Part shown: positions 1 to 64,000 of the stretch, one piece after another
Layout of the letters: each line of letters starts with the position of its first letter
How positions within the stretch are numbered: the stretch's first letter is position 1
NCBI GenBank assembly: GCA_963977015.1
Contig: CAXBMO010000001.1
Location: forward strand, 160,001-224,000
DNA: 64,000 nt
Origin: an uncultured bacterium
GTDB taxonomy: Bacteria > Verrucomicrobiota > Verrucomicrobiia > Verrucomicrobiales > DEV007
Direction of reading: 5' to 3'
Translations under genes and position numbers: made by a program
The notes under the pieces: model-generated
Told to the model about the DNA's origin: nothing
Seen by the model: the letters and a program-made list of their open reading frames with translations, nothing else
The model's database searches: none

Positions 1-828
1 GATGCTCTTTTTCGTGACCTCATGCTTTACCAGCAGGAGTGAATTCTCCGCCAGGGCGTTGATATCTCCGGTTTCAAGGTCGAGTTGGCGGGCTGAGGAA
101 AAATCGACCAAGCCGCAAATGATGGCATCGGCGCGAACAACGGCATTCTGCATTCGGCCAAGAATTTTCGCGAGGTTCGGATCGTTGACGTCGACGCCTT
201 CCATCAGGTAATCCACGCCGAGTTGGATCATGGCGAGTGGATTCTTGACCTCGTGAGCAACACCTGCAGCAAGCCGGCCGATGGATTCCATTTTTTCGGC
301 TTGGATCAGCTGAAGCTGCATCGTCTTCAGCTCCTCATTCTTTCGCTCGAGATCCGCGTTGAGCTTGGTCAGCTTTTCGCTACTTGCCTTTCGCTCAATG
401 GCATACCGAATGGAACGACGCATTGTGGCCGGCTCCATGCCATCCTTCAGCATGTAATCCTGCGCCCCCATACTCACCAAATGGGTTGCCATTTCCTCGT
501 CGGTCAGGCCGCTCAGAACGATGATGGGCAGTTTCGGCGCGGTCTGGTGAATTTGTTGAAATGTCTCGGGCCCCATGCTGTCAGGCAAAGACAAATCGAG
601 GAGCACCACGTCGAACCGGTCGGGCTCGGCACTAAGGGCTTCAATCGCACCGGAAAGGGTCGCGTGGGTCTGGATATTGACCACCATGCGATCCGGCTCT
701 TCGCGAAGCATGTGCTCGGCGAGCCTTGCATCGGCGACGTTGTCCTCAATCAGGAGAATGTTAAGCTCTCCCGGGAGGTCGTCTCGTGCGTTGGTGCCTG
801 GAGGTGTCGCAGAAACGGCAGAATCCAT
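1..828 (-). CDS. Hybrid receiver-histidine kinase (REC + coiled coil + HisKA), truncated by the window edge
   Basis: Not in the ORF track. Manual translation from ATG 828: MDSAVSATPP...LNILLIEDNVADARL...FDVVLLDLSLPDSMG...QAEKMESIGRLAAGVAHEVKNPL (NtrB-like H-box); the frame is open to position 1. Confidence 0.9.
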   Translation of the reverse strand, partial: MDSAVSATPPGTNARDDLPGELNILLIEDNVADARLAEHMLREEPDRMVVNIQTHATLSGAIEALSAEPDRFDVVLLDLSLPDSMGPETFQQIHQTAPKLPIIVLSGLTDEEMATHLVSMGAQDYMLKDGMEPATMRRSIRYAIERKASSEKLTKLNADLERKNEELKTMQLQLIQAEKMESIGRLAAGVAHEVKNPLAMIQLGVDYLMEGVDVNDPNLAKILGRMQNAVVRADAIICGLVDFSSARQLDLETGDINALAENSLLLVKHEVTKKSI

Positions 829-874
829 GGATGAAAGGGTGCAGAGGGTTTGGCTGGCCGCTTGAGCCGAAAGT

Positions 875-1312
875 CTAAGGGGTAGTTGGGAGCCGAACAA
901 TCGTCAGCCAGAAATCTTCGATGCTCTTGACCACGTCGATAAATTTGTCGAGATCGACAGGCTTGGTGATGTAGCAATTGGCGTTCAGATTGTATGCCTT
1001 GATGATGTCTTCCTCCGCCTGGGAAGTTGTCATGACCACTACCGGAATGCTCTTCAGATCTGCATCCGCTTTGATCTCTTGAAGGACTTCTCTCCCGTCC
1101 TTTTTCGGAAGATTCAGGTCGAGCAGGATCAGGTCCGGTCTGGGGGCATTGCTGAACGGTTCTTCTTTCCGCAAAAACTGAAGCGTTTCCTCCCCATCGC
1201 GAGCGATATTGAGGTGATTTTGAACTTTGCCCTCTTTGAGAGCTTCTTCCGTTAGCCGGATATCGGCAGCGCTGTCTTCAACCAATAAAATTTCGATGGG
1301 TCTACCGCTCAT
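875..1312 (-). CDS. Single-domain response regulator, Rcp1-like
   Basis: [36 protein letters not shown] and FWLTIVRLP are typical of phytochrome-associated Rcp1-type receivers. Confidence 0.92.
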
Positions 1313-1452
1313 AAGAATCAGAGAAAGATAAGGAACAGATCAACTGGAAGCGAATTGTACAACGGAACCGAAGCGGGTGCGAGGGAAATCCTCGATTAAG
1401 GGCGTAAAACCTCAGGAGCGAGAGTTACGGCTGCAAATTTTATCAGATTCTT

Positions 1453-1469
1453 TGATCAATTGTTGATCA
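1453..1469. promoter_or_regulatory. TGATCA-N5-TGATCA putative operator, copy 1
   Basis: tgatcaattgttgatca in a divergent intergenic region; the same architecture occurs at 28461-28477. Confidence 0.45.
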
Positions 1470-1607
1470 AAGTGGGAATCGTGGTTTATCCTTTGGCGCT
1501 TTGCAGGCGCAGAGCCCGGTTTCGGGCCTGCTCCCTCCCCCCTTTTAAAGCCTCCATAAATTTCATTTCCCTTCTTGGGGAAATGACAACCGCTTGCAAT
1601 AGACGAA

Positions 1608-3047
1608 ATGAGTTCCGTAGTTAGGTTACTAGTAGTTGAGGATGACCCTCAACTTGCGGATTCGGTCTCCGATCTTCTCCAGACCGAGGGTTTTCAGACA
1701 ACCGTGGCGAGGGATGGGACGAAAGGGCTCACCGCAGCGCTGGAGGACGATTTTGATGCCGTCATTACCGATTTCAGGCTACCGGGAACGGGGGGAATGG
1801 AGTTGCTCGAAAAGCTTCATGAATCCAAACCCAGGCTTCCGGTCATCATGATGACGGCCTACACGACCACGGATCTTGCAATCGAAGCAACTCGACACGG
1901 CGCGTTCGATTATCTGATCAAGCCGTTCCGCCTGGGGGACCTCGTTTCAGTTGCCAAGCGGGCCATTCAAACCGCGCGGATCAATGGAAAGCCCGTTGAA
2001 ATACCAGGGGATCCCCCCACCGAAGACGAACGCGAAAGCATCATTGGGACGAGCCCGAGCATGCAGAATGTCTACAAGGAAATGGGACGGGTCGCAGACA
2101 AGAATGTTACGGTGTTGATTCAAGGGGAAACGGGAACCGGGAAGGAGTTGATTGCCCGCGCGATTTACAGCCACAGCAAGCGTGCCGGACAGCCGTTTAT
2201 AGCGGTGAACTGTGCTGCGATTCCGGAGACGCTCCTGGAAAGCGAACTCTTTGGCCATGAAAAAGGCGCCTTTACGGGGGCAGACGCGAGACGGATCGGT
2301 CGCTTTGAGCAGGCCAACGAAGGCACGCTGTTTCTTGATGAAATCGGGGATATGCCGATCAATACGCAGGTGAAGATTTTGCGTGTTCTCCAGGAGCGCG
2401 TCATCAATCGGGTCGGTGGCCGTGAAGAGATTCCCGTTGATGTGCGAATTGTAACCGCGACCAATTGCAATCTCGAAGCGGCGGTTCAAGCCAACGAATT
2501 CCGGCAGGATCTCTACTATCGACTCAACGCAGCGATTTTGACCGTTCCTCCGCTGCGCGAGCGGGGAGATGACATCAAGGCGTTGGCCGGTTATTTCCTG
2601 GAACGCTACAGTCGCGAATACGAAATTGAGACTCCGCCGGTGGAAGACCAGGCGATGGAGCTGCTGATGGACTATGAATGGCCGGGAAATGTCCGCGAAT
2701 TGGAAAATGTGATTCGGAAAGCGCTTCTCAAGTGTCGCGGTTATCCTATCGCGCGGGCTGATGTTGAATCCTTGCTTGGATCGTCAGCCGTTCCAACTCT
2801 CGGGGGCGGTCAGGAGCATCCTTTTTCCCAGAAAGTGACCGATATTCTCAAGCAGGCCAAGAATGGAGACATTTCCGGAGCCTACGGTGTCTTGCTGCAA
2901 GACTTTGAGCGTGAGGTCTTTTCACAGGCGATTCGGCTGGCCCATGGTCACCAGACCAATGCTGCAAAATGGCTTGGGATTTCCCGGATTACCTTGCGGG
3001 ACAAGCTCGACAAGTACGAGTTGTTTCCAAAGAGGACATCCGGTTAA
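1608..3047 (+). CDS. Sigma54-dependent NtrC/AtoC-family response regulator
   Basis: REC domain; GETGTGKE; ESELFGHEKGAFTGA; LFLDEIGD; WPGNVRELEN; C-terminal Fis-type HTH. Confidence 0.96.
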   Translation: MSSVVRLLVVEDDPQLADSVSDLLQTEGFQTTVARDGTKGLTAALEDDFDAVITDFRLPGTGGMELLEKLHESKPRLPVIMMTAYTTTDLAIEATRHGAFDYLIKPFRLGDLVSVAKRAIQTARINGKPVEIPGDPPTEDERESIIGTSPSMQNVYKEMGRVADKNVTVLIQGETGTGKELIARAIYSHSKRAGQPFIAVNCAAIPETLLESELFGHEKGAFTGADARRIGRFEQANEGTLFLDEIGDMPINTQVKILRVLQERVINRVGGREEIPVDVRIVTATNCNLEAAVQANEFRQDLYYRLNAAILTVPPLRERGDDIKALAGYFLERYSREYEIETPPVEDQAMELLMDYEWPGNVRELENVIRKALLKCRGYPIARADVESLLGSSAVPTLGGGQEHPFSQKVTDILKQAKNGDISGAYGVLLQDFEREVFSQAIRLAHGHQTNAAKWLGISRITLRDKLDKYELFPKRTSG

Positions 3048-3053
3048 TCGGGA

Positions 3054-3536
3054 TCAGCCGGCGGCCAGCAATGCGTCGTCGAGAATCTGCAGGGTGAATT
3101 CGGCGATCCCAAATTCAGTTGATGCGCGGGGACCGGCAACGTTCAACGTGTGAACGGTGTGCTCGATCAGAAACCGGCGCAGCGCCATCGCCGGATCCTT
3201 GGTCGCGGACCGGGATAAGTGAATCCAGGGTTTGCGAAGTTGTTCGGCAAACTCACGGGTCAGCGCAGAGCCTCCGGTCAGTTCGGGGGCAAGCCCGAAG
3301 ATCACCGTTCCGTCAGAATCCTGGACGTTGAGCCGGGTTCGTATGTGATAACGGCTTTCGGCGGTTTCCGTCAGATCATATTGCGCTGAAATGGGGCCAT
3401 CTTCCGCTCGTCTGCCCTGCGGACACCATCCACCATGCGGGAGGGCATTTGCGATCGCCCAATCCAAGCCCGCACGATCGGCTCCCGTTTGGCCGCCGGA
3501 GACGATTTTTTCAAGGGGAAGAGCGGAGTCGATCAC
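3054..3536 (-). CDS. Putative molybdenum carrier / YpsA-like SLOG family protein
   Basis: [50 protein letters not shown]. Confidence 0.88.
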
Positions 3537-4465
3537 GGATTTATATCGAGGAGCTCAACATCGAAGATCAGCGTGGCATAACCTGGAATCTTGGGCGGCG
3601 AACCGGTCTCGCGGTAGCCCAGGTCGTAAGGAATGAAGAGGCGATATTTCGAACCGACGTTCATGAGTTGCAGCCCTTCCGTCCAACCGGCGATCACACC
3701 ATTGAGGCCGAACGTGATTGGTTCCCCTCGTTGAACGGAACTGTCAAAGACGGTCTCGTCGATCAACATCCCCGTGTAGTGGACTTTGACCCGGTCTGTC
3801 GCCTTGGGTTTCGCGCCGTTGCCTTCCTTCAAGACTTTGTATTGGAGTCCTGATGACGTCCAGAAAACGCCCTCCTCCTCGCCGTTATCGAGCAGGAACT
3901 GCGCGTTCTTTTTCTTGTAGGGGCTTCCCGATTTCGCCGCCTTCGAAATCTTCGCGAACCCCTTTTTCTTGCCGACGAATCGGCTGATCTCCTGAAAGGA
4001 CTTTGCAATGGCAGCTTCATCGGCCAACGGAGTCTGCTGTTCTTGGACCGCCTGAATCGCCTTGCTGAATTGCTCGGCATCAAGCCTGACGCCATTGGCA
4101 ACGAGATTTTGAGCAAAGGTCGTTCCGTAGGCGATGCTCGCTTTTTCTTTGAGTCCATCCGGCAAATCTGCGGGCGCTTCGTTGAGAAAATCGCGAAGTT
4201 CTTGAAAGGTCGATTCAATCGCTTTGGCGTCTGCTATCGGCGGTTTCCCGTCCAAGACGGCTTGGAACGCTTCTTCGAGTTTTCCTGGGATGAGGGTGAT
4301 TTCATCGCCGGCGAGCTGATTGGCAAGATGAGTTCCATAGGCGACGCTGGCGCGTTCCATCATGGCCTGATCTTCCTCGCTCAGCTCGGATTCGGAATCG
4401 GGAGCGGCATACGCTGCGGCGAGACCAATCAGGCACACTATAAGAGGTCGGACCAAGGGCTGCAT
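3533..4465 (-). CDS. Exported FKBP-type peptidyl-prolyl isomerase with duplicated FKBP_N domain
   Basis: Signal peptide; two ASxAYG... repeats; [41 protein letters not shown]. Start placed at ATG 4465. Confidence 0.9.
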
Positions 4466-4540
4466 GAGGCGAATTTGAACCCAGAGCAACGGTGGTCAAG
4501 AGAGAATCGAGCGACGAATTTTCTAACAACCCGCTTGTTT

Positions 4541-4557
4541 ATGCAATTAAATTGCAT
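4541..4557. promoter_or_regulatory. Perfect 8-1-8 palindrome ATGCAATT-A-AATTGCAT, Zur/Fur-like box
   Basis: 11 bp upstream of a Zn-binding protein gene. Confidence 0.6.
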
Positions 4558-4568
4558 GAGTCTGAAAA

Positions 4569-5498
4569 ATGCAATTTCACAAACTCTTACTCCTTGGAAG
4601 TGTTGGTTGGTTGAGCATGGCAGGGCTCTCGGCCGAACCCCTTAAAGTTGCTGTTAGTGTTCTCCCGCAAGCCGGTTTTGTGGAACGGGTGGGAGGATCA
4701 CACGTCGAGGTGATCGTTCTAGTGGATGAAGGGAAAGACCCGCACTCTTTCTCACCCACTCCCAAACGCGTGACCTCGATTACTGAAGCTGACATTTGGT
4801 TCACGAGCGGAATGCCGTTTGAAGATCCACTCTTGAAGAAAATGAAGCAGCGCAAGGATGGGCCCCTGATTGTCTCCATGAATCAAGGCATCGACTTGGC
4901 TCCATCGGCCGATTGCGAACATCATCACCATGATCACGAGCATGAGCATGAAGAACATGCCGAGAATGAAGGGGAAGAGGAGCATCATGCTCACGACCAT
5001 CATGATCACGGCGAATTCGATCCTCACAGTTGGCTGTCGCCCGCGCTCATTCCTGTTCAACTGGTAACGATCGCAAGTGAACTCGGTAAGCTCGATCCCG
5101 AACATGCGGACGAATTTGAGGCCAACGCATCGGCCTTCGCAGATGAGGTGTTCGATCTCGACGAGCGACTGGTCGCCGACCTTGCACCTCTCAAAGGCTC
5201 CACCTTCTACGTGTTTCACGCGGCGTTTGGATATTTTTCCGGCGCCTATGGTCTCACTCAGGAGGCGATTGAAACCGGCGGTCGCGAACCATCAGCCAAG
5301 CATCTGACCAAGCTGATCGATGATGCCCGCAAAGACGGCGTGAAGTTGATTTTCGTGCAGCCTCAGTTCAGCGATGCCAGTGCCCGCAAAATCGCCGAGC
5401 AGATTGGCGCGACGGTTCTTTCCGTTGATCCGTTGGACAAGGATGTGCTGGGAACGCTGCGTTCGATCGCAGATGCTGTGAAAGCTTCGCGAGGCTAA
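4569..5498 (+). CDS. znuA: Zinc ABC transporter substrate-binding protein with His/Glu-rich loop
   Basis: Signal peptide; DPHSFSPTP, His-rich loop, DPHSWLSP, VFHAAFGYF, IFVQPQFS. Confidence 0.9.
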   Translation: MQFHKLLLLGSVGWLSMAGLSAEPLKVAVSVLPQAGFVERVGGSHVEVIVLVDEGKDPHSFSPTPKRVTSITEADIWFTSGMPFEDPLLKKMKQRKDGPLIVSMNQGIDLAPSADCEHHHHDHEHEHEEHAENEGEEEHHAHDHHDHGEFDPHSWLSPALIPVQLVTIASELGKLDPEHADEFEANASAFADEVFDLDERLVADLAPLKGSTFYVFHAAFGYFSGAYGLTQEAIETGGREPSAKHLTKLIDDARKDGVKLIFVQPQFSDASARKIAEQIGATVLSVDPLDKDVLGTLRSIADAVKASRG

Positions 5499-5620
5499 GC
5501 CAAAGCTCGAGGTTAGGCGATTGGGCGAGTGGATTCCCTGAATCCAAGGCGTCTTCAAGGTTGACAGAGGTGCTGAGCAATCCATCTTCACGCCAAACGC
5601 CCCGTCACCCAAAATACTAG

Positions 5621-6637
<1,017 letters not shown>

Positions 6638-6677
6638 AGTCTGGGAAGTCGATCACCTTTTCGATTCTCTTTTGTAT

Positions 6678-6711
6678 GGCGGGGCGACCTTGAAAAGTCG
6701 CCCCGTCTTTT
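6678..6711 (+). terminator. Intrinsic terminator-like hairpin between gap and pgk
   Basis: ggcggggcgac / gtcgccccgtc stem followed by tttt. Confidence 0.65.
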
Positions 6712-6730
6712 ACGCTCAAATCCAAGTTCC

Positions 6731-7939
6731 ATGCCCAAGAAATCCGTTTCAGATGTTGTCGTGAAAGGCCGCCGCGTTCTCGTGCGCGTCGATTTCAATG
6801 TCCCGCAAGATGATGCTGGTGAGATCACCGATGACACCAGAATTCAAGCTGCCCTGCCGACGATTAATCACCTGGTGCGAAACGGTGCCAAAGTGATCCT
6901 CATGTCTCACCTGGGACGTCCGAAAGGAGAGCGCAAACCGGAATTTTCCCTGGCTCCCGTCGCCAAGCGCTTGGGCGAACTGACCGATGCGCAGGTTCAC
7001 TTTGCGGATGATTGCGTTGGCGAAACCGCGACTGCGGCCGTGAACCATTGTGGTTACGGTGAAGTGGTTCTGTTGGAGAATGTGCGTTTTTACAAGGAGG
7101 AAACGGACAATGATCCGGAGTTCGCCAAGAAGCTGGCCGAACACGGGGATGTTTTTGTGAATGATGCTTTTGGAACCGCACATCGCGCACATTCTTCGAC
7201 CGCTGGAGTTGCCAGCTACGTCGATGAAGCCGTGGCTGGTTTTCTCATTCAGAAAGAGCTGAAGTTCCTGGTCGAGGAATTGGAAAGCCCGAAAAAGCCA
7301 TTCGTGGTGGTGATGGGCGGCGCGAAGGTCTCCGACAAAATCGCGATTTTGGAGAGACTAATGGAGAAGGCCGATTCCTTCATCATTGGCGGTGCGATGG
7401 CCAATACCTTCCGGTTTGCGCAGGGGTATGATATTGGCAAGAGCTTTGCTCAGCGCGATGATGAAGCTGTCGCGCTGGCCAAAGGCATCCTCAAAACTGC
7501 CGAAGAGAAGAATATTCCATTTCTCCTTCCTGCCGATACCCGGCACACGGAAAAATTTGAAGATGATGCCCCTACAGAGTGCACCGCACTTTGGGCAGAA
7601 GGCGGTTCAGTCCCTGCGGACCGTGAGGGGATCGACATTGGAGACAAGGCGATTGAGGAGTTCTCCGCAGAGCTTTCCAAAGCCGGAACCATCATCTGGA
7701 ACGGCCCCATGGGCGTATTCGAAAAGCGTGGCTTCGACATTGGAACCAAGGCCGTTGGTGCGGCTATCGCAGCCAATGACAACGCGCTCAAGATCGTCGG
7801 TGGTGGAGACTCTGTTACCGCCGCAAACCAATTTGGATTTGGCGAGAAAATGGATCACATGTCGACAGGTGGTGGCGCCAGTCTGGAATTGTTGGAAGGC
7901 AAGGAATTGCCGGGAATCGCGGTTTTGGACGACGCCTGA
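6731..7939 (+). CDS. pgk: Phosphoglycerate kinase
   Basis: RVLVRVDFNVP; SHLGRP; NDAFGTAHRAH; GGAKVSDK; STGGGASLELLEGK. Confidence 0.99.
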   Translation: MPKKSVSDVVVKGRRVLVRVDFNVPQDDAGEITDDTRIQAALPTINHLVRNGAKVILMSHLGRPKGERKPEFSLAPVAKRLGELTDAQVHFADDCVGETATAAVNHCGYGEVVLLENVRFYKEETDNDPEFAKKLAEHGDVFVNDAFGTAHRAHSSTAGVASYVDEAVAGFLIQKELKFLVEELESPKKPFVVVMGGAKVSDKIAILERLMEKADSFIIGGAMANTFRFAQGYDIGKSFAQRDDEAVALAKGILKTAEEKNIPFLLPADTRHTEKFEDDAPTECTALWAEGGSVPADREGIDIGDKAIEEFSAELSKAGTIIWNGPMGVFEKRGFDIGTKAVGAAIAANDNALKIVGGGDSVTAANQFGFGEKMDHMSTGGGASLELLEGKELPGIAVLDDA

Positions 7940-7959
7940 AAGTTTGGCCGTTTGCGACC

Positions 7960-8748
7960 TCAAACCGCGGGAAAGAAGTGATTGAGCGCCTCTGCGACTC
8001 CTTCGCCGTATTCCGCACCCGCCACGTAGCCCCCGGATAAGCGAACGGTCTCCTTGACCGTTTCGATGGAGTTTGCGGGACAGGCAAGGTGAGCGGCGAC
8101 CTCAGGATCGAGTTTTGGCAGATCGTTGTAGTTGTCGCCAGCTGCGAAAATGCAATCGGCTTCGACGCTGAGGTGTCGACCCAATTCGGCGAGGGAAGTT
8201 CCCTTGTTGAAGTCGCGGTGGGCGAACCGCAAATAGATGGTGTTTCGCTCGTAGTGAATGGATGAGTCGGGATCGGCTTCCCGGTGTGTCTCGATCACCT
8301 CGCAAATTCCGTCCATTTCGGCTTCGGTTGAGGCGATGATTTCATGCGGCGCGTGAGCCTTCTCGATGAATGTGGCAGAGGTCTGGTCCTCGACAAATTT
8401 CTGGATCAATTCGAAGAATTCCGGGGCATGATAAACCATTTCGCGGCAGGCAAAGGCGCGCCTCATGTTCCAGTCGTTCACATCAACCCACTCATCGCCA
8501 TGGGGTTCCAAGAGACAGGTTTCCTCAACAATCAGGTAATCTGGCGGAAACGGGATTCCACACCATTGCAGGCCCTCCTCGGTGTATTCCAGGGTTCGAC
8601 CTGTGTTGACGACCCAAACGGCTCCTTGCCCGCGGAGACGCGTCAATGCGTTGACCAAGGCCTTGTGGACGGGAGGGCTGCCGATCGGATCGACGGTGGT
8701 TCCGTCAAAATCGAGGCTGAGGATGAGGGAAGGGGAGTGATTGGCCAT
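7960..8748 (-). CDS. HAD-superfamily (class IIB) hydrolase
   Basis: SLDFDGT, VNTGR, NKG, AAGDNYNDL motifs I-IV. Confidence 0.88.
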   Translation of the reverse strand: MANHSPSLILSLDFDGTTVDPIGSPPVHKALVNALTRLRGQGAVWVVNTGRTLEYTEEGLQWCGIPFPPDYLIVEETCLLEPHGDEWVDVNDWNMRRAFACREMVYHAPEFFELIQKFVEDQTSATFIEKAHAPHEIIASTEAEMDGICEVIETHREADPDSSIHYERNTIYLRFAHRDFNKGTSLAELGRHLSVEADCIFAAGDNYNDLPKLDPEVAAHLACPANSIETVKETVRLSGGYVAGAEYGEGVAEALNHFFPAV

Positions 8749-8806
8749 GTGTTGTCGCCTTGCTGATTCGCTTTGAAAAGTGTCAGGAGCCGATGATACT
8801 GCGAAT

Positions 8807-9088
8807 ATGAAATCGGCTTACGAACTCGCAATGGAACGTCTCGAAAAAGAGGCGCCCGTAAAGGCTCTGACAGAAGAACAGAAAGAGGAAATCTCAAAGG
8901 TGGAAAATCGCTTCAAAGCGAAGATCGCGGAGAAAGAAGTGTTTCTTCAGGGATTGATTGAGCAAGCGGAAGCTCAGCAAAACCTCGAAGAACTCCTGGC
9001 TCTGAAACAGCAGTTGGCTTCGGAAGTCAACCGCATCAACGCTGACATGGAAGAGGCGAAGGAAAAGATCCGAAAGCGCGAATCCTGA
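8807..9088 (+). CDS. Small coiled-coil hypothetical protein
   Basis: MKSAYELAMERL start; E/K/Q-rich helical composition. Confidence 0.8.
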   Translation: MKSAYELAMERLEKEAPVKALTEEQKEEISKVENRFKAKIAEKEVFLQGLIEQAEAQQNLEELLALKQQLASEVNRINADMEEAKEKIRKRES

Positions 9089-9190
9089 TCCGGTTTTGGA
9101 TCGTCGCGAAGAATCTTCGCGAAAAATAGAATCCCCAATCCGCTGACAATCAACGGGTTAGGGATTTTTGGAATTTTTCTTACAAAACAT

Positions 9191-9218
9191 TAAACAAACT
9201 CTCAGATCTGCATCGCTT
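9191..9218 (+). promoter_or_regulatory. Putative alternative-sigma promoter TAAACAAA-N14-TCGCTT upstream of sRNA copy 1
   Basis: The same two boxes with the same 14-nt spacing lie upstream of copy 2 (26574-26601, - strand), while the spacer sequence has diverged. Confidence 0.55.
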
Positions 9219-9224
9219 TATTAA

Positions 9225-9377
9225 TAGAACGGCGAGAGATCGCCTAAGAATTTCCCCGAGGAACACCGAAACGGACGCTAAATCCCTTCAGTGAATATCG
9301 GGTTCTTCAAAAAAGTGTTGAATTGTGCGCGTGGCTTACGGGCGTGCCTCTCCCCAGAGGCGCGCCCGTTTCCTTTT
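9225..9377 (+). ncRNA. Putative small RNA, sibling copy 1 (5' end estimated)
   Basis: Intergenic; 9295-9366 is identical over 72 nt to the reverse complement of 26409-26480; ends in the hairpin gggcgtgcctct/agaggcgcgccc plus a U-rich tail; 5' GAGA-tetraloop hairpin at 9231-9244. Confidence 0.75.
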
Positions 9378-9569
9378 GCATCTAGGTAGGAAGATTGCCC
9401 GCCGCGTGGATCGCTCGAACAAGACCGGAGCGGTGCAGTAATTACGCGTGCAGTGCAGGAAGAACGCAGTAGGAAGCCAAAGATTCCGCGGTTACTCTTC
9501 CTTCGGCGAAGCCGCACTCTTTACCTGATCCTCGTCAAATTCATTGGCGACAGGTTCACTTGAAATGCA

Positions 9570-10673
9570 CTAGACCCGTCCGGAGAGAGCGGACCGGACC
9601 ATCAACATTTCGCCGAGACTTTGCGAGTTGAAGATGCCGACGATCGGGCCATTGGGCTGGTCAACAACAGGCACGAACGGAACTCGGTCCGTATTCATCA
9701 CCTCAAGGGCTTGCTCGAGTTGGCTCGAACCCAGCACCGGCCGGGAACTCGGCAGCATGGTCAGTGAAATGGGCGCATCCGGGCCATGCTTGCGAAGCCC
9801 GTCCAGAATTCCGTTCTTGCTGAGAAATCCGAGAAAGACGCCGTCTTCGTCAAGAACCGGAAAATCGGATTGGGATTGAGCGACCAACAAATGGGAAGCT
9901 TCGCCAAGCGGCATGTCGGGTGGCAAGGTCTCGAACTTTCGCAGCATCGCCGAGGAAACTGTCAGCCCCTGGATCTGGGCACGCAGTTTGGCGGAGGACG
10001 CTTCCCGGCCTGCAGCAAAGAAGATGAAGATGGCGATAAAGATCAGCACGAAGTTTGCGCCGGGATTGTTGATGGCCCAGAGCCCTCCCAAAACCGCCAG
10101 GAATTGGCCAAGCGCTGCTGCGATCGACGTTGCTCGTGCATGAGGCATGATCGACGCCAAAACGGAACGCAAAACGCGACCACCGTCCATTGGGAACGCC
10201 GGGATCATGTTGAAGACGACCAGGCTGATGTTGACCATGAACATGTAGACCATCAATTGTGATACCGAAAGCGGTGGGAAGCCTTCCGGCATCTCGCCAT
10301 AGGTCGGATTGAGGTAAAGAAAGAGGCCGAGGATGGCGGCAATGACGACGTTGACGGCAGGGCCGGCGACCGCAATGACGAATTCATGCCAAGGGTTGGT
10401 CGGCATTCGTTCAAGCCGGGCCAGACCACCGATGGGCAACAGCGTAATGTCCGGCGTGCGGATTCCGAAAAACCGGCCCGCGAAGGCGTGGCCAAACTCA
10501 TGGAGCACCACACAGGTAAACAGGGCGATCGCGAAAATGACGCCGAAAATTGCACCCGTCATTTCCCCCTCGCGGAAGCCCATGTAGCCGAATCCCGCCA
10601 GCAAGAAAAAGAACGTGAAATGGATTCGGAGCTGTGTGCCGAAAATTCGAGCAATGGGGAAAGACCAGGCCAT
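9570..10673 (-). CDS. Site-2 protease (M50) with CBS domains
   Basis: HEFGH, AVAGPAVN, NMIPAFPMDGGR; C-terminal CBS pair. Confidence 0.95.
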   Translation of the reverse strand: MAWSFPIARIFGTQLRIHFTFFFLLAGFGYMGFREGEMTGAIFGVIFAIALFTCVVLHEFGHAFAGRFFGIRTPDITLLPIGGLARLERMPTNPWHEFVIAVAGPAVNVVIAAILGLFLYLNPTYGEMPEGFPPLSVSQLMVYMFMVNISLVVFNMIPAFPMDGGRVLRSVLASIMPHARATSIAAALGQFLAVLGGLWAINNPGANFVLIFIAIFIFFAAGREASSAKLRAQIQGLTVSSAMLRKFETLPPDMPLGEASHLLVAQSQSDFPVLDEDGVFLGFLSKNGILDGLRKHGPDAPISLTMLPSSRPVLGSSQLEQALEVMNTDRVPFVPVVDQPNGPIVGIFNSQSLGEMLMVRSALSGRV

Positions 10674-10751
10674 TTAGGCTAAGTTACGGCTCGATCAGAA
10701 GTTTGAGCCAATGAAAAAGAAGGTCGCCACGAGTTTGATAATCAGAATCCC

Positions 10752-10782
10752 AAAAAACGAAAAAGGGCGGAGTTACCCGCCC
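10752..10782 (-). terminator. Intrinsic terminator
   Basis: Minus strand gggcgg-gtaact-ccgccc-tttttcgtttttt. Confidence 0.75.
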
Positions 10783-11024
10783 AGAGAAAAGGAAAGTTAC
10801 TCACTGACCCCGATCTTCAATCAGGCGTTCGGTCTCAATCCCATTCGGGCGGGTAATTCCAGTACCCGGTTGGTTTTTGAATTTCATGATCTTTTCCACG
10901 GGAAAAATTTCTTCGAGGACTTCGGTTTCCAAGAATTTAGACGCCGGTGGTGAGAAAAATTCACCCATTCCTTTTGCGTTTAATTTGGAGCAAATGTTTG
11001 GCCCAATTTGGCTCGGATTGGAAC

Positions 11025-12482
11025 TCAGTTGGACGTCGCGACCAACTTGTTCCACACGCGCACGATTTTGGCTTTCACGTCCCAGAGTTCGCAGGTGTAA
11101 TTGTTGATGTACAACGCGAAGGCGTATCTCTGCCCGGATTGGGCGTTCACATAGCCCGCATAGTTTTTAATGCGATCAAGCGTTCCACTTTTGGCCTGGA
11201 TCCGCCCTTCCGCCAAGCTGCCTTGTCCAATGCTGCGCAGCGTTCCTGATCGCCCGGCAACCGGGAGCGAGTCATAGAAGGGCTGGAAATTTTCGCTCTT
11301 GGCGGCGTGATAGAGGATGAGGGCCATTTGCCGGGCCGTAACGGTGTTGGAGCGGGAAAGCCCACAGCCATCGGCCATGAAAAACCCATCCATATCAATG
11401 CCCTTGCCCGCCCAATGTTGTTCGGTCGCCTTGGCCGCATCGTCCAGAGTTCCGTTCCCGCGGCCTTCAACGCCGTTCATTCGGTGAATGCATTCGGCCC
11501 TCAGGTTCACGCTTTTGTGATTTGTCAGGACCATGATCGATGCCAGTGAATCCGATTGTTGCACGAGGATCGTTTCGCGAGTTTGGCTCACCTGGGTGCC
11601 CGCAGCTTCCAGCAGTCGAATCGTGGACGGCTCGCCGGTGACTTCGAATTCACGCTGGTTCAGGTGTTTGGTGAAGGCGCGCGCGCAGAAAAACGCAGGA
11701 TCAGGGAGCGATCCCTTGATCGTGAAGGAGGAATTCCCGGCGGGGACGGTTCCACGAAGGTAAAAGACCTTGCCGTAGGGAACTCCATAGATATAGCCGT
11801 TGTCTCCCGAACCCGCTGAGCCGACCCGCATCTCATTGAAGAATTCGATTCCGGGCAGTCGCGGATCGGTGCCGATCAACGTGGCTTCTGAGCCGACGCT
11901 TGAAGTTCGAAAGGTGCAGAAAAATTGGTTCTGGTGAAAGGTCAGGCCGCTGGCGCCCGCTCCGTAGTAATTGCCCATATCGTTCCACTGCCAGGTATCC
12001 GGGAGCAGTTTGGTCCCGAAAATTGAAGCGTCGCCGATCACCCGGCCATCGATTTTTCGAATTCCGGCTTCGGCCAACGCGGCTTGCCATTTGGCAAAGG
12101 TATTGACGATTTGCGAAGATCCGAGAGTGGGATCGCCCCCGCCTTTCACAATCACATCACCCTTCAAGACGCCGTCGGCATCAATGGTCCCGATGTATTG
12201 CAGCATGGTCTTGAAGCGAAATTCAGGACCAAGGATGTCGATGGCTGTCGCGGTGGTGACCGCCTTCATGGTGGAGGCTGGAATCAACCCCGTGTCTGCC
12301 TGAAAACCGCGGGCATCGTTCTCCGATGCCGCGTTGAGAGGAATGACGCAGAAGCCGATGGAAGCCGTTTTCATCCCCGCTTCGGTTTGAATTTGCCGGA
12401 CTTCTCGAATGGCGGTCTCGAAAGACGACTGAGCTTGGGAGAAGGCCGTTGTGAAGAACAGACAAGCGACAAAACGAATCAT
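11025..12482 (-). CDS. dacB: D-alanyl-D-alanine carboxypeptidase/endopeptidase PBP4 (S13)
   Basis: PASTMK, GGGDPTL, SVN, DGCGLSR, KSGT. Confidence 0.95.
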   Translation of the reverse strand: MIRFVACLFFTTAFSQAQSSFETAIREVRQIQTEAGMKTASIGFCVIPLNAASENDARGFQADTGLIPASTMKAVTTATAIDILGPEFRFKTMLQYIGTIDADGVLKGDVIVKGGGDPTLGSSQIVNTFAKWQAALAEAGIRKIDGRVIGDASIFGTKLLPDTWQWNDMGNYYGAGASGLTFHQNQFFCTFRTSSVGSEATLIGTDPRLPGIEFFNEMRVGSAGSGDNGYIYGVPYGKVFYLRGTVPAGNSSFTIKGSLPDPAFFCARAFTKHLNQREFEVTGEPSTIRLLEAAGTQVSQTRETILVQQSDSLASIMVLTNHKSVNLRAECIHRMNGVEGRGNGTLDDAAKATEQHWAGKGIDMDGFFMADGCGLSRSNTVTARQMALILYHAAKSENFQPFYDSLPVAGRSGTLRSIGQGSLAEGRIQAKSGTLDRIKNYAGYVNAQSGQRYAFALYINNYTCELWDVKAKIVRVWNKLVATSN

Positions 12483-12640
12483 GTTCCATTAGACGATGAC
12501 TTGGCGGTTCGTTCAACGGGACCGTCAAAGTTTCCGATTGGCCGGAAGCGAATAGAGCCGATAGGGAAGGTGTCCAAATTTCGGCTTTCCCTCTTGAAGA
12601 AGCCCTCCATAATACCCGACCCCGCTTGAGCGGGCTTCTC

Positions 12641-14557
12641 ATGGCTTCAGAGATGTCCATCGCAAAGCAATTACGTCAAAGCTTGATCTTTCGGCGAGTG
12701 GTTGGATTTGCCTGGCACCTGACCGGTATCACCGTGTGCTTTCTGATCGCTTTTGTGTTGCGACTGTTTCCAAACGATCTGTCGCACTATCAGACAGCCA
12801 TGTTCCAAACGCTGCCGATCGCTTGGATCATCTTTCTCGGATTCATCGTCGTGTTTGGGCTGTACCGGGGACTGTGGAGCTATTTCAGCTTTCGCGACTG
12901 TTTTCGCTATGCCTATGTCTATCTGCTGGCGACGGTTCTTTTTTCCTGCACCGTCTACGTGATCGGGACCAAGGATGAGTTTGGTGAACAGGTCATCTAT
13001 CACAGTAGTTTCAGCGGCTTTCCGAGGATGGTGTTTCCCATGTTTTACCTTCTCCTGGTCGGGTGGGAAGTTGGTGGCCGTGGCTTGGGCCGATTGATCC
13101 GGGATTTTCAACTTCAAGGCGTGAACTCGGCGAATCGGGGGCCTCGAACGATCCTGGTCGGATCACCGGAAGAGAGCGACCAACTCCTTCGCAGCCTCGT
13201 TAATCCGCGACTCGGCCTTGGTGAAGTTTGCGCGATCGTCTGCAATGAAGAGCGCCGTTCCAATGCAACGCTCCACGGTGTGAGAATGCTTGGCGACATG
13301 AAGCAGGTTGGCCAACTCGCCAAAGAGGTGAAGGCGGAGATGATTCTCTTCGTTCCTCCCTTCAACACACCCAAGCGCATCAAGAGCATCATGAAACTGA
13401 TTTCCGATGCGGAAGTCGCTGCTGAATTCCGGGTGATCCCTTCCCTGAAAGACATTGCCCATGGGCACATCGACGTGTCTTCCCTGCGGAAAGTGGAGAT
13501 TGAAGACCTCCTCAACCGCAAGCCGAACGTCTTTGATCGCTCCATTATCGAAAACTTCCTCAAAGGAAAATCCGTTCTCATTACGGGCGCGGGCGGAAGC
13601 ATTGGATCAGAGATTTGCCGGCAGGTCATGACTTACCAGCCTTCAAAGCTGGTTTTGTTCGATCATTCCGAATTCAACCTTTTCGAGATTCAACGCGAAT
13701 TGACCACCAAAAATGGATCCGCTTGTGAGGTCATTGCCAGGATGGGCGATGTAAAGAAGGAAGTTGATGTGCAGCATGCGATTGAGGATGCCGGTGGAAT
13801 TGATATTGTCTATCACGCTGCGGCCTACAAACACGTTCACCTCGCCGAGGAAAACGTGGGGAATGTGCTTCTCAACAATGTGCTTGGCACCAATTGCGTC
13901 GCCGAGGTGGCGGCGCAGAATGGCGTTGAGCAGTTTATTTTGGTGTCGACCGACAAAGCGGTTCGACCAACCAGCGTGATGGGCGCCAGCAAGCGAATTG
14001 CCGAACGCTGCATCATGGAACGGGAGAGAAATGGTACGCAGTTCAAAGCCGTCCGGTTTGGAAACGTACTCGGAAGTAGTGGCAGCGTGATTCCGATTTT
14101 CAAAAGCCAGATCGCGAACGGTGGACCGGTTACCGTGACGAGTAAGAACGTCACGCGCTATTTCATGACGATTCCGGAAGCGGTCGAATTGGTCTTAATG
14201 GCAGGAGCAGTTGGCGAAGATCGCAACATCATGGTGTTGGAGATGGGTGATCCCGTCAAAATCGACTTGCTGGCCCGGCAGCTGATCGAGCTTTCGGGGT
14301 TGGTTCCCGAGAAAGATGTCGCGATCAAATACACAGGGCTCCGAAAAGGGGAAAAAGAGTATGAGGAATTGCTCACGGAAGACGAGAACGTCACCGAAAC
14401 CGCCTATGAAAAGATCTGGGTGATGGAGAAAGACGATACGAAGCTGAAGCCGGTGGATTTGAATCAAATTCGTGAGTTGGCAGATTCCAATGATCTGCTC
14501 GGCCTTCGCCAATTGGCGAAGGAATTGATTCCTGAGAATCGGCTCGAGTCCGAATGA
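12641..14557 (+). CDS. Membrane nucleoside-diphosphate sugar dehydratase (CapD/PglF/WbpM family)
   Basis: N-terminal TM helices; ITGAGGSIGSEI, HAAAYKHV, STDKAV, VMGASKR, RFGNVLGSSGSVIP. Confidence 0.95.
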   Translation: MASEMSIAKQLRQSLIFRRVVGFAWHLTGITVCFLIAFVLRLFPNDLSHYQTAMFQTLPIAWIIFLGFIVVFGLYRGLWSYFSFRDCFRYAYVYLLATVLFSCTVYVIGTKDEFGEQVIYHSSFSGFPRMVFPMFYLLLVGWEVGGRGLGRLIRDFQLQGVNSANRGPRTILVGSPEESDQLLRSLVNPRLGLGEVCAIVCNEERRSNATLHGVRMLGDMKQVGQLAKEVKAEMILFVPPFNTPKRIKSIMKLISDAEVAAEFRVIPSLKDIAHGHIDVSSLRKVEIEDLLNRKPNVFDRSIIENFLKGKSVLITGAGGSIGSEICRQVMTYQPSKLVLFDHSEFNLFEIQRELTTKNGSACEVIARMGDVKKEVDVQHAIEDAGGIDIVYHAAAYKHVHLAEENVGNVLLNNVLGTNCVAEVAAQNGVEQFILVSTDKAVRPTSVMGASKRIAERCIMERERNGTQFKAVRFGNVLGSSGSVIPIFKSQIANGGPVTVTSKNVTRYFMTIPEAVELVLMAGAVGEDRNIMVLEMGDPVKIDLLARQLIELSGLVPEKDVAIKYTGLRKGEKEYEELLTEDENVTETAYEKIWVMEKDDTKLKPVDLNQIRELADSNDLLGLRQLAKELIPENRLESE

Positions 14558-14750
14558 GGAATTGAGAACGTTCGTGGGTGGGGGAATCCGGAAGTGTTGA
14601 AAGTGGCTGGTAATTTGGCGAAAGCGGGTTATCGAGATACTTTGTCGTGGAATTCAGGGGCTAGCGGAGCGTCAACTTGTTTGTGGTTTGTTTGGAACCA
14701 GCGAATCGGAGCTCTCAGCCCTACGCGACAGCGTTTCAGTATATCGTATC

Positions 14751-15950
14751 ATGTCTAATTTCGAACAGCTTGGCATATCCGACCGAGTGTTGACTGCCGT
14801 CAAAGCCTTGGGTTGGGAGAAGCCGACCCCAATTCAAGAACAATCAGTGCCAGCTGCCATTGAAGGCCGCGACATCATTGGTGCTTCGCAAACCGGAACC
14901 GGCAAAACCGCCGCATTCGGTTTGCCCGTTTTCAGCAAACTTGAAGCCAATGGCACGCCGAAGTGCCTCGTGTTGGAGCCCACCCGGGAACTTGCATCCC
15001 AAGTTGTCGAAGCCTTCCGGGAGATGGGGAAATTCACCCACCTGAAGATGGTGTTGCTCTATGGAGGCGTGAAATACGGTGAGCAGAACGAGGGATTGAA
15101 GAATGGCGCAGACATCATTATTGCGACGCCTGGCAGGCTGTTGGATCACATCAGTCGTGGAAATCTCAGTCTGAAGAGCATTGAAATGCTGATTTTGGAT
15201 GAGACCGACCGAATGCTCGACATGGGATTTCTCCCTGATGTCCGCAAGATCGCCGAAATGTGTCCGAAGAAGCGCCAGACGCTTCTTTTTAGCGCGACGA
15301 TGCCGCCTCAGATTCAAACGCTGGCAAACTGGGCGCTCAAGGATCCGTTGGAAATTGAAATTGGTCAGCGGCGAAGCGTTGCCGAAACGGTGAACCATGC
15401 TTTTTATCCGGTGTCGATCGATCAGCGCGACGATTTGGTGCTGGAACTGCTCAAGCGGACCGATTTTTCGAGCGTGATGGTCTTTACCAGGACCAAGCGT
15501 GAAGCGGATTCACTGACCAATCTCGTCAAGAGCCGGACCGAACACTCCTGTGTTGCGCTGCATAGCGACATTCCTCAAAACAAGCGCGAGAGCGCACTGA
15601 GAGGATTTCGCGACGGCGAGTTCGACATCATCATCGCGACCGACGTCGCTGCCCGTGGCCTCGATATCAGCGGCGTCAGTCACGTGATCAACTATCGCGT
15701 TCCCGAGAATGCCGAGGACTATGTTCACCGGATTGGTCGGACTGGTCGTGCCGAATCCGAAGGGGATGCGTTTACCGTTTTGTCGGCTGATGAGGTTGAA
15801 TTTGCGGAATCGATCGAGCGATTCATCAGCAAGAAAATCGAGCGTCGCAAGCTGGATGATTTTCCCTACATTTACACGGCGTTGCTCGATGCCGATACAG
15901 CCAAGAAGAAGAAACGACCCGGCCCGCCGAAGCGTCGCCGGCGTCGTTAG
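14751..15950 (+). CDS. DEAD-box RNA helicase (motif II reads DETD)
   Basis: SQTGTGKT, PTRELA, TPGRLLD, DETD, SAT, ARGLD, HRIGRTGR; basic C-terminal tail. Confidence 0.97.
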   Translation: MSNFEQLGISDRVLTAVKALGWEKPTPIQEQSVPAAIEGRDIIGASQTGTGKTAAFGLPVFSKLEANGTPKCLVLEPTRELASQVVEAFREMGKFTHLKMVLLYGGVKYGEQNEGLKNGADIIIATPGRLLDHISRGNLSLKSIEMLILDETDRMLDMGFLPDVRKIAEMCPKKRQTLLFSATMPPQIQTLANWALKDPLEIEIGQRRSVAETVNHAFYPVSIDQRDDLVLELLKRTDFSSVMVFTRTKREADSLTNLVKSRTEHSCVALHSDIPQNKRESALRGFRDGEFDIIIATDVAARGLDISGVSHVINYRVPENAEDYVHRIGRTGRAESEGDAFTVLSADEVEFAESIERFISKKIERRKLDDFPYIYTALLDADTAKKKKRPGPPKRRRRR

Positions 15951-15958
15951 CCACTTCC

Positions 15959-15985
15959 GGCGACTTTTCTGAGTCGCCATTTTTT
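15959..15985 (+). terminator. Intrinsic terminator
   Basis: ggcgact / agtcgcc stem followed by atttttt. Confidence 0.6.
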
Positions 15986-16023
15986 GACGAATCCAGATCG
16001 GCACCGTATCCGTCCCCGGTAGG

Positions 16024-17433
16024 ATGGATAACTTTCCCCATGCCGCGGTTCGTTACTGGGCCTTTCTTGAGACGGTCTTTGACCGGGTCGCAGAGGATCC
16101 GCCACTCATCGAGGTGGCGGCGAGAATGCCCGAACTTGAGTTGCAGAGTCTCTGGTTTGCCGGTGCATTTGGGCGGGATTTTCGGTCGAATTGCGATCGG
16201 AAAGTCCGGATCGTCCAGTTTGGTCACTGGAATCACGGTTCAGGGCCGGACTTCACGGAAACCGCCGTCGAGATCGATGGGGAGCTTGTGGCCGGAGATA
16301 TCGAGATTGATCCGGAAGTTCGAGACTGGGAGCGACATGGTCACAGCAGAAATCCGGACTTCAATCGCGTCGTGCTTCACGTGTTTCCGAAACCGGAGAA
16401 GGCCGCAGCGCGTTTGTTCACACAGACCCAGGATCATCGAAATGTTGTCCAGGTTGAGTTGGATTTGGCGAGTTTGACGAAGGGGCGTCGTGGGGAGCAT
16501 CAACCGGAAGCCAAGCTGGGAAGATGTTCGGCACCACTTTCGGCAATGGATGACGTTCGACTCGAATCCTTGATTGAGGGAGCGGCCCAATTTCGCCTGC
16601 AAACGAAGATTACCCGGATATCGGCCACTGCTGAGCTTCATGGTCCGGAGGAGGCCCTGTATCAGGGGATTGCTGAAGCTCTGGGCTATCGGCCCAACAA
16701 ACTGCCGATGCGGGTTCTCTCGCAGCGACTTCCGATTCTCAAATTGCTCGATGCTGAGGCGGTGGAGCGGGAAGCTTCCTGGTTTGGGAGTGCGGGTTTT
16801 CTCGAGCGTGAGCCGTTCGAATCGGCGGATTCTGAGACGCAGACCTATCTTCGCACCTTGTGGGAACACTGGTGGAAGCAGCGAGGTGCAACTTCGCCAA
16901 TTCCAGACTTGGCGTGGAAACTCAGCGGCATTCGACCGGCCAACCATCCGCAACGTCGGATTGCCGCGATGGTCGAACTAATGGCTGGCTGGGAACGGTT
17001 TTCGGGCTTTGTCCCGAAGCCCGGGGAGGATCCCAAACCCAATTGGCCCAAACGGGTTCGCGAAGTGCTTGCGAATCTGCAGCATACGTATTGGAGCCAT
17101 CACTACACGCTCCGATCCAAAGCGGTTGCCAAACCGATGGCGCTGATCGGAAAAGATCGCATTAGCGACATTCTTGGAAACGTCTTGTTTCCGTTCGCGA
17201 TTTCAGCCCATTCCTCTGAGTGGGCGGCGTATCGGGAATTGCCAAACTCGGTGGAGAACGAAAAGCTGCGTCGAGCTAAAATCCGACTTTTTGGCGAAGC
17301 GACTGGCAGGAAGAAGCAATTCAAGAAGTTCTACCAGCAACAAGCTCTACTTCAGATCTTCGAAGACTTCTGCCTCGTGGATCTCAGTGATTGTGCGGAT
17401 TGCCCATTCCCTGAGCAGCTCGCCCAATGGTGA
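16024..17433 (+). CDS. DUF2851-like protein
   Basis: WNHGSGPDF, GDIEID, WERHGH...FNRVVLHV, RPANHPQRR, C-terminal C-x5-C-x2-C. Confidence 0.8.
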   Translation: MDNFPHAAVRYWAFLETVFDRVAEDPPLIEVAARMPELELQSLWFAGAFGRDFRSNCDRKVRIVQFGHWNHGSGPDFTETAVEIDGELVAGDIEIDPEVRDWERHGHSRNPDFNRVVLHVFPKPEKAAARLFTQTQDHRNVVQVELDLASLTKGRRGEHQPEAKLGRCSAPLSAMDDVRLESLIEGAAQFRLQTKITRISATAELHGPEEALYQGIAEALGYRPNKLPMRVLSQRLPILKLLDAEAVEREASWFGSAGFLEREPFESADSETQTYLRTLWEHWWKQRGATSPIPDLAWKLSGIRPANHPQRRIAAMVELMAGWERFSGFVPKPGEDPKPNWPKRVREVLANLQHTYWSHHYTLRSKAVAKPMALIGKDRISDILGNVLFPFAISAHSSEWAAYRELPNSVENEKLRRAKIRLFGEATGRKKQFKKFYQQQALLQIFEDFCLVDLSDCADCPFPEQLAQW

Positions 17434-17447
17434 GGATGTGTGAGTAC

Positions 17448-17477
17448 AAAAAAAGCGACCGGGAAGTTCCCGGCCGC
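17448..17477 (-). terminator. Intrinsic terminator of the sigma factor gene
   Basis: gcggccggga / tcccggtcgc stem plus T7 on the minus strand. Confidence 0.75.
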
Positions 17478-17512
17478 TCAAAGAATGTCTTCGAACAAAA
17501 GAAAGTGCCGAC

Positions 17513-18484
17513 CTAGGTTTCGGCGAATTCTTCCTCTTCTTCGTCAGCTGCCAGGATGGCACTCTCAAGATCATCGCCTGCTTCGGCTTTTTGACGATCC
17601 TTCACCTTCTTCTTGGTTTCTTCCAAGTCTGGAGTGAGGCCTTTGGCTGGCTTTGGACCAGGATCTTCACGCTTCTGAAGCGCGCGACGCAATTTCTTCA
17701 ATGCGATGTTCTGCAACTGACGAATCCGCTCGCGAGTCACGCCAAATTCCTGGCCAACTTCTTCGAGCGTTTTTGGCTTCTCGCCATTCAGTCCAAATCG
17801 AGCATCGATAATGCGGCGCTCGCGCTCATCCAACACGCTCAACAAGCCATCAAGCTGGTTGTGCATGTTTTTGTGGGAGAGCAACTCAAGAGGCGTTTGG
17901 GCGCGGTCATCACCGATGATTTCACCAAACTCGGTGTTGTCATCATCGCTGATGGGAGCGTCCAAGGATGCTGGACGAAGGCTGGCTGCCTTCAGGTGAG
18001 CCAGTTTCGCGCGATCAATGCCGATTTCCTCGGCCAACTCCTCGTCGGTGGGTTCCCGGCCAAGTTCTTCGGCCAGAACCATCGCCAAGCGGCGCATTTT
18101 TGAAATTTTGTCCACCATGTGAACGGGAAGGCGAATCGTCTTTGACTGGTTCGCCAGCGCTCTTTTGATCGACTGCTTGATCCACCATGCTGCGTAGGTG
18201 GAAAGCTTGCCCCCTTTGTTAGGGTCGAAGCGTTCGACGGCCTTCATGAGGCCGATGTTGCCTTCCGAAATAAGATCGAGAAGCGGTAAGCCGTAGTTGG
18301 CGTAATCTTGGGCAATCTTAACCACAAGTCTGAGGTTCGCCTTGATCATGTGAGCGCGCGCTTCCATGTCGCCTTTCTTAATGCGCTCGGCGAGTTCGAC
18401 TTCTTCCTCACGCGTCAGCAGCGGCGTCTTGCCGATTTCGCGTAGGTAGATTTTGATGCCACCATCTAGTTCTAGGTTTGACAT
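17513..18484 (-). CDS. RNA polymerase sigma70 factor, RpoD/RpoS type, lacking region 1.1
   Basis: YLREIG, ANLRLVVKIA, DLISEGNIGLMKAVERFD, TYAAWWIKQ, TLEEVGQEFGVTRERIRQ. Confidence 0.96.
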   Translation of the reverse strand: MSNLELDGGIKIYLREIGKTPLLTREEEVELAERIKKGDMEARAHMIKANLRLVVKIAQDYANYGLPLLDLISEGNIGLMKAVERFDPNKGGKLSTYAAWWIKQSIKRALANQSKTIRLPVHMVDKISKMRRLAMVLAEELGREPTDEELAEEIGIDRAKLAHLKAASLRPASLDAPISDDDNTEFGEIIGDDRAQTPLELLSHKNMHNQLDGLLSVLDERERRIIDARFGLNGEKPKTLEEVGQEFGVTRERIRQLQNIALKKLRRALQKREDPGPKPAKGLTPDLEETKKKVKDRQKAEAGDDLESAILAADEEEEEFAET

Positions 18485-18961
18485 ATGAGAGTCTCCGGGT
18501 GAGTAGTGATTTGTTGTTTTCTGGGTGAACGAGTTGCGAGCAACTCAAAGAGGCAAGTGTGGATCGGCGGGTTTACTCAATAAACAGCCCGCTTACCAGT
18601 AAAAAGTCACATTTCGTGACATTTTTTAGGGAAAGTGGGACTTCAACCCTGATTCCGAAACCTGCAGAGCCGTTTGACGGGTTCTCGCACGCATTCGAAA
18701 AGCGATGGCAGAAGAATTCAGCTTATTATTGTAGGATTTGGGATGATTTGACAAGTTTAAAGTCAGCTTTTCTTAAAATTCTATCTATTCAGTTTAATTC
18801 GAGAGGGTTTTCACTCCCTTTCCAGCCTGAGAATCCTTTTGGAACTTTAATATCGTCGTTCGCCGATAACTTTGTTTACAACCTGCAAGAAAAGGCTGAC
18901 AAAAAACCACACGCGTTCTTTTACGCATCTCTTTCAAGTTTTGATACGGAAGCCTTAACGA

Positions 18962-20503
18962 ATGCTGACTCGGGTCTACAGCGCTGCTCTGAATGGTGTG
19001 GATGCCATTGAAGTCGAAATCGAGGTCGATGAGCGTCGTAGCCGGAGCTTTCAGCAGGTGATTGTCGGGTTGCCGGACGCGGCGGTTCGGGAAAGTCGGG
19101 ATCGCGTCTTAACGGCATTGGCGAATTCCAAGCTCAATTTTCCGAAAGGGCATACCACCATCAACCTCGCTCCCGCGAATTTGAAGAAGGAAGGTCCCAG
19201 TTTTGATCTACCCATTGCCTTGGGAGTTGCTGCGCTGATGGATGAGGATTTCAACGATGATGCGTTCGATAAATGCACCATTGTTGGGGAGCTGGCTCTG
19301 AATGGGCGGGTTCGCCCCGTAAATGGAGTGCTGTCCCTGACCCTTGAGGCAAAGCGAAAGGGGCGGAAAGCGATGCTGGTTCCGCAGGAGAACGCCGCTG
19401 AGGCCTCGGTTGTCGAGGGCATCTATGTCTATGGAATCCCGACCCTGAATGACGCGGTAGCGCTCCTCAAGGGGGAGGGGAATATCAAACCGCAGAAGTT
19501 GGATCGGCAGGCCTTTTTTGGAGAGCGCAGCGTATACGACGTCGATTTCGCGGATGTGAAAGGGCAGCTTCATGCGAGGCGAGCACTGGAAGTGGCGATT
19601 GGTGGGGGACACAACGCGCTTCTCGTTGGTCCTCCGGGAACGGGCAAATCCATGATGGCCAAGCGGACGGTGACCATTATGCCGCCGATGACCGAGGAAG
19701 AGGCGATTGAAACGACCAAGATTCACAGTGTGGCCGGATTTTTGGAGAAGGACTCTGGATTTGTCGCGACCAGGCCGTTTCGCAGTCCTCATCACACGAT
19801 TTCCGACGCCGGTCTCCTTGGTGGGACGAGCAATCCGTCGCCCGGTGAAGTGAGTTTGGCTCACAACGGTATTTTGTTTTTGGACGAGCTTCCCGAATTT
19901 CGCCGATCGACCCTCGAGGTGATGCGACAGCCGCTGGAAGATGGCAGAGTCACGATATCGCGAGCGGCCGCCACGTTCACGTTTCCGAGTCGATTCAATC
20001 TCATTGCCGCCATGAATCCCTGCAAATGCGGTTATCTCGGCGATCCAAAGCGGGACTGCTCTTGTTCTGCCGCCGAGATTGAAAATTATCGAAACCGGAT
20101 TTCGGGCCCGCTCCTGGACCGAATTGACCTCCACGTTGAAGTTCCCATGGTCGATTACAAAGAGTTGGCCGCGGAAGAGCGTGGTGAGAGTTCCGAAAAA
20201 ATCCGTGAGCGAGTCATCCGTTGCCGTGAAATCCAGTTGGAACGCTTTTCCTCAGTCCCCGATACAACGTGCAACGGGGCGATGCCACCCAAAGTGATGC
20301 GTCAGCATTGCCGCTTGGATTCCAAGTGCAGCAAAGCCTTGGACGATGCGATGGAGCGCTTGAACTTCAGTGCCAGGGCCCACGATCGAATTCTGAAAGT
20401 GGCCCGGACGCTGGCGGATTTGGAGGCTTCTCCCCATATTCGCGAGGACGATGTTCTGGAGGCGATTCAGTATCGGACGTTGGATCGCCAGTTGTGGCGG
20501 TGA
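18962..20503 (+). CDS. comM: YifB/ComM Mg-chelatase-like AAA+ ATPase
   Basis: IVGLPDAAVRES, NLAPA, GPPGTGKS, PFRSPHHT, LFLDELPEF, AMNPCKCG. Confidence 0.95.
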   Translation: MLTRVYSAALNGVDAIEVEIEVDERRSRSFQQVIVGLPDAAVRESRDRVLTALANSKLNFPKGHTTINLAPANLKKEGPSFDLPIALGVAALMDEDFNDDAFDKCTIVGELALNGRVRPVNGVLSLTLEAKRKGRKAMLVPQENAAEASVVEGIYVYGIPTLNDAVALLKGEGNIKPQKLDRQAFFGERSVYDVDFADVKGQLHARRALEVAIGGGHNALLVGPPGTGKSMMAKRTVTIMPPMTEEEAIETTKIHSVAGFLEKDSGFVATRPFRSPHHTISDAGLLGGTSNPSPGEVSLAHNGILFLDELPEFRRSTLEVMRQPLEDGRVTISRAAATFTFPSRFNLIAAMNPCKCGYLGDPKRDCSCSAAEIENYRNRISGPLLDRIDLHVEVPMVDYKELAAEERGESSEKIRERVIRCREIQLERFSSVPDTTCNGAMPPKVMRQHCRLDSKCSKALDDAMERLNFSARAHDRILKVARTLADLEASPHIREDDVLEAIQYRTLDRQLWR

Positions 20504-20556
20504 ATTGAAGCCCTCTTTCAAATTGCAAAGTAGTTAAGAAAACCTTACTAAGTGGC

Positions 20557-20970
20557 ATGTCGAATGGAACTTGGATTGCGTTTGCTGCGATTGGTCTCGT
20601 TTTCTTCTGGCTCTACAAGTCTGAGCCGGAACCCTACACGCCGTCGAGCGGTGCTGGATTGGTCGAAATCACGCCGGCCAATTTCCAACCTCTCGTGATG
20701 CAGAGCTCCCAACCGGTTCTGGCCTATTTCTGGGCGAGTTGGTGAGGACCGTGCAAACGCGCTTCACCGTTGGTGAAGCAGGCAGCTGGTAAAATTGGAC
20801 CTTCAGGAATTGTGGCGATGATCAATGTCGATCAGAATCCGGAAGCGGCTCGAGCCTTTCAGGTTCGGGGAATTCCCCACCTCGTAGTCATCAAAAACGG
20901 CCAGAAAGTGGAACAGATTCGCCCTGACAACGCGGAACGAATCGCGGCCGCTTTCCAGAAGCACTTCTAG
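20557..20970 (+). CDS. Membrane-anchored thioredoxin with in-frame TGA at the catalytic position (putative selenoprotein, W-U-G-P-C)
   Basis: ORFs 20557-20745 and 20770-20970 are in one frame: ...VLAYFWASW-TGA(20743-20745)-GPCKRASPLV...INVDQNPEAARAFQVRGIPHL. Confidence 0.85.
20761..20779 (+). promoter_or_regulatory. Candidate bacterial SECIS hairpin
   Basis: Perfect 8-bp stem gcttcacc-gtt-ggtgaagc; the loop starts with G and lies 23 nt after the UGA. Confidence 0.65.
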
Positions 20971-20974
20971 TAGT

Positions 20975-23900
20975 TTAGTAAGCCAGATTGGGGCTGAGCC
21001 ATCTCTCGACCTCTTCGATGCTCATGCCCTTGCGCTTCGCATAGTCTTCGACCTGATCTTTGTTGATCTTTCCGACGCCAAAGTAGCGGGCGTCCGGGTG
21101 GGAGTAGTAGATTCCGCTGACGCTTGCCCCGGGATGCATCGCCATGCTTTCCGTGAGGCTCACTCCGGTTTTGCCGGTCGCTTCCAGAATGTCGAAGAGA
21201 ATTGGTTTCTCCGTGTGATCGGGACATGCCGGATATCCTCCCGCTGGACGAATGCCGCGGTATTTTTCGCGAATCAGGTCATCGTGGTCGAGGTTTTCGT
21301 CTTTGCCGAATCCCCAATCTTCGCGCACGCGCTTGTGGAGAAACTCAGCAAAAGCCTCAGCCAACCGGTCCGCCAATGCCTTTGCCATGATTCCCTGATA
21401 GTCGTCATGGTCCGCTTGAAACTCGGCGGCAAACTCGTCGGCGTTGTGCCCGGCCGTGCAGACAAATCCGCCCAGATAGTCCGTTCGTCCCGAATCCTTG
21501 GGCGCGACGAAGTCGGCAAGAGCAAAGTTGGGCTTGTCCTTCTTTTCCATCTGTTGGCGAAGCGTGTGAAATGTGGTCACGACTTCGCCGCGGCTTGTAT
21601 CACCGTAAACTTCGATGTCGTCACCGACGCTGTTTGCGGGCCAGAAACCGTAAATCCCTTTCGCGCCAAAAACCTTCTCATCGACGATTCGGTTCAGGAG
21701 TTGCTGGGCATCATCGAAGAGTTTCTTGGCTTCTTCCCCAACATATTCGTCCTCGAAAATCGCCGGGTAGCGACCGCGGAGTTCCCAAGTGTGGAAGAAG
21801 GGGGACCAATCAATGAACGGAACCAATTCCGACAACTCGGGCTCGACCACCTTCACGCCGACAAAGTTTGGTTCGGCGATTTCCTGCGTTTCCCAATCGC
21901 AGGTGAAACGTCGTTCGCGGGCCGTCTTGATGGGAAGAAGTTTCTTGGCTTCGCCCTTCGCCGCGAATTTTTCTCGAAGGTCCACATGGCGCGCTTCGTT
22001 CTTCTCGACAAACGCGTCGTGTCCATCTTCGCTCAGCAACGAGCTAACCACCGGAACAGAACGAGAGGCGTCCAGAACGTGCACCACCGAGTGATTGTAG
22101 TGGGGGGCGATTTTGATCGCGGTGTGAGCCGGGCTTGTTGTGGCTCCACCAATGAGGAGCGGAATGTCGAATCCTTCGCGCTTCATTTCGGCCGCGACAT
22201 GCATCATTTCGTCGAGCGATGGTGTGATCAATCCGGATAAGCCGATGATGTCCGCGTTTTCTTCTTTGGCACGGGCAAGAATGTCGGCACTCGGAACCAT
22301 TACGCCCATGTCAATCACATCAAAGCCGTTGCAGCCTAACACGACACCTACGATGTTTTTGCCGATGTCGTGAACGTCGCCTTTGACCGTCGCCATGATG
22401 ATCTTGCCGGCCGACTTCTGGTTCGGGTTCGCCTTTTTCTCTTCTTCCATCAATGGCGTCAGCCAGGCCACGGACTTCTTCATCACGCGTGCAGACTTCA
22501 CCACTTGGGGAAGGAACATCTTTCCGGCGCCAAACAGATCGCCGACGATGCTCATCCCATCCATGAGCGGACCTTCGATGACCTTGAGCGGACGCCCATA
22601 TTTTGCGAGCGCCTCTTCCGTGTCTTCATCGATGAAGTCGGTGATTCCCTTCAAAAGTGCATGTTCAAGCCGCTTCTCGACCGTGTCCTCACGCCACTTC
22701 AGGTCGACTTCCTGTTTCTTCCCGGCCTGCCCTTTGAATTGCTCCGCGTAGTCGATGAGGACGTCGGTTGCACCGGAATTCCGGTTCAAAAGCACGTCCT
22801 CGACTTTCTCGAGAAGATCTTTTGGAATCTCGTCGTAAACCTCCAGCATTCCCGCGTTCACGATGCCCATGTCCATTCCGGCTTTCGTCGCGTGATAGAG
22901 GAACGCGGAATGCATGGCTTCACGAACAACGTTGTTGCCGCGAAAACTGAAGGAAATATTGGAAACGCCGCCGCTGACCTTGGCGCCCGGAAGGTTTTCC
23001 TTGATCCAACGCGTCGCATTGATGAAGTCGACCGCATAGTTGTTATGCTCCTCCATCCCGGTCGCGACCGTGAGAATGTTGGGGTCGAAAATGATATCCT
23101 GCGGATTGAAACCGACTTCATCGACGAGAATTCGGTAGGCGCGTTCACAGATCCGGATCTTCTCTTCGTAGGTTGCGGCCTGACCTTTTTCGTCGAATGC
23201 CATCACCACGACAGCGGCGCCATATTTCATGACCTTGCGGGCCGATTCCCTGAATTTTTCTTCACCCTCCTTGAGTGAAATGGAGTTCACGATTCCCTTT
23301 CCCTGAAGGCATTTCAGACCGGCCTCGATCACTTCCCATTTCGATGAGTCGACCATGATGGGGACCGCCGCGACGTCAGGTTCGCCCTGAAGGAGCTTCA
23401 GGAAGTCTGTCATCATTTCAGCCCCATCGATCAGGCCTTCATCCATGCAGATGTCGATGACCGGAGCTCCATTTTCGACCTGTTGGCGAGCCACACTGAC
23501 CGCATCTTCGAGTTTGCCCTCTTTGATGAGTTTGCGAAATCTCGGGGAGCCGGCAACGTTCGTGCGCTCACCAATCATGAGGAAATTCTTGTCCTCGGTG
23601 TGATTGTAAACGTCCGAGCCCGCCAACCGGAGAATGGGCTCGGCTTTCGGCAATGGTCTCGGGGCTCTGCCTTCAAGGGCCTTCGCAATTGCTGCGACGT
23701 GTTCCGGAGTGTTGCCGCAGCAACCGCCTGCAAAGTTCAGGAAGCCGGAATCGGCAAAGTCCGTCATGCATTCCCCCATATCGTCCGGGAGGAGGTCAAA
23801 GCCGGTTGGTGCCAGGGGATTGGGCATTCCGGCATTGGGATAGGCTGAAACATAAGTTTCACACCGTGAACCCAATTCTTCCAGAAATGGGCGCATTTTG

Positions 23901-24736
23901 TCCGGGCCGAGAGAGCAGTTCAACCCAACCGCCAGCGGCTTGACGTGGGCAACCGAGTTCCAGAGTGCTTCAACGCGTTGCGCGGAGATCATGGTCTCGC
24001 CTCCCATTCCGACGGCCGCGGAAACAATCACGGGCAGTTCGATGCCGTCCTTGTCGAAAATGTCTCGAATCGCGACCAGCGCGGCTTTCGAATTCAGGGC
24101 GTCAAAAATGGTTTCGACCATCAGAATGTCCGCGCCTCCCTCGATCAGGGCGCGGATTTGATGCAGATAGCTTTGATAAACCTGGTCGAACGTCACGGTC
24201 CGGAAGCCCGCATCCTCGGCATCGGGTGAAACCGACAACGAAACCGTCATTGGACCGATGGCGCCCGCTACATACCGCTTGCGCCCAGTATCGGATCCAA
24301 TCTCGTCGGCCCACTTTCGGGCCAGCTTGACGGATTCGACATTGATTTCCCAAGCGAGGTCATTGAGGAACTGGTCTTCAATCACCTCCTGATAAAATTC
24401 GGGATCTTTCCGGCCTCCGATCTCTCGGGGATCCTGTTTGAAAAACTCGCTCTGGGCGATGGATGTTCCCGAGAAGGTGTTGGTCTCGACAATGTCCGAA
24501 CCCGCCTCGTAAAACCGTTTGTGGATGTCGCCGATCGTCCCGGGTTGGGTGAGGCTGAGGATGTCTCCGTTATTCAGGAGGTCTTTGGGCGCGTCCTTGA
24601 ATCGAGCGCCTCTCGCATCCGTCTCTGAGTGTCCGTAGCCCCGAATGGTTGTTCCCATGGCCCCGTCCAAGATGAGAATGCGTTCATCGAGAGCTTTTTT
24701 GAGTTCCCGGGTGATATTGGATTCAGCTTCGGACAT
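20975..24736 (-). CDS. metH: Cobalamin-dependent methionine synthase
   Basis: [50 protein letters not shown]. Confidence 0.99.
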
Positions 24737-24798
24737 GGATATGATGTTAGATGGAAGTATTTGCCCTAAAAAACGCCTTCCTCAAGATCAAATATCGA

Positions 24799-24820
24799 CA
24801 TATCAAGATATCTAGATATG
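24799..24820. promoter_or_regulatory. 22-bp near-perfect palindrome upstream of metH (SahR-like operator)
   Basis: catatcaagatatctagatatg with one mismatched pair, 62 bp from the metH start. Confidence 0.65.
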
Positions 24821-24945
24821 AAAATTTGGTTCAATCTGCGGGTGTAACCGCGGAAAAGATCTAAAAAATTAAGCAATTGACATGCGCATTACTTCTTGCG
24901 CTATACTCTCGGCCTCTTCCCAACCTTTTATTTTAATTCGCACGA

Positions 24946-25692
24946 ATGAGCGACTCCGCAAACCAGCCGCCCCGCCCCACAAACAAGACTTCGACAGTTC
25001 CTCTCAAAAAGGAGACTGTGCGGATTACGCTAAAGGCAAAGCCCGGTGAAGGTGCCGGCCCTGCAACTCCAGCAGCCGTTCCACCGCCAAGACCAGCGGG
25101 TGCTGTTCCTGCTCCGGTTCCGACGGCCCCCAAACCAGCCGCTCCAAAACCGGGAGGCATTCCAGCTCCTGCTCCACCAAGGCCAGCTGGCGCGGTCGCT
25201 CCCCCACCGGCCGGTGGGGCTCCAGCTCCAAAGCCTGCACCTCTTCCGACGGCTCCAAAGCCAGCCGCTCCAGTGGGGGCGAAGACGATTCCGTTGGCGA
25301 AGCCACCAGCACCCGGTGGCGGGATCCCTGCTCCGGCGCCAAAAACCGCTCAACTTACTCCCGCTCCCAAAGCTCCCACAGGTGCACGGACCATTCCTTT
25401 GGCCAAAGCGCCTGGTGTTGGTCCTGCGACACCAGCGCCCGGCGGAGCAACTCCGCTGCCCAAGGCCACGGTAAAGCTTCAAAAAACGCAGCCAATGTCA
25501 AAGGGGGCGCCGACCACGGCCCTCAAGCCACCTTCGGCTGCTGGTGCTGCAGCCACGGCGTTTGATGATGACGAGTACGAATATGAAGAGTACGAAGAAG
25601 AAGCCGGTTTGATGCCTTTCGCAGTGATCGTGCTGATTCTTGCCGTGATCGTCCTGTTGATTGAGCTGTTTACCAAATTCAGCGGATCCTAA
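24946..25692 (+). CDS. Pro/Ala-rich disordered protein with acidic patch and C-terminal TM anchor
   Basis: KKETVRITLK motif, PAPKP/TIPLAK repeats, DDDEYEYEEYEEE, terminal hydrophobic helix. Confidence 0.85.
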   Translation: MSDSANQPPRPTNKTSTVPLKKETVRITLKAKPGEGAGPATPAAVPPPRPAGAVPAPVPTAPKPAAPKPGGIPAPAPPRPAGAVAPPPAGGAPAPKPAPLPTAPKPAAPVGAKTIPLAKPPAPGGGIPAPAPKTAQLTPAPKAPTGARTIPLAKAPGVGPATPAPGGATPLPKATVKLQKTQPMSKGAPTTALKPPSAAGAAATAFDDDEYEYEEYEEEAGLMPFAVIVLILAVIVLLIELFTKFSGS

Positions 25693-25715
25693 GTCCCATT
25701 TCCAATTCTGAAGTC

Positions 25716-25793
25716 ATGCCATTTGCTCTCATCCTCCTGCTCGTATCCCTCGCTGTCCTGCTTATCGAGGTGATGACGATGCTTAATTCCTAG
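25716..25793 (+). CDS. 25-aa single-TM microprotein paralogous to the upstream gene's tail anchor
   Basis: MPFALILLLVSLAVLLIEVMTMLNS vs MPFAVIVLILAVIVLLIELFTKFSGS: 12/25 identical, ungapped. Confidence 0.7.
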   Translation: MPFALILLLVSLAVLLIEVMTMLNS

Positions 25794-25926
25794 GACTTTC
25801 CGTTCGGGTTTTTGAGATTCTCGTCTGCAATGCCAATCACTGGGCCTTGACAGGGCGCAGTAATTCCTGATCATGATGCTCGCTTCCAGTCTGTAAGCTG
25901 GAACGCATACGAACCGACACAAGATC

Positions 25927-26253
25927 ATGGCAAATTTAATCGAACTTAATGCAGAGAACTTCGCTCAAGAAGTGGAACAAAGTGACGTACCGGTTCTCGT
26001 TGATTACTGGGCTTCCTGGTGCGGACCTTGCCGCATGATTACTCCTATTCTTGAAGAGCTTTCTCAAGATGTCGGTGACAAATTCAAGATCGCGAAGGTC
26101 AATGTCGATGAGCATCAGGACCTCGCTGCTAAATTCGGCGTTCGCAGCCTGCCGACCCTCCTCTTCTTTAAAGGCGGAGAAGTTAAAGACACCGTAGTTG
26201 GCGCAGGAACTCCAAAAGCAGGGCTCCTTCAGAAGCTCGAAGCGCTTGCCTAG
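25927..26253 (+). CDS. trxA: Thioredoxin
   Basis: VLVDYWASWCGPC; FGVRSLPTL. Confidence 0.98.
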   Translation: MANLIELNAENFAQEVEQSDVPVLVDYWASWCGPCRMITPILEELSQDVGDKFKIAKVNVDEHQDLAAKFGVRSLPTLLFFKGGEVKDTVVGAGTPKAGLLQKLEALA

Positions 26254-26282
26254 GCTTTAGAACCCATTTGATCAATTCGGAA

Positions 26283-26324
26283 GCACCTGTGAAGGCTGGT
26301 TCGCCAATTTTCACAGGTGTTTTT
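26283..26324 (+). terminator. Intrinsic terminator of trxA
   Basis: gcacctgtgaa / ttcacaggtgt stem followed by tttt. Confidence 0.7.
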
Positions 26325-26396
26325 GCGTACCTATTCTTATGGGGGCTGGAAGAAGGGGATCTGAATGAGGTTCTTTCCGCCAATTTCTCATGCGTC

Positions 26397-26567
26397 AAAA
26401 AGAAAACAGGCGCGCCTCTGGGGAGAGGCACGCCCGTAAGCCACGCGCACAATTCAACACTTTTTTGAAGAACCCGATATCCACTGAAGGGAGCTAAGTC
26501 CGGTTCGGTGTTCCTCGGGAAAATTTTCAGCGGCTATCCCGGCTCACCCGGTTTTTGCTGCTTTCAC
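26397..26567 (-). ncRNA. Putative small RNA, sibling copy 2 (5' end estimated)
   Basis: Inverted copy of 9249-9377 with a 72-nt identical core and the same terminator. Confidence 0.75.
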
Positions 26568-26573
26568 AATAAC

Positions 26574-26601
26574 AAGCGAACCAGTTTGGGCCTTTTGTTT
26601 A
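26574..26601 (-). promoter_or_regulatory. Putative promoter TAAACAAA-N14-TCGCTT upstream of sRNA copy 2
   Basis: Minus strand taaacaaa-aggcccaaactggt-tcgctt. Confidence 0.55.
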
Positions 26602-26699
26602 AAAATGTGACAAAAAAGGAAAAAACCTTTTCGAAGACGGTTAGGGCGTTTTGAGAGGTGGTGTAAATAACCAGTGCCTGAAGGTTCACCAAAATTGCC

Positions 26700-27509
26700 C
26701 TAGAGCCACACATTGCTGCCGGCCACATCGGAACTCCAAGGTTTTGCGGTGTTCCGCAAAACGGCTTTCACCAAGGGGGCGCTCAAGTCGGGATACTTGG
26801 AAAGGAGTTTGGCAATCAGCCCGCTCATTCGCGGGGCAGCGTAGCTGCTCCCGGTGACCGTCTTCCACCCTCCATCCAACCAGGGAACGGGAACTTTTTC
26901 GCCACGCGCAAAGAACTCCACCATCTGGCCGGAACGGTAGTGGAAGTCGTCACCTTCGATTCTGCCCATGTTAACCGCTATGACGCTAGGGAAATGCGAT
27001 GGCCACTCCGCGCGAGTGTAGTTGGTGTTGTTGCAGGCCGTAACGATATGCACATCGGCTAGGTAGGCTTTGTCGATCCATGTCTTGAAATAGCGGAAAA
27101 TCGACGGCCGGGCAGGAGTTCCGAAGCTGCAATTGATGATGTGATAGCCTTGATCAATCGCCGCTTGAACCGCCGTTTGCAGGTAGGCCGCTTTTCCGGC
27201 GGTTTGGCCTTCGGTAACCTGCAAGACTTTGAAACTTCCGAGTTCAGCTTCTGGCGCGACCTGATGAATGAGATGGGCAATCGCGGTTCCGTGCCCAAAT
27301 GCGTCTCCGCCTTTGTCTTCCTCGATTTCCATACCCAGATCCGTTTCGATGACAGCATACTGATCGACGATCGGAACGTCTTTCAGGACTGGGTGGGAAG
27401 TGTCGATTCCTGAATCAAGAATCGCAACTTTGATGCCCTTGCCCGTCCCATCCGCCAGTGCTTTTCTGGCCTGGGAGGGGGAAATCCAGGGGAGATTCGG
27501 CTTAGGCAT
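26700..27509 (-). CDS. Small cytoplasmic subtilase (S8)
   Basis: VAILDSGID, GHGTAIA, GSSYAAP catalytic triad; no signal peptide or propeptide. Confidence 0.92.
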   Translation of the reverse strand: MPKPNLPWISPSQARKALADGTGKGIKVAILDSGIDTSHPVLKDVPIVDQYAVIETDLGMEIEEDKGGDAFGHGTAIAHLIHQVAPEAELGSFKVLQVTEGQTAGKAAYLQTAVQAAIDQGYHIINCSFGTPARPSIFRYFKTWIDKAYLADVHIVTACNNTNYTRAEWPSHFPSVIAVNMGRIEGDDFHYRSGQMVEFFARGEKVPVPWLDGGWKTVTGSSYAAPRMSGLIAKLLSKYPDLSAPLVKAVLRNTAKPWSSDVAGSNVWL

Positions 27510-27518
27510 GGCAGGCGG

Positions 27519-28049
27519 TTATTCTTCCTCGGATTCGCGGATCGACTCCATCAGTTGGCAATCGATCAGTCGCTCAAGAACAATGGCGGAGTGCTGAAGC
27601 TCGTCCAGATCTCTCACCTCAAACTGACCTTTCTCCAATTTTACACAGGAAATTACGCCACGTGCATGGTTGGCAAAGAAAAAGGGCACCGCGATCATCG
27701 CTGCGGTCACTTGATGCATCGCTTTGTCGATGGTCTTATCATGGGAGGCATTCTTCGTGACCTCATTTTCACAAAACGGCTGGCCGCTGTGATAGACCAT
27801 GCTGACCACGCCACGCGCCAGAGGTTGACGGACGTTGGTGACGAAATCGGCAGCATTGGGGCCACTGTTGAAGATCGGAATCAAGACCTGCCCCTTCAGA
27901 TTCGCAATCCAGAGTGTTCCTTCATCCGCATTGACGCGGTTGAAACCGTTCGCAAGAACGCGACGAGCCACACTGTCAAAAGCTTCGGAAAGGCATTGCG
28001 CGGACGCAGCCTTGCCGGCGTGTTCGAACTTTCGGTTCAGAGAATTCAT
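27519..28049 (-). CDS. Stand-alone GAF-domain protein
   Basis: ADEGTLW, QPLARGVVSMVYHSGQP, IDKAMHQVTAAMIAVP, GQFEVRDL (NKFDE-like); start placed at ATG 28049. Confidence 0.82.
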   Translation of the reverse strand: MNSLNRKFEHAGKAASAQCLSEAFDSVARRVLANGFNRVNADEGTLWIANLKGQVLIPIFNSGPNAADFVTNVRQPLARGVVSMVYHSGQPFCENEVTKNASHDKTIDKAMHQVTAAMIAVPFFFANHARGVISCVKLEKGQFEVRDLDELQHSAIVLERLIDCQLMESIRESEEE

Positions 28050-28121
28050 GATCGACCCTTCTGGCTTACTGTGAGGGAAGAACTGTATTACCTGCAACTC
28101 CTCACTTCACCTTTGTGTAAG

Positions 28122-28169
28122 GGAAAGAGCGCCGGGAGGCTGGGAGGATGAACATTCGCCTCCCGGCGC
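28122..28169 (-). terminator. 12-bp GC hairpin with pyrimidine tail upstream of the GAF gene
   Basis: gcgccgggaggc / gcctcccggcgc followed by tctttcc on the minus strand. Confidence 0.5.
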
Positions 28170-28460
28170 ATGGTTGGGCAGAGATAAGTGGGAACCGCCA
28201 CGTACCGCGACTCACATGGAAAATTTGGTGCCGTGTTGGCCGGCCGAGACGCCACCTAGCGTTTCGACCGGCCATCGGGGCCTGCTGTATTGGGTGATTT
28301 TAGATTGGAAAGTCTGAAAGACTTCCCTCATCAAAATTGGGGTCTGGGAGATTTCGGATTTTGAATTACTCGCAATCACGGCTCTTTTGATCAATGACTG
28401 CGCTTTTTGTAGCCTCGGCACACTATTGAGCGCAAGCGTAAAGTAAGAAAAATGTTCAAA

Positions 28461-28477
28461 TGATCAATTTATGATCA
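28461..28477. promoter_or_regulatory. TGATCA-N5-TGATCA putative operator, copy 2
   Basis: tgatcaatttatgatca. Confidence 0.45.
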
Positions 28478-28532
28478 AAATGGCAAATGGATTGATACGC
28501 AACTTTTCGCTCTTTGAGCGGTTTATACTGTC

Positions 28533-29294
28533 ATGACTCCAAACGCCTCCACATGCCCCATTTGTCATCGCCGCCGATTCCTTGAGCGTGCAACGCTTGG
28601 TGTGGCCGCATTCTTTACGGTCCCGGGAGCTTTTGCCGAGGCCCTCTCTAAAACTCCGTTCCAAACCGAGGGGCCTTTTTACCCCGACAAGCTTCCGTTG
28701 GACACTGACAACGATCTCATCTTGATCAACGATTCCGTTGACCCGTCAGTCGGCGAGATCGTGCATTTGCATGGACAGGTTTTTGATGTGAGCGGGGAAC
28801 CTGCGAAAGGGGCGGTTGTAGAAGTTTGGGAGGCGGATGCAAACGGAAACTATATTCATAGTGGAGGCGCAGCCAAAGGGACGGAGCGGGACGGAAACTT
28901 TCAAGGTTATGGCCGTTTCCTGACAGGAAGCGATGGCCGCTATTATTTTCGGACCATCAAGCCTGTTCCCTATGGCCCCCGGACTCCCCACATCCACATG
29001 GCTGTCCAGCGTGGCGGAAAACGGGTTTTGACGACTCAATGCTATGTGAAAGGTCATGAGTTGAACCAAACAGACCGCATTCTCAACTCCGTTACCGATC
29101 CCAAACTCCGGGATTTACTGATTGCGGATTTTCGTCCGATGGAGGAATCCGCGACCGGAGACTTGAGCGCGAAGTTTGATCTTATTGTCGGAGTTACTCC
29201 GGAAGATCGCGACAACGACAGAGGTCGTCGCGGACCAGGAGCGGGCTTCCGTCCCGACGGGAAGCGGCCTCCACGCCCTCAGGAACGGGGTTAG
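28533..29294 (+). CDS. Tat-exported intradiol ring-cleavage dioxygenase-like protein
   Basis: HRRRFL Tat motif; TEGPFYP, VEVWEADANGNY, FRTIKPVPYGPRTPHIH. Confidence 0.9.
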   Translation: MTPNASTCPICHRRRFLERATLGVAAFFTVPGAFAEALSKTPFQTEGPFYPDKLPLDTDNDLILINDSVDPSVGEIVHLHGQVFDVSGEPAKGAVVEVWEADANGNYIHSGGAAKGTERDGNFQGYGRFLTGSDGRYYFRTIKPVPYGPRTPHIHMAVQRGGKRVLTTQCYVKGHELNQTDRILNSVTDPKLRDLLIADFRPMEESATGDLSAKFDLIVGVTPEDRDNDRGRRGPGAGFRPDGKRPPRPQERG

Positions 29295-29620
29295 GCACCG
29301 AAGTATTCCCAGGCGGCTACTGCCAGCCCAATGACGACGGCAAGGCTGCCGGTTATCATTTCAGTGCTCAATGAGACGAAGCCCATGATGGCGCCAATGA
29401 CCGCACAAATGATGGCGAGGCTGTGCCAAATCCGGTCCTTCTTGAAGCTCAGCTCAAATTTGCTGTCCTCGGCAACATGGCGTTTCAGTCGATTGACGGA
29501 TTCCTTCATATCGCTCGCGAAGCGTTCGGTTGTGGACATCTGGTCACGTTGCACAACTGGAATTGCGGCGAAGACGAGGCCAAGGATTGCGACAAGGAGT
29601 CCGTATTTTCCGAAATTCAT
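29291..29620 (-). CDS. Small membrane protein (about 3 TM)
   Basis: Hydrophobic segments; start placed at ATG 29620. Confidence 0.7.
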   Translation of the reverse strand: MNFGKYGLLVAILGLVFAAIPVVQRDQMSTTERFASDMKESVNRLKRHVAEDSKFELSFKKDRIWHSLAIICAVIGAIMGFVSLSTEMITGSLAVVIGLAVAAWEYFGA

Positions 29621-29701
29621 GGTGTTTGTGTAAGGATTTTCTTTTGAAACGCAACTTCCAAGTCCGAAATTGCTCCGTTTCCGCAAAGGAAGAAAAGACC
29701 C

Positions 29702-30253
29702 ATGAAAAACGCGATCTCTCTACTACTTGGATGGTTTCTGGCTGCAAGTTTGGCCCAGGCTCAGGACACCGTTTACGATTTCACGGCCAAAAGCATCGAT
29801 GGGGAGGATGTTGCGATGAAGGACTATGCTGGCAAGGTCCTTCTCATCGTGAATGTCGCTTCCCAATGCGGCTCAACCGGGCAATACGCGGGAATGCAGG
29901 CAATTCATGAAGCACTGGAAGAATTCGGTTTTGCAGTGATGGGGTTTCCGACCAATGATTTTGGTGCTCAGGAGCCTGGATCTGATGGCGAGATCAAGGA
30001 ATTTTGCCAGTCGAACTATGGCGTGACGTTTCCCATGTTTGCGAAAACGTCCGTTAGCGGAGACACGCAGATACCGTTGTTTCGCTATCTGACTTCGGCC
30101 GAGAATCCCGATGGAGCCGGTCCCATTGGGTGGAACTTTGAGAAGATTCTGGTTGGGAAAGACGGCAAAGTCGTTCGTCGCTTCAAAAGCCACCACGAAC
30201 CTGATGATCCGGAATTGCTGAAGGCGATCAAGGAGGCGTTGGGCTCAAGCTGA
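29702..30253 (+). CDS. Exported glutathione peroxidase family protein (Cys type)
   Basis: Signal peptide; GKVLLIVNVASQCG, GFPTNDFGAQEPG, WNFEKIL. Confidence 0.95.
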   Translation: MKNAISLLLGWFLAASLAQAQDTVYDFTAKSIDGEDVAMKDYAGKVLLIVNVASQCGSTGQYAGMQAIHEALEEFGFAVMGFPTNDFGAQEPGSDGEIKEFCQSNYGVTFPMFAKTSVSGDTQIPLFRYLTSAENPDGAGPIGWNFEKILVGKDGKVVRRFKSHHEPDDPELLKAIKEALGSS

Positions 30254-30586
30254 GTTCCCAAACGGCACTTCATTCCATTGAATTTCGCAGGTCAAGCGTC
30301 TCGCGCGGCTTGTCTGACTCCCCGTTTCCCCCTGAGGAGAAGGGTGGGCGAGTGCCTCCAGATTCCTCTTCGGACGACGGCATGAGACCTTCCGCCAAGT
30401 GGCCATCTGAATAAATCCGCATCGATCACGCCTCTTTTAAACAGAAGAGTTGTCGGATTTCCCAGTCTGGAGATGGATTTCCAGGAAATTGCAGAAAATT
30501 GTAATTTTTATTGATATTTAATCATACCAAATTATTTTTCCCAAGCGCCACGTCAGATTTTAGAACGTCCACTTATTCACCCGATT

Positions 30587-31030
30587 ATGCTTTCTCAGTC
30601 CATGCCAAATTCAATTTCCTTCCGGCAAGAAAATCCGCTGCGCCAATTGGCTCAGATTTCGATCCAAGTTCAAACCGGAGCGAAAGAATTGGTCGGATAC
30701 GAGCTGCTGCTCGGCGAAGAAAGCATTTCCTACGTTCACAGCGGGGCGGCCAGCATGGTGGAATCCATTCAGAATCTGGTTCGGAACAGTGCCGGTTCGC
30801 CGGATGTGAATCCGCTTTTTTCTCAGGACGTTCGTCATGATCTGCGCAATCAGGTTGCCGTGGTCAAAGGCTTCACCGACCTAATGCGGATGGATCTGCC
30901 GGAAGAGCACTCCGTTCAGGAAATGCTGGGAGACTTGAGCTCGAAAACGAAAGAGTTTGTCGAGGTTCTCGATTCCATCAAAACGGTGGCTGAAACGGTT
31001 GAGAATGACCAGCTGCCGATGGCAAGCTAA
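30587..31030 (+). CDS. Protein with HisKA-like phosphoacceptor helix and no ATPase domain
   Basis: DVRHDLRNQVAVVKGFTDLM H-box; the ORF ends about 60 aa later. Confidence 0.7.
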   Translation: MLSQSMPNSISFRQENPLRQLAQISIQVQTGAKELVGYELLLGEESISYVHSGAASMVESIQNLVRNSAGSPDVNPLFSQDVRHDLRNQVAVVKGFTDLMRMDLPEEHSVQEMLGDLSSKTKEFVEVLDSIKTVAETVENDQLPMAS

Positions 31031-31096
31031 TGCTTAAGTGCACTGCCGAACCTTTCCAAGGTTTTGGGAATTGGCTCTTTCCCATCGCGACTTGAG

Positions 31097-32824
31097 CTAG
31101 CCAACAATGATTCCTTTGGCTTTCCGTTCAGCCTCTTTTTCCAAGAGCGGAATATTGACTCCCGTTTCCAGAACTGGGACACCCAGGTCTCCAATCTTGC
31201 TGAGGTTGAGCCCTTCAAAAAGTTCGTGTTCTGCAGCCATGAGCTTGAACACATCTTCGATTAGATAGAGGCCGTTGGAGCCGGTCACACCTTGCGTGAT
31301 GTCGCGGAGAATCTCCCAATCATCCCGAGCCTGACCAAATGGTTCGATGGCGCGATTGAGGCGTTGAAGTCGACCGGCAACGTTGATCATGCTGCCGCGT
31401 TTTTCGGCCCAGCTTGCTCCGGGAAGAACCACATCCGCCAGTTCTGCGGTTGGATTCGCAAGAATGTGGGAAAGAAGGAGGAAATCCAGTTTTTCCAAGG
31501 TTTCAGCCTTCCAGCCGGATTCGATCAAGTCCTCTCCGAAGACAAGGAGGGTTTTAATCTCCCCGCTTTCGATTCCCGACTGGATTTCCGAAAGCTTCGA
31601 GCCCGGTTCCTTTAGTCCGAGGATGGATTTGGCGCCGTTGGTGTTCGGATTACGATCTGCCGAAATCAGGTAGTTATCTGCCTCTTGAGTGTGAGGCACG
31701 ATGTCGATGCGCGAAGTTCCCAGGCCATTCGCGAGGCGTTTGAGCATGAACAACTCCTCATTGGTCATCTTGCCGGAAGCAACGATCGCGATTTGCGTTC
31801 CGTCGGCGTCTCCAAGTCCCAACGCGACTTTGGCGAACGCATCCTTCCACGTTGCGAGGTGATGTTTGCCGTCCTTCTTGATCATCGGGTCCGAAAGCCG
31901 GTCCGGAGAATCGACGTAATGGAAATTCAGCCGGTGAGAATCAGGGATCCAGCACGAATTGACGTCGTTGTTTTCCCGTGGCGTGATCCGATAAATCTTG
32001 TCTTCCCGCGAATGGATCAGGATGTTGGTCCCGGTTCCGCAATTAACGTCGATGGACGGGGTTTCCTTCAGGAACCAAACCCGCATTTGAAAGCGGAAAT
32101 CATTGGAGGTAAGGGCTCCCACCGGACAAATGTCCGCCGTGTTGAGGGAGTAATTGTTGGCCAATTCCTTGCCTGGAGCGACCGCCAACGTGGTGTGGCT
32201 GCCTCGTTCCGTGAATCCGAGCACCGGATCTTCAACAATTTCATCACAGAAGCGAATGCAGCGACTGCACATGATGCAGCGCTCGTCGTCGAGAGTAATG
32301 CGGGGGCCGATCTCCACATTTTTCGGTTTCTGGACCTTTTGCTCGCGAAATCTGGACTCTCCGCTGCCGTGCTCAACGCTGAATTCCTGCAAACGGCATT
32401 CGCCGGCCTGATCACAGATTGGGCAATCCAACGGGTGGTTGATGAGGAGAAATTCCATCACGCCCTTGCGGCATTCTTCCGTGAGGAGGCTGTCGGTTCG
32501 GATGCCCATTCCGTCGGCGATGGTGTTGGCGCATGCGATTGCTGGGCGTGGGATCCACTGGATCGGCAAATGGCCTTCCGCATCCGGTTCCGGCGGATCC
32601 TGCCCCGGGCGTGGTCGAGGCGGCATACCCATTTCCACCAAACACATCCGGCAATTGCCAGGGCTACTGAGCTTGGGGTGGTAGCAATAGTGTGGCACCT
32701 CTTTGCCGACTTGCTTGCAAGCTTCAATCATCCGGGTTCCTTTCGGAAACTGGTGCCACTCCCCGTCAATTTGGACGTTGAACATGGGGACTTCTGAGGG
32801 CTGGTCTGGATCGGCGGCGGCCAT
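31097..32824 (-). CDS. nuoG: NADH-quinone oxidoreductase subunit G-like
   Basis: PHYCYHPKL..GNCRMCLVE, NHPLDCPICDQAGEC, RCIMCSRCIRFC, DICPVGAL; start placed at ATG 32824. Confidence 0.92.
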   Translation of the reverse strand: MAAADPDQPSEVPMFNVQIDGEWHQFPKGTRMIEACKQVGKEVPHYCYHPKLSSPGNCRMCLVEMGMPPRPRPGQDPPEPDAEGHLPIQWIPRPAIACANTIADGMGIRTDSLLTEECRKGVMEFLLINHPLDCPICDQAGECRLQEFSVEHGSGESRFREQKVQKPKNVEIGPRITLDDERCIMCSRCIRFCDEIVEDPVLGFTERGSHTTLAVAPGKELANNYSLNTADICPVGALTSNDFRFQMRVWFLKETPSIDVNCGTGTNILIHSREDKIYRITPRENNDVNSCWIPDSHRLNFHYVDSPDRLSDPMIKKDGKHHLATWKDAFAKVALGLGDADGTQIAIVASGKMTNEELFMLKRLANGLGTSRIDIVPHTQEADNYLISADRNPNTNGAKSILGLKEPGSKLSEIQSGIESGEIKTLLVFGEDLIESGWKAETLEKLDFLLLSHILANPTAELADVVLPGASWAEKRGSMINVAGRLQRLNRAIEPFGQARDDWEILRDITQGVTGSNGLYLIEDVFKLMAAEHELFEGLNLSKIGDLGVPVLETGVNIPLLEKEAERKAKGIIVG

Positions 32825-32957
32825 GTTAGAAATACCTAAAAACCCACGATGCGACAGGCAAAAACAGCGGCAACCTGAATTTGTGAAATTTTTCACAAAG
32901 TCGGTTTGATCCTTTGCGCTGCCTGCATTCGATTGATGCAAGCCTTCATCACATCCT

Positions 32958-33470
32958 ATGATGCCTACACTTCTCAGCGATATAGCTGGCAACAACACCT
33001 ACGTCTGGGAGTTGGTAATTCTGGTCTTGATACTGATCGCGATCTTCGCCGCCTCGTTCCTCAGCGATGAACCGGACGATTTGGAAGCTTCCGGCGGTGA
33101 TGCCGAATCAGAGGATGAACCGGATGAAGTTCCAGTCGTCGAAACGGAGGAGGCACCGGAAAAGGACGTGGATTTGGTCCACGCTTCCGGATTGTCGAAA
33201 CTCTCCAACACCCGTTCCGACAAGGATTTGGGCTTGGTTTTCGAATCGACTCCGGATGTGGTTGATGATCTCACCAAGATCAGCGGTGTGGGCAAGGTCC
33301 TTCAAGAGAAGCTCAACGATTTTGGGATCTATCGTTTCGAGCAGATTGCGGCTTGGGACGAGGCCGTGATTGCCGAGTTTTCCAAGCGTCTATCGTTCAA
33401 GGGACGGGTGGAGCGCGAGAACTGGGTAAGCCAGGCGGAGAAACTGGCGGAAGAGGTTCGCGGCAGTTGA
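32958..33470 (+). CDS. Membrane-anchored helix-hairpin-helix domain protein (NuoE C-terminal extension / COG3743-like)
   Basis: TM helix, acidic linker, DDLTKISGVGKVLQEKLNDFGIYRFEQIAAW...GRVERENWVSQA. Confidence 0.85.
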   Translation: MMPTLLSDIAGNNTYVWELVILVLILIAIFAASFLSDEPDDLEASGGDAESEDEPDEVPVVETEEAPEKDVDLVHASGLSKLSNTRSDKDLGLVFESTPDVVDDLTKISGVGKVLQEKLNDFGIYRFEQIAAWDEAVIAEFSKRLSFKGRVERENWVSQAEKLAEEVRGS

Positions 33471-33557
33471 GCTGCCTTTTAAAGCAGCGAAGCCCCCATG
33501 GCTAGGGACCATGGAGGCTGCGTGCGTTATGTTTCGAGTTGCCGATCTTGGCGAATT

Positions 33558-34622
33558 TTACCGGGAAAGGTCAGGCCGAGGTTCCCAAACGCGTGTTTTG
33601 AGCTCGGCCTCGAAGGCCCGCTGAATTGGTTTCGATCCCGTGACAGGGGTCAAATTCCGGCTTGGAGCGATCACGTCGGGAGCCTGAATTCCGGACCCTG
33701 CATAGGTTGACCATTCGGAACTTGAGGCCACCTCTGAATTCCTTTGGCCCAGGAACGTGAAGGAAAGGATCAGGCTGACCGAGGCAAATGCGGCAGCTGT
33801 GGTAACGAAGACGATTTGGCGACGAAGGCTGCTGGGATTGAGCGGGAGCCGCTTGGAGGTCGATTTTCGGTGGAGTTCGTTTGAGGTTTTTGGGCGGGCG
33901 AGGCAAACCGGAGCCGGTGATTGGGGGCCTCCGGGGAGTATCTCCAATGGTCGCTCGCTATCCGGGAGCCGAATGTGATGCGGGCCGTCCAAAGACTTCT
34001 CCAGAAAATCGATGGCGCGACAGAAACGGAGAAAGGCCTGGTCGATGACCAAAAGGACGGAAATGTCTGGCGACTCCGCCAGTTCGCTCATGATTCGCAA
34101 GAAACTGATTCGCTCGGAAGGGGGAATTTGTTCATCGAAGAGCAACTCCAGCTCATCGACGATGCAGGTGAGGCGGGTGCGCTTTTTGTGATTCGACAAC
34201 TCGGCTTTCACCATCGCGGCCCATCCGGCCGCCGGGATGGATTGCAGGTCGCAGCGTTTCAGGGCTGGGAAGAGTTGCTCCAGAATTTGCGCTAATCCGC
34301 CAAGTTGGCTCCTCCCTGGTTGTGGAGAGAATATTGCCAGGACTCCGACCGAAGGCCGGGTGGAGAGCTCTTGGATCACACTCTTCACAATATTCGGCAT
34401 CTCCGAAGTCTGGGGCCCAGATAGCCAACAGGCGGACGCGGTTGCTTTGGAAGGGGGAACCGGGGCGAGAGCTCCAATCAGGTTTTTACGGATCGCATCG
34501 ACAAATTCCGGTTCGATTGGTCCGGGGATCTGAGAAGAAAGGGGGCGCAGCGGTGGCGATGGCTCTGGGGAAAGAGAGGGCACGGGCTGAGTTGGATTGG
34601 GTTTATTAAAGTTGAATCGCAA
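33558..34622 (-). CDS. Degenerate nSTAND1-like P-loop domain with a C-terminal TM helix
   Basis: IVDELELLF (cf. DQFEELF), ERISFL, VLLVIDQAFLRFC; the Walker A position reads SGPQTSEMP. Start codon uncertain. Confidence 0.6.
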   Translation of the reverse strand: MRFNFNKPNPTQPVPSLSPEPSPPLRPLSSQIPGPIEPEFVDAIRKNLIGALAPVPPSKATASACWLSGPQTSEMPNIVKSVIQELSTRPSVGVLAIFSPQPGRSQLGGLAQILEQLFPALKRCDLQSIPAAGWAAMVKAELSNHKKRTRLTCIVDELELLFDEQIPPSERISFLRIMSELAESPDISVLLVIDQAFLRFCRAIDFLEKSLDGPHHIRLPDSERPLEILPGGPQSPAPVCLARPKTSNELHRKSTSKRLPLNPSSLRRQIVFVTTAAAFASVSLILSFTFLGQRNSEVASSSEWSTYAGSGIQAPDVIAPSRNLTPVTGSKPIQRAFEAELKTRVWEPRPDLSR

Positions 34623-34828
34623 TGTTGCGAATGTAACTCACCAAATCTTAGAAGTCGATAAAAATTAAATACCAATATTGCTGTTTAATTGCTATTTTTT
34701 AAAATTATTGATTGCTTGTGATTTCAGGGATGCTGAAATTTGAGATATCCTGTCGTGCTCAGCGAACTTTCTTGCTTGGCGAAAAATGCGCTTCAAATTT
34801 TGCCTAACTCTTGTAAGATCCAAGGATC

Positions 34829-35347
34829 ATGCGCGAGTTCGCTTACATTCACGAAGAGGGAAATATTCCTGAAACTCTCCAAGGAGTTCCGTTTCTGGAA
34901 TCCTTTGAAAATCAACACCTTGACGATGTCCTATATTCCAGCAGCATCATTGAATGCGACGCTGGAGACGTTGTGATTGAAGAAGGTGGGAGCGGTTCGC
35001 GGATTTACATCCTCATGGCGGGCTCGGTCGATATCAGCAAGCACGGAGAAAAGTTGGCCTCAATCACGAGTCCGGGAGAGATTTTTGGAGAGTTGGCGGC
35101 GCTTGGCGATGAAATGCGCTCGGCCACGGTTTCCTCAACAGGCAAAACGTTCTTGCTCGCCGTTGATCAGAAATTCCTCCAAGACATCAAGCCGCGGAAT
35201 GAGAACCCAAGTTTCTATGCCGCGTTTTATGAGTTTCTTGCCAAAGTCACGGCAAGGCGCCTGAAATCGACTTCAGAGGAACTCAGCCGGTTCGAGCGTG
35301 AATTGCACGAGGCCAAGGCGGAATTGGCCAAGTTAAAGGGAGAATAG
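34829..35347 (+). CDS. Stand-alone cyclic-nucleotide-binding domain protein with coiled-coil tail
   Basis: GDVVIEEG, IYILMAGSV, GEIFGELAALGDEMRSATV. Confidence 0.9.
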   Translation: MREFAYIHEEGNIPETLQGVPFLESFENQHLDDVLYSSSIIECDAGDVVIEEGGSGSRIYILMAGSVDISKHGEKLASITSPGEIFGELAALGDEMRSATVSSTGKTFLLAVDQKFLQDIKPRNENPSFYAAFYEFLAKVTARRLKSTSEELSRFERELHEAKAELAKLKGE

Positions 35348-35364
35348 GGGGAACTCCTGAGTTC

Positions 35365-35901
35365 TCAGGCTCCCTGGAGGAGTTTTTCGCGGCAGCGGGC
35401 AATCTCGATCTCGTCGGCGGTGGACCGCTGAATGTGCATGCTGTCCAGCAACTCGCCCACGTCTTTTCTCAGGCTCGTCCACGCTGTTTCTCGGTCTGGC
35501 CAACAAGCTTTCACATGACCAAATAGACTTTCGATACGTCCCGCGATCGTAACGTATCCTTCGTAAAGGCCCATCGAGGATCGAATTTTAGGATTGGATT
35601 TCAGGGCATTGACGATGTCGGTCACTGGGTTCAAGCCGTGAAGGCAGGCCTGCATCAACTCATCATTCAAGATCTCTGAATCTTCCGCTCTCAGGTTTTT
35701 GGACGCCTTCCAAACCGTATCCAAACAAAGCCCGATGGCTTCTTCCGCAACCTTGCCTGCCTGGTAGGGATGCCCCTGTTCCAAGACCTTGAAGAGAGGC
35801 TCGAACTCTTGCGAGTAGTTGTCAGTCCTCTTGGCGAGTTGGCCCTCCGGTAAGAAAAAGTCGCTTGAAGGTTTGGTGGGTTGGGGTGAGACGGAAGGCA
35901 T
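35365..35901 (-). CDS. Hypothetical alpha-helical protein
   Basis: 178-aa ORF downstream of the MMPL gene; no recognisable motif. Confidence 0.65.
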   Translation of the reverse strand: MPSVSPQPTKPSSDFFLPEGQLAKRTDNYSQEFEPLFKVLEQGHPYQAGKVAEEAIGLCLDTVWKASKNLRAEDSEILNDELMQACLHGLNPVTDIVNALKSNPKIRSSMGLYEGYVTIAGRIESLFGHVKACWPDRETAWTSLRKDVGELLDSMHIQRSTADEIEIARCREKLLQGA

Positions 35902-35931
35902 TAAACAGGAAGACCAAAAAGCTTAGATTAG

Positions 35932-38343
35932 TCAACTAACTTTAGCACAATTTTGCTTGACCAAAATGCGCCACCAACCCGGTAGGAGGATGACGGCGAC
36001 GAACATGGTGCAAACGATTCCCAATGCGCAAGTCTGCCCCAAACTCGCCAGCCCGGGATGTTGCGACCATCCCAAAGATGCGAAGCCGGCCGCCGTCGAA
36101 AGCCCGCACACCAGCAGGGCCTTGCCTGTGGTTTGGCCAACCACGTCCAGGTTTCCGCCGCTTCTGCGCAAGGCCAGCTGGATGTGGATGTTGTAGTCGA
36201 GGCCGGCTCCGAGAAGGAGTGGAATCGCCATGAGATTGATCTGATTCCAGGCAATTCCCAGGCCACGCATCAGTGCCAGCAGCATGACGCAACTTAGGCC
36301 CAATGTCAGGATGCTGAGGACAACGGCCATTGGTGATCGAAACACGAGAAAGAGCGCGACAAACAGCACTACCGCAGAGGGAAGCACGACAAATCTACTG
36401 TCGTGTTGATAGAGGCGTTCCAGTGTCGGGCCCAGATTGTCCCAGCCCAGAAGTGTGATGCGCGGGTCTGCATCGGCCAGCAAGAGAAGCTCATGGCGGG
36501 TTGAATCCAGCCACACTCCGGTGGTTGATGACACGAGTCCTTTCGCGGTGGGCGGTTCGCCGGGCTCGATTCGGACGGCTTGATTCAGGAGCCAGGTCGC
36601 TTCCGGGAGTTTGCTGAAATCCGGCGACCCTCCACCGGCTTTCGCGGCCCACACGTCAAACGCGTTCCTGGCGAAACCAATCGCCGTTTCTCCAAAGTTT
36701 TCATCCAGCTTCTGCTGAACCATCGGCCACGCGGAGGACAGTTGCTGAATCGCGTCCGGGTCTTGATCGGGTTGCGGCCACAAGGCATGGGGAATGGTGG
36801 CTTTGACTCCGTTGAGTTGTTTAACCTGCTCTTCCCAGGATTCCATCGCGAGCCTGACCGACTCTTCGGTTTCTGCGCGAAACAAAACGGCGATAGGTTC
36901 TGCGCCGCCGGCTCCAAGTTCGCGGCGCAAGTTTTCATATTCGACGGCTGTCTCGGAATAGTTCGGGAGCATGGTTTCCGGTCGAGTGTCCATTTGCGGC
37001 AAGCCGCGATCGTGGAGCGCGTAACTTCCGACCGAAAGAATCACCAATCCCGCTCCGATCGCCCAACGGCTTGGGGCGGCGAGCGATCCCATATTGCGCG
37101 GCTTTCGAAGCTGTTTTCGGGCAATGAGCTGGCGGAAGAATGTCAGGCTCACAACGGAGCCCAGCACCAACCCCACACCAACCAGCGTTCCCAATTGAGC
37201 AATGCCGGGAATCGCGCTCAAGTTCAGTGCCGAGAAAACGACGGCAGTGGTTGCCGTTGCCCAAATTACGGGACGCACCACGGCTGTCTGATAGGTGTCG
37301 CTCGGATCGGATGGCTGTACCTGTTCCTGATAAACGATCACATTGTAGTCGACCACCAGCGCAATCAGGATCGCCGCGAACCCGATGCTGATGGCATTGA
37401 GTTCGCCGTAAAGCAGTCCGCCAAAGGAAATCGTCGTCAGGCAGGTGATGGCCAGTCCAATCGTCAGAACAATCAATGGATAGGCCGTGCGATAGACGAG
37501 CAAGAAGAGGAAGAGCACAATTCCAAGCGTAAACACGGCGGAGTAGATCAACTCCAGCCGCATCGTTTGATTCAACTCGACCACATAGGGAGCGTAGCCG
37601 CTGATCAGGATCTCCTCCGGGGTGAACTCGGTCCCGATGCTTTGTTTCCAGGATTCGATTCCCGCTTCAATTTTCGCCTGCCAGGCTGCCATTTCCGCGG
37701 CTTGATTTCGATCGCCGGGAAAATCGATGAGGATGGCCCGCAGGTTCTCGGAACCGAACTCCAGTCCCTCGGTTTGAGCGGAATCAGGCCTCGGCAATCC
37801 CGGGATTTGCGCCAAGCCGAGAGGATCGATGGCGAGAAATGCTTCTTCGGGTTCCAGCGAGAACGACGTCGCCAAGATTTCGAGCGCGGCGTCGATCGCG
37901 GAGTCGACTTCCCCCGGATTCGTCAGTCGTGCGGCCAAATTTCGCAATTCGGCTTGCGGACTGTTCAGCCATCCAAGGCCGGCGAGGGCGCCCATTTCTT
38001 CCAGACCTTCATCATCCTCCCACGGGAAGCGTTCCCGGACTCGATGTTCCAATTCGGGATACATTTCGCGAAGGAAAGCGGCCAGGCTTTCCGCGATTTC
38101 GCGCGGATCGCCGTCAGGAGTTGCCCGGACGGCTACAACCAGGTCGTTCTCTTGCAAAAAGTGACGCTGGTAAACTTCCCGCGCTTCGATTTCCGGTTGG
38201 TCTCGCGGAAGTGCGCTCAGGGGATTGGAGCTGAATTCCGTAAAGCGGCCCGTCACCCAGGTCAGTCCTAAAACCACACCGAGGCTGGCGAGAAGGACCC
38301 ATCTATTTTGCGCAGCTTTCAACTCGTGCCTTCCAAGCCTCAA
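35932..38343 (-). CDS. MMPL/RND-family membrane transporter
   Basis: Two TM repeats with ALVVDY and GAGLDY motifs; TATTAVVFSAL, STAAGFASL. Confidence 0.88.
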   Translation of the reverse strand: MRLGRHELKAAQNRWVLLASLGVVLGLTWVTGRFTEFSSNPLSALPRDQPEIEAREVYQRHFLQENDLVVAVRATPDGDPREIAESLAAFLREMYPELEHRVRERFPWEDDEGLEEMGALAGLGWLNSPQAELRNLAARLTNPGEVDSAIDAALEILATSFSLEPEEAFLAIDPLGLAQIPGLPRPDSAQTEGLEFGSENLRAILIDFPGDRNQAAEMAAWQAKIEAGIESWKQSIGTEFTPEEILISGYAPYVVELNQTMRLELIYSAVFTLGIVLFLFLLVYRTAYPLIVLTIGLAITCLTTISFGGLLYGELNAISIGFAAILIALVVDYNVIVYQEQVQPSDPSDTYQTAVVRPVIWATATTAVVFSALNLSAIPGIAQLGTLVGVGLVLGSVVSLTFFRQLIARKQLRKPRNMGSLAAPSRWAIGAGLVILSVGSYALHDRGLPQMDTRPETMLPNYSETAVEYENLRRELGAGGAEPIAVLFRAETEESVRLAMESWEEQVKQLNGVKATIPHALWPQPDQDPDAIQQLSSAWPMVQQKLDENFGETAIGFARNAFDVWAAKAGGGSPDFSKLPEATWLLNQAVRIEPGEPPTAKGLVSSTTGVWLDSTRHELLLLADADPRITLLGWDNLGPTLERLYQHDSRFVVLPSAVVLFVALFLVFRSPMAVVLSILTLGLSCVMLLALMRGLGIAWNQINLMAIPLLLGAGLDYNIHIQLALRRSGGNLDVVGQTTGKALLVCGLSTAAGFASLGWSQHPGLASLGQTCALGIVCTMFVAVILLPGWWRILVKQNCAKVS

Positions 38344-38380
38344 CTCTGGCAGAAATACAAACTGAATTCTTAAGTTGTCC

Positions 38381-38809
38381 TCACAAAGCCCGAATCATTT
38401 TTTGATGAGGGGCTCCGGCTTCATCGTAAATCTCACCCACGGGGACGTAGCCAAGATCGGTGTAAAAAGGGACGGCGTGAGTCTGCGAACTGAGTTCGAC
38501 CTGTTTCAATCCTCTTTCTCGAGCGATGACGGCGAGAGTTTCCATCATTTGCCGACCGATTCCCAACTTTCGGTAGCTCGAAAGAACTGCGACTCGGCCA
38601 ATGTGTCCGTCCGGGAGTAGTCTGGCTGTGCCAACTGGTTGGCCCGCTTCGTTCGTAGCCAATACGTGGCAGCAATTTCCATCCTCTCCATCCAACTCAA
38701 TTTCCGGTGCAAAACCCTGTTCTTCGACAAACACCGCAAATCGTATCGCAGAGAGTTCTGCGTGGTGCGTTTGCCAATCGACGGGCTGAATTTTGAAGTC
38801 GGAACTCAC
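38381..38809 (-). CDS. GNAT acetyltransferase (ElaA/YjcF-like)
   Basis: IRFAVFVEEQG, IGRVAVL..YRKLGIG, FYTDLGY, PHQKM. Confidence 0.93.
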   Translation of the reverse strand: MSSDFKIQPVDWQTHHAELSAIRFAVFVEEQGFAPEIELDGEDGNCCHVLATNEAGQPVGTARLLPDGHIGRVAVLSSYRKLGIGRQMMETLAVIARERGLKQVELSSQTHAVPFYTDLGYVPVGEIYDEAGAPHQKMIRAL

Positions 38810-38935
38810 AAGGTGAAAAAATTGTCCTAAAAAACCTCAAAAAGTGACATTTGGCGACGTTTAAAAGGTAGTTGAAGCTCCCCGTATCCCGCTTAAAGCT
38901 TCGGCGCTCCCATTGAGCCAAGATTTAGATCAAAC

Positions 38936-39949
38936 ATGCGAGATTACTTCATCAGGCGACTCCTGCTCATTATTCCAACTTTGCTGGGGGTTACGCTGAT
39001 CGTCTTCATGATCACTCGCTTTGTTCCAGGCGGTCCGATGGAGCAGGCCCTGGCCCAGATGCGAGCGGTGCAGGTCGGGGGCGGAGGTGGCGTCGGGCAG
39101 GAAATGTCGCTCTCAGAGGACCAGCTCGAGGATCTCAAGAAGCTCTACGGCTTCGATAAGCCGGCCATTGTCGCGTATTTTCATTGGTTGGGACAGGCGC
39201 TGCAGGGCAGTCTGGGCGACTCGTTCATTTATCAGGAGCCGGTGACGAAGCTGATGGCCGAGCGCCTTCCCATCTCGGCTTACTTTGGAATCGTGACGCT
39301 CATCATCACCTACGTGGTTTGTGTCCCGCTCGGAATCGTCAAGGCGATTCAACACCAGAGTCCGATGGATAACCTGACGTCGATCCTCGTATTTGTGGGA
39401 TACGCCGTGCCGGGCTACGTCTTGGGAGTTCTGCTGCTTTACCTCTTTTCCTTCAAGCTCGGTTGGTTGCCTGCCAGTGGCTTCGTCAGCGCGGATTTCG
39501 AAGATAAAGGGTTTTTTGGGAAGGTGGGCGACCTTGTCAGTCACACCGTTCAGCCTCTCATTTGTTATCTGATCGGGAACTTCGCGTTTGTGACCTTCCT
39601 GATGAAGAATCACCTTCTGGAAAACCTGGCTGCGGATTATGTCCGGACAGCGGTTGCCAAAGGCGTGGAATTCAAAGATGCCGTTCGCATTCATGCGCTT
39701 CGGAACTCGCTGATCCCGGTGGCGACGAACCTGGGTCATCAGGTCAGCGTGCTGATTGCGGGGTCCTTCCTGATTGAAACGATTTTCGACATTGATGGAT
39801 TCGGGCTCCTCGGGTTCAAGTCAGCCTTGGATCGCGACTACCCGGTCGTGATGGGGGTCGTGCTTCTCTCGGCCGTGTTGATGATGATTGGCAACATTCT
39901 CTCTGACGTTTTGGTGGCGCTTGTAGATCCACGAATCCGATTCAAATGA
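38936..39949 (+). CDS. yejB: Peptide ABC transporter permease, YejB-like
   Basis: YFIRRLLLIIPT, FVPGGP, DYVRTAVAKG, HALRNSLIP, DPRIRF. Confidence 0.9.
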   Translation: MRDYFIRRLLLIIPTLLGVTLIVFMITRFVPGGPMEQALAQMRAVQVGGGGGVGQEMSLSEDQLEDLKKLYGFDKPAIVAYFHWLGQALQGSLGDSFIYQEPVTKLMAERLPISAYFGIVTLIITYVVCVPLGIVKAIQHQSPMDNLTSILVFVGYAVPGYVLGVLLLYLFSFKLGWLPASGFVSADFEDKGFFGKVGDLVSHTVQPLICYLIGNFAFVTFLMKNHLLENLAADYVRTAVAKGVEFKDAVRIHALRNSLIPVATNLGHQVSVLIAGSFLIETIFDIDGFGLLGFKSALDRDYPVVMGVVLLSAVLMMIGNILSDVLVALVDPRIRFK

Positions 39950-41235
39950 TTTCCTTCGACACCATTCTCCAACACGCCAAAGGCTTGTGGCCGGTGAAGG
40001 AAGAGTTCCTTGCCTGGCCGCGTTGGAGGCAAACCGCGTTCGTCGCGATCGTGTTTCTCACGGCGTGTTTCGTGGTTCACGAATTCCTGACTCCCTACCG
40101 CTGGAGTTGGGCCCATTTGGGGCGCTTGGTGCTGAAGACGTTGTTCGTCGCCGGTCTCTACTTCGTCTCCATTCGCTGGACGCCCAATCCGCTCACCGCG
40201 AAGAAACTGGAGCAGTTTCATCAGATCAAACGCGGATACTATTCCTTTCTGATCCTGGCGGGGTTGTTGGTCATCACGATTTTTGGCCCCCTCTTGATCA
40301 GCAACCGGGCGTTGGTCGTTGGATACCAGGGGAAGATCCATTTCCCGACCTACACTGCGTTTCATCCCGGAACCGATTTCGGCTTGGATTATGAGTATGA
40401 GACGAACTATCGGGACCTGAAAAAGAAGTTCAAAGAGGAGGGTGGGGGATTCGTGATTCTTCCCTTGGTTCCCTATAGCGCGATGGAAAATGACTACGGG
40501 AATGGGATTCGCCACCCCGCTCCACCCAGCGTGGAACGTCGCCATTTCCTGGGAACGGACAAAACCGGTCGCGATGTCCTGGCACGCCTCTTTTACGGAT
40601 TTCAGATCGCGATGCTTTTTACGCTGGGATTTCTTCTCTTGGTGTATGTCATCGGGATTGCCGTTGGATGTGCCATGGGGTATTTCGGGGGCGCGATCGA
40701 TCTTCTTGGGCAGCGTCTGGTGGAGATTTGGGCAAACATTCCGTTTCTCTACATGGTGATTATTTCAGTGTCGCTGGTGCCTGCCGGAGTTTCGGTTCCG
40801 GCCCGAATCGGAGTCCTCATGTTGGTGATGGTTCTCTTTTCCTGGACCACGATGACCTTCTATATGCGGACGGCGACCTATCGGGAAAAGTCCCGCGATT
40901 ACGTGGCCGCAGCGAGGATTCTTGGAGCAAGCACCCCGCGCATTATCTTTGGGCAAGTGGTGCCGAATACGATTGCCACGATCGTGACCTTTGTTCCCTT
41001 CAATCTCGCGAGCGCCATCATTACGATTACCGCGCTCGATTACCTGAACTTTGGCCTTCCGCCACCGACGCCTAGCTGGGGCGCCATGCTCAGTGAAGGC
41101 AAGTCAAACATGCAGGCGCCCTGGATTTTGCTTTCGCCCTTTTTTGCCATGATTGGAACGCTCACGCTCGTCACGTTTGTTGGCGAGGCGATTCGTGATG
41201 CCTTCGACCCCAAGAAATTTACCATCTACCGTTAA
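39946..41235 (+). CDS. yejE: Peptide ABC transporter permease, YejE-like
   Basis: LGTDKTGRDVLARL, DYVAAARILGA, FGLPPPTPSWG, GEAIRDAFDP. Confidence 0.9.
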   Translation: MISFDTILQHAKGLWPVKEEFLAWPRWRQTAFVAIVFLTACFVVHEFLTPYRWSWAHLGRLVLKTLFVAGLYFVSIRWTPNPLTAKKLEQFHQIKRGYYSFLILAGLLVITIFGPLLISNRALVVGYQGKIHFPTYTAFHPGTDFGLDYEYETNYRDLKKKFKEEGGGFVILPLVPYSAMENDYGNGIRHPAPPSVERRHFLGTDKTGRDVLARLFYGFQIAMLFTLGFLLLVYVIGIAVGCAMGYFGGAIDLLGQRLVEIWANIPFLYMVIISVSLVPAGVSVPARIGVLMLVMVLFSWTTMTFYMRTATYREKSRDYVAAARILGASTPRIIFGQVVPNTIATIVTFVPFNLASAIITITALDYLNFGLPPPTPSWGAMLSEGKSNMQAPWILLSPFFAMIGTLTLVTFVGEAIRDAFDPKKFTIYR

Positions 41236-41250
41236 CCCTCCGACTCCCCC

Positions 41251-43188
41251 ATGATGAAACTGACCTTGAAAACCCTGTGCTCTCTGATTCCGCTCGCCTT
41301 GTTTGTGGGATGTGGAGGCGAAAACGAAAAAGCTGAAGAGCCGGAAATCTCCTTCAATCTTGAAGAAGACCTGGCGAAGTTCTACGCTGACAATGCGGAT
41401 GCGTTTCAATTCAAGTCTCTCAAAGACTTGCCGGACAATCTGCAGTGGGAAAGTGGCGCCGATCAGAAGGAATTTGGTTCGCCCAATGCGAAGAAGGGCG
41501 GGACGTACAATTACTTCATGCCGGATTTTCCGCGGACTCTGAGATTGGTCGGGCCTGGCGCCAGCATGGGCTTTCGAAGCTACATGCTCGACTACAACGG
41601 TGGTCCCGGCGGGATGGGGTTGACGGCTCGTCACCCGAACACCCTGGAGCACTTTCCCTGCCTGGCGCGCGAGTGGGCAATTGGCGAAGACGGGAAGACG
41701 GTTTTCTATCGGCTTGATCCCGAAGCCCGCTATTCCGACGGCGAGCCAGTGAAGGCTGACGACTACTTCTTTCTCTTCTACTTCATGAGGAGTCCTCACA
41801 TTAAGGCCCCTTGGTACAACGATTACTTTGAGAAGAAGTATACCAACATCACCAAGTATGATGAACTGACCATCTCCGTCACTTACTCCGAAGCCAAGCC
41901 TGATATTCTTTATCGCACGTCGCTGAAGCCCTTGCCGCAGCACTTCTATAAGGACTTTGGGCCTGATTTTGAAAAGCGCTACAACTTCGAGTTTGAGCCG
42001 ACTACGGGGCCTTACGAAGTGCGTCCTGAGAATATGGATAAGGGGCGTTCCATCACGCTGACCAAGGTCAAGGACTGGTGGCTGGAGGGGCGCAAGTTTT
42101 ATCGCTATCGCTACAATGTGGACAAGATTCATCTGGAGGTTGTTCGCGAGCCGTCCAAGGCCCTGGAAATCTTCAAGCAAGGGGATATTGATATTCACGG
42201 ATTGAGTCTTCCTGACTACTGGCATCAAAAGGTTCCCGATGATTCTCCGTTGGTGCAGAATGGCTATCTTCATAAGATTACGTTCTACAATCAGGAGCCC
42301 GGGCCGGATTGGGGGTTGAGATTGAACACCTCCAAACCGCCTCTGGATAACAAGGATGTTCGGATCGGTTTGCATCACGCGATGGACTGGGATCTCGTCA
42401 TCAGGGAAGTCTTCTATGGCGACTATGTTCGCATGGAGACCGCCGAATCCGGATTTGGCGAATTCACGCCCCCTGATTTGAAGGCTCGCCGCTTCGATCC
42501 AACCAAGGCGAAGGAACACTTTGCGAAGGCGGGATTTTCCAAGATGGGACCGGACGGAATTTTGACCAACGGCAACGGCCAGCGTTTGTCGGTCACGGTG
42601 ACGACGGGTTACAAGCGCCTCGAAGACGTCTTGACCGTGCTGCAACAAGCGGCGCGCAAGGCTGGCGTGGAACTGAATCTGGAGATTCTCGAGCAAACCG
42701 CCGCTTGGAAGAAAGCGGACGAGAAGAAGCACCAGATCAACTTTGCCGCGCTGAATCGCTCGGTCGAAATGTATCCACGGTATTGGGAGATGTATCACTC
42801 CTACCACGCCTACGATGAGAATGGCAAAGTGAAGGCGAATACCAATAACGATACCCAAACCGCGCTCCCCGAACTGGATGCGCTGATCGATCAATACCGC
42901 GCATCGGCGGATAAAGAGGAGATGCTGGAGCTTTCGCATCAAATTTCTGCGATTCTGTATGATCACGCGGCGTTTATTCCCGGTTGGCGTCGGCCGTTCT
43001 ATCGCGTTGGCGTGTGGCGCTGGATGAAGTTCCCGGAGGAGACCTTTGATGCCCGGACCGCGCGGGATTTCGAAGAGATGGGCGTTTACTGGATTGATGA
43101 AGAGATCAAGAAAGAAACTCTCGAAGCGATGAAGTCGGGGAAGACCTTTCCGCCGGTGATCAAGGAATACACGACGTGGAAAGAATAG
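41251..43188 (+). CDS. yejA: Peptide ABC transporter substrate-binding lipoprotein, YejA-like
   Basis: Lipobox FVGC; SPNAKKGG, ARYSDGEPV, TGPYEV. Confidence 0.88.
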   Translation: MMKLTLKTLCSLIPLALFVGCGGENEKAEEPEISFNLEEDLAKFYADNADAFQFKSLKDLPDNLQWESGADQKEFGSPNAKKGGTYNYFMPDFPRTLRLVGPGASMGFRSYMLDYNGGPGGMGLTARHPNTLEHFPCLAREWAIGEDGKTVFYRLDPEARYSDGEPVKADDYFFLFYFMRSPHIKAPWYNDYFEKKYTNITKYDELTISVTYSEAKPDILYRTSLKPLPQHFYKDFGPDFEKRYNFEFEPTTGPYEVRPENMDKGRSITLTKVKDWWLEGRKFYRYRYNVDKIHLEVVREPSKALEIFKQGDIDIHGLSLPDYWHQKVPDDSPLVQNGYLHKITFYNQEPGPDWGLRLNTSKPPLDNKDVRIGLHHAMDWDLVIREVFYGDYVRMETAESGFGEFTPPDLKARRFDPTKAKEHFAKAGFSKMGPDGILTNGNGQRLSVTVTTGYKRLEDVLTVLQQAARKAGVELNLEILEQTAAWKKADEKKHQINFAALNRSVEMYPRYWEMYHSYHAYDENGKVKANTNNDTQTALPELDALIDQYRASADKEEMLELSHQISAILYDHAAFIPGWRRPFYRVGVWRWMKFPEETFDARTARDFEEMGVYWIDEEIKKETLEAMKSGKTFPPVIKEYTTWKE

Positions 43189-43192
43189 GACG

Positions 43193-44302
43193 ATGCCGCA
43201 AATTACCACCAACAACGAACAGACGACCGTTTGCGTCGAGCTTGGCGATCGCAGCTATGATGTGATCGTCGGATCGGGTCTTCTCGCCAATTTGGGTGAC
43301 CGCATCGCGAGTCTTTCCGGTTTGGCGAAAAGATGCGCCATCATCACCGAGGAACGCGTCGGTCCGCTCTACGGGGAAGCCGTCGCCGAGTCGCTTCAGG
43401 ACGCCGGGTTCCAGACAGAGACGATCACCGTTCCAGCGGGAGAATCCTCCAAGTCGATGAACGTGGTGACCTATATTTGCCGCGAAATGCTCAAACTCGG
43501 CTTCGACCGGAAGGCGTTCGTTGTTGCCCTGGGCGGTGGTGTGATTGGTGACCTTGCCGGGTTTTGCGCTTCTATATTCCAGCGCGGGGTTCCTTATATT
43601 CAGGTTCCGACCACGGTGCTCAGCCAAGTCGACAGTTCCGTTGGTGGCAAGACCGGTGTCAATACGCCTGAAGGCAAAAACCTCCTCGGGGCTTTCCATC
43701 AACCCAAGCTCGTGATTGCCGATGTAGACACCCTCAAAACGTTGCCGGATCGCGAGTTTCGCGAAGGGTTTGCCGAGATCATCAAGCATGCCGCCATCCG
43801 CGATGCTGAAATGATCGAGCTCATCGAAAAACAGGGGGACGACCGAACCGGGATCACCGAATTGATCGCTCGCAACGTCGCGCTCAAAGCGGGCGTCGTC
43901 GAAGAGGACGAGCGCGAAACATCGGGAACCCGGGCGCTCCTGAACTTTGGCCATACCGTCGGTCATGGCGTCGAAGCCGCGGCCGGCTATGGCGAGTTGC
44001 TCCATGGCGAAGCCATCAGCATTGGGATCATGGCGGCTCTGCGCCTCTCCACCAAACTTTCCGGACTCAAACCAGCCGAGGCCGAGCGTGTGGAAAAGCT
44101 GCTTCAACAGTTCAGCCTTCCCCGCACTTTGCCGGGCACCTTCCGGACCAACGCCATCATCGACCTGATGATGCGAGACAAAAAGTTCTCCGAAGGCGCG
44201 ATTCGGTTCGTCCTTCTCAAAGAGTTGGGAAGCGCCTTCGTCAGCAGTGACGTCACGCTCGAGGAGATTCGGGCGGAGATCGATCGGCTGATTGTGGTCT
44301 AG
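43193..44302 (+). CDS. aroB: 3-dehydroquinate synthase
   Basis: ALGGGVIGDLAGF, PTTVLSQVDSSVGGKTGVN, LNFGHTVGH, LHGEAI. Confidence 0.98.
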   Translation: MPQITTNNEQTTVCVELGDRSYDVIVGSGLLANLGDRIASLSGLAKRCAIITEERVGPLYGEAVAESLQDAGFQTETITVPAGESSKSMNVVTYICREMLKLGFDRKAFVVALGGGVIGDLAGFCASIFQRGVPYIQVPTTVLSQVDSSVGGKTGVNTPEGKNLLGAFHQPKLVIADVDTLKTLPDREFREGFAEIIKHAAIRDAEMIELIEKQGDDRTGITELIARNVALKAGVVEEDERETSGTRALLNFGHTVGHGVEAAAGYGELLHGEAISIGIMAALRLSTKLSGLKPAEAERVEKLLQQFSLPRTLPGTFRTNAIIDLMMRDKKFSEGAIRFVLLKELGSAFVSSDVTLEEIRAEIDRLIVV

Positions 44303-44394
44303 CTTGCGCGAAGGCGCAGGCTTTGCGGTGAAAATTCAGTTTGGCGCGAATCGGGACTCGACCTTTTGGGGATACTGTTCGAAGTCTCTCCGCT

Positions 44395-45393
44395 ATGAGG
44401 CATTTCCACGTTTTTATCCTTACCCTTGGTTTCTTCTTCTCCCCGGTTCAGGCGCAAACCATTGACTTCCACTTTCAACTCTTTGAGCTCGATGACGCCA
44501 TCGCCGATGCGCTGCAACCACGCTTGATTGACGGTGGTCCGACCGCCGCCCAGACGATGGCCAAGATGCAGGACTTCGTGCGTCAACGTCGGGTGGGCCT
44601 GGAGGCTGACTTCAATATCCAAACCGCCTCCGGCCAACGCGCCAAAGGCACCTCCAGCCAGAAAACGCTTGAACTGGAGGACGAAAGAGAGGTGACCGAC
44701 GGGCTTCAAATCGAACTCGACCCGGTTCTAGATGCCTCCGCCAGCGTCGTGGACCTCAACCTCGCGGCGGAATACGCCCAACGCGATGGGGGCGATGTCA
44801 AGATCCGGCGTCTCACCACGTCCAGCCTTCTCAAAGTCGGCATTCCTGCGTTGCTCACCCGTTGGCAGGAAGGTGACGAGATCCTCTTCCTCATTGTCAC
44901 GGCAACCCATCCCGGGCCTCAAAGCGCCCCCGCCAAGCCCAATCGTCAGATCTTCATCGACGCCGCCATGTATGAATCAGATGCGGATGCCCAAGCCCAG
45001 CGCGATCCTGTCGCCCGTGTTGTCTTTCCCTCCCGGAGCGGCCAACGCGCGCGCAATGAGATCAGTGTGCCGATGTTCTTCGAAACCGGCGGCGGGTTGG
45101 AAGTCCACAACTTGGGCTACCATGTGGAGGTCGATCCCGTGATCGGGGTCGACGGATCCACCATCGATCTCGCCGCCTCCCTTTCCCACGGCAACAAGCG
45201 CGGCGGATCCGAGCGTCTTGCCGACGGCACCCGTCTCCCCAAAGTGGAGATTCGCACCAGCAACGCCAGCCAACAGCTGACCGACGGCCAATCCAAACTC
45301 TCCGCCGTGCTGCAAACCACGCTCGGCGGCGCGCAATCCGCAGCCGACACCTGGAAAGCGAACCTCGGCGTCAAGATCCAGACCTTGCAGTAG
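44395..45393 (+). CDS. Exported protein with two secretin-like beta-hairpin repeats
   Basis: Signal peptide; TASGQRAK...GLQIELDPVLDASASVVDLNL and SRSGQRAR...GYHVEVDPVIGVDGSTIDL. Confidence 0.7.
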   Translation: MRHFHVFILTLGFFFSPVQAQTIDFHFQLFELDDAIADALQPRLIDGGPTAAQTMAKMQDFVRQRRVGLEADFNIQTASGQRAKGTSSQKTLELEDEREVTDGLQIELDPVLDASASVVDLNLAAEYAQRDGGDVKIRRLTTSSLLKVGIPALLTRWQEGDEILFLIVTATHPGPQSAPAKPNRQIFIDAAMYESDADAQAQRDPVARVVFPSRSGQRARNEISVPMFFETGGGLEVHNLGYHVEVDPVIGVDGSTIDLAASLSHGNKRGGSERLADGTRLPKVEIRTSNASQQLTDGQSKLSAVLQTTLGGAQSAADTWKANLGVKIQTLQ

Positions 45394-45484
45394 GTCGGTC
45401 GATGATCTTGAAGAACTCATCACCATCAAACACCCTCGTTCCGGCATTGCCAAGCCGAGCCCAATCCCTTATTCTTCACAGCCG

Positions 45485-45661
45485 ATGAAAGCATTGTTCA
45501 GTTTCGCCATCTTGATCGTCAGCCTCATGGGGCTGCAGAGTTGCGCCGTGGCCACCGCCCCGGTCAAAATCGGCACCAAAGCCGCCACCACCACCATCGG
45601 CGTGGCCGGGAAAACGGTCGGGACCGGCCTTGAGATCCTGGACGCACCGTTTGAGGATTAG
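45485..45661 (+). CDS. 58-aa lipoprotein below the ORF-track cutoff
   Basis: MKALFSFAILIVSLMGLQSC lipobox followed by AVATAPVKIGTKAATTTIGVAGKTVG. Confidence 0.8.
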   Translation: MKALFSFAILIVSLMGLQSCAVATAPVKIGTKAATTTIGVAGKTVGTGLEILDAPFED

Positions 45662-45859
45662 ACTGGCAGGGAGTTGCCACTCACTATTGGAATATAGTTC
45701 ATAAAGAGGTTATGGTATGTATGAAGTTTTCGGCTGGTTCGTGAGCTGACGAATTGCCTTTGCCGAGATTTTGTTCTTGTTAGCGTTTTGATTCGCGCTA
45801 TCTGAAAGGTCATCAGGTGATCGACTGTATCCCTGGTGATTGTTCCTGTTTTTATCGTT

Positions 45860-46750
45860 ATGAACGAACTGCCCACCCAAAATTCTGATTCTGCCAAGAA
45901 TTCCTCTCCCAAGTTGGTCTCCATCTGGCTGAACGGGAAGCTGGTGGAGCGTAGTGAGGCTGCGGTGTCGCCGTTTGATCACGGGTTTCTGACTGGAGAT
46001 GGCGTTTTTGAGACGATGAAGACGTATGGCGGCAGGCCGTTCGAGTATGACCGGCATTATCGCCGCCTCGCGAATGCGGCGAAGGTGTTTGGCCTGACGA
46101 TGCCGAGTTCGGAGGCGCTTTTGGAGGCGATCAACGCGGTGTTGCTGGCGAATGGCGAGGAGAAGGCGGATGTGCGTTTGCGGGTGACGTTGACCGGCGG
46201 TGAAGCGCCGTTGGGAAGTGAGAAGGGGGCGGCCGAAGAGACGCTGGTCGTTGCGAGCGGCGCCTTGCCCGATCATCCGGAAACGGGTGCCGTGGTGACG
46301 GTGCCCTATTGCCGCAATGAGCGTGGAGCCTTGGTGGGCCTGAAGACGACGTCGTATGGCGAAAACGTGATCGCGCTGAAGACGGCGAAGGAGCAGGGGG
46401 CGAATGAGGCGATTTTTCCGAACACGCAGGGGCATCTTTGCGAAGGGACGGGATCGAATATCTTTTTGGTGCTGGATGGCCAGTTGATTACGCCGCCGTT
46501 GAGTGCGGGTTGCCTGACGGGAGTGACGCGGGCGGTGGTGCTGGAGCTTTGCGAGAAACTGGGGATCGAGGTGAAGGAAATCGATGTTCCGATTGAGCAG
46601 TTGGCAAAGGCTGACGAGGCGTTCCTGAGTTCAACGCTGCGTGAGATTCTGCCGATCAGCGCGGTGGACGGAGTTGCGCTCACCTTTCCCGGGCCGATCT
46701 CGCTCCGGATCCGCGAGGCGTTTCAAGAGATGGTCGCTTCGGTGCGATAG
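45860..46750 (+). CDS. Class IV PLP aminotransferase (IlvE/PabC-like)
   Basis: DHGFLTGDGVFET, GLKTTSY, EGTGSNIF, CLTGVTR. Confidence 0.95.
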   Translation: MNELPTQNSDSAKNSSPKLVSIWLNGKLVERSEAAVSPFDHGFLTGDGVFETMKTYGGRPFEYDRHYRRLANAAKVFGLTMPSSEALLEAINAVLLANGEEKADVRLRVTLTGGEAPLGSEKGAAEETLVVASGALPDHPETGAVVTVPYCRNERGALVGLKTTSYGENVIALKTAKEQGANEAIFPNTQGHLCEGTGSNIFLVLDGQLITPPLSAGCLTGVTRAVVLELCEKLGIEVKEIDVPIEQLAKADEAFLSSTLREILPISAVDGVALTFPGPISLRIREAFQEMVASVR

Positions 46751-46903
46751 ACGCCTTGGGCGTTTTCGGGGCAAGAGAATGGCTTGATCTTTGGGAATCC
46801 ACTGGGTAGGTAACCTTCCCCTGGATATGATTCCTGCGTTTCTGGCTTTACCCCTTACCAGTCGCGTTTCTTTAAACTTGGCTGAGATGTCCGATCCAAT
46901 CTC

Positions 46904-49789
46904 ATGAATCGGCTTCTTTGGCAGCTTCTGGTTTTTGGGGCAATTTCCACGTTTGCCAGGGGTTCGGAGCACCAAGAGGCGTTGGAGATTCTGGAACAGG
47001 GTTGTGTTGCCTGCCACAACGCTCACGACAAGAAAGGTGGCGTCATTCTCGATCGCAGTCCCATCGTCGTTGATGATTTGGCGTTGATTCTGGATTCGGT
47101 CAGCGGTGAGGAACCGGAAATGCCAAAAGAGCGGGAGGGGCTCTCCACATCGCAGATTTCGGCTTTGGAGAAGTGGGTGGCGGCGGGGGCTCCGATTCCG
47201 AAAGGACGCGTGTTGCGTGATACCTATGTGGTCGATCGGGCGTGGTGGTCGCTCCAGCCGATTGCCAATCCGGAACTGCCGGAGACGAACGATTGGTGCA
47301 GGACGGAAGTCGACCGTTTCGTGTTCGCCAAACTGAGCGAGAAAGGCCTCCAGCCTTCGGAGGAAGCTGATGCGCGAACGTTGATTCGACGCCTGACTTA
47401 CGACCTCACCGGACTTCCTCCGGTTCCGGAGGAAGTGGATGCCTTTCTGGAGCAGTCGCGTCACGACCCGGACCAGGCTTACGTGGAGTTGGTGGAACGC
47501 TTGTTGGCGTCGCCACGCTACGGCGAGCAATGGGCACGGCATTGGTTGGACGTCGCCCGCTACGGTGAGTCGCATGGTTATGACAAGGACAAGGCGCGCT
47601 TCAAGGCCTGGCCTTACCGCGATTATGTGATTCGGAGTTTCAATGCCGACAAGCCGTGGTCGCGCTTTGTTCGCGAACAGATTGCCGGCGATGTGCTGTG
47701 GCCGGGGGAGCCTGACGGGATTGTTGCGCTCGGGTTTATCGCGGCTGGGCCGTGGGATTTTATCGCTCATTCGGAAGTTGGTGAGAAGAAGCTGGATGGC
47801 CGGATCGCGAAGCATCTGGATCGCGACGACATGGTCAGCGCCGTGTTCAACGCGTTCCTGAGCACCACGGTTCAGTGTGCGCAGTGCCACAATCACAAGT
47901 TCGACCCGGTTTCGATGGAGGATTATTACCGGCTCCATTCGGTCTTTGCGGCGGTGGATCGGCGGGACCGGGTTTACGATCAGGACCCGGTGATGACGCG
48001 TCGGCGAGAGGCGTTGGAGGTGGAGATTGGTCGGCTCAGCAGTGAAATCGCGGCGATTGACCAGGAGATCAAGGAGCGTGGCGGGATCGAGCTTGCGCAA
48101 CTGGAGACGAAGGTGCGCATGCTGGAGAAGAACGGAGCGGCGTTGCTGAAGACGGTGCCGGAGCACGGTTACCATAGCCAGATCTCGCAGAATCCCGAGG
48201 AGGAGAAGTGGATCGAGTTCGTGTTGCCGGCTGAGGTGGAGATCGCGCGGATCCAGTTGATCGGGGCGCACGATCCCTATGCGGGAATCGGCGCGGGGTT
48301 TGGGTTTCCGCTGCGGTTTAAGGTGGTGGCCGACAACGTTTTGGTCGCGAATCACAGCGAGAGCGATGTTCCCAATCCGGGGGTCGCCCCGCTCGAAATC
48401 GGAGTGAGCCGACGGGCGAAGGTGGTTCGGATTACGGCGACGAAGCTGGCCGAGCGCAAGGCGGACTTCATCTTCGCGCTTGGCGAAGTTCGCATCTTCA
48501 ACGCCGCGGGTCAGAACATCGCGGGCACGGCCGCTTTGAGTGCGAAGGACTCGATTGAGTCCGGAATCCGTTGGGGCAAAAAGAACCTGATCGATGGAAA
48601 GTTTGCCACGGGTGGAGATCCGGCCGCAATGGCGCGATTGGCGGCGTTGCAGGATCAGCTCCGGAACCTGCGCGCCAAACTGGAGACGCCGGAGCGCGCC
48701 GACCGCCGTCAGCAGCTGACCGTGAAGTTGGAGGCGCACCGGAAGGAGCTTTCCGGATTGCCAGAGGGCAAACAGGTGTTCGCCATCGCGACCCACTTCA
48801 AAAAGAAGGGCAACGTGATTCCGACCGAGGGAAAGCCGCGTCCCATTCATCTGCTGCATCGGGGTGATCTGCGTTCGCCCGGCGCGGAGATGGAGCCGGG
48901 AGCGCCCGCGCTCTGGAACGGCATCGAACCCGTGTTTGCGCTGCCGGAAAACCACACGGAGGGAGACCGGCGGGGCGCGCTCGCCAATTACCTGACGGAC
49001 AAGAAGAATCCGTTGTTGTGGCGCTCGATCGCCAATCGGGTTTGGCTCTATCATTTTGGTCGGGGCATTGTTGATTCGCCGAACGACTTTGGGCGAATGG
49101 GGATGACGCCGACGCATCCGGAGTTGCTGGATTGGCTGGCCTTTCGCCTGCGGGAGACCGGATCGATCAAGGATCTCCACCGCGTGATGGTGATGAGCGC
49201 GACCTACCGGCAAAGCTCGGCGCACGATTCGCGGAAAGCGGATCTCGACAACGGGAACACGTTTTATTGGCGCATGAACCGTCGAAAACTGCGGGCGGAG
49301 GAATTGCGGGATTCGGTGCTGACAGTGGCGGGGAAGCTGGATTTGAAGATGGGTGGGCCGAGTTTTCGGGATTTCCAATTCAAGGACGACCACACGCCGA
49401 AATTTTGGTATCACCTTCACGACCCCAACGATCCCGACTCGCATCGCCGCACGATTTATCGCTTCATCGCGCGAAGCCAGACGCAACCGTTTCTCACCAC
49501 GTTGGACTGTGCTGACCCTTCGCAAATGGTGGCCAAGCGTGATGAAACGACAACCGCTCTTCAGGCTCTCGTGTTGATGAACAATCCTTTCATGACGGCG
49601 ATGGCGCGAAATTTTGCCGAGCGGCTCGCAGGCGCGGAGAATCCGATCGAAGAAGCGGTTCGAGAGGCGTTAGGACGTGCGCCGGATGCGGAGGAGTCGG
49701 CAAGCCTGACAAGCTATCTTGAAAAGCATGGTTTGGAGGCAACCTGTCGCCTGATCTTTAATCTCAACGAGTTCGCGTATGTGGATTGA
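46904..49789 (+). CDS. Planctomycete cytochrome c / DUF1549 / DUF1553 protein
   Basis: CVACH and CAQCHNHKFDP; LIRRLTYDLTGLPP; HWLDVARY; PTHPELLDWLA; LNEFAYVD. Confidence 0.93.
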   Translation: MNRLLWQLLVFGAISTFARGSEHQEALEILEQGCVACHNAHDKKGGVILDRSPIVVDDLALILDSVSGEEPEMPKEREGLSTSQISALEKWVAAGAPIPKGRVLRDTYVVDRAWWSLQPIANPELPETNDWCRTEVDRFVFAKLSEKGLQPSEEADARTLIRRLTYDLTGLPPVPEEVDAFLEQSRHDPDQAYVELVERLLASPRYGEQWARHWLDVARYGESHGYDKDKARFKAWPYRDYVIRSFNADKPWSRFVREQIAGDVLWPGEPDGIVALGFIAAGPWDFIAHSEVGEKKLDGRIAKHLDRDDMVSAVFNAFLSTTVQCAQCHNHKFDPVSMEDYYRLHSVFAAVDRRDRVYDQDPVMTRRREALEVEIGRLSSEIAAIDQEIKERGGIELAQLETKVRMLEKNGAALLKTVPEHGYHSQISQNPEEEKWIEFVLPAEVEIARIQLIGAHDPYAGIGAGFGFPLRFKVVADNVLVANHSESDVPNPGVAPLEIGVSRRAKVVRITATKLAERKADFIFALGEVRIFNAAGQNIAGTAALSAKDSIESGIRWGKKNLIDGKFATGGDPAAMARLAALQDQLRNLRAKLETPERADRRQQLTVKLEAHRKELSGLPEGKQVFAIATHFKKKGNVIPTEGKPRPIHLLHRGDLRSPGAEMEPGAPALWNGIEPVFALPENHTEGDRRGALANYLTDKKNPLLWRSIANRVWLYHFGRGIVDSPNDFGRMGMTPTHPELLDWLAFRLRETGSIKDLHRVMVMSATYRQSSAHDSRKADLDNGNTFYWRMNRRKLRAEELRDSVLTVAGKLDLKMGGPSFRDFQFKDDHTPKFWYHLHDPNDPDSHRRTIYRFIARSQTQPFLTTLDCADPSQMVAKRDETTTALQALVLMNNPFMTAMARNFAERLAGAENPIEEAVREALGRAPDAEESASLTSYLEKHGLEATCRLIFNLNEFAYVD

Positions 49790-49798
49790 AGGAGGTTT

Positions 49799-49823
49799 AC
49801 AGGAGAGAACGGAGGAAACAGAG
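49799..49823 (+). repeat. 9-nt periodic repeat, left arm flanking the GxxExxY gene
   Basis: ACAGGAGAG-AACGGAGGA-AACAGAG; 18/25 identical to the reverse complement of 50347-50371. Confidence 0.6.
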
Positions 49824-49868
49824 GGGATTTTGGAATTCGTGATACCGTTCACGCTGGGGTAGAAATTT

Positions 49869-50297
49869 ATGCATCCACTTTTCCAGAAGGCAGATGGGTT
49901 GACCGGCGAAATCATTGCAGCGGCGATTGAGGTGCATCGCGCGTTGGGGCCCGGACTTTTGGAGAGCGTTTACGAGCGCTGCCTCATGCGGGAGCTGGAG
50001 TTGCGCGGGCTGAACGCCGTGCGGCAAAAGGCGGTGAAGATCGAATACAAGGGATCTGAGTTCGAGGAATCGCTTCAGTTTGATGTGCTTATTGAGGAAA
50101 GTGTCTTGGTGGAGGCAAAGGCGGTTCAGCAGGTTTTGCCCATTCATAAAGCGCAACTCTTGAGCTACATGAAATTACTCGACATCCCGGTTGGGCTCGT
50201 GATCAACTTTCACGAAATGAAGTTGGTCGATGGTGTTAGCCGCTTGATGCAGGCTGGAGCGAATCGGCGAAATTCAACCGAAGAAAGCGGAGGCTGA
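49869..50297 (+). CDS. GxxExxY protein (PD-(D/E)XK nuclease-like)
   Basis: VHRALGPGLLESVYERC, FDVLIEESVLVEAK, AQLLSYMK, GLVINF. Confidence 0.93.
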   Translation: MHPLFQKADGLTGEIIAAAIEVHRALGPGLLESVYERCLMRELELRGLNAVRQKAVKIEYKGSEFEESLQFDVLIEESVLVEAKAVQQVLPIHKAQLLSYMKLLDIPVGLVINFHEMKLVDGVSRLMQAGANRRNSTEESGG

Positions 50298-50346
50298 TGA
50301 TGAATGGGGTGTCCCGAATCGCGCGTTCCCAATTGGCAATTGCGGT

Positions 50347-50371
50347 CTCCGTTGACTTCGTTTCCTCTTGT
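50347..50371 (-). repeat. 9-nt periodic repeat, right (inverted) arm
   Basis: Minus strand ACAAGAGGA-AACGAAGTC-AACGGAG. Confidence 0.6.
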
Positions 50372-50388
50372 TTGAAAACCTTCCTGTT

Positions 50389-51825
50389 ATGAAACCCCGT
50401 CGCAACTTTCTTACCGGGCTGGCCGGCTCGTTTGGCGGGTTGGCGCTGACGGACTTGTTGGCCACAGATGGCGTTCTTAAGGCGAAGCATCATCCGGCGA
50501 AAGCGAAGCAAGTCATTCAACTGTTCATGGCGGGAGCCGCCAGTCACGTCGATCTGTTCGACCACAAACCGCAGTTGGAGAAGGAGCATGGCCAGCAATG
50601 GGATCCGGGGGAGGACGTGGAGTTGTTCCAGAGCTCTCCGGGCGCGAGCGCCAAATCGTATTGGGATTTCCATCCGTATGGCCAATGTGGAAAGCCGCTC
50701 AGTGAGGTGGTGAACCCGTTGGGAAGTGTGGTCGATGAAATGGCGTTCGTGCACAACCTGGTGGGGCAGACCGGCGTTCACAGCCAGGGGACGTTGCTGC
50801 AGACGACCGGGTTTGGGCGGCCGGGGTTTCCCAGCGCTGGTTCCTGGATCAGTTATGCGCTCGGCTCGGAGAATGAGAATTTGCCGAGCTTTGTCGTTTT
50901 GCCGGATCATCGCGGGTTTGCCTCCAACGGGGTGAAGAACTGGTCGTCCATGTTTCTTCCGGCGGAACATCAGGGAACCGTGATTCGGCCGGGAGACAAA
51001 ACGCCGATCAACGATCTGTTCCCACCGGAGAAGGACGAGTTCATCACTCCGGACGCGGATCGCGACGCTCAAAAACTGCTTCGCACCTTGAATCGGAAAC
51101 ACGCGGCGACTCGACCGGGAGACAGTCGGCTTCACGCGCGCATTCGCAGCTATGAACTCGCTGCGCAAATGCAACTGAGCGCGACGGAAGCTCTCGATGT
51201 TTCTCGCGAACCGCAGCACATCAAGGATCTCTACGGACTCGCTCCGGAAGGTCCCGGCATCGACGATTCGAAGATCAATCCCAAAGCCGAGGCCGAGTTT
51301 TTCGGGCGAAAGTGTCTCATTGCGCGGCGGTTGATTGAGCGGGGCGTGCGTTTTGTCCAGATTTTCAGCGGCAACGAAAACGGCTTCCCGCGCCGCAACT
51401 GGGATTCCCACGAAGATGTGAAACGGGACCACGGTCCGCTTGCGCATGGAATGGCCGTTGGTGCGGCGGGGTTGATCCGGGATCTCAAACAGCGCGGCAT
51501 GTTGGACGACACGCTCATCCTCTGGACCACCGAGTTTGGACGGATGCCTTGTGCCCAGCGTGGAACCGGGCGCGATCACAACCCGTTCGTTTTCACGAAC
51601 TGGCTTTGCGGGGGCGGGATCAAGGGAGGCACCACCGTGGGCGAAAGTGATGAATGGGGTTTCAAACCACTCGATCGCGAAAACCCGACTCAGGTCTACG
51701 ACATTCACGCCACCATGCTCCACCTCCTTGGCATTGATCACCAGCGCCTCACCGTTCGGCATGATTCGATCGATCGTCGCCTGACCGATGTGCATGGTCA
51801 CGTGATCAGGGGACTTCTATCATGA
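50389..51825 (+). CDS. DUF1501 protein with Tat signal
   Basis: PRRNFL; VIQLFMAGAASHVDLFDHKP; ARRLIERGVRFVQ; WTTEFGRMP; RDHNP. Confidence 0.93.
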   Translation: MKPRRNFLTGLAGSFGGLALTDLLATDGVLKAKHHPAKAKQVIQLFMAGAASHVDLFDHKPQLEKEHGQQWDPGEDVELFQSSPGASAKSYWDFHPYGQCGKPLSEVVNPLGSVVDEMAFVHNLVGQTGVHSQGTLLQTTGFGRPGFPSAGSWISYALGSENENLPSFVVLPDHRGFASNGVKNWSSMFLPAEHQGTVIRPGDKTPINDLFPPEKDEFITPDADRDAQKLLRTLNRKHAATRPGDSRLHARIRSYELAAQMQLSATEALDVSREPQHIKDLYGLAPEGPGIDDSKINPKAEAEFFGRKCLIARRLIERGVRFVQIFSGNENGFPRRNWDSHEDVKRDHGPLAHGMAVGAAGLIRDLKQRGMLDDTLILWTTEFGRMPCAQRGTGRDHNPFVFTNWLCGGGIKGGTTVGESDEWGFKPLDRENPTQVYDIHATMLHLLGIDHQRLTVRHDSIDRRLTDVHGHVIRGLLS

Positions 51826-52289
51826 GCGAATCATCCAAGCCGAAAATCCGTTATGCGCACGTCAACATCATTGCCGAGGATTGGCGTGAGTTGATGCGGT
51901 TTTATGTCGAGGTTTTCGACTGTGAGCCGGTTGGCTCTGAGCGGGACCATCACGGCCAGCACACCGATGATCTCACGGGTATGAAGGATGTCCGCGTCGT
52001 GGGCCAGCATTTGCGGGTTCCCGGTCACGGCCCAAACGGCCCCACCATCGAGATTTTCGGCTACAACAAGCAGCTTCCCCAGCAAAAGCCCGCGATCAAT
52101 CGCCCGGGGTTCGCGCACATTGCCTTTGAGGTTGAGGATTTCGAAGGCGTGCGTCGGCAAGTTCTGGATTGGGGAGGAGAAGACTACGGCAAGGAGATCA
52201 CCATCGAGATTCCAGGAGCCGGGAAACTGACGCTCATTTACCTGACGGATCCGGAGGGGAACATCATTGAGCTGCAACGCTGGCACTAG
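51822..52289 (+). CDS. VOC/glyoxalase family protein
   Basis: HVNI, FYVEVF, GFAHIAFEVED, DPEGNIIEL. Confidence 0.9.
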   Translation: MSESSKPKIRYAHVNIIAEDWRELMRFYVEVFDCEPVGSERDHHGQHTDDLTGMKDVRVVGQHLRVPGHGPNGPTIEIFGYNKQLPQQKPAINRPGFAHIAFEVEDFEGVRRQVLDWGGEDYGKEITIEIPGAGKLTLIYLTDPEGNIIELQRWH

Positions 52290-52371
52290 CCAAAAACGGC
52301 GTTGATTGCGCCGTTGGTTTCGATTTGGAAAGTTTGGAAGATTTTTGGGCAGAATGATGTGAAGTAAGTGT

Positions 52372-55300
52372 ATGCGAAAAATTCCCTTCAGCTTCGTTTT
52401 CGCCGTGATTGGTGCGCTGGTAACGCTCATCCACGCGTCGCCGATTCAGGATGTCGTCGAGCAGGCCGAGCCGGTCGCTCGCTGGACCTTTGATCATTCC
52501 GGCTCCTTCAATCCACCGGGACAGGGGGCGGAATTGGGAGAAGGACCGCGTTCGCCCGAGTTTCCGGACTTCGACGATCGCAATATGGCACTTCGATTTG
52601 AGAGTCCGGGGCGGATCGAGGTTTCCGATTCTCCCGAGCTTCGGTTCGACAATGGGGACGAGATCACGATTGAGGCGTGGGTGAACCCAGCCACGTCTTT
52701 CTCGAGTCAGGGCTACATTATCGGGAAGGGGCGAACCTCTAATTCCGGCTTTGCAACGACGAACCAGAATTGGGGATTCCGGCTTCGACAAACCGGTGCG
52801 GGAGCCTGCGTGAATTTCCTCTTTCGCAGCCGGAAGAATGGCGATCACCCCGGAGATTGGCATCGCTGGACATCGACGCGAGGATTCGCTGTCGGCAGCG
52901 GATGGCATCACGTGGCGATGAGTTACAAGTTCGGGGACCCCAATAGCATCAAAGGCTTTATCGATGGCAACGAGGTGAAAGGAATATGGGATATGGGTGG
53001 AGCGACGACTCAACCGCCGGTCGTGGACGCCGATCAGGTTTGGATCGGCTCGGCGATGAATGGCGACAAGGGCAATTCCTTTCGCGGTTCAATCGACGAA
53101 CTCGCGCTGTATCGCCGAATTCTCCCGGCCAAGGAGTTGACCGCACGTTGGAAGCACAAGCCTCAACCGTTGGAAATGCCGGAATTGGTCGATGGGAAGG
53201 TTGCGGTTCAGTTGTTCGGCCCCTTGGCAAGCATTGACAAGATTCCAAGCGGCGGAGTGAAGTTGCTCACTGAATGGACTCAGGAGGCCTTTGGATTTAC
53301 CCGTTTGCCGCATCGCTATGATGATTGGGGCGTCCGCGAGGATTGGGGAAAGACGTGTTTGGTTCGCGCGTGGAGCGAAATTGAGCTGCCGGCGGGCACC
53401 CACGAAATCCTGGTGAGATCGCGTGGAATGTCTCGGCTCTGGATTGACGACAAAGTCTTGGCAACGACACGCAAGCAACCGAATCGCGGAGGCGCGCATC
53501 ATGTCGTTGATCCGTTGCCCGAAGTGCCGCGCCCGGGAATGCGACCTGCGGCGATGAATGACGACGAAAAGTTGATCTCGTTCACGTCCACGGGCGGCAA
53601 GCATCGCGTCTTGTGGGAAATCATCATTGGTGGCCCCAAATACCGGCTGGAATTTGGAGAAACCTGTCTTTCCGTGGCGCAGCCGGGCGAAATGTTCCGG
53701 ATTTTGGGAGCGAATCCAACGTTTGAGGTAACGGACGCGGGTTGGTTGGCTTATCGGGCGACTCAGGAACAAATGCTGGACCGGATGGATTCAGCGACCC
53801 GGTTGAAGAAGGGGGCCAGCCAGGACGCCTATTGGGCGAAACGTCACCAGTGGGCGAAGGAACAACTGGATTGGGGGACTCGAGGCGAGACGATTGACGA
53901 CCAATTGAATCAGCGGATCGCGGCCACAAATCAGAAGGCGGGCGAGGGCGATGACCCGACCGGCTTTCATGCCAACATCGAGCCCCTGTTGTCCGAGCAT
54001 TGCTATCGCTGTCACGGTGAGAAGGAGAAGGGCGGATTGAATCTGCAGAATCGGGAGATGGCGTTGAAAGGTGGGGATTCCGAGCTGCCCGCAATCGTTC
54101 CCGGCAAGCCCATGGAAAGCTTCCTGCTGGAAGTGGTCGGACCGGATGCGGGAGATGATAAGATGCCGCCGAAAGGGGAGGGGTTGAGTTCCGGGCAAGT
54201 GGCGATGCTGAAGACGTGGATCGAGCAGGGGGCGCCGATGCCTGAAAAGCAGCGAATGGTGGAAGTTACCCCGATCGTTGATGATGCGACCTTCCTGCGT
54301 CGCGTCTATCTCGATACCGTTGGGGTGGCTCCGACCCTGGCCGAGGCAAAGGCGTTTCTCGCGGATCAAGATTCGACCAAGCGAACCCGGGTCGTTCGGG
54401 AATTGCTCGACGATCCGCGTTGGGCGGATAACTGGGTTGGTTACTGGCAGGATGCGTTGGCGGAAAATCCCAACCTGTTGAAGCCGAACCTCAACAACAC
54501 CGGACCATTCCGGTTCTGGATTTACGAGGCCGTGCTCGACAACAAGCCCATGGATCGCTTTGCGACCGAATTGATGATGATGCGCGGCAGCACCTGGGGA
54601 GGTGGCGCCGCTGGATTCTCGATTGCCTCGCAAAATGACGTGCCGATGGCGGCGAAGGCGCATGTGGTTGGTTCCGCATTCCTTGGCGTGGAGATGAAGT
54701 GTGCGCGTTGTCACGATGCCCCGTATCACGAATGGACCCAGGGCGACCTGTTCCAAATGGCGGCGATGCTGGATCGTAAAACACTGGCGATTCCAAAAAC
54801 GAGCACGGTTCCTGCCGCATTTTTCGAGGCGAACAAGGATCGAAAGGCGTTGATCGAAGTCACCCTGAAAGAAGGCGCCAGAGTTCCGCCCGAGTTTCCC
54901 TTCAGCAGTGAAGAGTGGAATTATCCCTCAAGCTATCCTCCCGAATTTCTGCGCAAGCCTGACGATACCCGCGAGCAGCTCGCGGCGGATGTCACGACGT
55001 CTTTTCGCTTCGCTCGAGTCATTGCGAATCGGGTTTGGGCGCGCTACATGGGGGCTGGCATTGTTGATCCCGTTGATGATTGGGAAGGCAATGCCCCGAG
55101 TGATCCGGAGTTGCTCGCCCTTCTCCAGAATCAGTTCATCAATGACGGCTATGATCTGAAGAAGCTGGCCTTCCGAATTTTGACGAGCGAAGCCTATCAG
55201 CGGGAAGCGATCGAGAAGCCCGTCAATTCCCCCTCGGAGGAGCGTTTCTTTCAGGCTCCCTATCGCCGCCGCATGAGTGCTGAGCAGATTGTGGACACCG

Positions 55301-55989
55301 CGTTTCATGCGGCAGGTCAGGAGATGCGGACCGAAGAGCTGACCATGGATATTGAGGGGACGCTCGACGCCTCCCGGTTCCTGAATTTCGGCTATCCGCA
55401 GCGCGCCTGGGAATTCACCACACTCGCCAACGAGCGGGATCGGCCCAGTTTGGCGATTCCGCGGGCGCAAGCTGTCGCGAACGTGCTCAAGGCATTTGGT
55501 TGGCGCAATTCGCGTCCCGAGCCTTCCACTCATCGCGAAGAAGAGCCCAATTTGATCCAACCAGGTGTTTTGGCCAATGGTGTTCTTGGCACCTGGCTGA
55601 CCCGGTTGAGCGACGATAGCGAATTGACGGTGCTTGCGAGAAATGCCGAGACCGTCGATTCGCTCGTGGACGACCTCTTTCTCCAAATTCTGACGCGCTA
55701 CCCCTCAGATGCTGAGCGAGCTCAATTCGTCGAAATGCTGGCTCCCGGATTCGAAAATCGCAACTTTTCTCAATCCGAGATCGCGCCTGCTCCCAAACCC
55801 CGCCGATTTCGCCATGTCTCTTGGTCCAATCATCTGAACTCGGAGGCGAATAAGATTAAGGTTGAGATGGAAGCCTTTGCGCGTGAGGGAGATCCGCCTA
55901 CCCGGTATTTGCGACCGGTTTGGCGGGAGCAGATGGAAGACGCGATTTGGGCGTTGTTGAATTCGCCGGAAATGGTGATGATTCCGTGA
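52372..55989 (+). CDS. LamG + planctomycete cytochrome c + DUF1549 + DUF1553 protein
   Basis: WHHVAM...FRGSIDELALY (LamG); CYRCHG; FLRRVYLD; CARCHD; WALLNSPE. Confidence 0.9.
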   Translation: MRKIPFSFVFAVIGALVTLIHASPIQDVVEQAEPVARWTFDHSGSFNPPGQGAELGEGPRSPEFPDFDDRNMALRFESPGRIEVSDSPELRFDNGDEITIEAWVNPATSFSSQGYIIGKGRTSNSGFATTNQNWGFRLRQTGAGACVNFLFRSRKNGDHPGDWHRWTSTRGFAVGSGWHHVAMSYKFGDPNSIKGFIDGNEVKGIWDMGGATTQPPVVDADQVWIGSAMNGDKGNSFRGSIDELALYRRILPAKELTARWKHKPQPLEMPELVDGKVAVQLFGPLASIDKIPSGGVKLLTEWTQEAFGFTRLPHRYDDWGVREDWGKTCLVRAWSEIELPAGTHEILVRSRGMSRLWIDDKVLATTRKQPNRGGAHHVVDPLPEVPRPGMRPAAMNDDEKLISFTSTGGKHRVLWEIIIGGPKYRLEFGETCLSVAQPGEMFRILGANPTFEVTDAGWLAYRATQEQMLDRMDSATRLKKGASQDAYWAKRHQWAKEQLDWGTRGETIDDQLNQRIAATNQKAGEGDDPTGFHANIEPLLSEHCYRCHGEKEKGGLNLQNREMALKGGDSELPAIVPGKPMESFLLEVVGPDAGDDKMPPKGEGLSSGQVAMLKTWIEQGAPMPEKQRMVEVTPIVDDATFLRRVYLDTVGVAPTLAEAKAFLADQDSTKRTRVVRELLDDPRWADNWVGYWQDALAENPNLLKPNLNNTGPFRFWIYEAVLDNKPMDRFATELMMMRGSTWGGGAAGFSIASQNDVPMAAKAHVVGSAFLGVEMKCARCHDAPYHEWTQGDLFQMAAMLDRKTLAIPKTSTVPAAFFEANKDRKALIEVTLKEGARVPPEFPFSSEEWNYPSSYPPEFLRKPDDTREQLAADVTTSFRFARVIANRVWARYMGAGIVDPVDDWEGNAPSDPELLALLQNQFINDGYDLKKLAFRILTSEAYQREAIEKPVNSPSEERFFQAPYRRRMSAEQIVDTAFHAAGQEMRTEELTMDIEGTLDASRFLNFGYPQRAWEFTTLANERDRPSLAIPRAQAVANVLKAFGWRNSRPEPSTHREEEPNLIQPGVLANGVLGTWLTRLSDDSELTVLARNAETVDSLVDDLFLQILTRYPSDAERAQFVEMLAPGFENRNFSQSEIAPAPKPRRFRHVSWSNHLNSEANKIKVEMEAFAREGDPPTRYLRPVWREQMEDAIWALLNSPEMVMIP

Positions 55990-56130
55990 GGTATTGTCCC
56001 GTTAGGCTTCGATAAATGAGCATCAAGCTGTTGCATTTTTCGAATACTCCAGCAATTATGGAGAATTGATTCGATTTCGGAATTCATCAAAAATCGGACA
56101 ATCAGCCCAAATATCACTGCCTACCCATCT

Positions 56131-57426
56131 ATGGAAAACCTTGTGCAATCTTGGAAAGCTCGTCTCAACGCCTCAAATCTGGACGAATCGCGGAAACTCG
56201 AGTTCAAGACTGTGATCAGCCAGTTTCTCAGCGACTGGGACCACCTGGCGAATTCCGACCAAGGGCCTACCCGGGTACAAGCTTCCCAGAGTCTCCGTCA
56301 ATTGCGTGAAAAGCGGAGTAGTGCAGAAAAGATCCAGTCTTGGCGGGATGCTTTCGATTGGTATTTCGACGCCGATCAATCCGCTGCCAAAGAGGAGAAG
56401 TCACGCCTCAAGGCATTTGCCCAAGGTTTTCAAAAACGGGCAATGCCATTGCCAAACGTGGCCGGACCGGGATCCGCTCCCATCTTGAATCGCGTGGCCT
56501 ACGATCGCGCCGCGAATGCCCAGAATCTTCGTGAGCGCACCCGAAAGTCGTATTGGAACTGGTTGCGCCGTTACGATCAGTTTTGCCGCAAGGCACAGAT
56601 CGATCTGGATTTGGCGAGCAGCGTGGAGGCGTTTCTCGATCATCTTCGCGATGAGGAAAAACTGGCGCCGATGAGCCGGACGCAGGCCTTGAACGCGCTG
56701 AAGTTTCTTTACCGCCACGTTTTTTCAAAACCCTTCGAAGCCAAAGTCAAGCCCGCCCGAAAAAGTGAGCGGACGCCGGTCGTCTTGAGCCGCAAGGAAC
56801 TGGAGTTGCTGTTTGAGGCAATGGAGCCGGATCTGCAATTGATGTGCCGCGTCATGTATGGTGCGGGCTTGAAGCTGACGGAGCTTCTCGAGCTTCGGGT
56901 TCGCGACATCGACTTGGAAGAGAAAAGGCTCGTGGTTCCGGATAGTCGAGGCGAAGCCAAACGAACGGCTCCGCTCCCGAATGCGGTCCAATCCGAACTC
57001 AAGACTCATCTTGAGACGGTCCTGCAACGGTATGAGTCGGATCGTCATCACGGCGCTCCCGGAGCAATGGTTTCGGAGGCGATTCTCTTGCGTCATCCTG
57101 AGGCTGACTCGGCCTGGGATTGGCAGTGGGTGTTCCCGTCCCGCAACTGGACGAGAGATTCCGAAACCAATCAGCGTCGTCGCCATCACTGGAACGCGTT
57201 CACCTTTCAGCGAAGCGTGAAGCGGGCGGGCGAAAAAGCAGGCTTGACCAAGAAAGTCACGCCGCATGTGTTTCGCCACAGCTTTGCCACGCATCTCCTT
57301 CAGTCCGGCACCGATCCCAAAGCGGTGCAAAAGCTGATGGGGCACCGCACGCTGGAAACCACGCTTTCCTACCTCCATGCCATCCGCAACGAGCAGGAAG
57401 TGATTCGCAGCCCTCTCGATTATTGA
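56131..57426 (+). CDS. intI: Integron-integrase-like tyrosine recombinase with altered catalytic residues
   Basis: QALNALKFLY, PVVLSRKE, integron-specific insertion WDWQWVFPS...RRHH, HVFRHSFATHLL, LMGH...TTLSY. Confidence 0.85.
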   Translation: MENLVQSWKARLNASNLDESRKLEFKTVISQFLSDWDHLANSDQGPTRVQASQSLRQLREKRSSAEKIQSWRDAFDWYFDADQSAAKEEKSRLKAFAQGFQKRAMPLPNVAGPGSAPILNRVAYDRAANAQNLRERTRKSYWNWLRRYDQFCRKAQIDLDLASSVEAFLDHLRDEEKLAPMSRTQALNALKFLYRHVFSKPFEAKVKPARKSERTPVVLSRKELELLFEAMEPDLQLMCRVMYGAGLKLTELLELRVRDIDLEEKRLVVPDSRGEAKRTAPLPNAVQSELKTHLETVLQRYESDRHHGAPGAMVSEAILLRHPEADSAWDWQWVFPSRNWTRDSETNQRRRHHWNAFTFQRSVKRAGEKAGLTKKVTPHVFRHSFATHLLQSGTDPKAVQKLMGHRTLETTLSYLHAIRNEQEVIRSPLDY

Positions 57427-57555
57427 TCGGAGAGGGATTATGGTCATGTGGGGAGGTGTCCTCACACTTCCGCATCTTCTTCCGGTTTTCGGGTTGTCTT
57501 CTCGCGCTTTTCCGCAATCTTTTGCGCCTTGGTGCGTCCAAACCCAACTACGTTG

Positions 57556-58194
57556 ATGATTTACCGTCGCGAACTCAGAGCATTTCTCTTTATTCTCTCC
57601 ACTTGCGCAGCTGCATTCCTGCTTTCCAGCTGTGGATCCGTGATGTCCTCGCCCGGTGCCGACCGCTATCTTCCCTATGAGATTGCCAACCCTTCCCAAC
57701 TTGGCAGCCAAAAGACGGAGGACAGCCCCATCGCGGATCAGGTTTCCCATTGGGAAGGGGATGGAGTGCGTGGGCAGCCAAAGATCGTCATCGATGTATC
57801 CGACCAACGCGCTTATTTTTACAAAGGGAACCACCTCGTGGGAGTGTCGAAAGTCTCCAGCGGCAAGGATGGGCACATGACGCCAACGGGAAGCTTCAAA
57901 ATTACTCAGAAGAGTAAGGATCACCGTTCCAATCTCTACGGAAACTATGTGTATCCGGACGGAACGGTTGCTCAGGCCGACGTTGACGTTACGAAAGATC
58001 CCAAACCTTCAGGATCGCAGTTTGAAGGAGCGCCGATGCCCTATTTTATGCGATTTCACGGTGGAGTCGGCCTTCATGCCGGATACTTGCCAGGGTATGC
58101 GGCCAGTCATGGTTGTGTCAGGATGCCGCGGCGCATGGCGGAAATCTATTTCAACAATGTGAACCTCAAGACTCCGGTCGTTGTTCAGCCGTGA
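57556..58194 (+). CDS. L,D-transpeptidase (YkuD) lipoprotein
   Basis: Lipobox LSSC; TPTGSF; MPYFMRF; HAGYLPGYAASHGCVR. Confidence 0.93.
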   Translation: MIYRRELRAFLFILSTCAAAFLLSSCGSVMSSPGADRYLPYEIANPSQLGSQKTEDSPIADQVSHWEGDGVRGQPKIVIDVSDQRAYFYKGNHLVGVSKVSSGKDGHMTPTGSFKITQKSKDHRSNLYGNYVYPDGTVAQADVDVTKDPKPSGSQFEGAPMPYFMRFHGGVGLHAGYLPGYAASHGCVRMPRRMAEIYFNNVNLKTPVVVQP

Positions 58195-58547
58195 GCGAAC
58201 CCGGATTTCCAGATCCCTCGACCACCTTGGAGATTGATCTGGAGGGCGTAGCCCAATTGAAGCAGTCTGATGTTGAGTTTGTGCTCGTCGATTGCCGGGA
58301 ACAGGACGAGTACGACTTTTGCCGAATCGAGGGATCGCGACTGATTCCGCTGAGCCAATTCGCCGAGTTGGCAACGGTCAGTTTGACCGACCGGGAACTT
58401 CCTGTCGTTGTCTATTGTCACCACGGGATGCGGTCCCTCCAGGCAACACAGTTTCTCCGCTCGAAAGGCTTCAAATCCGTTTTTAGCATGCGGGGTGGAA
58501 TTGACGCCTGGTCGATTGAGATTGATCCGAGTATCGCGCGGTATTAA
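58191..58547 (+). CDS. Rhodanese-domain protein
   Basis: LVDCREQDEY, VYCHHGMRS, MRGGIDAW; GTG start overlaps the upstream stop. Confidence 0.92.
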   Translation: MSEPGFPDPSTTLEIDLEGVAQLKQSDVEFVLVDCREQDEYDFCRIEGSRLIPLSQFAELATVSLTDRELPVVVYCHHGMRSLQATQFLRSKGFKSVFSMRGGIDAWSIEIDPSIARY

Positions 58548-59372
58548 TTGAGCGTCGTGGAAACTGCTCAACCGCCAGTTGCGTTGACCATTGCAGGGTC
58601 GGATTGCTCGGCCGGAGCCGGGTTGCAGGCGGATTTGAAGGCGTTTTCCGCGTGCGGAGTTTACGGCGTCACCGCAGTTTCCGCCTTGGTGGTCGAGGCT
58701 CCGGGAATCGTCAGCCGCGTCGAAGCTCAACTGCCGGAAGTCGTCGCGGAGCAGGTTCGGCTTCTGAGCGATACGTTTCCGATCGCCGCGGCGAAGACAG
58801 GACTGTTGGCGTCGGCGGACGTGGTCAGGGCTGTGCAAAAGGTTCTCGAACCGACGACCTTTCCACTGGTGGTCGATCCTGTCGCGGTTGCTTCGACTGG
58901 ATACTCGATGGTCGGACCTGGATTTGCCGATGCCCTGCGCGAGTTTATTGAAAAGCGGGCGAGTTTGGTGACTCCGAACCGGAAAGAGGCTGAAGAACTT
59001 CTGGGAAAACCGATCGCATCCTGTGACGCAGCGAAAGAGGCCGCCTCAGCCTTGTCCCGCGAATTGGGATGCCCGGTTTTGCTGAAAGGCGGTCATTTTG
59101 ACGGGAGCGAGTGCGTGGATTTCCTGGCGGAAGGCAACCGAATCGAGTCGATTACCGGGGCGCGAATCCCGGATGGCGATATTCATGGGACGGGGTGCAC
59201 GTATTCCGCGGCCATCACGGCGCGTCTCGCCCAAGGCTTTGAATTGGCTGAAGCGGTGCGATTGGCGCGGCGCTATCTGCACGAAACGCTGGCTGCAGCC
59301 TACGTTTGGCCGAAAATTCGTGGTGAATCCGTCAAAGCCTTGGCTCATTTTCCGGAAAATTCGCAAACGTGA
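58548..59372 (+). CDS. thiD: Hydroxymethylpyrimidine/phosphomethylpyrimidine kinase
   Basis: TIAGSDCSAGAGLQADLK, VVDPV, TPNRKEA, LKGGH, HGTGCTYS. Confidence 0.96.
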   Translation: MSVVETAQPPVALTIAGSDCSAGAGLQADLKAFSACGVYGVTAVSALVVEAPGIVSRVEAQLPEVVAEQVRLLSDTFPIAAAKTGLLASADVVRAVQKVLEPTTFPLVVDPVAVASTGYSMVGPGFADALREFIEKRASLVTPNRKEAEELLGKPIASCDAAKEAASALSRELGCPVLLKGGHFDGSECVDFLAEGNRIESITGARIPDGDIHGTGCTYSAAITARLAQGFELAEAVRLARRYLHETLAAAYVWPKIRGESVKALAHFPENSQT

Positions 59373-59430
59373 CGGATTCGTAATGGAAAGTGTGGGGTTG
59401 GCGTCATTTTCGACCTTCAACCTGCGATCC

Positions 59431-59982
59431 ATGAAAATCGCTCCTCCCCTTGCGAAACTTGCACCGCTCGCAGCCTTTGCTGTTCTTCAAGCACTCCTGA
59501 TCGCCGCATTGGCGGAAACGCTTGGCCCGTCTGAAGGTAGTCAATCAACGACCAAGATCGTTGCCGAACACAGCAACTTCGATTCGGGCGAAAACCTGGT
59601 GTTGTTTGAAACCGACGTGGTGTTTAGCAATGCCAGCATGACGATGAAGTGCGACACTCTGGAGGTTGAGCTCAATCCGGATCGCAATGAAGGAGTCGGG
59701 GCGGCCGGAAGCATCAAAACCGCGAATGCGAGTGGCTTCGTCGTCATCGAAACCGAGAACCAGGAAGGAGATCCGGTTATCGCAACGGCCCGGAATGCGA
59801 TTTACGACACGGCGCGCGACATGGTGGTGCTCTCCAATTTTCCCAAGATCCAGGACAACGGCCAGGAAGTGATCGGTACATCTTTGGACACTAGGATTTT
59901 TCTCTCGAAAGACGGAAAATACCGCGTGGAAGGCCCAAACCGGACCACCATCCTGCAAAAGAATTTCAACGCCCCCTTTTAA
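59431..59982 (+). CDS. LptA/OstA-like beta-jellyroll protein
   Basis: Signal peptide; MTMKCDTLEV, ANASGFVVI, ARNAIYD, VVLSNFPKI. Confidence 0.75.
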   Translation: MKIAPPLAKLAPLAAFAVLQALLIAALAETLGPSEGSQSTTKIVAEHSNFDSGENLVLFETDVVFSNASMTMKCDTLEVELNPDRNEGVGAAGSIKTANASGFVVIETENQEGDPVIATARNAIYDTARDMVVLSNFPKIQDNGQEVIGTSLDTRIFLSKDGKYRVEGPNRTTILQKNFNAPF

Positions 59983-60061
59983 CCTCAATCTCCTGTTTAT
60001 GGTTCAGCTGAGTTCCCATTCCTTCTCGACGTAAGCTACCCGATCGGCCAAAGTCATTGGT

Positions 60062-60736
60062 GTGAAAGTTTTGGTCGTGGAAGATGAATCCCAAATTGCA
60101 TCGTTCATTGAGAACGGTCTCAAGGAGCAGGGCTTCATCGTGGATGTCGCGGACAATGGCATTGACGGTCTCGATTTCGCAACAGATCGAACCTACGATG
60201 CGATCGTTCTCGACGTAATGCTTCCGGGAAGGGATGGGCTCAGCATTCTTCGGCAACTGCGGGAGGCGCAGAACAACGTGCCGGTGATTTTGGTGACGGC
60301 ACGTGATGGCCGGGGTGAACGGGTCGAAGGGCTGGATCTGGGCGCGGATGACTATATCACGAAGCCGTTTTACATGGATGAACTGGTCGCCAGGCTTCGT
60401 TCGGTTTGGCGGCGATCGGCCGGTCAAGGATTGAGCGTGCTGACCGTGGCGAATCTGAGCGTGAACCTGATGACTCATGAGGTGACGCGCGATGGGACGC
60501 CGATTGAATTGGCCCACAAGGAATTTGCTCTGCTGGTCTATTTGATGCGGTCGGCGGGACGGGTCATGACCCGAACCCAGATTCTGGAGCAAGTCTGGGA
60601 ATATCAATTCGATCCAGGGACGAACATCGTCGATTCCTATATCGCGAGACTGCGCCGCAAGGTGGACGACGGATTTGAGCCCGCGTTGATCGAGACCTTG
60701 CGAGGAGTGGGCTACCGGCTCAAGACGGTGGATTGA
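60062..60736 (+). CDS. OmpR/CusR-family response regulator
   Basis: VLVVEDE, VLDVMLPG, GADDYITKPF, LRRKVD, TLRGVGY. Confidence 0.96.
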   Translation: MKVLVVEDESQIASFIENGLKEQGFIVDVADNGIDGLDFATDRTYDAIVLDVMLPGRDGLSILRQLREAQNNVPVILVTARDGRGERVEGLDLGADDYITKPFYMDELVARLRSVWRRSAGQGLSVLTVANLSVNLMTHEVTRDGTPIELAHKEFALLVYLMRSAGRVMTRTQILEQVWEYQFDPGTNIVDSYIARLRRKVDDGFEPALIETLRGVGYRLKTVD

Positions 60737-60739
60737 GCA

Positions 60740-61543
60740 CTACGCCGGATCTTTCCGAAAGCACCAGGAGCGATAACTCAATTCTCCAGATTGGAGGGCG
60801 TCGTAAACTTTCGAATTCGGGACTCCGGCGAAATCCCTCCCCAATGAGTGCAGGAACGACGGAAGGCACGTTTCGACCAATTGAAGGCTTTTGCTGGCAT
60901 TTTGGTTCATCCCGCGAAGCACCTCTTGGCTGATATCGCGGGATTTGACGATCGAAAGGGCGCAATTGGAGATATCCCGTTCCCAATCAGAAAAGCCCTC
61001 GCGAAAGCGGAAGTCGGCATAGAGAAAATGACCTCCAGGTTGAAGAACGCGGTGAACTTCGGCCAAAAAGCCCGGGAAATCAGGATAACAGTGGGAAGCC
61101 TCGACATTGATGATGGCTGAAAAGCTTTCATCGGAAAACGGGAGAGCTTGCGCATTTCCCTGCAGGAAATTGAGATTTTCGAGCGAATGGCGTTCCTGGC
61201 AAAAGGCCACGCCCTTCGGGTTGAGATCCAGCGCGGTGGTCCGTTCGGGCTGAAACGTCCGTGTCACCCAGGAGGCGCCTCCGCCGTGGCCGCAACTGAC
61301 CTCGAGAATGCGTTGGCCGGCCAGATCGACCTGGGAAGCCACATGATGGTAAAGCTGGATGCAAAACCGGTTCGCTTCATCCTCGGGCTCGAGTTGCAGC
61401 TTGGCTGTCGCATCGTCGAGTTCTTCGAATGCGTAGTTCAGGAACAGAACATCCTTCTCCTGAAGCCGCTTCGTGAGATAGGGATACCAAAGGCGCCAGA
61501 TCGTCTCGCGAACCTGGTCAATAGCAAAAAGACGATCGAGCAT
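60740..61543 (-). CDS. SAM-dependent methyltransferase resembling mycobacterial lipid O-methyltransferases
   Basis: LFLNYAFE, IQLYHHVA, LEVSCGHGGGA, NVEASHCYP; start placed at ATG 61543. Confidence 0.85.
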   Translation of the reverse strand: MLDRLFAIDQVRETIWRLWYPYLTKRLQEKDVLFLNYAFEELDDATAKLQLEPEDEANRFCIQLYHHVASQVDLAGQRILEVSCGHGGGASWVTRTFQPERTTALDLNPKGVAFCQERHSLENLNFLQGNAQALPFSDESFSAIINVEASHCYPDFPGFLAEVHRVLQPGGHFLYADFRFREGFSDWERDISNCALSIVKSRDISQEVLRGMNQNASKSLQLVETCLPSFLHSLGRDFAGVPNSKVYDALQSGELSYRSWCFRKDPA

Positions 61544-61565
61544 GATGGGGGGGGAGGCGGATTTC

Positions 61566-62099
61566 CTACCGAAGTGTATCGCTGGAATACTGCATCGATG
61601 CCGGTGGGGCTCGCAAATTCGGATGGTAGAGTTTTGCCTCGTTGTAGTGAAAGACGCTGCTGAAGAAAATGGTTCCAACCGCGAGAAGGATGGTGGCGAT
61701 GGTCAGGCCGGTTCCGACTTTGTTCTTGCCTCCGACGAGGAGCGCTCCAATCGCGACAGCAGCCGTGAGATAGTAGAGCCACTTCGCATTTCGTCGATTT
61801 TTGGTCTTCGCAATGAACCCTTCGGCCCGGTCAGGTTGGTCAATTTGGTAAACCTGGACAATTCGAGCCTCGGCAGCTCCGCGGCGGTTGAGATACGGGC
61901 CAATCATCATCGCGCACCCGGCGATGAGAATGAGACCTAGCATCTGACTCTTTGGTTCTTTGACGATCAGCGCGAACAGAAAGATGATCAGTCCCAGCCC
62001 GATCCCATAAATAAACATCGGCTCCAGCATCAGGTAGCCGTATTCCGGACTTCCCAGTGCGGTGAAAAATTCCCTCAGAAGCTGTTCGCTTTGGTTCAT
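61566..62099 (-). CDS. Membrane protein (about 4 TM)
   Basis: Four hydrophobic segments; lies directly downstream of ruvB. Confidence 0.75.
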   Translation of the reverse strand: MNQSEQLLREFFTALGSPEYGYLMLEPMFIYGIGLGLIIFLFALIVKEPKSQMLGLILIAGCAMMIGPYLNRRGAAEARIVQVYQIDQPDRAEGFIAKTKNRRNAKWLYYLTAAVAIGALLVGGKNKVGTGLTIATILLAVGTIFFSSVFHYNEAKLYHPNLRAPPASMQYSSDTLR

Positions 62100-62108
62100 G
62101 GTCGCAGC

Positions 62109-63128
62109 TCAGAGCAATTCAGTTTGGATCGGTGCGGGAGGCGTCGCGCCGAGTTTGGTGTAGGCTTTCGCCATGGCAACGCGACCGCGAGGGGTTCGTT
62201 TCAGATACCCCTGCATGATGAGGTAGGGCTCGTAAACCTCCTCGATGGTCGATTCATCTTCGCCGACTGCGACCGCGAGAGAGCCAAGGCCAACCGGTCC
62301 GCCATCGAACTTGAACAGGATTGCTTCCAACAACCGAATGTCCATTTCGTCCAGTCCTTCCGCGTCAATTTCAAGCATCGCCAGCGCCTGGTCGGCGACT
62401 GGCTGGGTGATGATGTTGTCCGCACGAACCTGGGCATAGTCACGAACCCAGCGAAGCAGATTGTTGGCGATTCGTGGCGTGCCGCGACTTCGGGCGGCGA
62501 TTTCGCGGGCGCCGTCATTGACGACGTCAATGTCGAGGAGGCGTGCAGAGCGCTCCACGATGTGCTGCAACTGGGAAACGTCGTAGTAATCAAGACGATT
62601 AATCGTTCCAAATCGACTGCGTAATGGTGCCGTCAACATGCCGGATCGCGTCGTCGCTCCCACCAGGGTAAATTTCGGCAAATTCAGCTGAATCGTCCGC
62701 GCATTGGGGCCCTGATCGATAATGATATCGAGCTTGAAGTCCTCCATCGCCGGATAGAGATATTCCTCGATGCTTGGGTGAAGCCGGTGGATTTCATCGA
62801 TGAAAAGTACGTCGCCCTCTTCTAATTTGGTCAAAATCCCGGCAAGATCACCGGCTTTCTCGATTTGAGGTCCGCTGGTGTTGTGGATGTTCGTCTCCGC
62901 TGCGTTCGCCAGAATATGGGCCAGTGTCGTCTTGCCAAGTCCCGGTGGCCCACTCAAAAGCACGTGGGACATCACGTCTCCGCGCTGTTTCGCGGCTTCA
63001 ACCATCAGCATCAACCGTTCTGTGACCTTCTCCTGACCACGGAAGTCCCGGAAGGCGGTCGGACGAAGCGACAGATCGAATTGCGTTTTTGGCGCTTGCG
63101 ATGTTTCGGTGTAGAATTGATCACTCAC
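62109..63128 (-). CDS. ruvB: Holliday junction branch migration helicase RuvB
   Basis: [38 protein letters not shown]. Confidence 0.99.
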
Positions 63129-63432
63129 CGGTTGGCAGGTGGAAGGGGACAGTTTTTGATTGCTTTGTTAGCATTTCTTAGGATTCTAAAAATGCAAAGC
63201 AATTGTCGCGATAAGGACGCAGAATTGACGCGATTTTTCAGTTTACAAGTTCCTCTGCCTATCTTTCATCTAGCCGGAGATTTGGGAGAGATTTAAGAAT
63301 CTTGATTAATTGTGAATCGGAACTTTTCTCGTCTAAATCGAAAATAGCCTTGACCCAACGCTACTAATTTCCGAAAAGTGCGCGACCCGTGCCTTCTTGG
63401 GACTCCCTCAACACATTACCACCTATCAATAT

Positions 63433-64000
63433 ATGAACCGCCTGTTTAAGACAGCGTTCGCGGGCTTCTGCGCGACCGTCGTTTCGTTCTCCTTCCTGAC
63501 TCAAACGACCAACGCCCAGAGTGCAGACACCCCCAAAACGGTCAAGGACATCGACGTCCAATACATTGGGGACGCGAGTGTCAGTGCAGATCGCGTCCTT
63601 TCCAACATGTCGCTTAAGGTTGGGGATACCTTCTCCCAAGCGACGGTTGAGGACGACATTAAGAATTTGTTTGCCAGTGGCAGTTTCGAGAACATTCGCG
63701 TTCTGACCGAACCCGTTGGAGCCAATGGCGTTCGGGTCATCGTGGTCGTCCAAACGCGTTCGGTTCTCGGTAAAGTCGGCTTTCAGGGCAATACGGTCTT
63801 CTCCGATGAGAAACTGCGATCCAAAGCAGACTTGGAAGTCGGGCAGAATGTGAACGAGGGCGCAATCCAAGCGGGCGAACGCGAAATTCAAAAAGCGTAT
63901 CAGGAAGCTGGCTTTTCTGAAGCAACCGTCAGCTACGACATCGTTTCCGGCGGTCAGGAAGGGTTCTCGGATGTCCTCTACAAAATTGATGAGGGCGGCA
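63433..64000 (+). CDS. bamA: Outer-membrane protein assembly factor BamA, N-terminal POTRA part (truncated)
   Basis: Not in the ORF track. MNRLFKTAF... signal peptide; LKVGDTFSQATVEDDIKNLFASGSFENI and FQGNTVFSDEKL POTRA patterns. Confidence 0.85.
   Translation, partial: MNRLFKTAFAGFCATVVSFSFLTQTTNAQSADTPKTVKDIDVQYIGDASVSADRVLSNMSLKVGDTFSQATVEDDIKNLFASGSFENIRVLTEPVGANGVRVIVVVQTRSVLGKVGFQGNTVFSDEKLRSKADLEVGQNVNEGAIQAGEREIQKAYQEAGFSEATVSYDIVSGGQEGFSDVLYKIDEGG

Follow-up and report, generated by a model that had tools for sequence, protein, structure and literature searches.

The window, by which we mean the whole stretch of 64,000 nt analysed here, carries two members of a new family of predicted sibling small RNAs (sRNAs), whose putative regulon is unusually tidy and whose core is unusually rigid. 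We refer to these two as copies A and B, and to a third member on another contig of the same genome as copy C. Our preferred reading, to which we assign a probability of roughly 0.55, is that an alternative sigma factor drives the siblings and that they act in trans, by base pairing, through a stretch of 21 nt that is invariant in the family.

An earlier note, made from the letters of the window, had pointed to a 72-nt exact identity between two inverted intergenic segments. This was confirmed: positions 9295-9366 (+) equal the reverse complement of 26409-26480, which is the longest exact run, and the computed chance expectation for 64 kb is about 1e-34 such pairs. The flanks differ slightly, as had been stated (93% identity between copies A and B over query positions 10-138 of a BLAST search with 9240-9380), and both copies lie between genes with different neighbours on either side. 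Copy A is preceded by a 102-aa ORF (8780-9088, +) and followed by a gene for an M50/CBS protease (9570-10673, -) that is convergent with it; for copy B the preceding gene encodes an S8 peptidase (26700-27509, -) and the following, again convergent, one a thioredoxin (25927-26253, +). The absence of a shared ATG-initiated ORF and of a transposase was borne out as well: neither copy has an ATG on either strand, no transposase lies near them, and the sole inverted repeat is the covarying terminator described below. Since the genes downstream of both copies are convergent, A and B are not 5' leaders, and a riboswitch or other cis-regulatory 5' leader was rejected for both, there being no downstream gene in the same orientation.

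Copy A (9225-9377, +) is predicted from folding and alignment as an sRNA of ~150 nt. Upstream of it, on the same strand, is a promoter-like motif at 9192-9217 (AAACAAA at 9192-9198, a 14-nt spacer and TCGCT at 9213-9217; 33.7 bits with the position weight matrix described below), and we infer a transcription start 7-10 nt past the -10-like box. A long hairpin flanked by T and A runs, found by reading the sequence between the upstream ORF and copy A (9121-9171), probably serves the 102-aa ORF as a terminator that works in both directions, and if so, copy A forms its own transcription unit. The predicted fold (minimum free energy -57.5 kcal/mol, z = -3.4 against shuffles) comprises, all on the + strand, a stem-loop 1 (9231-9244, GGCGA-GAGA-TCGCC), a stem-loop 2 closed by CCCGA/TCGGG with an interior that varies among species (9255-9302), a single-stranded U/A-rich linker (TTCTTCAAAAAA, 9303-9314), the invariant 21-nt core GTGTTGAATTGTGCGCGTGGC (9315-9335), predicted to be unpaired, and an intrinsic terminator (9338-9377) made of a 14-bp stem at 9338-9369 and a T-rich tail at 9370-9377. 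Linker and core were delimited by alignment, and covariation backs the pairing of the terminator. A search for sequencing runs that contain positions 8700-9700 listed none of RNA.

Copy B (26396-26568, -), predicted in the same way as an sRNA of ~170 nt, repeats this arrangement on the minus strand. Its promoter-like motif lies at 26575-26600 (AAACAAA at 26600-26594, a 14-nt spacer and TCGCT at 26579-26575; 30.1 bits), and its fold (-62.4 kcal/mol, z = -2.9) contains stem-loop 1 at 26551-26538, stem-loop 2 at 26519-26473, the core at 26440-26460 and the terminator at 26396-26437 (stem 26437-26406, T-rich tail 26405-26396). At the site of stem-loop 1 copy B has another sequence that still forms a hairpin, and both pair partners of this helix change within the genus. 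There, A- and B-type copies have a 5' domain of two hairpins, this small one and then the one closed by CCCGA/TCGGG. The common 3' end that the earlier note had described (a GC-rich hairpin of 14 bp with a 4-nt loop, then a T-rich tail) is present in both, and copies A and B thus end in a Rho-independent terminator.

We then searched the rest of the genome (6.89 Mb in 51 contigs, 95% complete) by BLAST with positions 9240-9380 as a query. Seven matches were returned, three of them significant (E-values of 1.7e-68, 1.2e-48 and 5.3e-16) and the remaining four with E-values above 2.9. The third significant match, at C24:30942-31005 on the minus strand with 88% identity over query positions 74-137, belongs to copy C (C24:30933-31033, -), a copy of the 3' half. 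The siblings A and B are real, but the "pair" of the earlier note is a trio, whose additional member, on another contig, represents the 3' half. In the sense of at least two paralogous, apparently non-coding genes that share a conserved region predicted to be single-stranded, these loci are sibling sRNAs.

To describe what the copies have in common, we aligned the 22 full copies over ~100 nt. Conservation sets in abruptly at GGGTTCTTC and continues through an A/U-rich linker of variable length into the core and then the terminator. All 21 positions of the core GTGTTGAATTGTGCGCGTGGC are constant in 22/22 aligned copies, apart from length differences: 1-2 nt are inserted after GTGTTG in four copies, and one T is missing in two. 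When A and B are folded as single sequences, the linker and the greater part of the core, which separate the 5' domain from the terminator, stay unpaired. Pairings within the core can be drawn (a UUCAA/UUGAA hairpin and GUGU/GCGC) and involve invariant columns only; an antiterminator pairing with the 5' half of the terminator was rejected, since it is not conserved by our reading of the alignment. The core is constant while the adjacent stem varies freely. In that stem, 13/13 pairs vary, 10 of them by changes on both sides, and 99.3% of 286 cells hold standard pairs. Displacing the partner by 1-3 columns lowers this value to 34-56%, and 0/500 shuffles match it. G-U pairs are common (at one pair, for example, UG occurs in 9/22 copies), and because these would not pair on the opposite strand, the terminator has been selected on the sense strand, as RNA. 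As its stem is free to vary, termination in itself does not require the 21 nt, and we regard them as a candidate seed or binding site.

A covariance model built on the 3' module was then used to search 134 genomes of the family to which this bacterium belongs. At E-values below 1e-10 it found 23 copies in 9 of the 134 genomes, spread over five Verrucomicrobiales genera, with three copies in the window's genome and one to three, mostly three, in the 8 others. Broken down by genus, with the window's own genome not counted, the positive genomes were 3/3 (g1), 1/1 (g34), 1/1 (g8), 1/1 (g39) and 2/3 (g40), and the largest genus had none (0/58). BLAST against 41 related genomes likewise detected copies in one further genus and, within the genus itself, in 3/3 other species. 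When 151 genomes sampled from the order were searched, matches were confined to this family (f1), no copy being found in the 114 genomes of the seven other families sampled. To judge by these matches the family is real, narrow and rare, its carriers being a few marine and freshwater Verrucomicrobia.

For comparison with known RNAs, we scanned the 64-kb window and 11 related loci with Rfam 15 (4,227 models, among them Qrr, OmrA-B, MicA, RybB, 6S, tmRNA, SRP and the riboswitches). Neither the window nor the related loci gave any match at the gathering score, in agreement with the earlier note, which had recognised no known family. Permissive scans returned chance-level matches only, with E-values of 0.13 or more; the best were a PyrG leader at 21.8 bits (threshold 65) and an L20 leader at 19.8 bits (threshold 58.7). 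A full-text literature search, which covered few subscription journals and no supplementary motif lists, came upon no paper that describes an RNA of this kind in Verrucomicrobia. At the level of sequence, the Rfam result, the copy number and the covariation uphold the proposal of an undescribed multicopy sRNA family with a presumed regulatory function. The idea of an RNA unit of about 150 nt stood in part: the predicted lengths of ~150 and ~170 nt agree with it, but the conserved unit is the 3' module only.

The copies also have their upstream regions in common. The segments preceding A and B are unrelated except for a shared block TTTAAACAAA, 14 nt and TCGCT, and the motif TTTAGACAAA-N14-YCGCT was found upstream of 23/23 copies in the 9 genomes. 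Across copies it takes the form A[GAC]ACAAA-N14-NCGCT, and since the length of the spacer is fixed while its sequence is free, it has the signature of a two-box promoter. We ran the regular expression A[N]ACA[AG]A-N14-NCGC[TC] over 34 stored loci and obtained 26 distinct matches. In 25 of them the invariant core follows on the same strand, 95-936 nt further downstream; the other match is a stray. Two loci of gene X, the gene in front of copy C (see below), were missed by this expression: they read AGACAAG and AGACAAT, with one mismatch, 14-nt spacing and CCGCT. No sigma-70 consensus promoter was found upstream of copy A or B.

To assess the frequency of the motif in the genome, we built a position weight matrix from 25 instances (scoring 23-36 bits), the genome's own three sites included, and scanned the 6.9 Mb with it. 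The three sRNA loci scored 33.7, 33.6 and 30.1 bits and the next site 16.6 bits, so that by this matrix the motif is confined to the three sRNA loci in this genome; a fourth site of such quality would have shown, given that the instances from other genomes score at least 23 bits. The next-best two sites lie before a polyketide-cyclase-like gene and an unassigned gene, neither of which encodes a sigma factor. The motif is probably the promoter of an alternative sigma factor, and probably one of the ECF type. The type is assigned from the AAC-like -35 box and the CG-containing -10 box found here, by their likeness to ECF consensus sequences. With 56 Sigma70_r2 matches, the genome has many ECF-type sigma factors to choose from; none of the 56 lies beside the three loci and none is preceded by the motif. 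The sigma factor gene in the window itself (17513-18484, -) was set aside, its 323-aa product being group-2/3-like and not of the ECF type.

Copy C lies 238 nt downstream of, and on the same strand as, a gene for a 152-aa protein that we call gene X, and the motif is directly upstream of gene X. The encoded protein is a single-pass membrane protein with an N-terminal helix, a membrane segment with an invariant W-AAAAL and a C-terminal domain of ~60 aa. We found gene X in 8 genomes out of 134 in the family. Each of these is sRNA-positive, and in 8/8 an sRNA copy follows gene X on the same strand at a distance of 70-313 nt. The sole sRNA-positive genome in which gene X was not found is 59% complete. 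As a lead, the protein may be anti-sigma-like: 5 of the 8 homologues give sub-threshold matches to the NCBIfam anti-sigma model NF052375 (best E-value 0.0011, for a cut-off of 100 bits), and in the ESM Atlas the nearest cluster bearing a Pfam domain has zf-HC2 in 13% of its members. Its neighbours there are unnamed Verrucomicrobiota proteins, Pfam gave DUF2149 only, below threshold, and no relative was found among solved structures.

Transcripts of different kinds would thus end in the same module. Copy C and its orthologues have the layout of 3'-UTR-derived sRNAs of the CpxQ/CcsR type; A and B have a motif of their own. In genus g40, gene X is directly followed by one copy, a second copy stands ~475 nt further on at the end of the predicted mRNA of a conserved small ORF of ~72 aa with its own motif, and a third ends an RNA of ~330 nt. 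Ahead of the module, this genome and five others have a conserved stretch of ~100 nt; it is centred on ACCTCCCCA-GGCG, shows some compensatory changes and had no match in Rfam. Open frames in it differ in phase between genera, so it is probably an RNA structure. Taken by their sequences, three kinds of transcript share one 3' module and one sibling always forms the 3' end of the membrane-protein gene; the constant unit is the 3' module, since this is what the three kinds have in common.

On our preferred reading, activation of the cognate sigma factor would lead to accumulation of the siblings from the dedicated promoter (TTTAGACAAA, 14 nt, YCGCT), which in this genome would drive only the three sRNA loci. 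Their transcripts would differ in the 5' part, consisting of two hairpins (A and B), of the mRNA of the membrane protein, of a small-ORF mRNA or of a long structured leader, and the longer precursors could plausibly undergo processing at the linker (GGGUUCUUC). By base pairing with mRNAs in trans, the invariant stretch would then change how these are translated or how stable they are. We rank base pairing first because a trans-acting sRNA is laid out in this way, with a regulated promoter followed by a structured 5' part, then a conserved stretch that is accessible, and at the end a terminator.

In order to look for targets, we scanned 5,084 crude 5' regions of the genome for duplexes with the core. 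Four start-codon sites reached -27 kcal/mol or lower, compared with 1.6 +/- 1.3 for shuffled cores, and 10 of 100 shuffled cores were as extreme, so that there is no excess over shuffles by this measure. Exact complements of at least 12 nt near start codons numbered 2 for 0.25 expected, a count that 7/200 shuffles reach. The longest non-self complement in the genome, of 14 nt, covers positions -20 to -7 of a TolC-like gene on contig C3 (product of 684 aa with a signal peptide, TolC/OEP family), and 0/300 shuffled cores pair as well with its 5' region in this genome. Its orthologues in the same genus keep only ACA-ATTCAACAC before the ATG, where 38/300 and 137/300 shuffles do equally well, and the site was absent in another genus; we consider the TolC-like gene a weak lead as a target. 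Sites at a PhoH-PIN gene and a 184-aa ORF, and a 12-mer site at a thymidylate kinase gene, were rejected because they are not conserved; the fourth top candidate site is at C2:342315 (SASA esterase; own genome only). A search for 16-mers with 2 mismatches found no start-codon site in five other genomes, and the gene X mRNAs have no consistent pairing site. Hfq (PF17209) had 0 matches in the 95%-complete genome, control genomes being positive, and no member of the ProQ or CsrA families turned up in it either.

These results bear on a reading in which the conserved element, 21 nt long or perhaps extended by the GGGTTCTTC linker, is the site of a conserved RNA-binding protein, and the siblings serve to titrate it, recruit it or deliver it, in the manner of CsrB with CsrA or 6S RNA with RNA polymerase. 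We consider this unlikely, though it is the alternative to which we give most weight. Constancy over five genera next to a helix that is free to change would seem to go beyond the conservation that a seed typically needs, and to that extent it counts against base pairing; no convincing conserved mRNA target was found, and several copies under one promoter would suit titration. The failure to find Hfq, ProQ and CsrA, together with the unusual invariant length, keeps such a role alive and means that any protein partner would be novel; it could sit in the same sigma/anti-sigma circuit. On the other hand, each RNA offers one site where known titrating RNAs have many, and there is no candidate protein, the co-inherited gene X encoding a membrane protein that lacks an RNA-binding signature. 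The insertions after GTGTTG fit a bulged duplex as well as they fit a two-part protein site. Rather doubtful, in our estimation, is the more specific proposal that the module is the handle of a new RNA-protein system within the sigma/anti-sigma circuit and not a seed. If it were true, a dedicated sigma factor would transcribe only its own anti-sigma-like membrane protein and three handle RNAs. Through these RNAs the circuit would receive feedback, or a novel RNA-binding protein would be brought to targets set by their 5' domains.

The module might instead act only in cis, terminating, stabilising or marking its own transcript with no function in trans. It is always 3'-terminal, it is joined to unrelated 5' parts that include protein-coding mRNAs, and its conservation begins abruptly at the linker; yet A and B have just ~90 nt of non-coding hairpins before the module and a strongly conserved promoter, which such a role would leave without a purpose to serve, and we hold it to be improbable. 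A function of the DNA itself, with the 21 bp as an operator or recombination site, would account for the absolute invariance that is typical of protein-DNA sites. However, the element is not palindromic and occurs in a single orientation, downstream of the motif and 5' of a covarying hairpin and T-tract, and the predicted transcript 3' ends between convergent genes are places unsuited to an operator; we regard this as highly improbable. Barely credible to us is a small protein gene, namely a GTG-initiated ORF of ~30 codons across core and hairpin: both window copies do have an open frame (from the GTG at 9302 in A), and short frames span the core in other copies, but there is no ATG, and 1- and 2-nt indels within the conserved part of copies L008, L014 and L017 shift the frame and leave no common one. 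The part after the core, moreover, evolves by compensatory pairs and not by codon-like substitution. That a multicopy, partly palindromic intergenic repeat should be a MITE or another transposed element is a natural suspicion, but it can be excluded for practical purposes, since there are 3 copies and not dozens in 6.9 Mb and the loci are syntenic between species (the S8 peptidase gene also precedes the copy B orthologue in another species). The palindrome keeps its pairing and not its sequence, G-U pairs included, its orientation to the motif is fixed and no transposase is near.

Trans-acting sibling sRNAs of known function offer several parallels to the preferred reading of base pairing. The Qrr1-5 RNAs of Vibrio and OmrA/OmrB of enterobacteria are near-identical sRNAs encoded at unlinked or adjacent loci, and the earlier note had likened the window copies to them. 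The likeness holds for the organisation (multiple copies, a common promoter type, a conserved single-stranded region and a terminator) but not further, there being no relation in sequence or in Rfam and no Hfq found. Here, unlike in those systems, the 3' half is conserved and the 5' domains vary, and the motif, set against the consensus, does not read as one of the sigma-54 type. The DUF1127 small-protein system similarly has sibling sRNAs behind a small protein gene, a stress-sigma promoter and co-inheritance; it differs in belonging to another phylum and in its protein, which here is a single-pass membrane protein and not DUF1127, and in our case, where gene X and, in one genus, the small ORF of ~72 aa have a sibling copy behind them, two siblings also stand free elsewhere, both with a promoter motif to themselves. 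CpxQ is released from the cpxP mRNA's 3' UTR, and the cpxP product, a small protein of envelope-stress signalling, damps that pathway. The same layout would be seen here in an anti-sigma-like gene X followed by copy C, with the assignment of gene X being a sub-threshold lead.

A further parallel is with the E. coli sigmaE regulon. Its envelope-stress RNAs MicA, RybB and MicL are several sRNAs with intrinsic terminators under one ECF sigma promoter (PMC4102768). They act in trans, as we infer for the present siblings, and MicL is made from inside a protein-coding gene or from its end, like copy C. Outer-membrane genes are targets of the sigmaE sRNAs, and here an outer-membrane protein gene is the weak TolC-like lead. 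The E. coli sigmaE sRNAs are mutually unrelated, whereas the siblings studied here share an invariant module. The two sets have no relation in sequence or in Rfam, and the search for Hfq was negative here.

Very few regulatory RNAs are known from the PVC superphylum: Table 1 of a 2022 survey gives 8 distinct annotated sRNAs for this group and 345 for Proteobacteria (PMC9029176). The present family offers a testable entry in the form of a promoter motif at three loci, a co-inherited anti-sigma-like membrane protein and an invariant 21-nt element. It also offers natural variation, with one module that is free-standing, borne on a 3' UTR or placed on a long leader. Its study could reveal a form of riboregulation that works without Hfq, ProQ or CsrA, and how 3'-UTR-derived sRNAs and free-standing siblings derive from each other.

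Finally, we searched more widely for the module. The exact 20-mer of the core occurred in 16 stretches among 185,579 species, each represented by one genome; 15 of these stretches are from 8 metagenome-assembled genomes (MAGs) labelled Verrucomicrobia, Verrucomicrobiales or Verrucomicrobiota. The 16th (L031), in an Actinomycetota MAG, falls in coding sequence with no hairpin and was taken as a chance match. One core-bearing MAG carries the label Akkermansia muciniphila. A gapped pattern of the core, run against a metagenome collection, gave 8 stretches: three TARA contigs, which score exactly as the three copies of the window's genome, four relatives and a chance match (L104) in coding sequence without a hairpin. 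The covariance model also gave weak matches, one each in 7 further genomes. Four of the seven cover the terminator only and another (L049) lies inside a coding region; two, L044 and L048, retain AATTGTGCGCGTG-like words.

On the minus strand of contig C24 of the window's own genome (about 31040-31270; L059:1625-1735), some 100 nt of conserved sequence separate the sRNA module of the third copy, copy C, from gene X, the 152-aa single-pass membrane protein gene preceding that copy, or from a promoter motif. Orthologues were found in five other loci (L052, L055, L043, L040 and L039), with the common pattern TCTCGC...GGG..GAGCAG...hairpin...ACCTCCCCA.GGCG.A.CTGC...CCC...GCGAGA, and both-sided changes were observed at 7 of the 18 predicted pairs. 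A comparison against Rfam yielded no match to this stretch. Because the phase of the open frames across it differs between genera, the stretch is probably a structured RNA domain.

In g40, another genus of the window's family, two tandem sRNA copies flank a small conserved ORF, approximately 72 aa in length (MAHLPLHGLQTKAQRLH...; L054:1126-1500 and L056:1600-1960), with a promoter motif of its own; the second sRNA module would form the end of its mRNA.

Upstream of the thymidylate kinase gene, at a distance of about 90-150 nt, 5 genomes from 4 genera share the invariant element AATTCAAG(C)TCTTT with ATTATTT ahead of it (in the window's genome on contig C10, minus strand, about 36850-36900, L122:950-1000; also L123-L126). 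This element is similar to a portion of the sRNA core's complement, and the predicted pairing between the two is weak and inconsistent from genome to genome.

Three marine metagenome contigs (L103, L107 and L109) carry copies with scores identical to those of the window's A, B and C, and presumably represent the same organism as the window. Three copies were also retrieved from genome contigs of a MAG titled Akkermansia muciniphila (L022, L032), which clusters with genus g40; its species label is probably wrong.

Within the window, a minus-strand gene at 17513-18484, about halfway from one sRNA copy to the other, encodes a 323-aa sigma-70 family protein with regions 2-4, which is group-2/3-like and not ECF; no link was seen between this protein and the window sRNA copies. 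Directly past a 102-aa coiled-coil ORF (8780-9088), a roughly 20-bp hairpin (9121-9171), bordered by runs of A and T, looks like a bidirectional terminator that would separate this gene from copy A (9225-9377, plus strand).

Follow-up and report, generated by a model that had tools for sequence, protein, structure and literature searches.

The window, that is the whole stretch of 64,000 nucleotides analysed here, holds on its plus strand a single frame of 137 codons (20557-20970, from ATG at 20557 to TAG at 20968-20970) once an internal TGA is read as selenocysteine (Sec, U). Its position is 20743-20745, with TGG as the codon before it and GGA CCG TGC after it, and the frame then contains the motif FWASWUGPC with a W-U-G-P-C active site. 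The genes and features referred to below are as follows.

18962..20503, plus strand: upstream neighbour, a ComM/Mg-chelatase-like ATPase gene ending in TGA (20501-20503)
20557..20970, plus strand: the whole gene, a putative Sec thioredoxin with an N-terminal helix (PF00085; 12 orthologues of like architecture)
20566..20619, plus strand: hydrophobic N-terminal helix (residues 4-21) that presumably anchors the protein in the membrane (AlphaFold2, Kyte-Doolittle)
20620..20658, plus strand: Pro/Ser/Gly-rich linker, residues 22-34, of varying length among orthologues (low pLDDT, gapped in alignment A3)
20659..20958, plus strand: predicted thioredoxin-fold domain, residues 35-134 (order of strands and helices in the model, Foldseek)
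20743..20745, plus strand: TGA, read as Sec63, the putative attacking residue of W-U-G-P-C (one alignment column in 13 of 13 genes)
20752..20754, plus strand: TGC, the putative resolving Cys66 of UxxC (column invariant in alignment A3)
20761..20779, plus strand: bSECIS-type hairpin with an 8-bp stem and the loop GUU (pairing, folding, conservation in 13 genes)
20875..20877, plus strand: codon of Pro107, which we take to be the cis-proline position of the thioredoxin fold (I106 and P107 both invariant in alignment A3)
20975..24736, minus strand: convergent downstream neighbour metH, B12-dependent methionine synthase (gene neighbourhood)
25927..26187, plus strand: trxA, an ordinary Cys thioredoxin (WCGPC) used as comparator; the coordinates cover the part without the gene's end

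A previous reading, made from the sequence only, had described a TGA in place of the nucleophilic Cys of WCGPC, a frame of 137 residues running through it, and a neighbouring trxA with the motif YWASWCGPC. All three descriptions hold: the TGA stands where it was reported, the frame is continuous with TGA taken as U, and the window's own trxA reads DYWASWCGPC. In the alignment, U63 falls on the first Cys of WCGPC both in the one membrane-anchored Cys form that was found (genome G019) and in 21 Cys thioredoxins. The protein scores 80.2 bits against the Pfam model PF00085 (gathering cut-off 23.5; residues 36-131), and its 76.5 bits against TIGR01068 stay below the equivalog cut-off of 96.8; it is therefore a thioredoxin-family protein and not the housekeeping TrxA. 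The complete thioredoxin fold and the N-terminal helix proposed in the sequence-only reading both appear in an AlphaFold2 model (mean pLDDT 88), which predicts a helix at residues 4-21 followed by the thioredoxin fold. Within the model the thioredoxin domain reaches a pLDDT of 94-97 and residues 21-30 a pLDDT of 52, and residue 63 is placed at the N-terminus of a helix spanning 64-83, the one that follows strand 2. A Foldseek comparison with the PDB returned thioredoxins as best matches (E from 1.9e-11, target TM 0.8-0.9).

Under translation table 11 the frame breaks into ORFs at 20557-20745 and 20770-20970, and public gene calls stop at the TGA: all four N-terminal fragments that were looked up are listed as proteins of 60-64 aa. 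The expectation that gene callers would split the gene in two was thus borne out for its N-terminal fragment, which ends at the TGA in each of these four cases. What stands in the public record for these cases is a peptide of some 62 residues that has no meaning of its own, an annotation that the present analysis corrects.

Contigs of two studies (X1, X2 and X4) cover positions 20743-20745 and carry only TGA there. X2 and X4 are identical to the window across the TGA, and X1 differs from the window at five other sites and is therefore a separate assembly, which still has TGA. These are contigs, not raw reads; X2 to X4 are possibly the source of the window itself, and X3 and X4 leave parts of the stretch uncovered. 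X1 further contains an extra A after 20892 (depth 4.1), which may shift the last ~25 codons in that strain or may itself be an assembly error. The sequence-only reading had named TGC or TGT in the reads as evidence against itself, and the contigs of the other assemblies show TGA. Nothing was found that speaks for a TGC or TGT turned into TGA by a sequencing or assembly error, and such an error can practically be dismissed, as X1, X2 and X4, with X1 being a separate assembly, all read TGA and 12 other genomes have a TGA at the like site.

These 12 genomes and that of the window came from a search of the bacterial family to which the window belongs (134 genomes), where the best match contained a single TGA in 13 genomes from 7 genera. 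In all 13 genes the TGA occupies the same alignment column and stands in the context FWAxW-U-GxC, with the 12 orthologues sharing 34-74% identity with the window protein. No Sec-form orthologue was found in 400 genomes from the rest of the phylum. One match of that search with a single TGA (G437) was rejected as a Sec form; its TGA precedes the start of an ordinary trxA. Likewise, a search of ~5.8 billion predicted proteins yielded no full-length relative. A scan of genome contigs with the Cys-substituted pattern YFWAxWCG returned 80 mostly cyanobacterial Cys thioredoxins of 34-50% identity and, the pattern being a Cys pattern, is uninformative on TGA forms. A metagenome scan for FWAxW-TGA-GxxC gave at least 120 matches. 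Among those listed, about six are chance matches lacking an open frame (L164, L172, L173, L196, L235, L244) and the remainder belong to other Sec thioredoxin-fold families, with most of the listed matches being of the anchored TlpA/ResA/DsbE type. None of the 120 metagenome matches listed has the hairpin register described below for the present clade (at most 6 of 8 pairs), and therefore no orthologues were gained. As far as searched, the clade appears to be confined to one bacterial family.

Between G000 and G002, dN/dS amounts to 0.076 for the part preceding the TGA and to 0.092 for the part following it, with synonymous sites being saturated; ten further pairs gave values of 0.12-0.33. As judged from this substitution pattern, the part after the TGA is under purifying selection and translated. 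These data bear on the idea that the locus is a membrane-thioredoxin pseudogene carrying a nonsense mutation, or else two unrelated ORFs of 62 aa and 66 aa. Although the break under table 11 and the presence of the 62-aa piece in public gene calls fit such a reading, it is extremely improbable: 13 genomes from 7 genera all retain the TGA across the range of protein identity given above, dN/dS after the TGA is about 0.09 (again at saturated synonymous sites), and a thioredoxin fold requires both halves.

The genome contains the components needed to decode UGA as Sec. A tRNA-Sec is found at 61.8 bits (Rfam model, cut-off 47), with the anticodon UCA in the anticodon loop CUUCAAA; ARAGORN called no tRNA at this locus. 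In addition, selA (498 bits), selB (293 bits) and selD (375.7 bits) were identified, the latter with an in-frame TGA of its own in the context CAGU-ASK, and all four components score above curated cut-offs. Both a search for this machinery and a look for TGA/TGC alternation among orthologues had been proposed as checks of the selenoprotein reading. The machinery is present, including the tRNA with UCA anticodon, and alternation does occur among the orthologues, where it tracks the Sec machinery. Of the genomes with a TGA form, 12 of 13 contain selA; it was not found in G014 (90% complete, 720 contigs), which has selD (260 bits) and tRNA-Sec (60.9 bits). In G019, with its membrane-anchored Cys form, neither selA nor selD nor tRNA-Sec was found above the cut-offs.

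The hairpin reported in the sequence-only reading, with 8 perfect base pairs, a loop starting with G, and a distance of 23 nt downstream of the TGA, was confirmed. Its 5′ stem (20761-20768, GCTTCACC) and 3′ stem (20772-20779, GGTGAAGC) enclose the loop GTT (20769-20771), the first base of which is G and which starts 23 nt past the last base of the TGA. The 27-nt hairpin piece folds with -12.5 kcal/mol (z = -2.72), a value equally reached by 2 of 200 shuffles. The hairpin had also been said to be absent after the trxA Cys codon; the piece in the same register there gives 0 kcal/mol. Taken from the window sequence alone, the full 60 nt after the TGA are unexceptional (z = -0.84; 36 of 200 shuffles as good). 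That the hairpin is more than a chance structure follows from the comparison with its relatives, i.e., of Sec with Cys forms: 6-8 of the 8 pairs can form in 13 of 13 TGA-form genes, versus 1-5 in 21 of 21 Cys-form genes. In all 13 TGA-form genes the hairpin lies at equal distance from the TGA, the first loop base is G, and the second is U or G.

Four consecutive third-codon positions (columns 24, 27, 30 and 33) show no variation among the 13 Sec forms, and each of the four varies among the 21 Cys forms. In column 30 the base stays G in the Sec forms while the encoded amino acid is L, E, A, V or S. With the partner columns in register, 87.5% of the cells of the hairpin helix are paired; sliding the partner columns lowers this share to 37.5-60.6%. 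Covariation is modest, with both sides changing in one of the eight pairs (a compensatory pair that is U-A in seven genes, C-G in three and U-G in one) and three pairs never varying. The covariation score was reached by 5 of 500 shuffles, where kinship alone can beat shuffles even without structure, and RNAalifold predicts the inner five pairs only, with a covariation term near 0. Published bSECIS criteria are a loop of 3-9 nt, an upper stem of 4-16 bp, a spacing of 16-37 nt, a G among the first two loop bases and an MFE of at most -7.5 kcal/mol (PMC13188914, Fig. 2 legend). By the values in this legend the window hairpin qualifies on every count (a 3-nt loop that begins with G and then U, an 8-bp stem, a 23-nt spacing and an MFE of -12.5 kcal/mol). 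An MFE of -7.5 kcal/mol or lower is reached by 8 of the 13 hairpins, the other five being weaker (-5.7 to -6.8 kcal/mol for the 27-nt piece).

From these comparisons of sequences, the gene very probably encodes a Sec-containing W-U-G-P-C disulfide reductase of 137 residues with a thioredoxin fold, the UGA of which is decoded by means of the hairpin as SECIS. During translation, the UGA at 20743-20745 would be decoded as selenocysteine, with the hairpin, 15-37 nt downstream and within the coding sequence, working as a bacterial SECIS that would bring SelB with Sec-tRNA(Sec) to the ribosome while the UGA occupies the A site. In the finished protein the selenolate of Sec63 would attack the disulfide of a substrate, and Cys66 would resolve the mixed selenenylsulfide.

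Purifying selection on the full-length frame shows read-through and not the identity of the inserted residue, and it would also fit a full-length, selenium-free protein, with the UGA being read by near-cognate Trp or Cys insertion, under a reassigned code, or as Cys via the Sec pathway. As the comM-like gene upstream stops at an ordinary TGA and 5 of the 13 Sec-form orthologues end in TGA themselves, TGA is a normal stop here and the code is not reassigned. Moreover, every genome with the TGA form has Sec components, and none were found in the genome with the Cys form. A SECIS-type hairpin whose synonymous sites are frozen serves no purpose in simple read-through, and a W-W-G-P-C protein would lack the catalytic nucleophile. 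A non-Sec residue at this position thus appears very improbable.

The N-terminal helix would tether the thioredoxin domain to the cytoplasmic membrane through the flexible linker. In 12 of the 13 Sec forms, a hydrophobic stretch of 17 residues has a mean Kyte-Doolittle value of 1.76-2.2; the remaining one (G036), the start of which is uncertain, reaches 0.85. An N-terminal tail with one or two K/R was scored in 10 of the 13 Sec forms, or in 11 if the Lys of G014 is included, which the scoring window put at the start of the hydrophobic stretch. Together with the Cys form, a tail of 2-4 residues with one or two K/R is found in 11 of 14 proteins (10 Sec forms and the Cys form), and the flank that follows the helix is neutral or acidic in most of them. 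The window protein itself has no K/R before the helix and one K right after it, and the flank after the helix in G014 is positive (4 K/R versus 1 D/E). Hence, the charge bias weakly favours an N-in orientation for the majority of orthologues, with the window protein and G014 as exceptions.

We lean towards a thioredoxin domain that faces the periplasm. It is conceivable, although in our view rather unlikely, that the protein is a real selenoprotein with its domain at the cytoplasmic face of the inner membrane, where thioredoxin reductase would reduce it and DsbD would be uninvolved. The charges of the window protein and of G014 point in this direction. So does the domain itself, which is nearest to classical cytoplasmic thioredoxins (WCGPC-type motif, with PF00085 and TIGR01068 as best models) and not to TlpA/ResA/DsbE, and no cleavable signal-peptide site is evident when judged by eye. 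However, the tails and flanks of the majority form the usual pattern of N-in, C-out signal anchors, and the DsbD of the genome is able to provide electrons. We also count against a cytoplasmic domain that the N-terminally anchored bacterial thioredoxin-fold proteins known to us are extracytoplasmic.

With a periplasmic domain, the single Sec-carrying DsbD of the genome would keep the Sec-thioredoxin reduced, and the latter would hand electrons to envelope targets. The genome has just one DsbD_TM gene, a frame of 766 residues that contains a single TGA in the context DW-U-LTC; its putative Sec site lies in the C-terminal thioredoxin-like domain. A DsbD match with one TGA is found in 12 of the 13 Sec-thioredoxin genomes versus 45 of 134 overall, the position of the TGA having been verified for G000; this co-occurrence is confounded by shared ancestry. 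DsbD is a possible upstream partner of the Sec-thioredoxin. Going further, the disulfide-reducing chain of the envelope in this lineage of marine bacteria might be selenium-based at two successive steps, from Sec-DsbD to the tethered W-U-G-P-C thioredoxin, with the two genes gained or converted together, a proposal that is speculative and on the whole doubtful. If it were true, the Sec-thioredoxin would be a reductase dedicated to fast work in the periplasm, such as repairing oxidised proteins of the envelope in oxic sea water. The gene neighbourhoods of the orthologues contain no neighbour conserved across genera (metH also adjoins the gene in G002, not in other genera), and the context therefore gives no functional clue. 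Taken as a whole, the explanation that joins the core reading to the anchoring and partners suggested here is, in our judgement, very likely the best one, with the anchoring and the partners as its less certain parts.

With this gene, the Sec-thioredoxin family gains a clade that is predicted to be membrane-anchored and has a SECIS both clean and conserved. The 19-nt hairpin in the 13 sequences of this clade provides a compact natural example of how a SECIS constrains coding sequence. The gene and the Sec-DsbD that accompanies it in the genome suggest a role of selenium in the envelope redox chain of some marine bacteria. The general picture of bacterial selenoproteomes is unchanged, as thioredoxin-fold UxxC proteins already are their commonest class.

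The novelty claimed in the sequence-only reading was overrated, as UxxC thioredoxin selenoproteins are an established family that is abundant in marine metagenomes. Sec-thioredoxin (Trx, PF00085, UxxC) is listed among the experimentally supported prokaryotic selenoproteins (PMC13188914) and has been reported in Geobacter, Anaeromyxobacter, Carboxydothermus and Treponema denticola (PMC1794560), and a group named "Trx-like 1" comprises 321 sequences from 42 GOS samples (PMC2398784). The present proteins resemble the known Sec-thioredoxins in belonging to PF00085, in carrying Sec for the attacking N-terminal Cys of WCGPC, in having the SECIS hairpin in the coding sequence just past the UGA, and in the commonness of Cys homologues. 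Unlike them, the present clade adds a hydrophobic N-terminal helix and a variable linker, and with ~137 aa versus roughly 105 it is set apart by description from the T. denticola and Geobacter proteins. The available sections of the three papers make no mention of a membrane anchor for Sec-thioredoxin, and the words "transmembrane" and "signal peptide" are absent from the main text of PMC2398784. A description of an anchored bacterial Sec-thioredoxin was not found in the parts of the literature covered; the supplementary tables of these papers may list such sequences. The hairpin register of soluble metagenome Sec-Trx ORFs (VDFWAEWUGGC type) also differs from that of the present clade.

Anchored thioredoxin-fold proteins with Sec are known from the periplasmic thiol:disulfide oxidoreductases of the TlpA/ResA/CcmG/DsbE/StoA type, of which Sec forms appear as "Prx-like thiol:disulfide oxidoreductase", "UGC-containing TlpA family" and "Redoxin family protein" (PMC13188914). 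Like this type, the present protein has a presumed anchor at its N-terminus and behind it a thioredoxin-fold domain whose motif is of the W-x-x-x-C kind, and it would be expected to depend on DsbD or CcdA for electrons. Unlike TlpA/ResA/DsbE, it is predicted by the model to have the compact classical thioredoxin layout of ~100 residues. The window protein also scores below the cut-offs of Redoxin and AhpC-TSA (PF08534, 19.8 vs 26.6; PF00578, 20.1 vs 26), TIGR00385 (32.7 vs 123), ResA (NF002854, 25.2 vs 170) and TlpA (NF047696, 19.4 vs 230). With canonical TrxA (TIGR01068, NF006898) it has in common the fold, W-x-G-P-C, the conserved Pro taken as the cis-Pro and the structures that match best, but it differs in having Sec for Cys, the N-terminal helix and the linker, and it is 38% identical to the genome's trxA. 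Sec-DsbD (family "Thiol:disulfide interchange protein") resembles it in the UxxC site within a thioredoxin-like domain, in a presumed part in envelope disulfide reduction and in the annotation being truncated at the TGA. DsbD is, however, a multi-domain membrane protein of 766 residues from a different family and no functional homologue. What sets the present proteins apart is the N-terminal helix with its linker, the narrow clade and the co-occurrence with a Sec-containing DsbD.

The putative Sec-thioredoxin gene holds a single in-frame TGA (20743–20745), preceded by TGG and followed by GGA CCG TGC. With this TGA taken as selenocysteine (U) the frame encodes 137 residues, including the motif FWASW-U-GPC, while a reading with table 11 splits it into two ORFs (20557–20745 and 20770–20970).

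Features of the gene and its hairpin
20557–20970, + strand: putative Sec-thioredoxin gene, ATG start, TAG end
20761–20768, + strand: 5′ stem of the hairpin, GCTTCACC, pairing with 20772–20779
20769–20771, + strand: hairpin loop GTT, starting 23 nt past the TGA
20772–20779, + strand: 3′ stem of the hairpin, GGTGAAGC, pairing with 20761–20768

The ordinary Cys thioredoxin of the window (trxA), which lies about 5 kb away, reads DYWASWCGPC. The frame is as described by the sequence-only reading, in which the TGA takes the place of the attacking Cys of WCGPC and the neighbouring trxA carries YWASWCGPC. As the upstream comM gene terminates with TGA (20501–20503) and five of 13 orthologues also use it as their terminal stop, TGA is otherwise a stop codon in this genome. 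Between metH and trxA lies an ORF of 248 aa (24946–25692, + strand) which is extremely Pro/Ala-rich and has a patch of acidic residues and, at its C-terminus, a hydrophobic segment.

The base calls were compared over 20400–21100 with contigs, not raw reads, of four public sequencing runs (X1–X4), of which X2–X4 may be the window's own source. The contigs of X2 (20442–20870) and X4 (20701–20851) exhibited zero differences. The closely related X1 contig, which covers the whole stretch, differs at five other sites (five substitutions in 701 bases) and by small indels. TGC or TGT, which in raw reads would have counted against the first reading, does not occur in these contigs, X1, X2 and X4 showing no other letter at the TGA. 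Within the gene, X1 additionally shows one inserted A behind 20892 (depth 4.1), and just past the stop it has small indels at 20971–20973. If real, the inserted A would shift the last ~25 codons; it reflects either a strain with a shifted C-terminus or an assembly error.

Between the window's genome (G000) and its relative G002, dN/dS was 0.076 upstream and 0.092 downstream of the TGA, with synonymous sites near saturation. For the downstream part, ten further pairs yielded values of 0.12–0.33. Judged by these substitution patterns, a dead 3′ half would not show such dN/dS, and the gene appears clearly to be translated through the UGA.

All four Sec components are present in the window's genome (6.9 Mb, 51 contigs, 95% complete), so that the search for selA, selB, selC and selD which had been proposed as a check found each of them. 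selA scored 498 bits, selB 293 bits and tRNA-Sec 61.8 bits against a cut-off of 47 (Rfam model). As the anticodon loop of the latter reads CUUCAAA, its anticodon is UCA. ARAGORN makes no call at this locus (L001 1501–1595, − strand), and pipelines depending on this program would record the genome as being without selC. The selenophosphate synthetase is itself a predicted selenoprotein, because selD contains one in-frame TGA; this situation is known from many bacteria.

Further loci in the window's genome and in the relative G019
G000:C5:255715–256644 (locus L009 568–2538), − strand: selD, 376 bits, one in-frame TGA in SSCAGU-ASK
G000:C12:129192–131489 (locus L270 862–3162), − strand: DsbD, the only DsbD_TM match in the genome
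L028 1501–1911, + strand: Cys form of G019 with TGC, SATWCGPC, same membrane-anchored architecture

Six-frame searches, first in 60 relatives and afterwards in the whole set of 134 family genomes (E ≤ 1e-20, a threshold which more divergent forms may have escaped) yielded a best match with exactly one TGA in 13 family genomes from seven genera. The TGA lies within FWAxW-U-GxC in every one of them, and each of the 13 proteins runs from a short N-tail through a hydrophobic stretch and a linker of variable length into a complete thioredoxin domain; the orthologues are 34–74% identical to the window protein. Outside the family, the TGA form was found neither in 24 genomes of the same order nor in 400 genomes drawn from the phylum. 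A hit flagged in G437 is not a Sec form, its TGA being located upstream of a normal trxA start.

The proposed look for TGA/TGC alternation revealed, next to the 13 TGA forms, one TGC form (G019). At the SECIS position the latter lacks a hairpin (3/8 pairs), and selA, selD and tRNA-Sec were not detected above the cut-offs in its genome. Together with the Sec forms it makes up a natural Sec/Cys pair usable for comparative biochemistry. Of the 134 family genomes, 83 contain selA, among them 12 of the 13 with the TGA form. In the remaining one (G014; 90% complete, 720 contigs) selA was not found, and selD (260 bits) and tRNA-Sec (60.9 bits) were.

The 8-bp hairpin with a G-starting loop reported 23 nt downstream of the TGA was confirmed, as was its absence after the trxA Cys codon, where the equivalent piece is unstructured. 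The 27-nt hairpin piece folds with −12.5 kcal/mol (z = −2.72; 2 of 200 shuffles equally stable). The full 60 nt downstream of the TGA are, taken alone, unexceptional against shuffles (z = −0.84). This folding of a single sequence is suggestive only, and the case for a SECIS element therefore rests on the comparison with relatives. The bSECIS consensus in the Fig. 2 legend of PMC13188914 comprises an apical loop of 3–9 nt, an upper stem of 4–16 bp, a G within the first two loop nucleotides, mostly with G or U after it, a UGA-to-loop distance of 16–37 nt and an MFE ≤ −7.5 kcal/mol. With its loop of 3 nt, stem of 8 bp, G followed by U, spacing of 23 nt and −12.5 kcal/mol, the window hairpin lies within all these limits.

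Among the 13 Sec forms the first loop base is always G and the second U (ten) or G (three). Of the cells of the helix 87.5% are paired; with the 3′ partners slid by 1–3 columns the share falls to 37.5–60.6%. Three pairs are invariant and one shows compensatory change (U-A 7, C-G 3, U-G 1). The covariation score was matched by 5 of 500 shuffles; RNAalifold retains the inner five pairs with a covariation term of essentially nil. Sharper evidence than pair covariation comes from frozen codon third positions: in 13/13 Sec forms these are A at alignment column 24 and G at columns 27, 30 and 33, and at column 30 the base stays G though the residue may be L, E, A, V or S. In 21 Cys thioredoxins from related genomes all four positions vary freely. 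Of the eight pairs, 6–8 form in Sec forms and 1–5 in Cys forms. The 27-nt piece reaches ≤ −7.5 kcal/mol in eight of 13, the other five being weaker (−5.7 to −6.8). Taken across relatives, these patterns show a SECIS-type hairpin under RNA-level constraint. By analogy with bacterial Sec decoding, SelB with Sec-tRNA(Sec) would bind this hairpin and decode the UGA.

Among ~5.8 billion predicted proteins no full-length relative was found, only ordinary thioredoxins of 101–109 aa covering 59–76% of the query. That gene callers break the gene at the TGA had been anticipated, and N-terminal fragments ending there are indeed recorded as proteins of 60–64 aa in all four genomes looked up.

The protein matches Pfam PF00085 (80.2 bits). 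Its best NCBIfam model is the canonical thioredoxin TIGR01068 (76.5 bits, below the cut-off of 96.8); no selenoprotein-specific NCBIfam model matched, and the TlpA, ResA and DsbE models scored far below their cut-offs. An AlphaFold2 model (14-sequence alignment, mean pLDDT 88) exhibits the N-terminal helix (4–21) and the complete thioredoxin fold proposed for the 137-aa protein, joined by a low-confidence linker (22–34). Foldseek against the PDB returned thioredoxins (top 6ckp, E 1.9e-11; many at TM (target) 0.8–0.9). Residue 63 is located at the N-terminus of helix 64–83. From what is known of thioredoxins, Sec63 would be the attacking nucleophile and Cys66 would resolve the selenenylsulfide. 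The N-terminal helix would anchor the domain to the inner membrane. In 11 of 14 sequences one or two K/R come before this helix; the flanks past it are mostly neutral or acidic. The window protein and that of G014 depart from this pattern. These charges weakly favour a periplasmic domain, a placement towards which we lean somewhat.

The DsbD frame (766 residues) contains a single TGA, in FTADW-U-LTC of the C-terminal thioredoxin-like domain. DsbD matches with one in-frame TGA occur in 45 of the 134 family genomes, against 13 with the Sec-thioredoxin, including a few from genera without a selA hit (e.g., G142 and G143 in g11); the TGA position was verified in G000 only. Such a match is present in 12 of the 13 Sec-thioredoxin genomes (exception G014). 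This co-occurrence fits a shared pathway and is confounded by relatedness. No neighbour of the Sec-thioredoxin gene recurs across genera.

A metagenome scan for FWAxW-TGA-GxxC returned at least 120 loci (L140–L259), the motif being very common. Among the matches listed, nearly all are open Sec thioredoxin-fold frames of other families, most being TlpA/ResA-like ORFs that stay open for ~100 codons or more both before and after the TGA and several being soluble VDFWAEW-U-GGC thioredoxins (soil, sediment, marine). Marine metagenomes that contain the window's DNA agree with the presumed marine origin of this Verrucomicrobiota lineage.

Machinery, orthologues, conserved hairpin and dN/dS support the selenoprotein interpretation, and we regard the gene as very probably a genuine selenoprotein gene. 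In the parts of the literature consulted, Sec-containing thioredoxin (PF00085, UxxC) is an established prokaryotic selenoprotein (PMC13188914), reported from genomes of Geobacter, Anaeromyxobacter, Carboxydothermus and Treponema denticola (PMC1794560), and in the GOS marine data 'Trx-like 1' (UxxC) ranked third in abundance among prokaryotic selenoprotein families (321 sequences, 42 samples; PMC2398784). No published account of a membrane-anchored Sec-thioredoxin from bacteria turned up in the parts of the literature searched. With the same PF00085 domain and UxxC motif, the window protein is of a well-known kind, and its architectural difference from known Sec-thioredoxins is modest; its clade stands out by its anchor and linker, by a hairpin that is both compact and conserved, by its narrow range of taxa and by being paired with a Sec-DsbD.

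Follow-up and report, generated by a model that had tools for sequence, protein, structure and literature searches.

The 25-codon reading frame at 25716..25793 (+) of the window, i.e. of the whole stretch of 64,000 nucleotides analyzed here, is, as judged by sequence comparison, a genuine gene, missing from annotation, that encodes a one-helix membrane peptide, and not a decaying duplicate. The comparisons further indicate that this peptide accompanies the protein encoded upstream, subsequently designated the long protein, across Verrucomicrobiales, either free or fused to it as its membrane anchor. Taken as a whole, the data are best explained by a coding gene for a 25-residue single-helix membrane peptide that would assemble with the long protein, an explanation that we consider rather probable.

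Locus layout and coding signal of the short gene

The locus comprises the following features, the two reading frames of the pair being taken from the list of open reading frames.

24946..25692 (+): gene for the long protein, 248 aa, Pro/Ala-rich (open reading frame; alignment A1); its tail-anchored form is designated type I
24985..25032 (+): N-terminal motif KTSTVPLKKETVRITL, residues 14–29, (nearly) invariant in the alignment and the hallmark of the family
25564..25602 (+): membrane-adjacent acidic stretch DDDEYEYEEYEEE, residues 207–219; the alignment has an EEEWEEEYEE column block in relatives
25612..25692 (+): C-terminal membrane anchor MPFAVIVLILAVIVLLIELFTKFSGS, residues 223–248, and stop codon; of the microprotein class by profile scores
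25663..25665 (+): codon of the anchor Glu at helix position 18
25693..25715 (+): 23-nt spacer between the long gene and the microprotein gene, without Shine-Dalgarno-like sequence; not conserved in relatives
25716..25793 (+): microprotein gene, 25 codons starting with ATG plus the stop codon TAG, encoding MPFALILLLVSLAVLLIEVMTMLNS, a single hydrophobic helix; open reading frame with coding-type conservation
25767..25769 (+): codon of microprotein Glu18, conserved
25847..25874 (+): promoter-like site of the form TTGACA, 16 nt, GATCAT, behind the microprotein gene and ahead of trxA; weak, as 2 sites were found vs. 1.0 expected in shuffles
25927..26253 (+): trxA, thioredoxin (PF00085, E 2.8e-32)

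Upstream of the pair, metH is located on the opposite strand, and trxA follows downstream. The long gene and the short ORF are read in different frames, as (25716-24946) mod 3 = 2. On the + strand, a terminator scan detected no site in the intervals from the long gene through the microprotein gene to trxA, and promoter-like sites were absent from the 23-nt spacer of the window; the long gene and the microprotein gene are probably co-transcribed. In case the site at 25847..25874 is real, trxA might possess a promoter of its own. Scanning the locus with Rfam returned a 10-bit chance match and no Rfam element. The microprotein ATG is not preceded by a Shine-Dalgarno sequence in the 23-nt spacer of the window. 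Genome-wide, such sequences are not enriched, being present at 10.2% of 1565 starts vs. 12.5% in a control stretch (1565 long ORFs on the first 12 contigs of genome G000, the start being approximated by the first ATG). The long-ORF starts of G000 favor C at positions -1 and -2 (0.40 and 0.37).

The peptide resembles the membrane anchor of the long protein, whose C-terminal end reads ...EEEAGLMPFAVIVLILAVIVLLIELFTKFSGS. In its ungapped alignment with the C-terminal 26 residues of the 248-aa protein, 12 of 25 residues are identical (M, P, F, A, I, L, V, L, L, I, E and T), and comparison of the two copies in the window yields a pS of 0.79 and a pN of 0.32. The ungapped 12/25 match with differing codons, which an earlier note on this DNA had described, is thus borne out. 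In a six-frame motif search of the 6.9-Mb genome, matches were obtained at the anchor and microprotein sites alone, and a profile of 21 microproteins detected the same two sites in this genome (E 6e-11 and 3e-6) in addition to one weak match (E 0.08). The likeness of anchor and microprotein exceeds chance. With an ATG start, a length within 50 codons and one helix (hydropathy 2.96 over 17 residues), the predicted product falls among the small membrane proteins. By its sequence kinship to a domain of a larger protein (12/25 identity and a common profile class) it is also a candidate microProtein.

To characterize the evolution of the short ORF, five genomes were aligned, four of the window's genus and one of another. 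The ORF aligns codon for codon in these genomes, and both spacers flanking it are unalignable with many indels. Pairwise pS values of the ORF ranged from 0.48 to 0.78 and pN values from 0.05 to 0.26; dN/dS was 0.04–0.16 in seven of the eight computable pairs and 0.42 in the eighth, two further pairs being saturated. Between G000 and G003, 15 of 75 bases differ, distributed 3/0/12 over the codon positions (binomial p 2.9e-4). A larger set of 55 within-genus pairs from 12 genera gave a pS of 0.573 and a pN of 0.144 for the microprotein (pooled pN/pS 0.25), with differences distributed 310/128/663 over the codon positions. The neighboring annotated helix is under the same constraint in these pairs (pS 0.604, pN 0.168). 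All 60 microprotein copies start with ATG. The microprotein evolves under purifying selection, which substantiates the earlier proposal of selection on the peptide: the ORF aligns between unalignable spacers and pN is low in relation to pS. It is the mostly synonymous change, the universal ATG and the unalignable flanks that lead us to regard the frame as a gene rather than a decayed duplicate.

Distribution across Verrucomicrobiales

A profile of 21 microproteins (alignment A3) was used to scan 91 genomes of the window's family. Matches were obtained in 78 of these, and 49 genomes, representing 21 of 30 genera, had a short-open-frame match at E<=0.01. Among the remainder, the end of the long protein was the sole match in 26 genomes, three had a weak short-frame match only and 13 had none. 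Loci were then fetched, 40 from the family scan, mostly chosen for having matches, and 17 from other families; as the loci are related and were partly chosen for their matches, counts over them overstate independence. In a second family, each of the 11 fetched loci has the ORF behind the long gene, and position 18 of the peptide is Asn. The ORF was also present in one genome of a third family, with Gln at position 18, and in 5/5 loci of two further families, where position 18 is Q, I, Q, E and H, respectively. The profile scan undercounts at the level of the order: at E<=0.01 it detected 9 of 18 second-family genomes, and two of the missed genomes did carry the ORF.

A profile-free detector was also applied, which accepts frames of 18–45 codons that start with ATG between -30 and +130 nt from the stop of the long gene on the same strand and have a hydropathy >=2.3. 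It reported the ORF in 112 of 148 loci vs. 0 of 148 on the antisense strand. Inspection by eye showed that five of the 36 loci missed do carry the ORF; they had escaped because the hydropathy is lower, the start lies 197 nt downstream or a stop interrupts the long gene. After removal of duplicates, the ORF is present at 102 of 129 distinct Verrucomicrobiales loci, and in the genomes scanned it was not found away from the long gene. The microprotein is 21–28 residues long across the family. Over 60 loci, the spacer between long gene and ORF measures 11–102 nt (median 39), and the frame of the ORF relative to the long gene is distributed 27/18/15. The microprotein gene is almost never annotated; by exact look-up, one of 20 tested copies was present, unnamed, in a collection of 15 billion proteins.

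These data also bear on the idea of a decaying partial duplication or an untranslated chance ORF, for which one could invoke the lack of a Shine-Dalgarno sequence and of annotation as well as the length of 25 codons only. We consider it next to impossible, given that the frame is intact with its ATG in 60/60 copies and that the peptide is kept with synonymous sites near saturation. Furthermore, the flanks are unalignable, the ORF is conserved across several families and the antisense control yielded 0/148. The earlier note had named absence or frame breakage in relatives, together with lack of translation, as the mark of a decayed duplicate, and as regards the relatives the opposite was found, with conservation across genera and families.

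It is likewise very improbable that the ORF yields a trxA leader peptide, a type I toxin or a read-through or frameshift product of the long gene. The ORF does lie upstream of trxA in the window, and the peptide is small and hydrophobic like type I toxins. However, a thioredoxin motif on the same strand was detected downstream in 42 of 68 loci and is absent in 26, where the ORF still accompanies the long gene; a trxA leader is rejected on this account, the ORF being independent of trxA. A type I toxin, for which patchy and often multi-copy occurrence and an antisense RNA overlapping the gene would be expected, fits poorly because the gene is single-copy, syntenic and vertically kept; in addition, no Rfam RNA is present and the genome contains a single further helix of this class, the anchor of the long protein. 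Read-through or frameshifting from the long gene is excluded by the varying frame relation (27/18/15). The order long gene, microprotein gene, thioredoxin gene represents an old synteny, which is found in three families and broken in many genera.

The long protein and the free and fused forms of the helix

The long protein of the window consists of a hydrophilic Pro/Ala-rich region, an acidic stretch and one C-terminal membrane helix, and lacks an N-terminal hydrophobic segment. With the helix at residues 223–244 of 248 behind 220 hydrophilic residues, it has the architecture of a tail-anchored protein. Its N-terminal motif is highly conserved: T15, T17, V18-I27 and L29 are invariant in 16/16 sequences (alignment A1), and use of KTSTVPLKKETVRITL as search pattern retrieved 163 relatives. 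Related motifs (GAKTIPLAKAP, PLPKATVKLQ) are repeated in the Pro/Ala-rich region at about 25270–25470. By these features, the long protein looks like a membrane tether presenting short peptide motifs in the cytoplasm. Searches of Pfam and NCBIfam matched no family for the long protein or the microprotein of the window, and a test for sorting signals (PEP-CTERM, LPXTG) revealed neither a PEP or LPXTG motif nor a matching NCBIfam or Pfam model. The 85 relatives of the long protein considered are all unnamed or ‘hypothetical’, one of them with a single Pfam match, and its clusters in the protein atlas are an unnamed ‘hypothetical protein’ of Verrucomicrobiota. Within the searches performed, no member of the family turned up outside Verrucomicrobiota; relatives occur in 34 of 41 related genomes, and 80 public loci place them in Verrucomicrobiales.

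Two forms of the long protein can be distinguished, the tail-anchored type I as in the window and the bitopic type II, in which 35–80 residues follow the helix. This tail is conserved (e.g. ...SQK.F.QDK.G.PSWAVP..DYKHG.YEKV...) in L012, L017, L114-L121, L127-L135 and L141-L152 and absent from the form in the window; presumably it constitutes a small periplasmic domain. As read from the sequences, the tail fixes the topology of type II, with the N-terminus in the cytoplasm, and because relatives carry this 35–80-residue tail, the N-terminus of the window protein should be cytoplasmic as well. Two loci showed peculiarities. In L053, at about 2000, an in-frame stop lies inside the membrane helix of the long gene, and the frame and the microprotein gene continue beyond it, reflecting either a sequencing error or a pseudogene. 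In G072, a second long-frame match to the helix profile on another contig (C146:1597-1668, open frame of 290 aa) may represent either an additional long gene or a duplication introduced by assembly.

The presence of the free ORF is related to the form of the long protein. At all 27 distinct loci without free ORF, the long protein is of type I and ends in a Glu-bearing anchor. Consequently, every distinct locus (129/129) possesses at least one helix of the microprotein class, free or fused, and the window carries both. The assignment of the anchors to this class was assessed by profile scores. All 38 type I anchors score higher on the microprotein profile than on the profile of type II helices, by margins of 0.4 to 25 bits overall and 6.4 to 25 bits at loci without free ORF; the anchor of the window reaches 34.3 bits vs. 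25.5 bits on the bitopic-helix profile. In leave-one-genus-out controls, 11/11 type II helices and 23/23 microproteins were assigned to their own class. The microprotein is nearer to the microprotein of another genus than to the long helix of its own in 24 of 26 genera, and the microprotein of the second family scores 0.436 with microproteins of the window's family vs. 0.301 with its own long helix.

The tethered helix itself differs between the two situations. Where a free copy is present, it often lacks Met1 or has Glu18 replaced by Q, T or G; where the free copy is missing, both Met1 and Glu18 were kept in 9/9 cases. In G020, anchor and microprotein share 22 of 26 residues. A recent duplication was rejected as explanation, since the synonymous sites are saturated (pS 0.70, pN 0.09). 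A tree of 53 helices over 22 columns, from which L014, L132, L134 and L142 were omitted due to indels or misregistration, contained no well-supported branch.

Which of the two forms came first is suggested by their distribution. Terminal anchors occur only in part of one family and in one further genome, and the free microprotein occurs order-wide. Because the free form is so widespread and the restricted anchor belongs to the microprotein class, the anchor probably derives from the microprotein and not the reverse. The earlier note had taken the microprotein for a copy of the upstream anchor; the homology stands, and the direction of copying has probably to be inverted. The ancestral state throughout the order would then have been a type II long protein plus free peptide. 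A copy of the microprotein may subsequently have been joined to the long gene within part of one family, generating the tail-anchored form, and the free copy may later have been lost in some genera, in which case the window, with fused and free copies, would be an intermediate. This order of fusion and duplication is read from the distribution and the profile scores.

A further reading is that the long gene is a nested two-product gene. According to this idea, the 25-residue helix would be at the heart of the system's function and the free peptide would always be made, at loci that lost the ORF by internal initiation at the in-frame AUG of the anchor (GL-M-PFA...), and the ratio of free to tethered helix would tune the number of Pro-rich arms per bundle. 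We give this reading a slim chance. Met is kept in 22/22 anchors at loci without free ORF, a set that overlaps the above 9/9 set in genomes. Where the free ORF is present, 6 of 12 genera include at least one genome that has lost Met1 (by-genus hypergeometric 0.05, kinship being ignored).

Position 18, a proposed assembly and related systems

Met1 and Glu18 are invariant in the 21 microprotein copies of profile alignment A3. The Glu that the earlier note had called conserved is hence confirmed for these copies, and the statement does not extend to other families, which have Asn, Gln or His at the same position. Among 87 distinct peptides, position 18 is E in 44, N in 24, Q in 10 and H in 1, i.e. 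polar in 79, and in the same number (79/87) the first strongly polar residue after position 8 falls exactly at 18. Eight of the 87 lack a polar residue at this position. As far as the sequences tell, the charge of Glu18 is not required. Because E, N and Q exchange freely under continued constraint, position 18 likely has a role in inter-helix hydrogen bonding, rather than serving as a charge, proton or cation site.

The exchange of polar residues at position 18 and the alternation of fused and free forms are the reasons for proposing that the helix bundles with the long protein. The peptide would reside in the cytoplasmic membrane and pack both with helices of its own class and with that of the long protein, with the polar side chain at position 18 acting as donor or acceptor of an inter-helix hydrogen bond. 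In the genome of the window, free and tethered helices could form mixed bundles, and the free peptide might set the number of cytoplasmic Pro-rich arms per bundle. The earlier suggestion of an anchor-only partner is reasonable, given that free and fused forms stand in for one another without exception. Complex prediction with anchor residues 200–248 (A1) and the microprotein (A3) returned a score of 0.02, which counts neither for nor against assembly, the microprotein chain being shorter than the 30 residues for which the tool is calibrated. A contact between polar residues of long helix and microprotein would not be universal, since Thr or Gly occupies position 18 of the long helix in two genera whose microprotein keeps Glu.

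These exceptions speak for an alternative, a small membrane protein with a function of its own or with a third partner, which shares the operon and makes no contact with the helix of the long protein. No co-variation or gene conversion between anchor and microprotein was detectable within genomes (0.389 in the same genome vs. 0.376 in different genera; permutation p 0.20), which would suit such a protein and counts against the proposed bundling, and in several genera the constraint on the microprotein equals or exceeds that on the long helix (in one genus pN 0.04–0.23 vs. 0.11–0.39). However, 102 of 129 distinct loci have the ORF strictly tied to the long gene, the remaining 27 carry the helix in covalent fusion, and in the genomes scanned the ORF never occurs apart from this gene. 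A pair that is fused here and split there points to a physical or tight functional link, and we regard an independent function as unlikely.

Assembly with the long protein could also be inhibitory, i.e. the free helix could act as a competitor, a dominant-negative ‘microProtein’ that lowers the activity of the long protein by capping or diluting its bundles. Peptide and anchor share a sequence class, and free and tethered forms coexist in the window. The relationship matches the defining logic of eukaryotic microProteins, as given in PMC9638782. However, the position downstream on the same strand is fixed and the 23-nt spacer contains no promoter-like site, so that the peptide is probably made together with its supposed target. 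Moreover, the peptide likewise accompanies long proteins whose helix is of the different, bitopic class, and loss of the ORF solely where the helix is fused looks like a requirement rather than inhibition. A competitor thus appears quite improbable, and we favor a peptide that assembles with the long protein as a constituent.

A full-text search with the motif of the long protein retrieved 0 papers, and the literature searches revealed no description of the pair of long protein and microprotein, with supplements and subscription journals outside their scope. The gene is conserved across several families of an order and yet almost never called; gene callers with a floor of 30 codons miss what is probably a conserved partner gene here. 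The locus offers a clean natural experiment, as each of 129 distinct loci has the helix in free or fused form. One polar position alternates between E, N, Q and H. It further provides a directly testable candidate for a bacterial membrane-helix ‘microProtein’ and a handle on an uncharacterized, order-wide Verrucomicrobiales protein with an invariant N-terminal motif.

Several known systems share individual features with this pair. ElaB, YqjD and YgaM are tail-anchored proteins of bacteria, and the long protein of the window resembles them in having a cytoplasmic N-terminal region, as predicted, and one helix at the C-terminus. It has no sequence relation to these proteins (no Pfam match), and we know of no free copy of the anchor for any of the three. 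Association of membrane helices driven by polar residues was reportedly demonstrated with model peptides by the Engelman and DeGrado groups in 2000–2001, and the papillomavirus E5 protein with its Gln is a further example. The common trait is a single Asn, Gln or Glu in an otherwise apolar helix, with E, N and Q interchangeable at a fixed position; this is a mechanistic analogy and not a family, and in the present case it is drawn from the sequences.

Rosetta-stone pairs, reportedly described by Marcotte et al. and by Enright et al. in 1999, exist as two genes in one set of genomes and as a single fusion gene in another. Here, too, every locus is in one state or the other, but one partner has about 25 residues only, and a third state, fused plus free, is common. 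Small membrane proteins acting as subunits or regulators of larger membrane proteins include AcrZ, KdpF, CydX, MgtS and MgrB. The window peptide agrees with the bacterial small membrane proteins of a 2025 review in that these have <50 residues and one hydrophobic helix, are usually missed by annotation and are encoded beside or together with their partner (PMC12648545). A term search of the review (PMC12648545) gave no occurrence of ‘duplication’, ‘mimic’ or ‘polar residue’. In contrast to these proteins, the window peptide shares the sequence class of its putative partner's anchor and alternates between free and fused forms, and the partner would be an uncharacterized Pro-rich protein rather than an enzyme or transporter. 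The microProteins of plants and animals are, according to PMC9638782, small single-domain proteins akin to one domain of a larger protein, which they can bind thereby; likewise, the window peptide is evolutionarily related to part of a larger protein. It differs from them in that the shared ‘domain’ is a single membrane helix, in a bacterium, and that its gene would lie in the same transcription unit as the gene of the larger protein.
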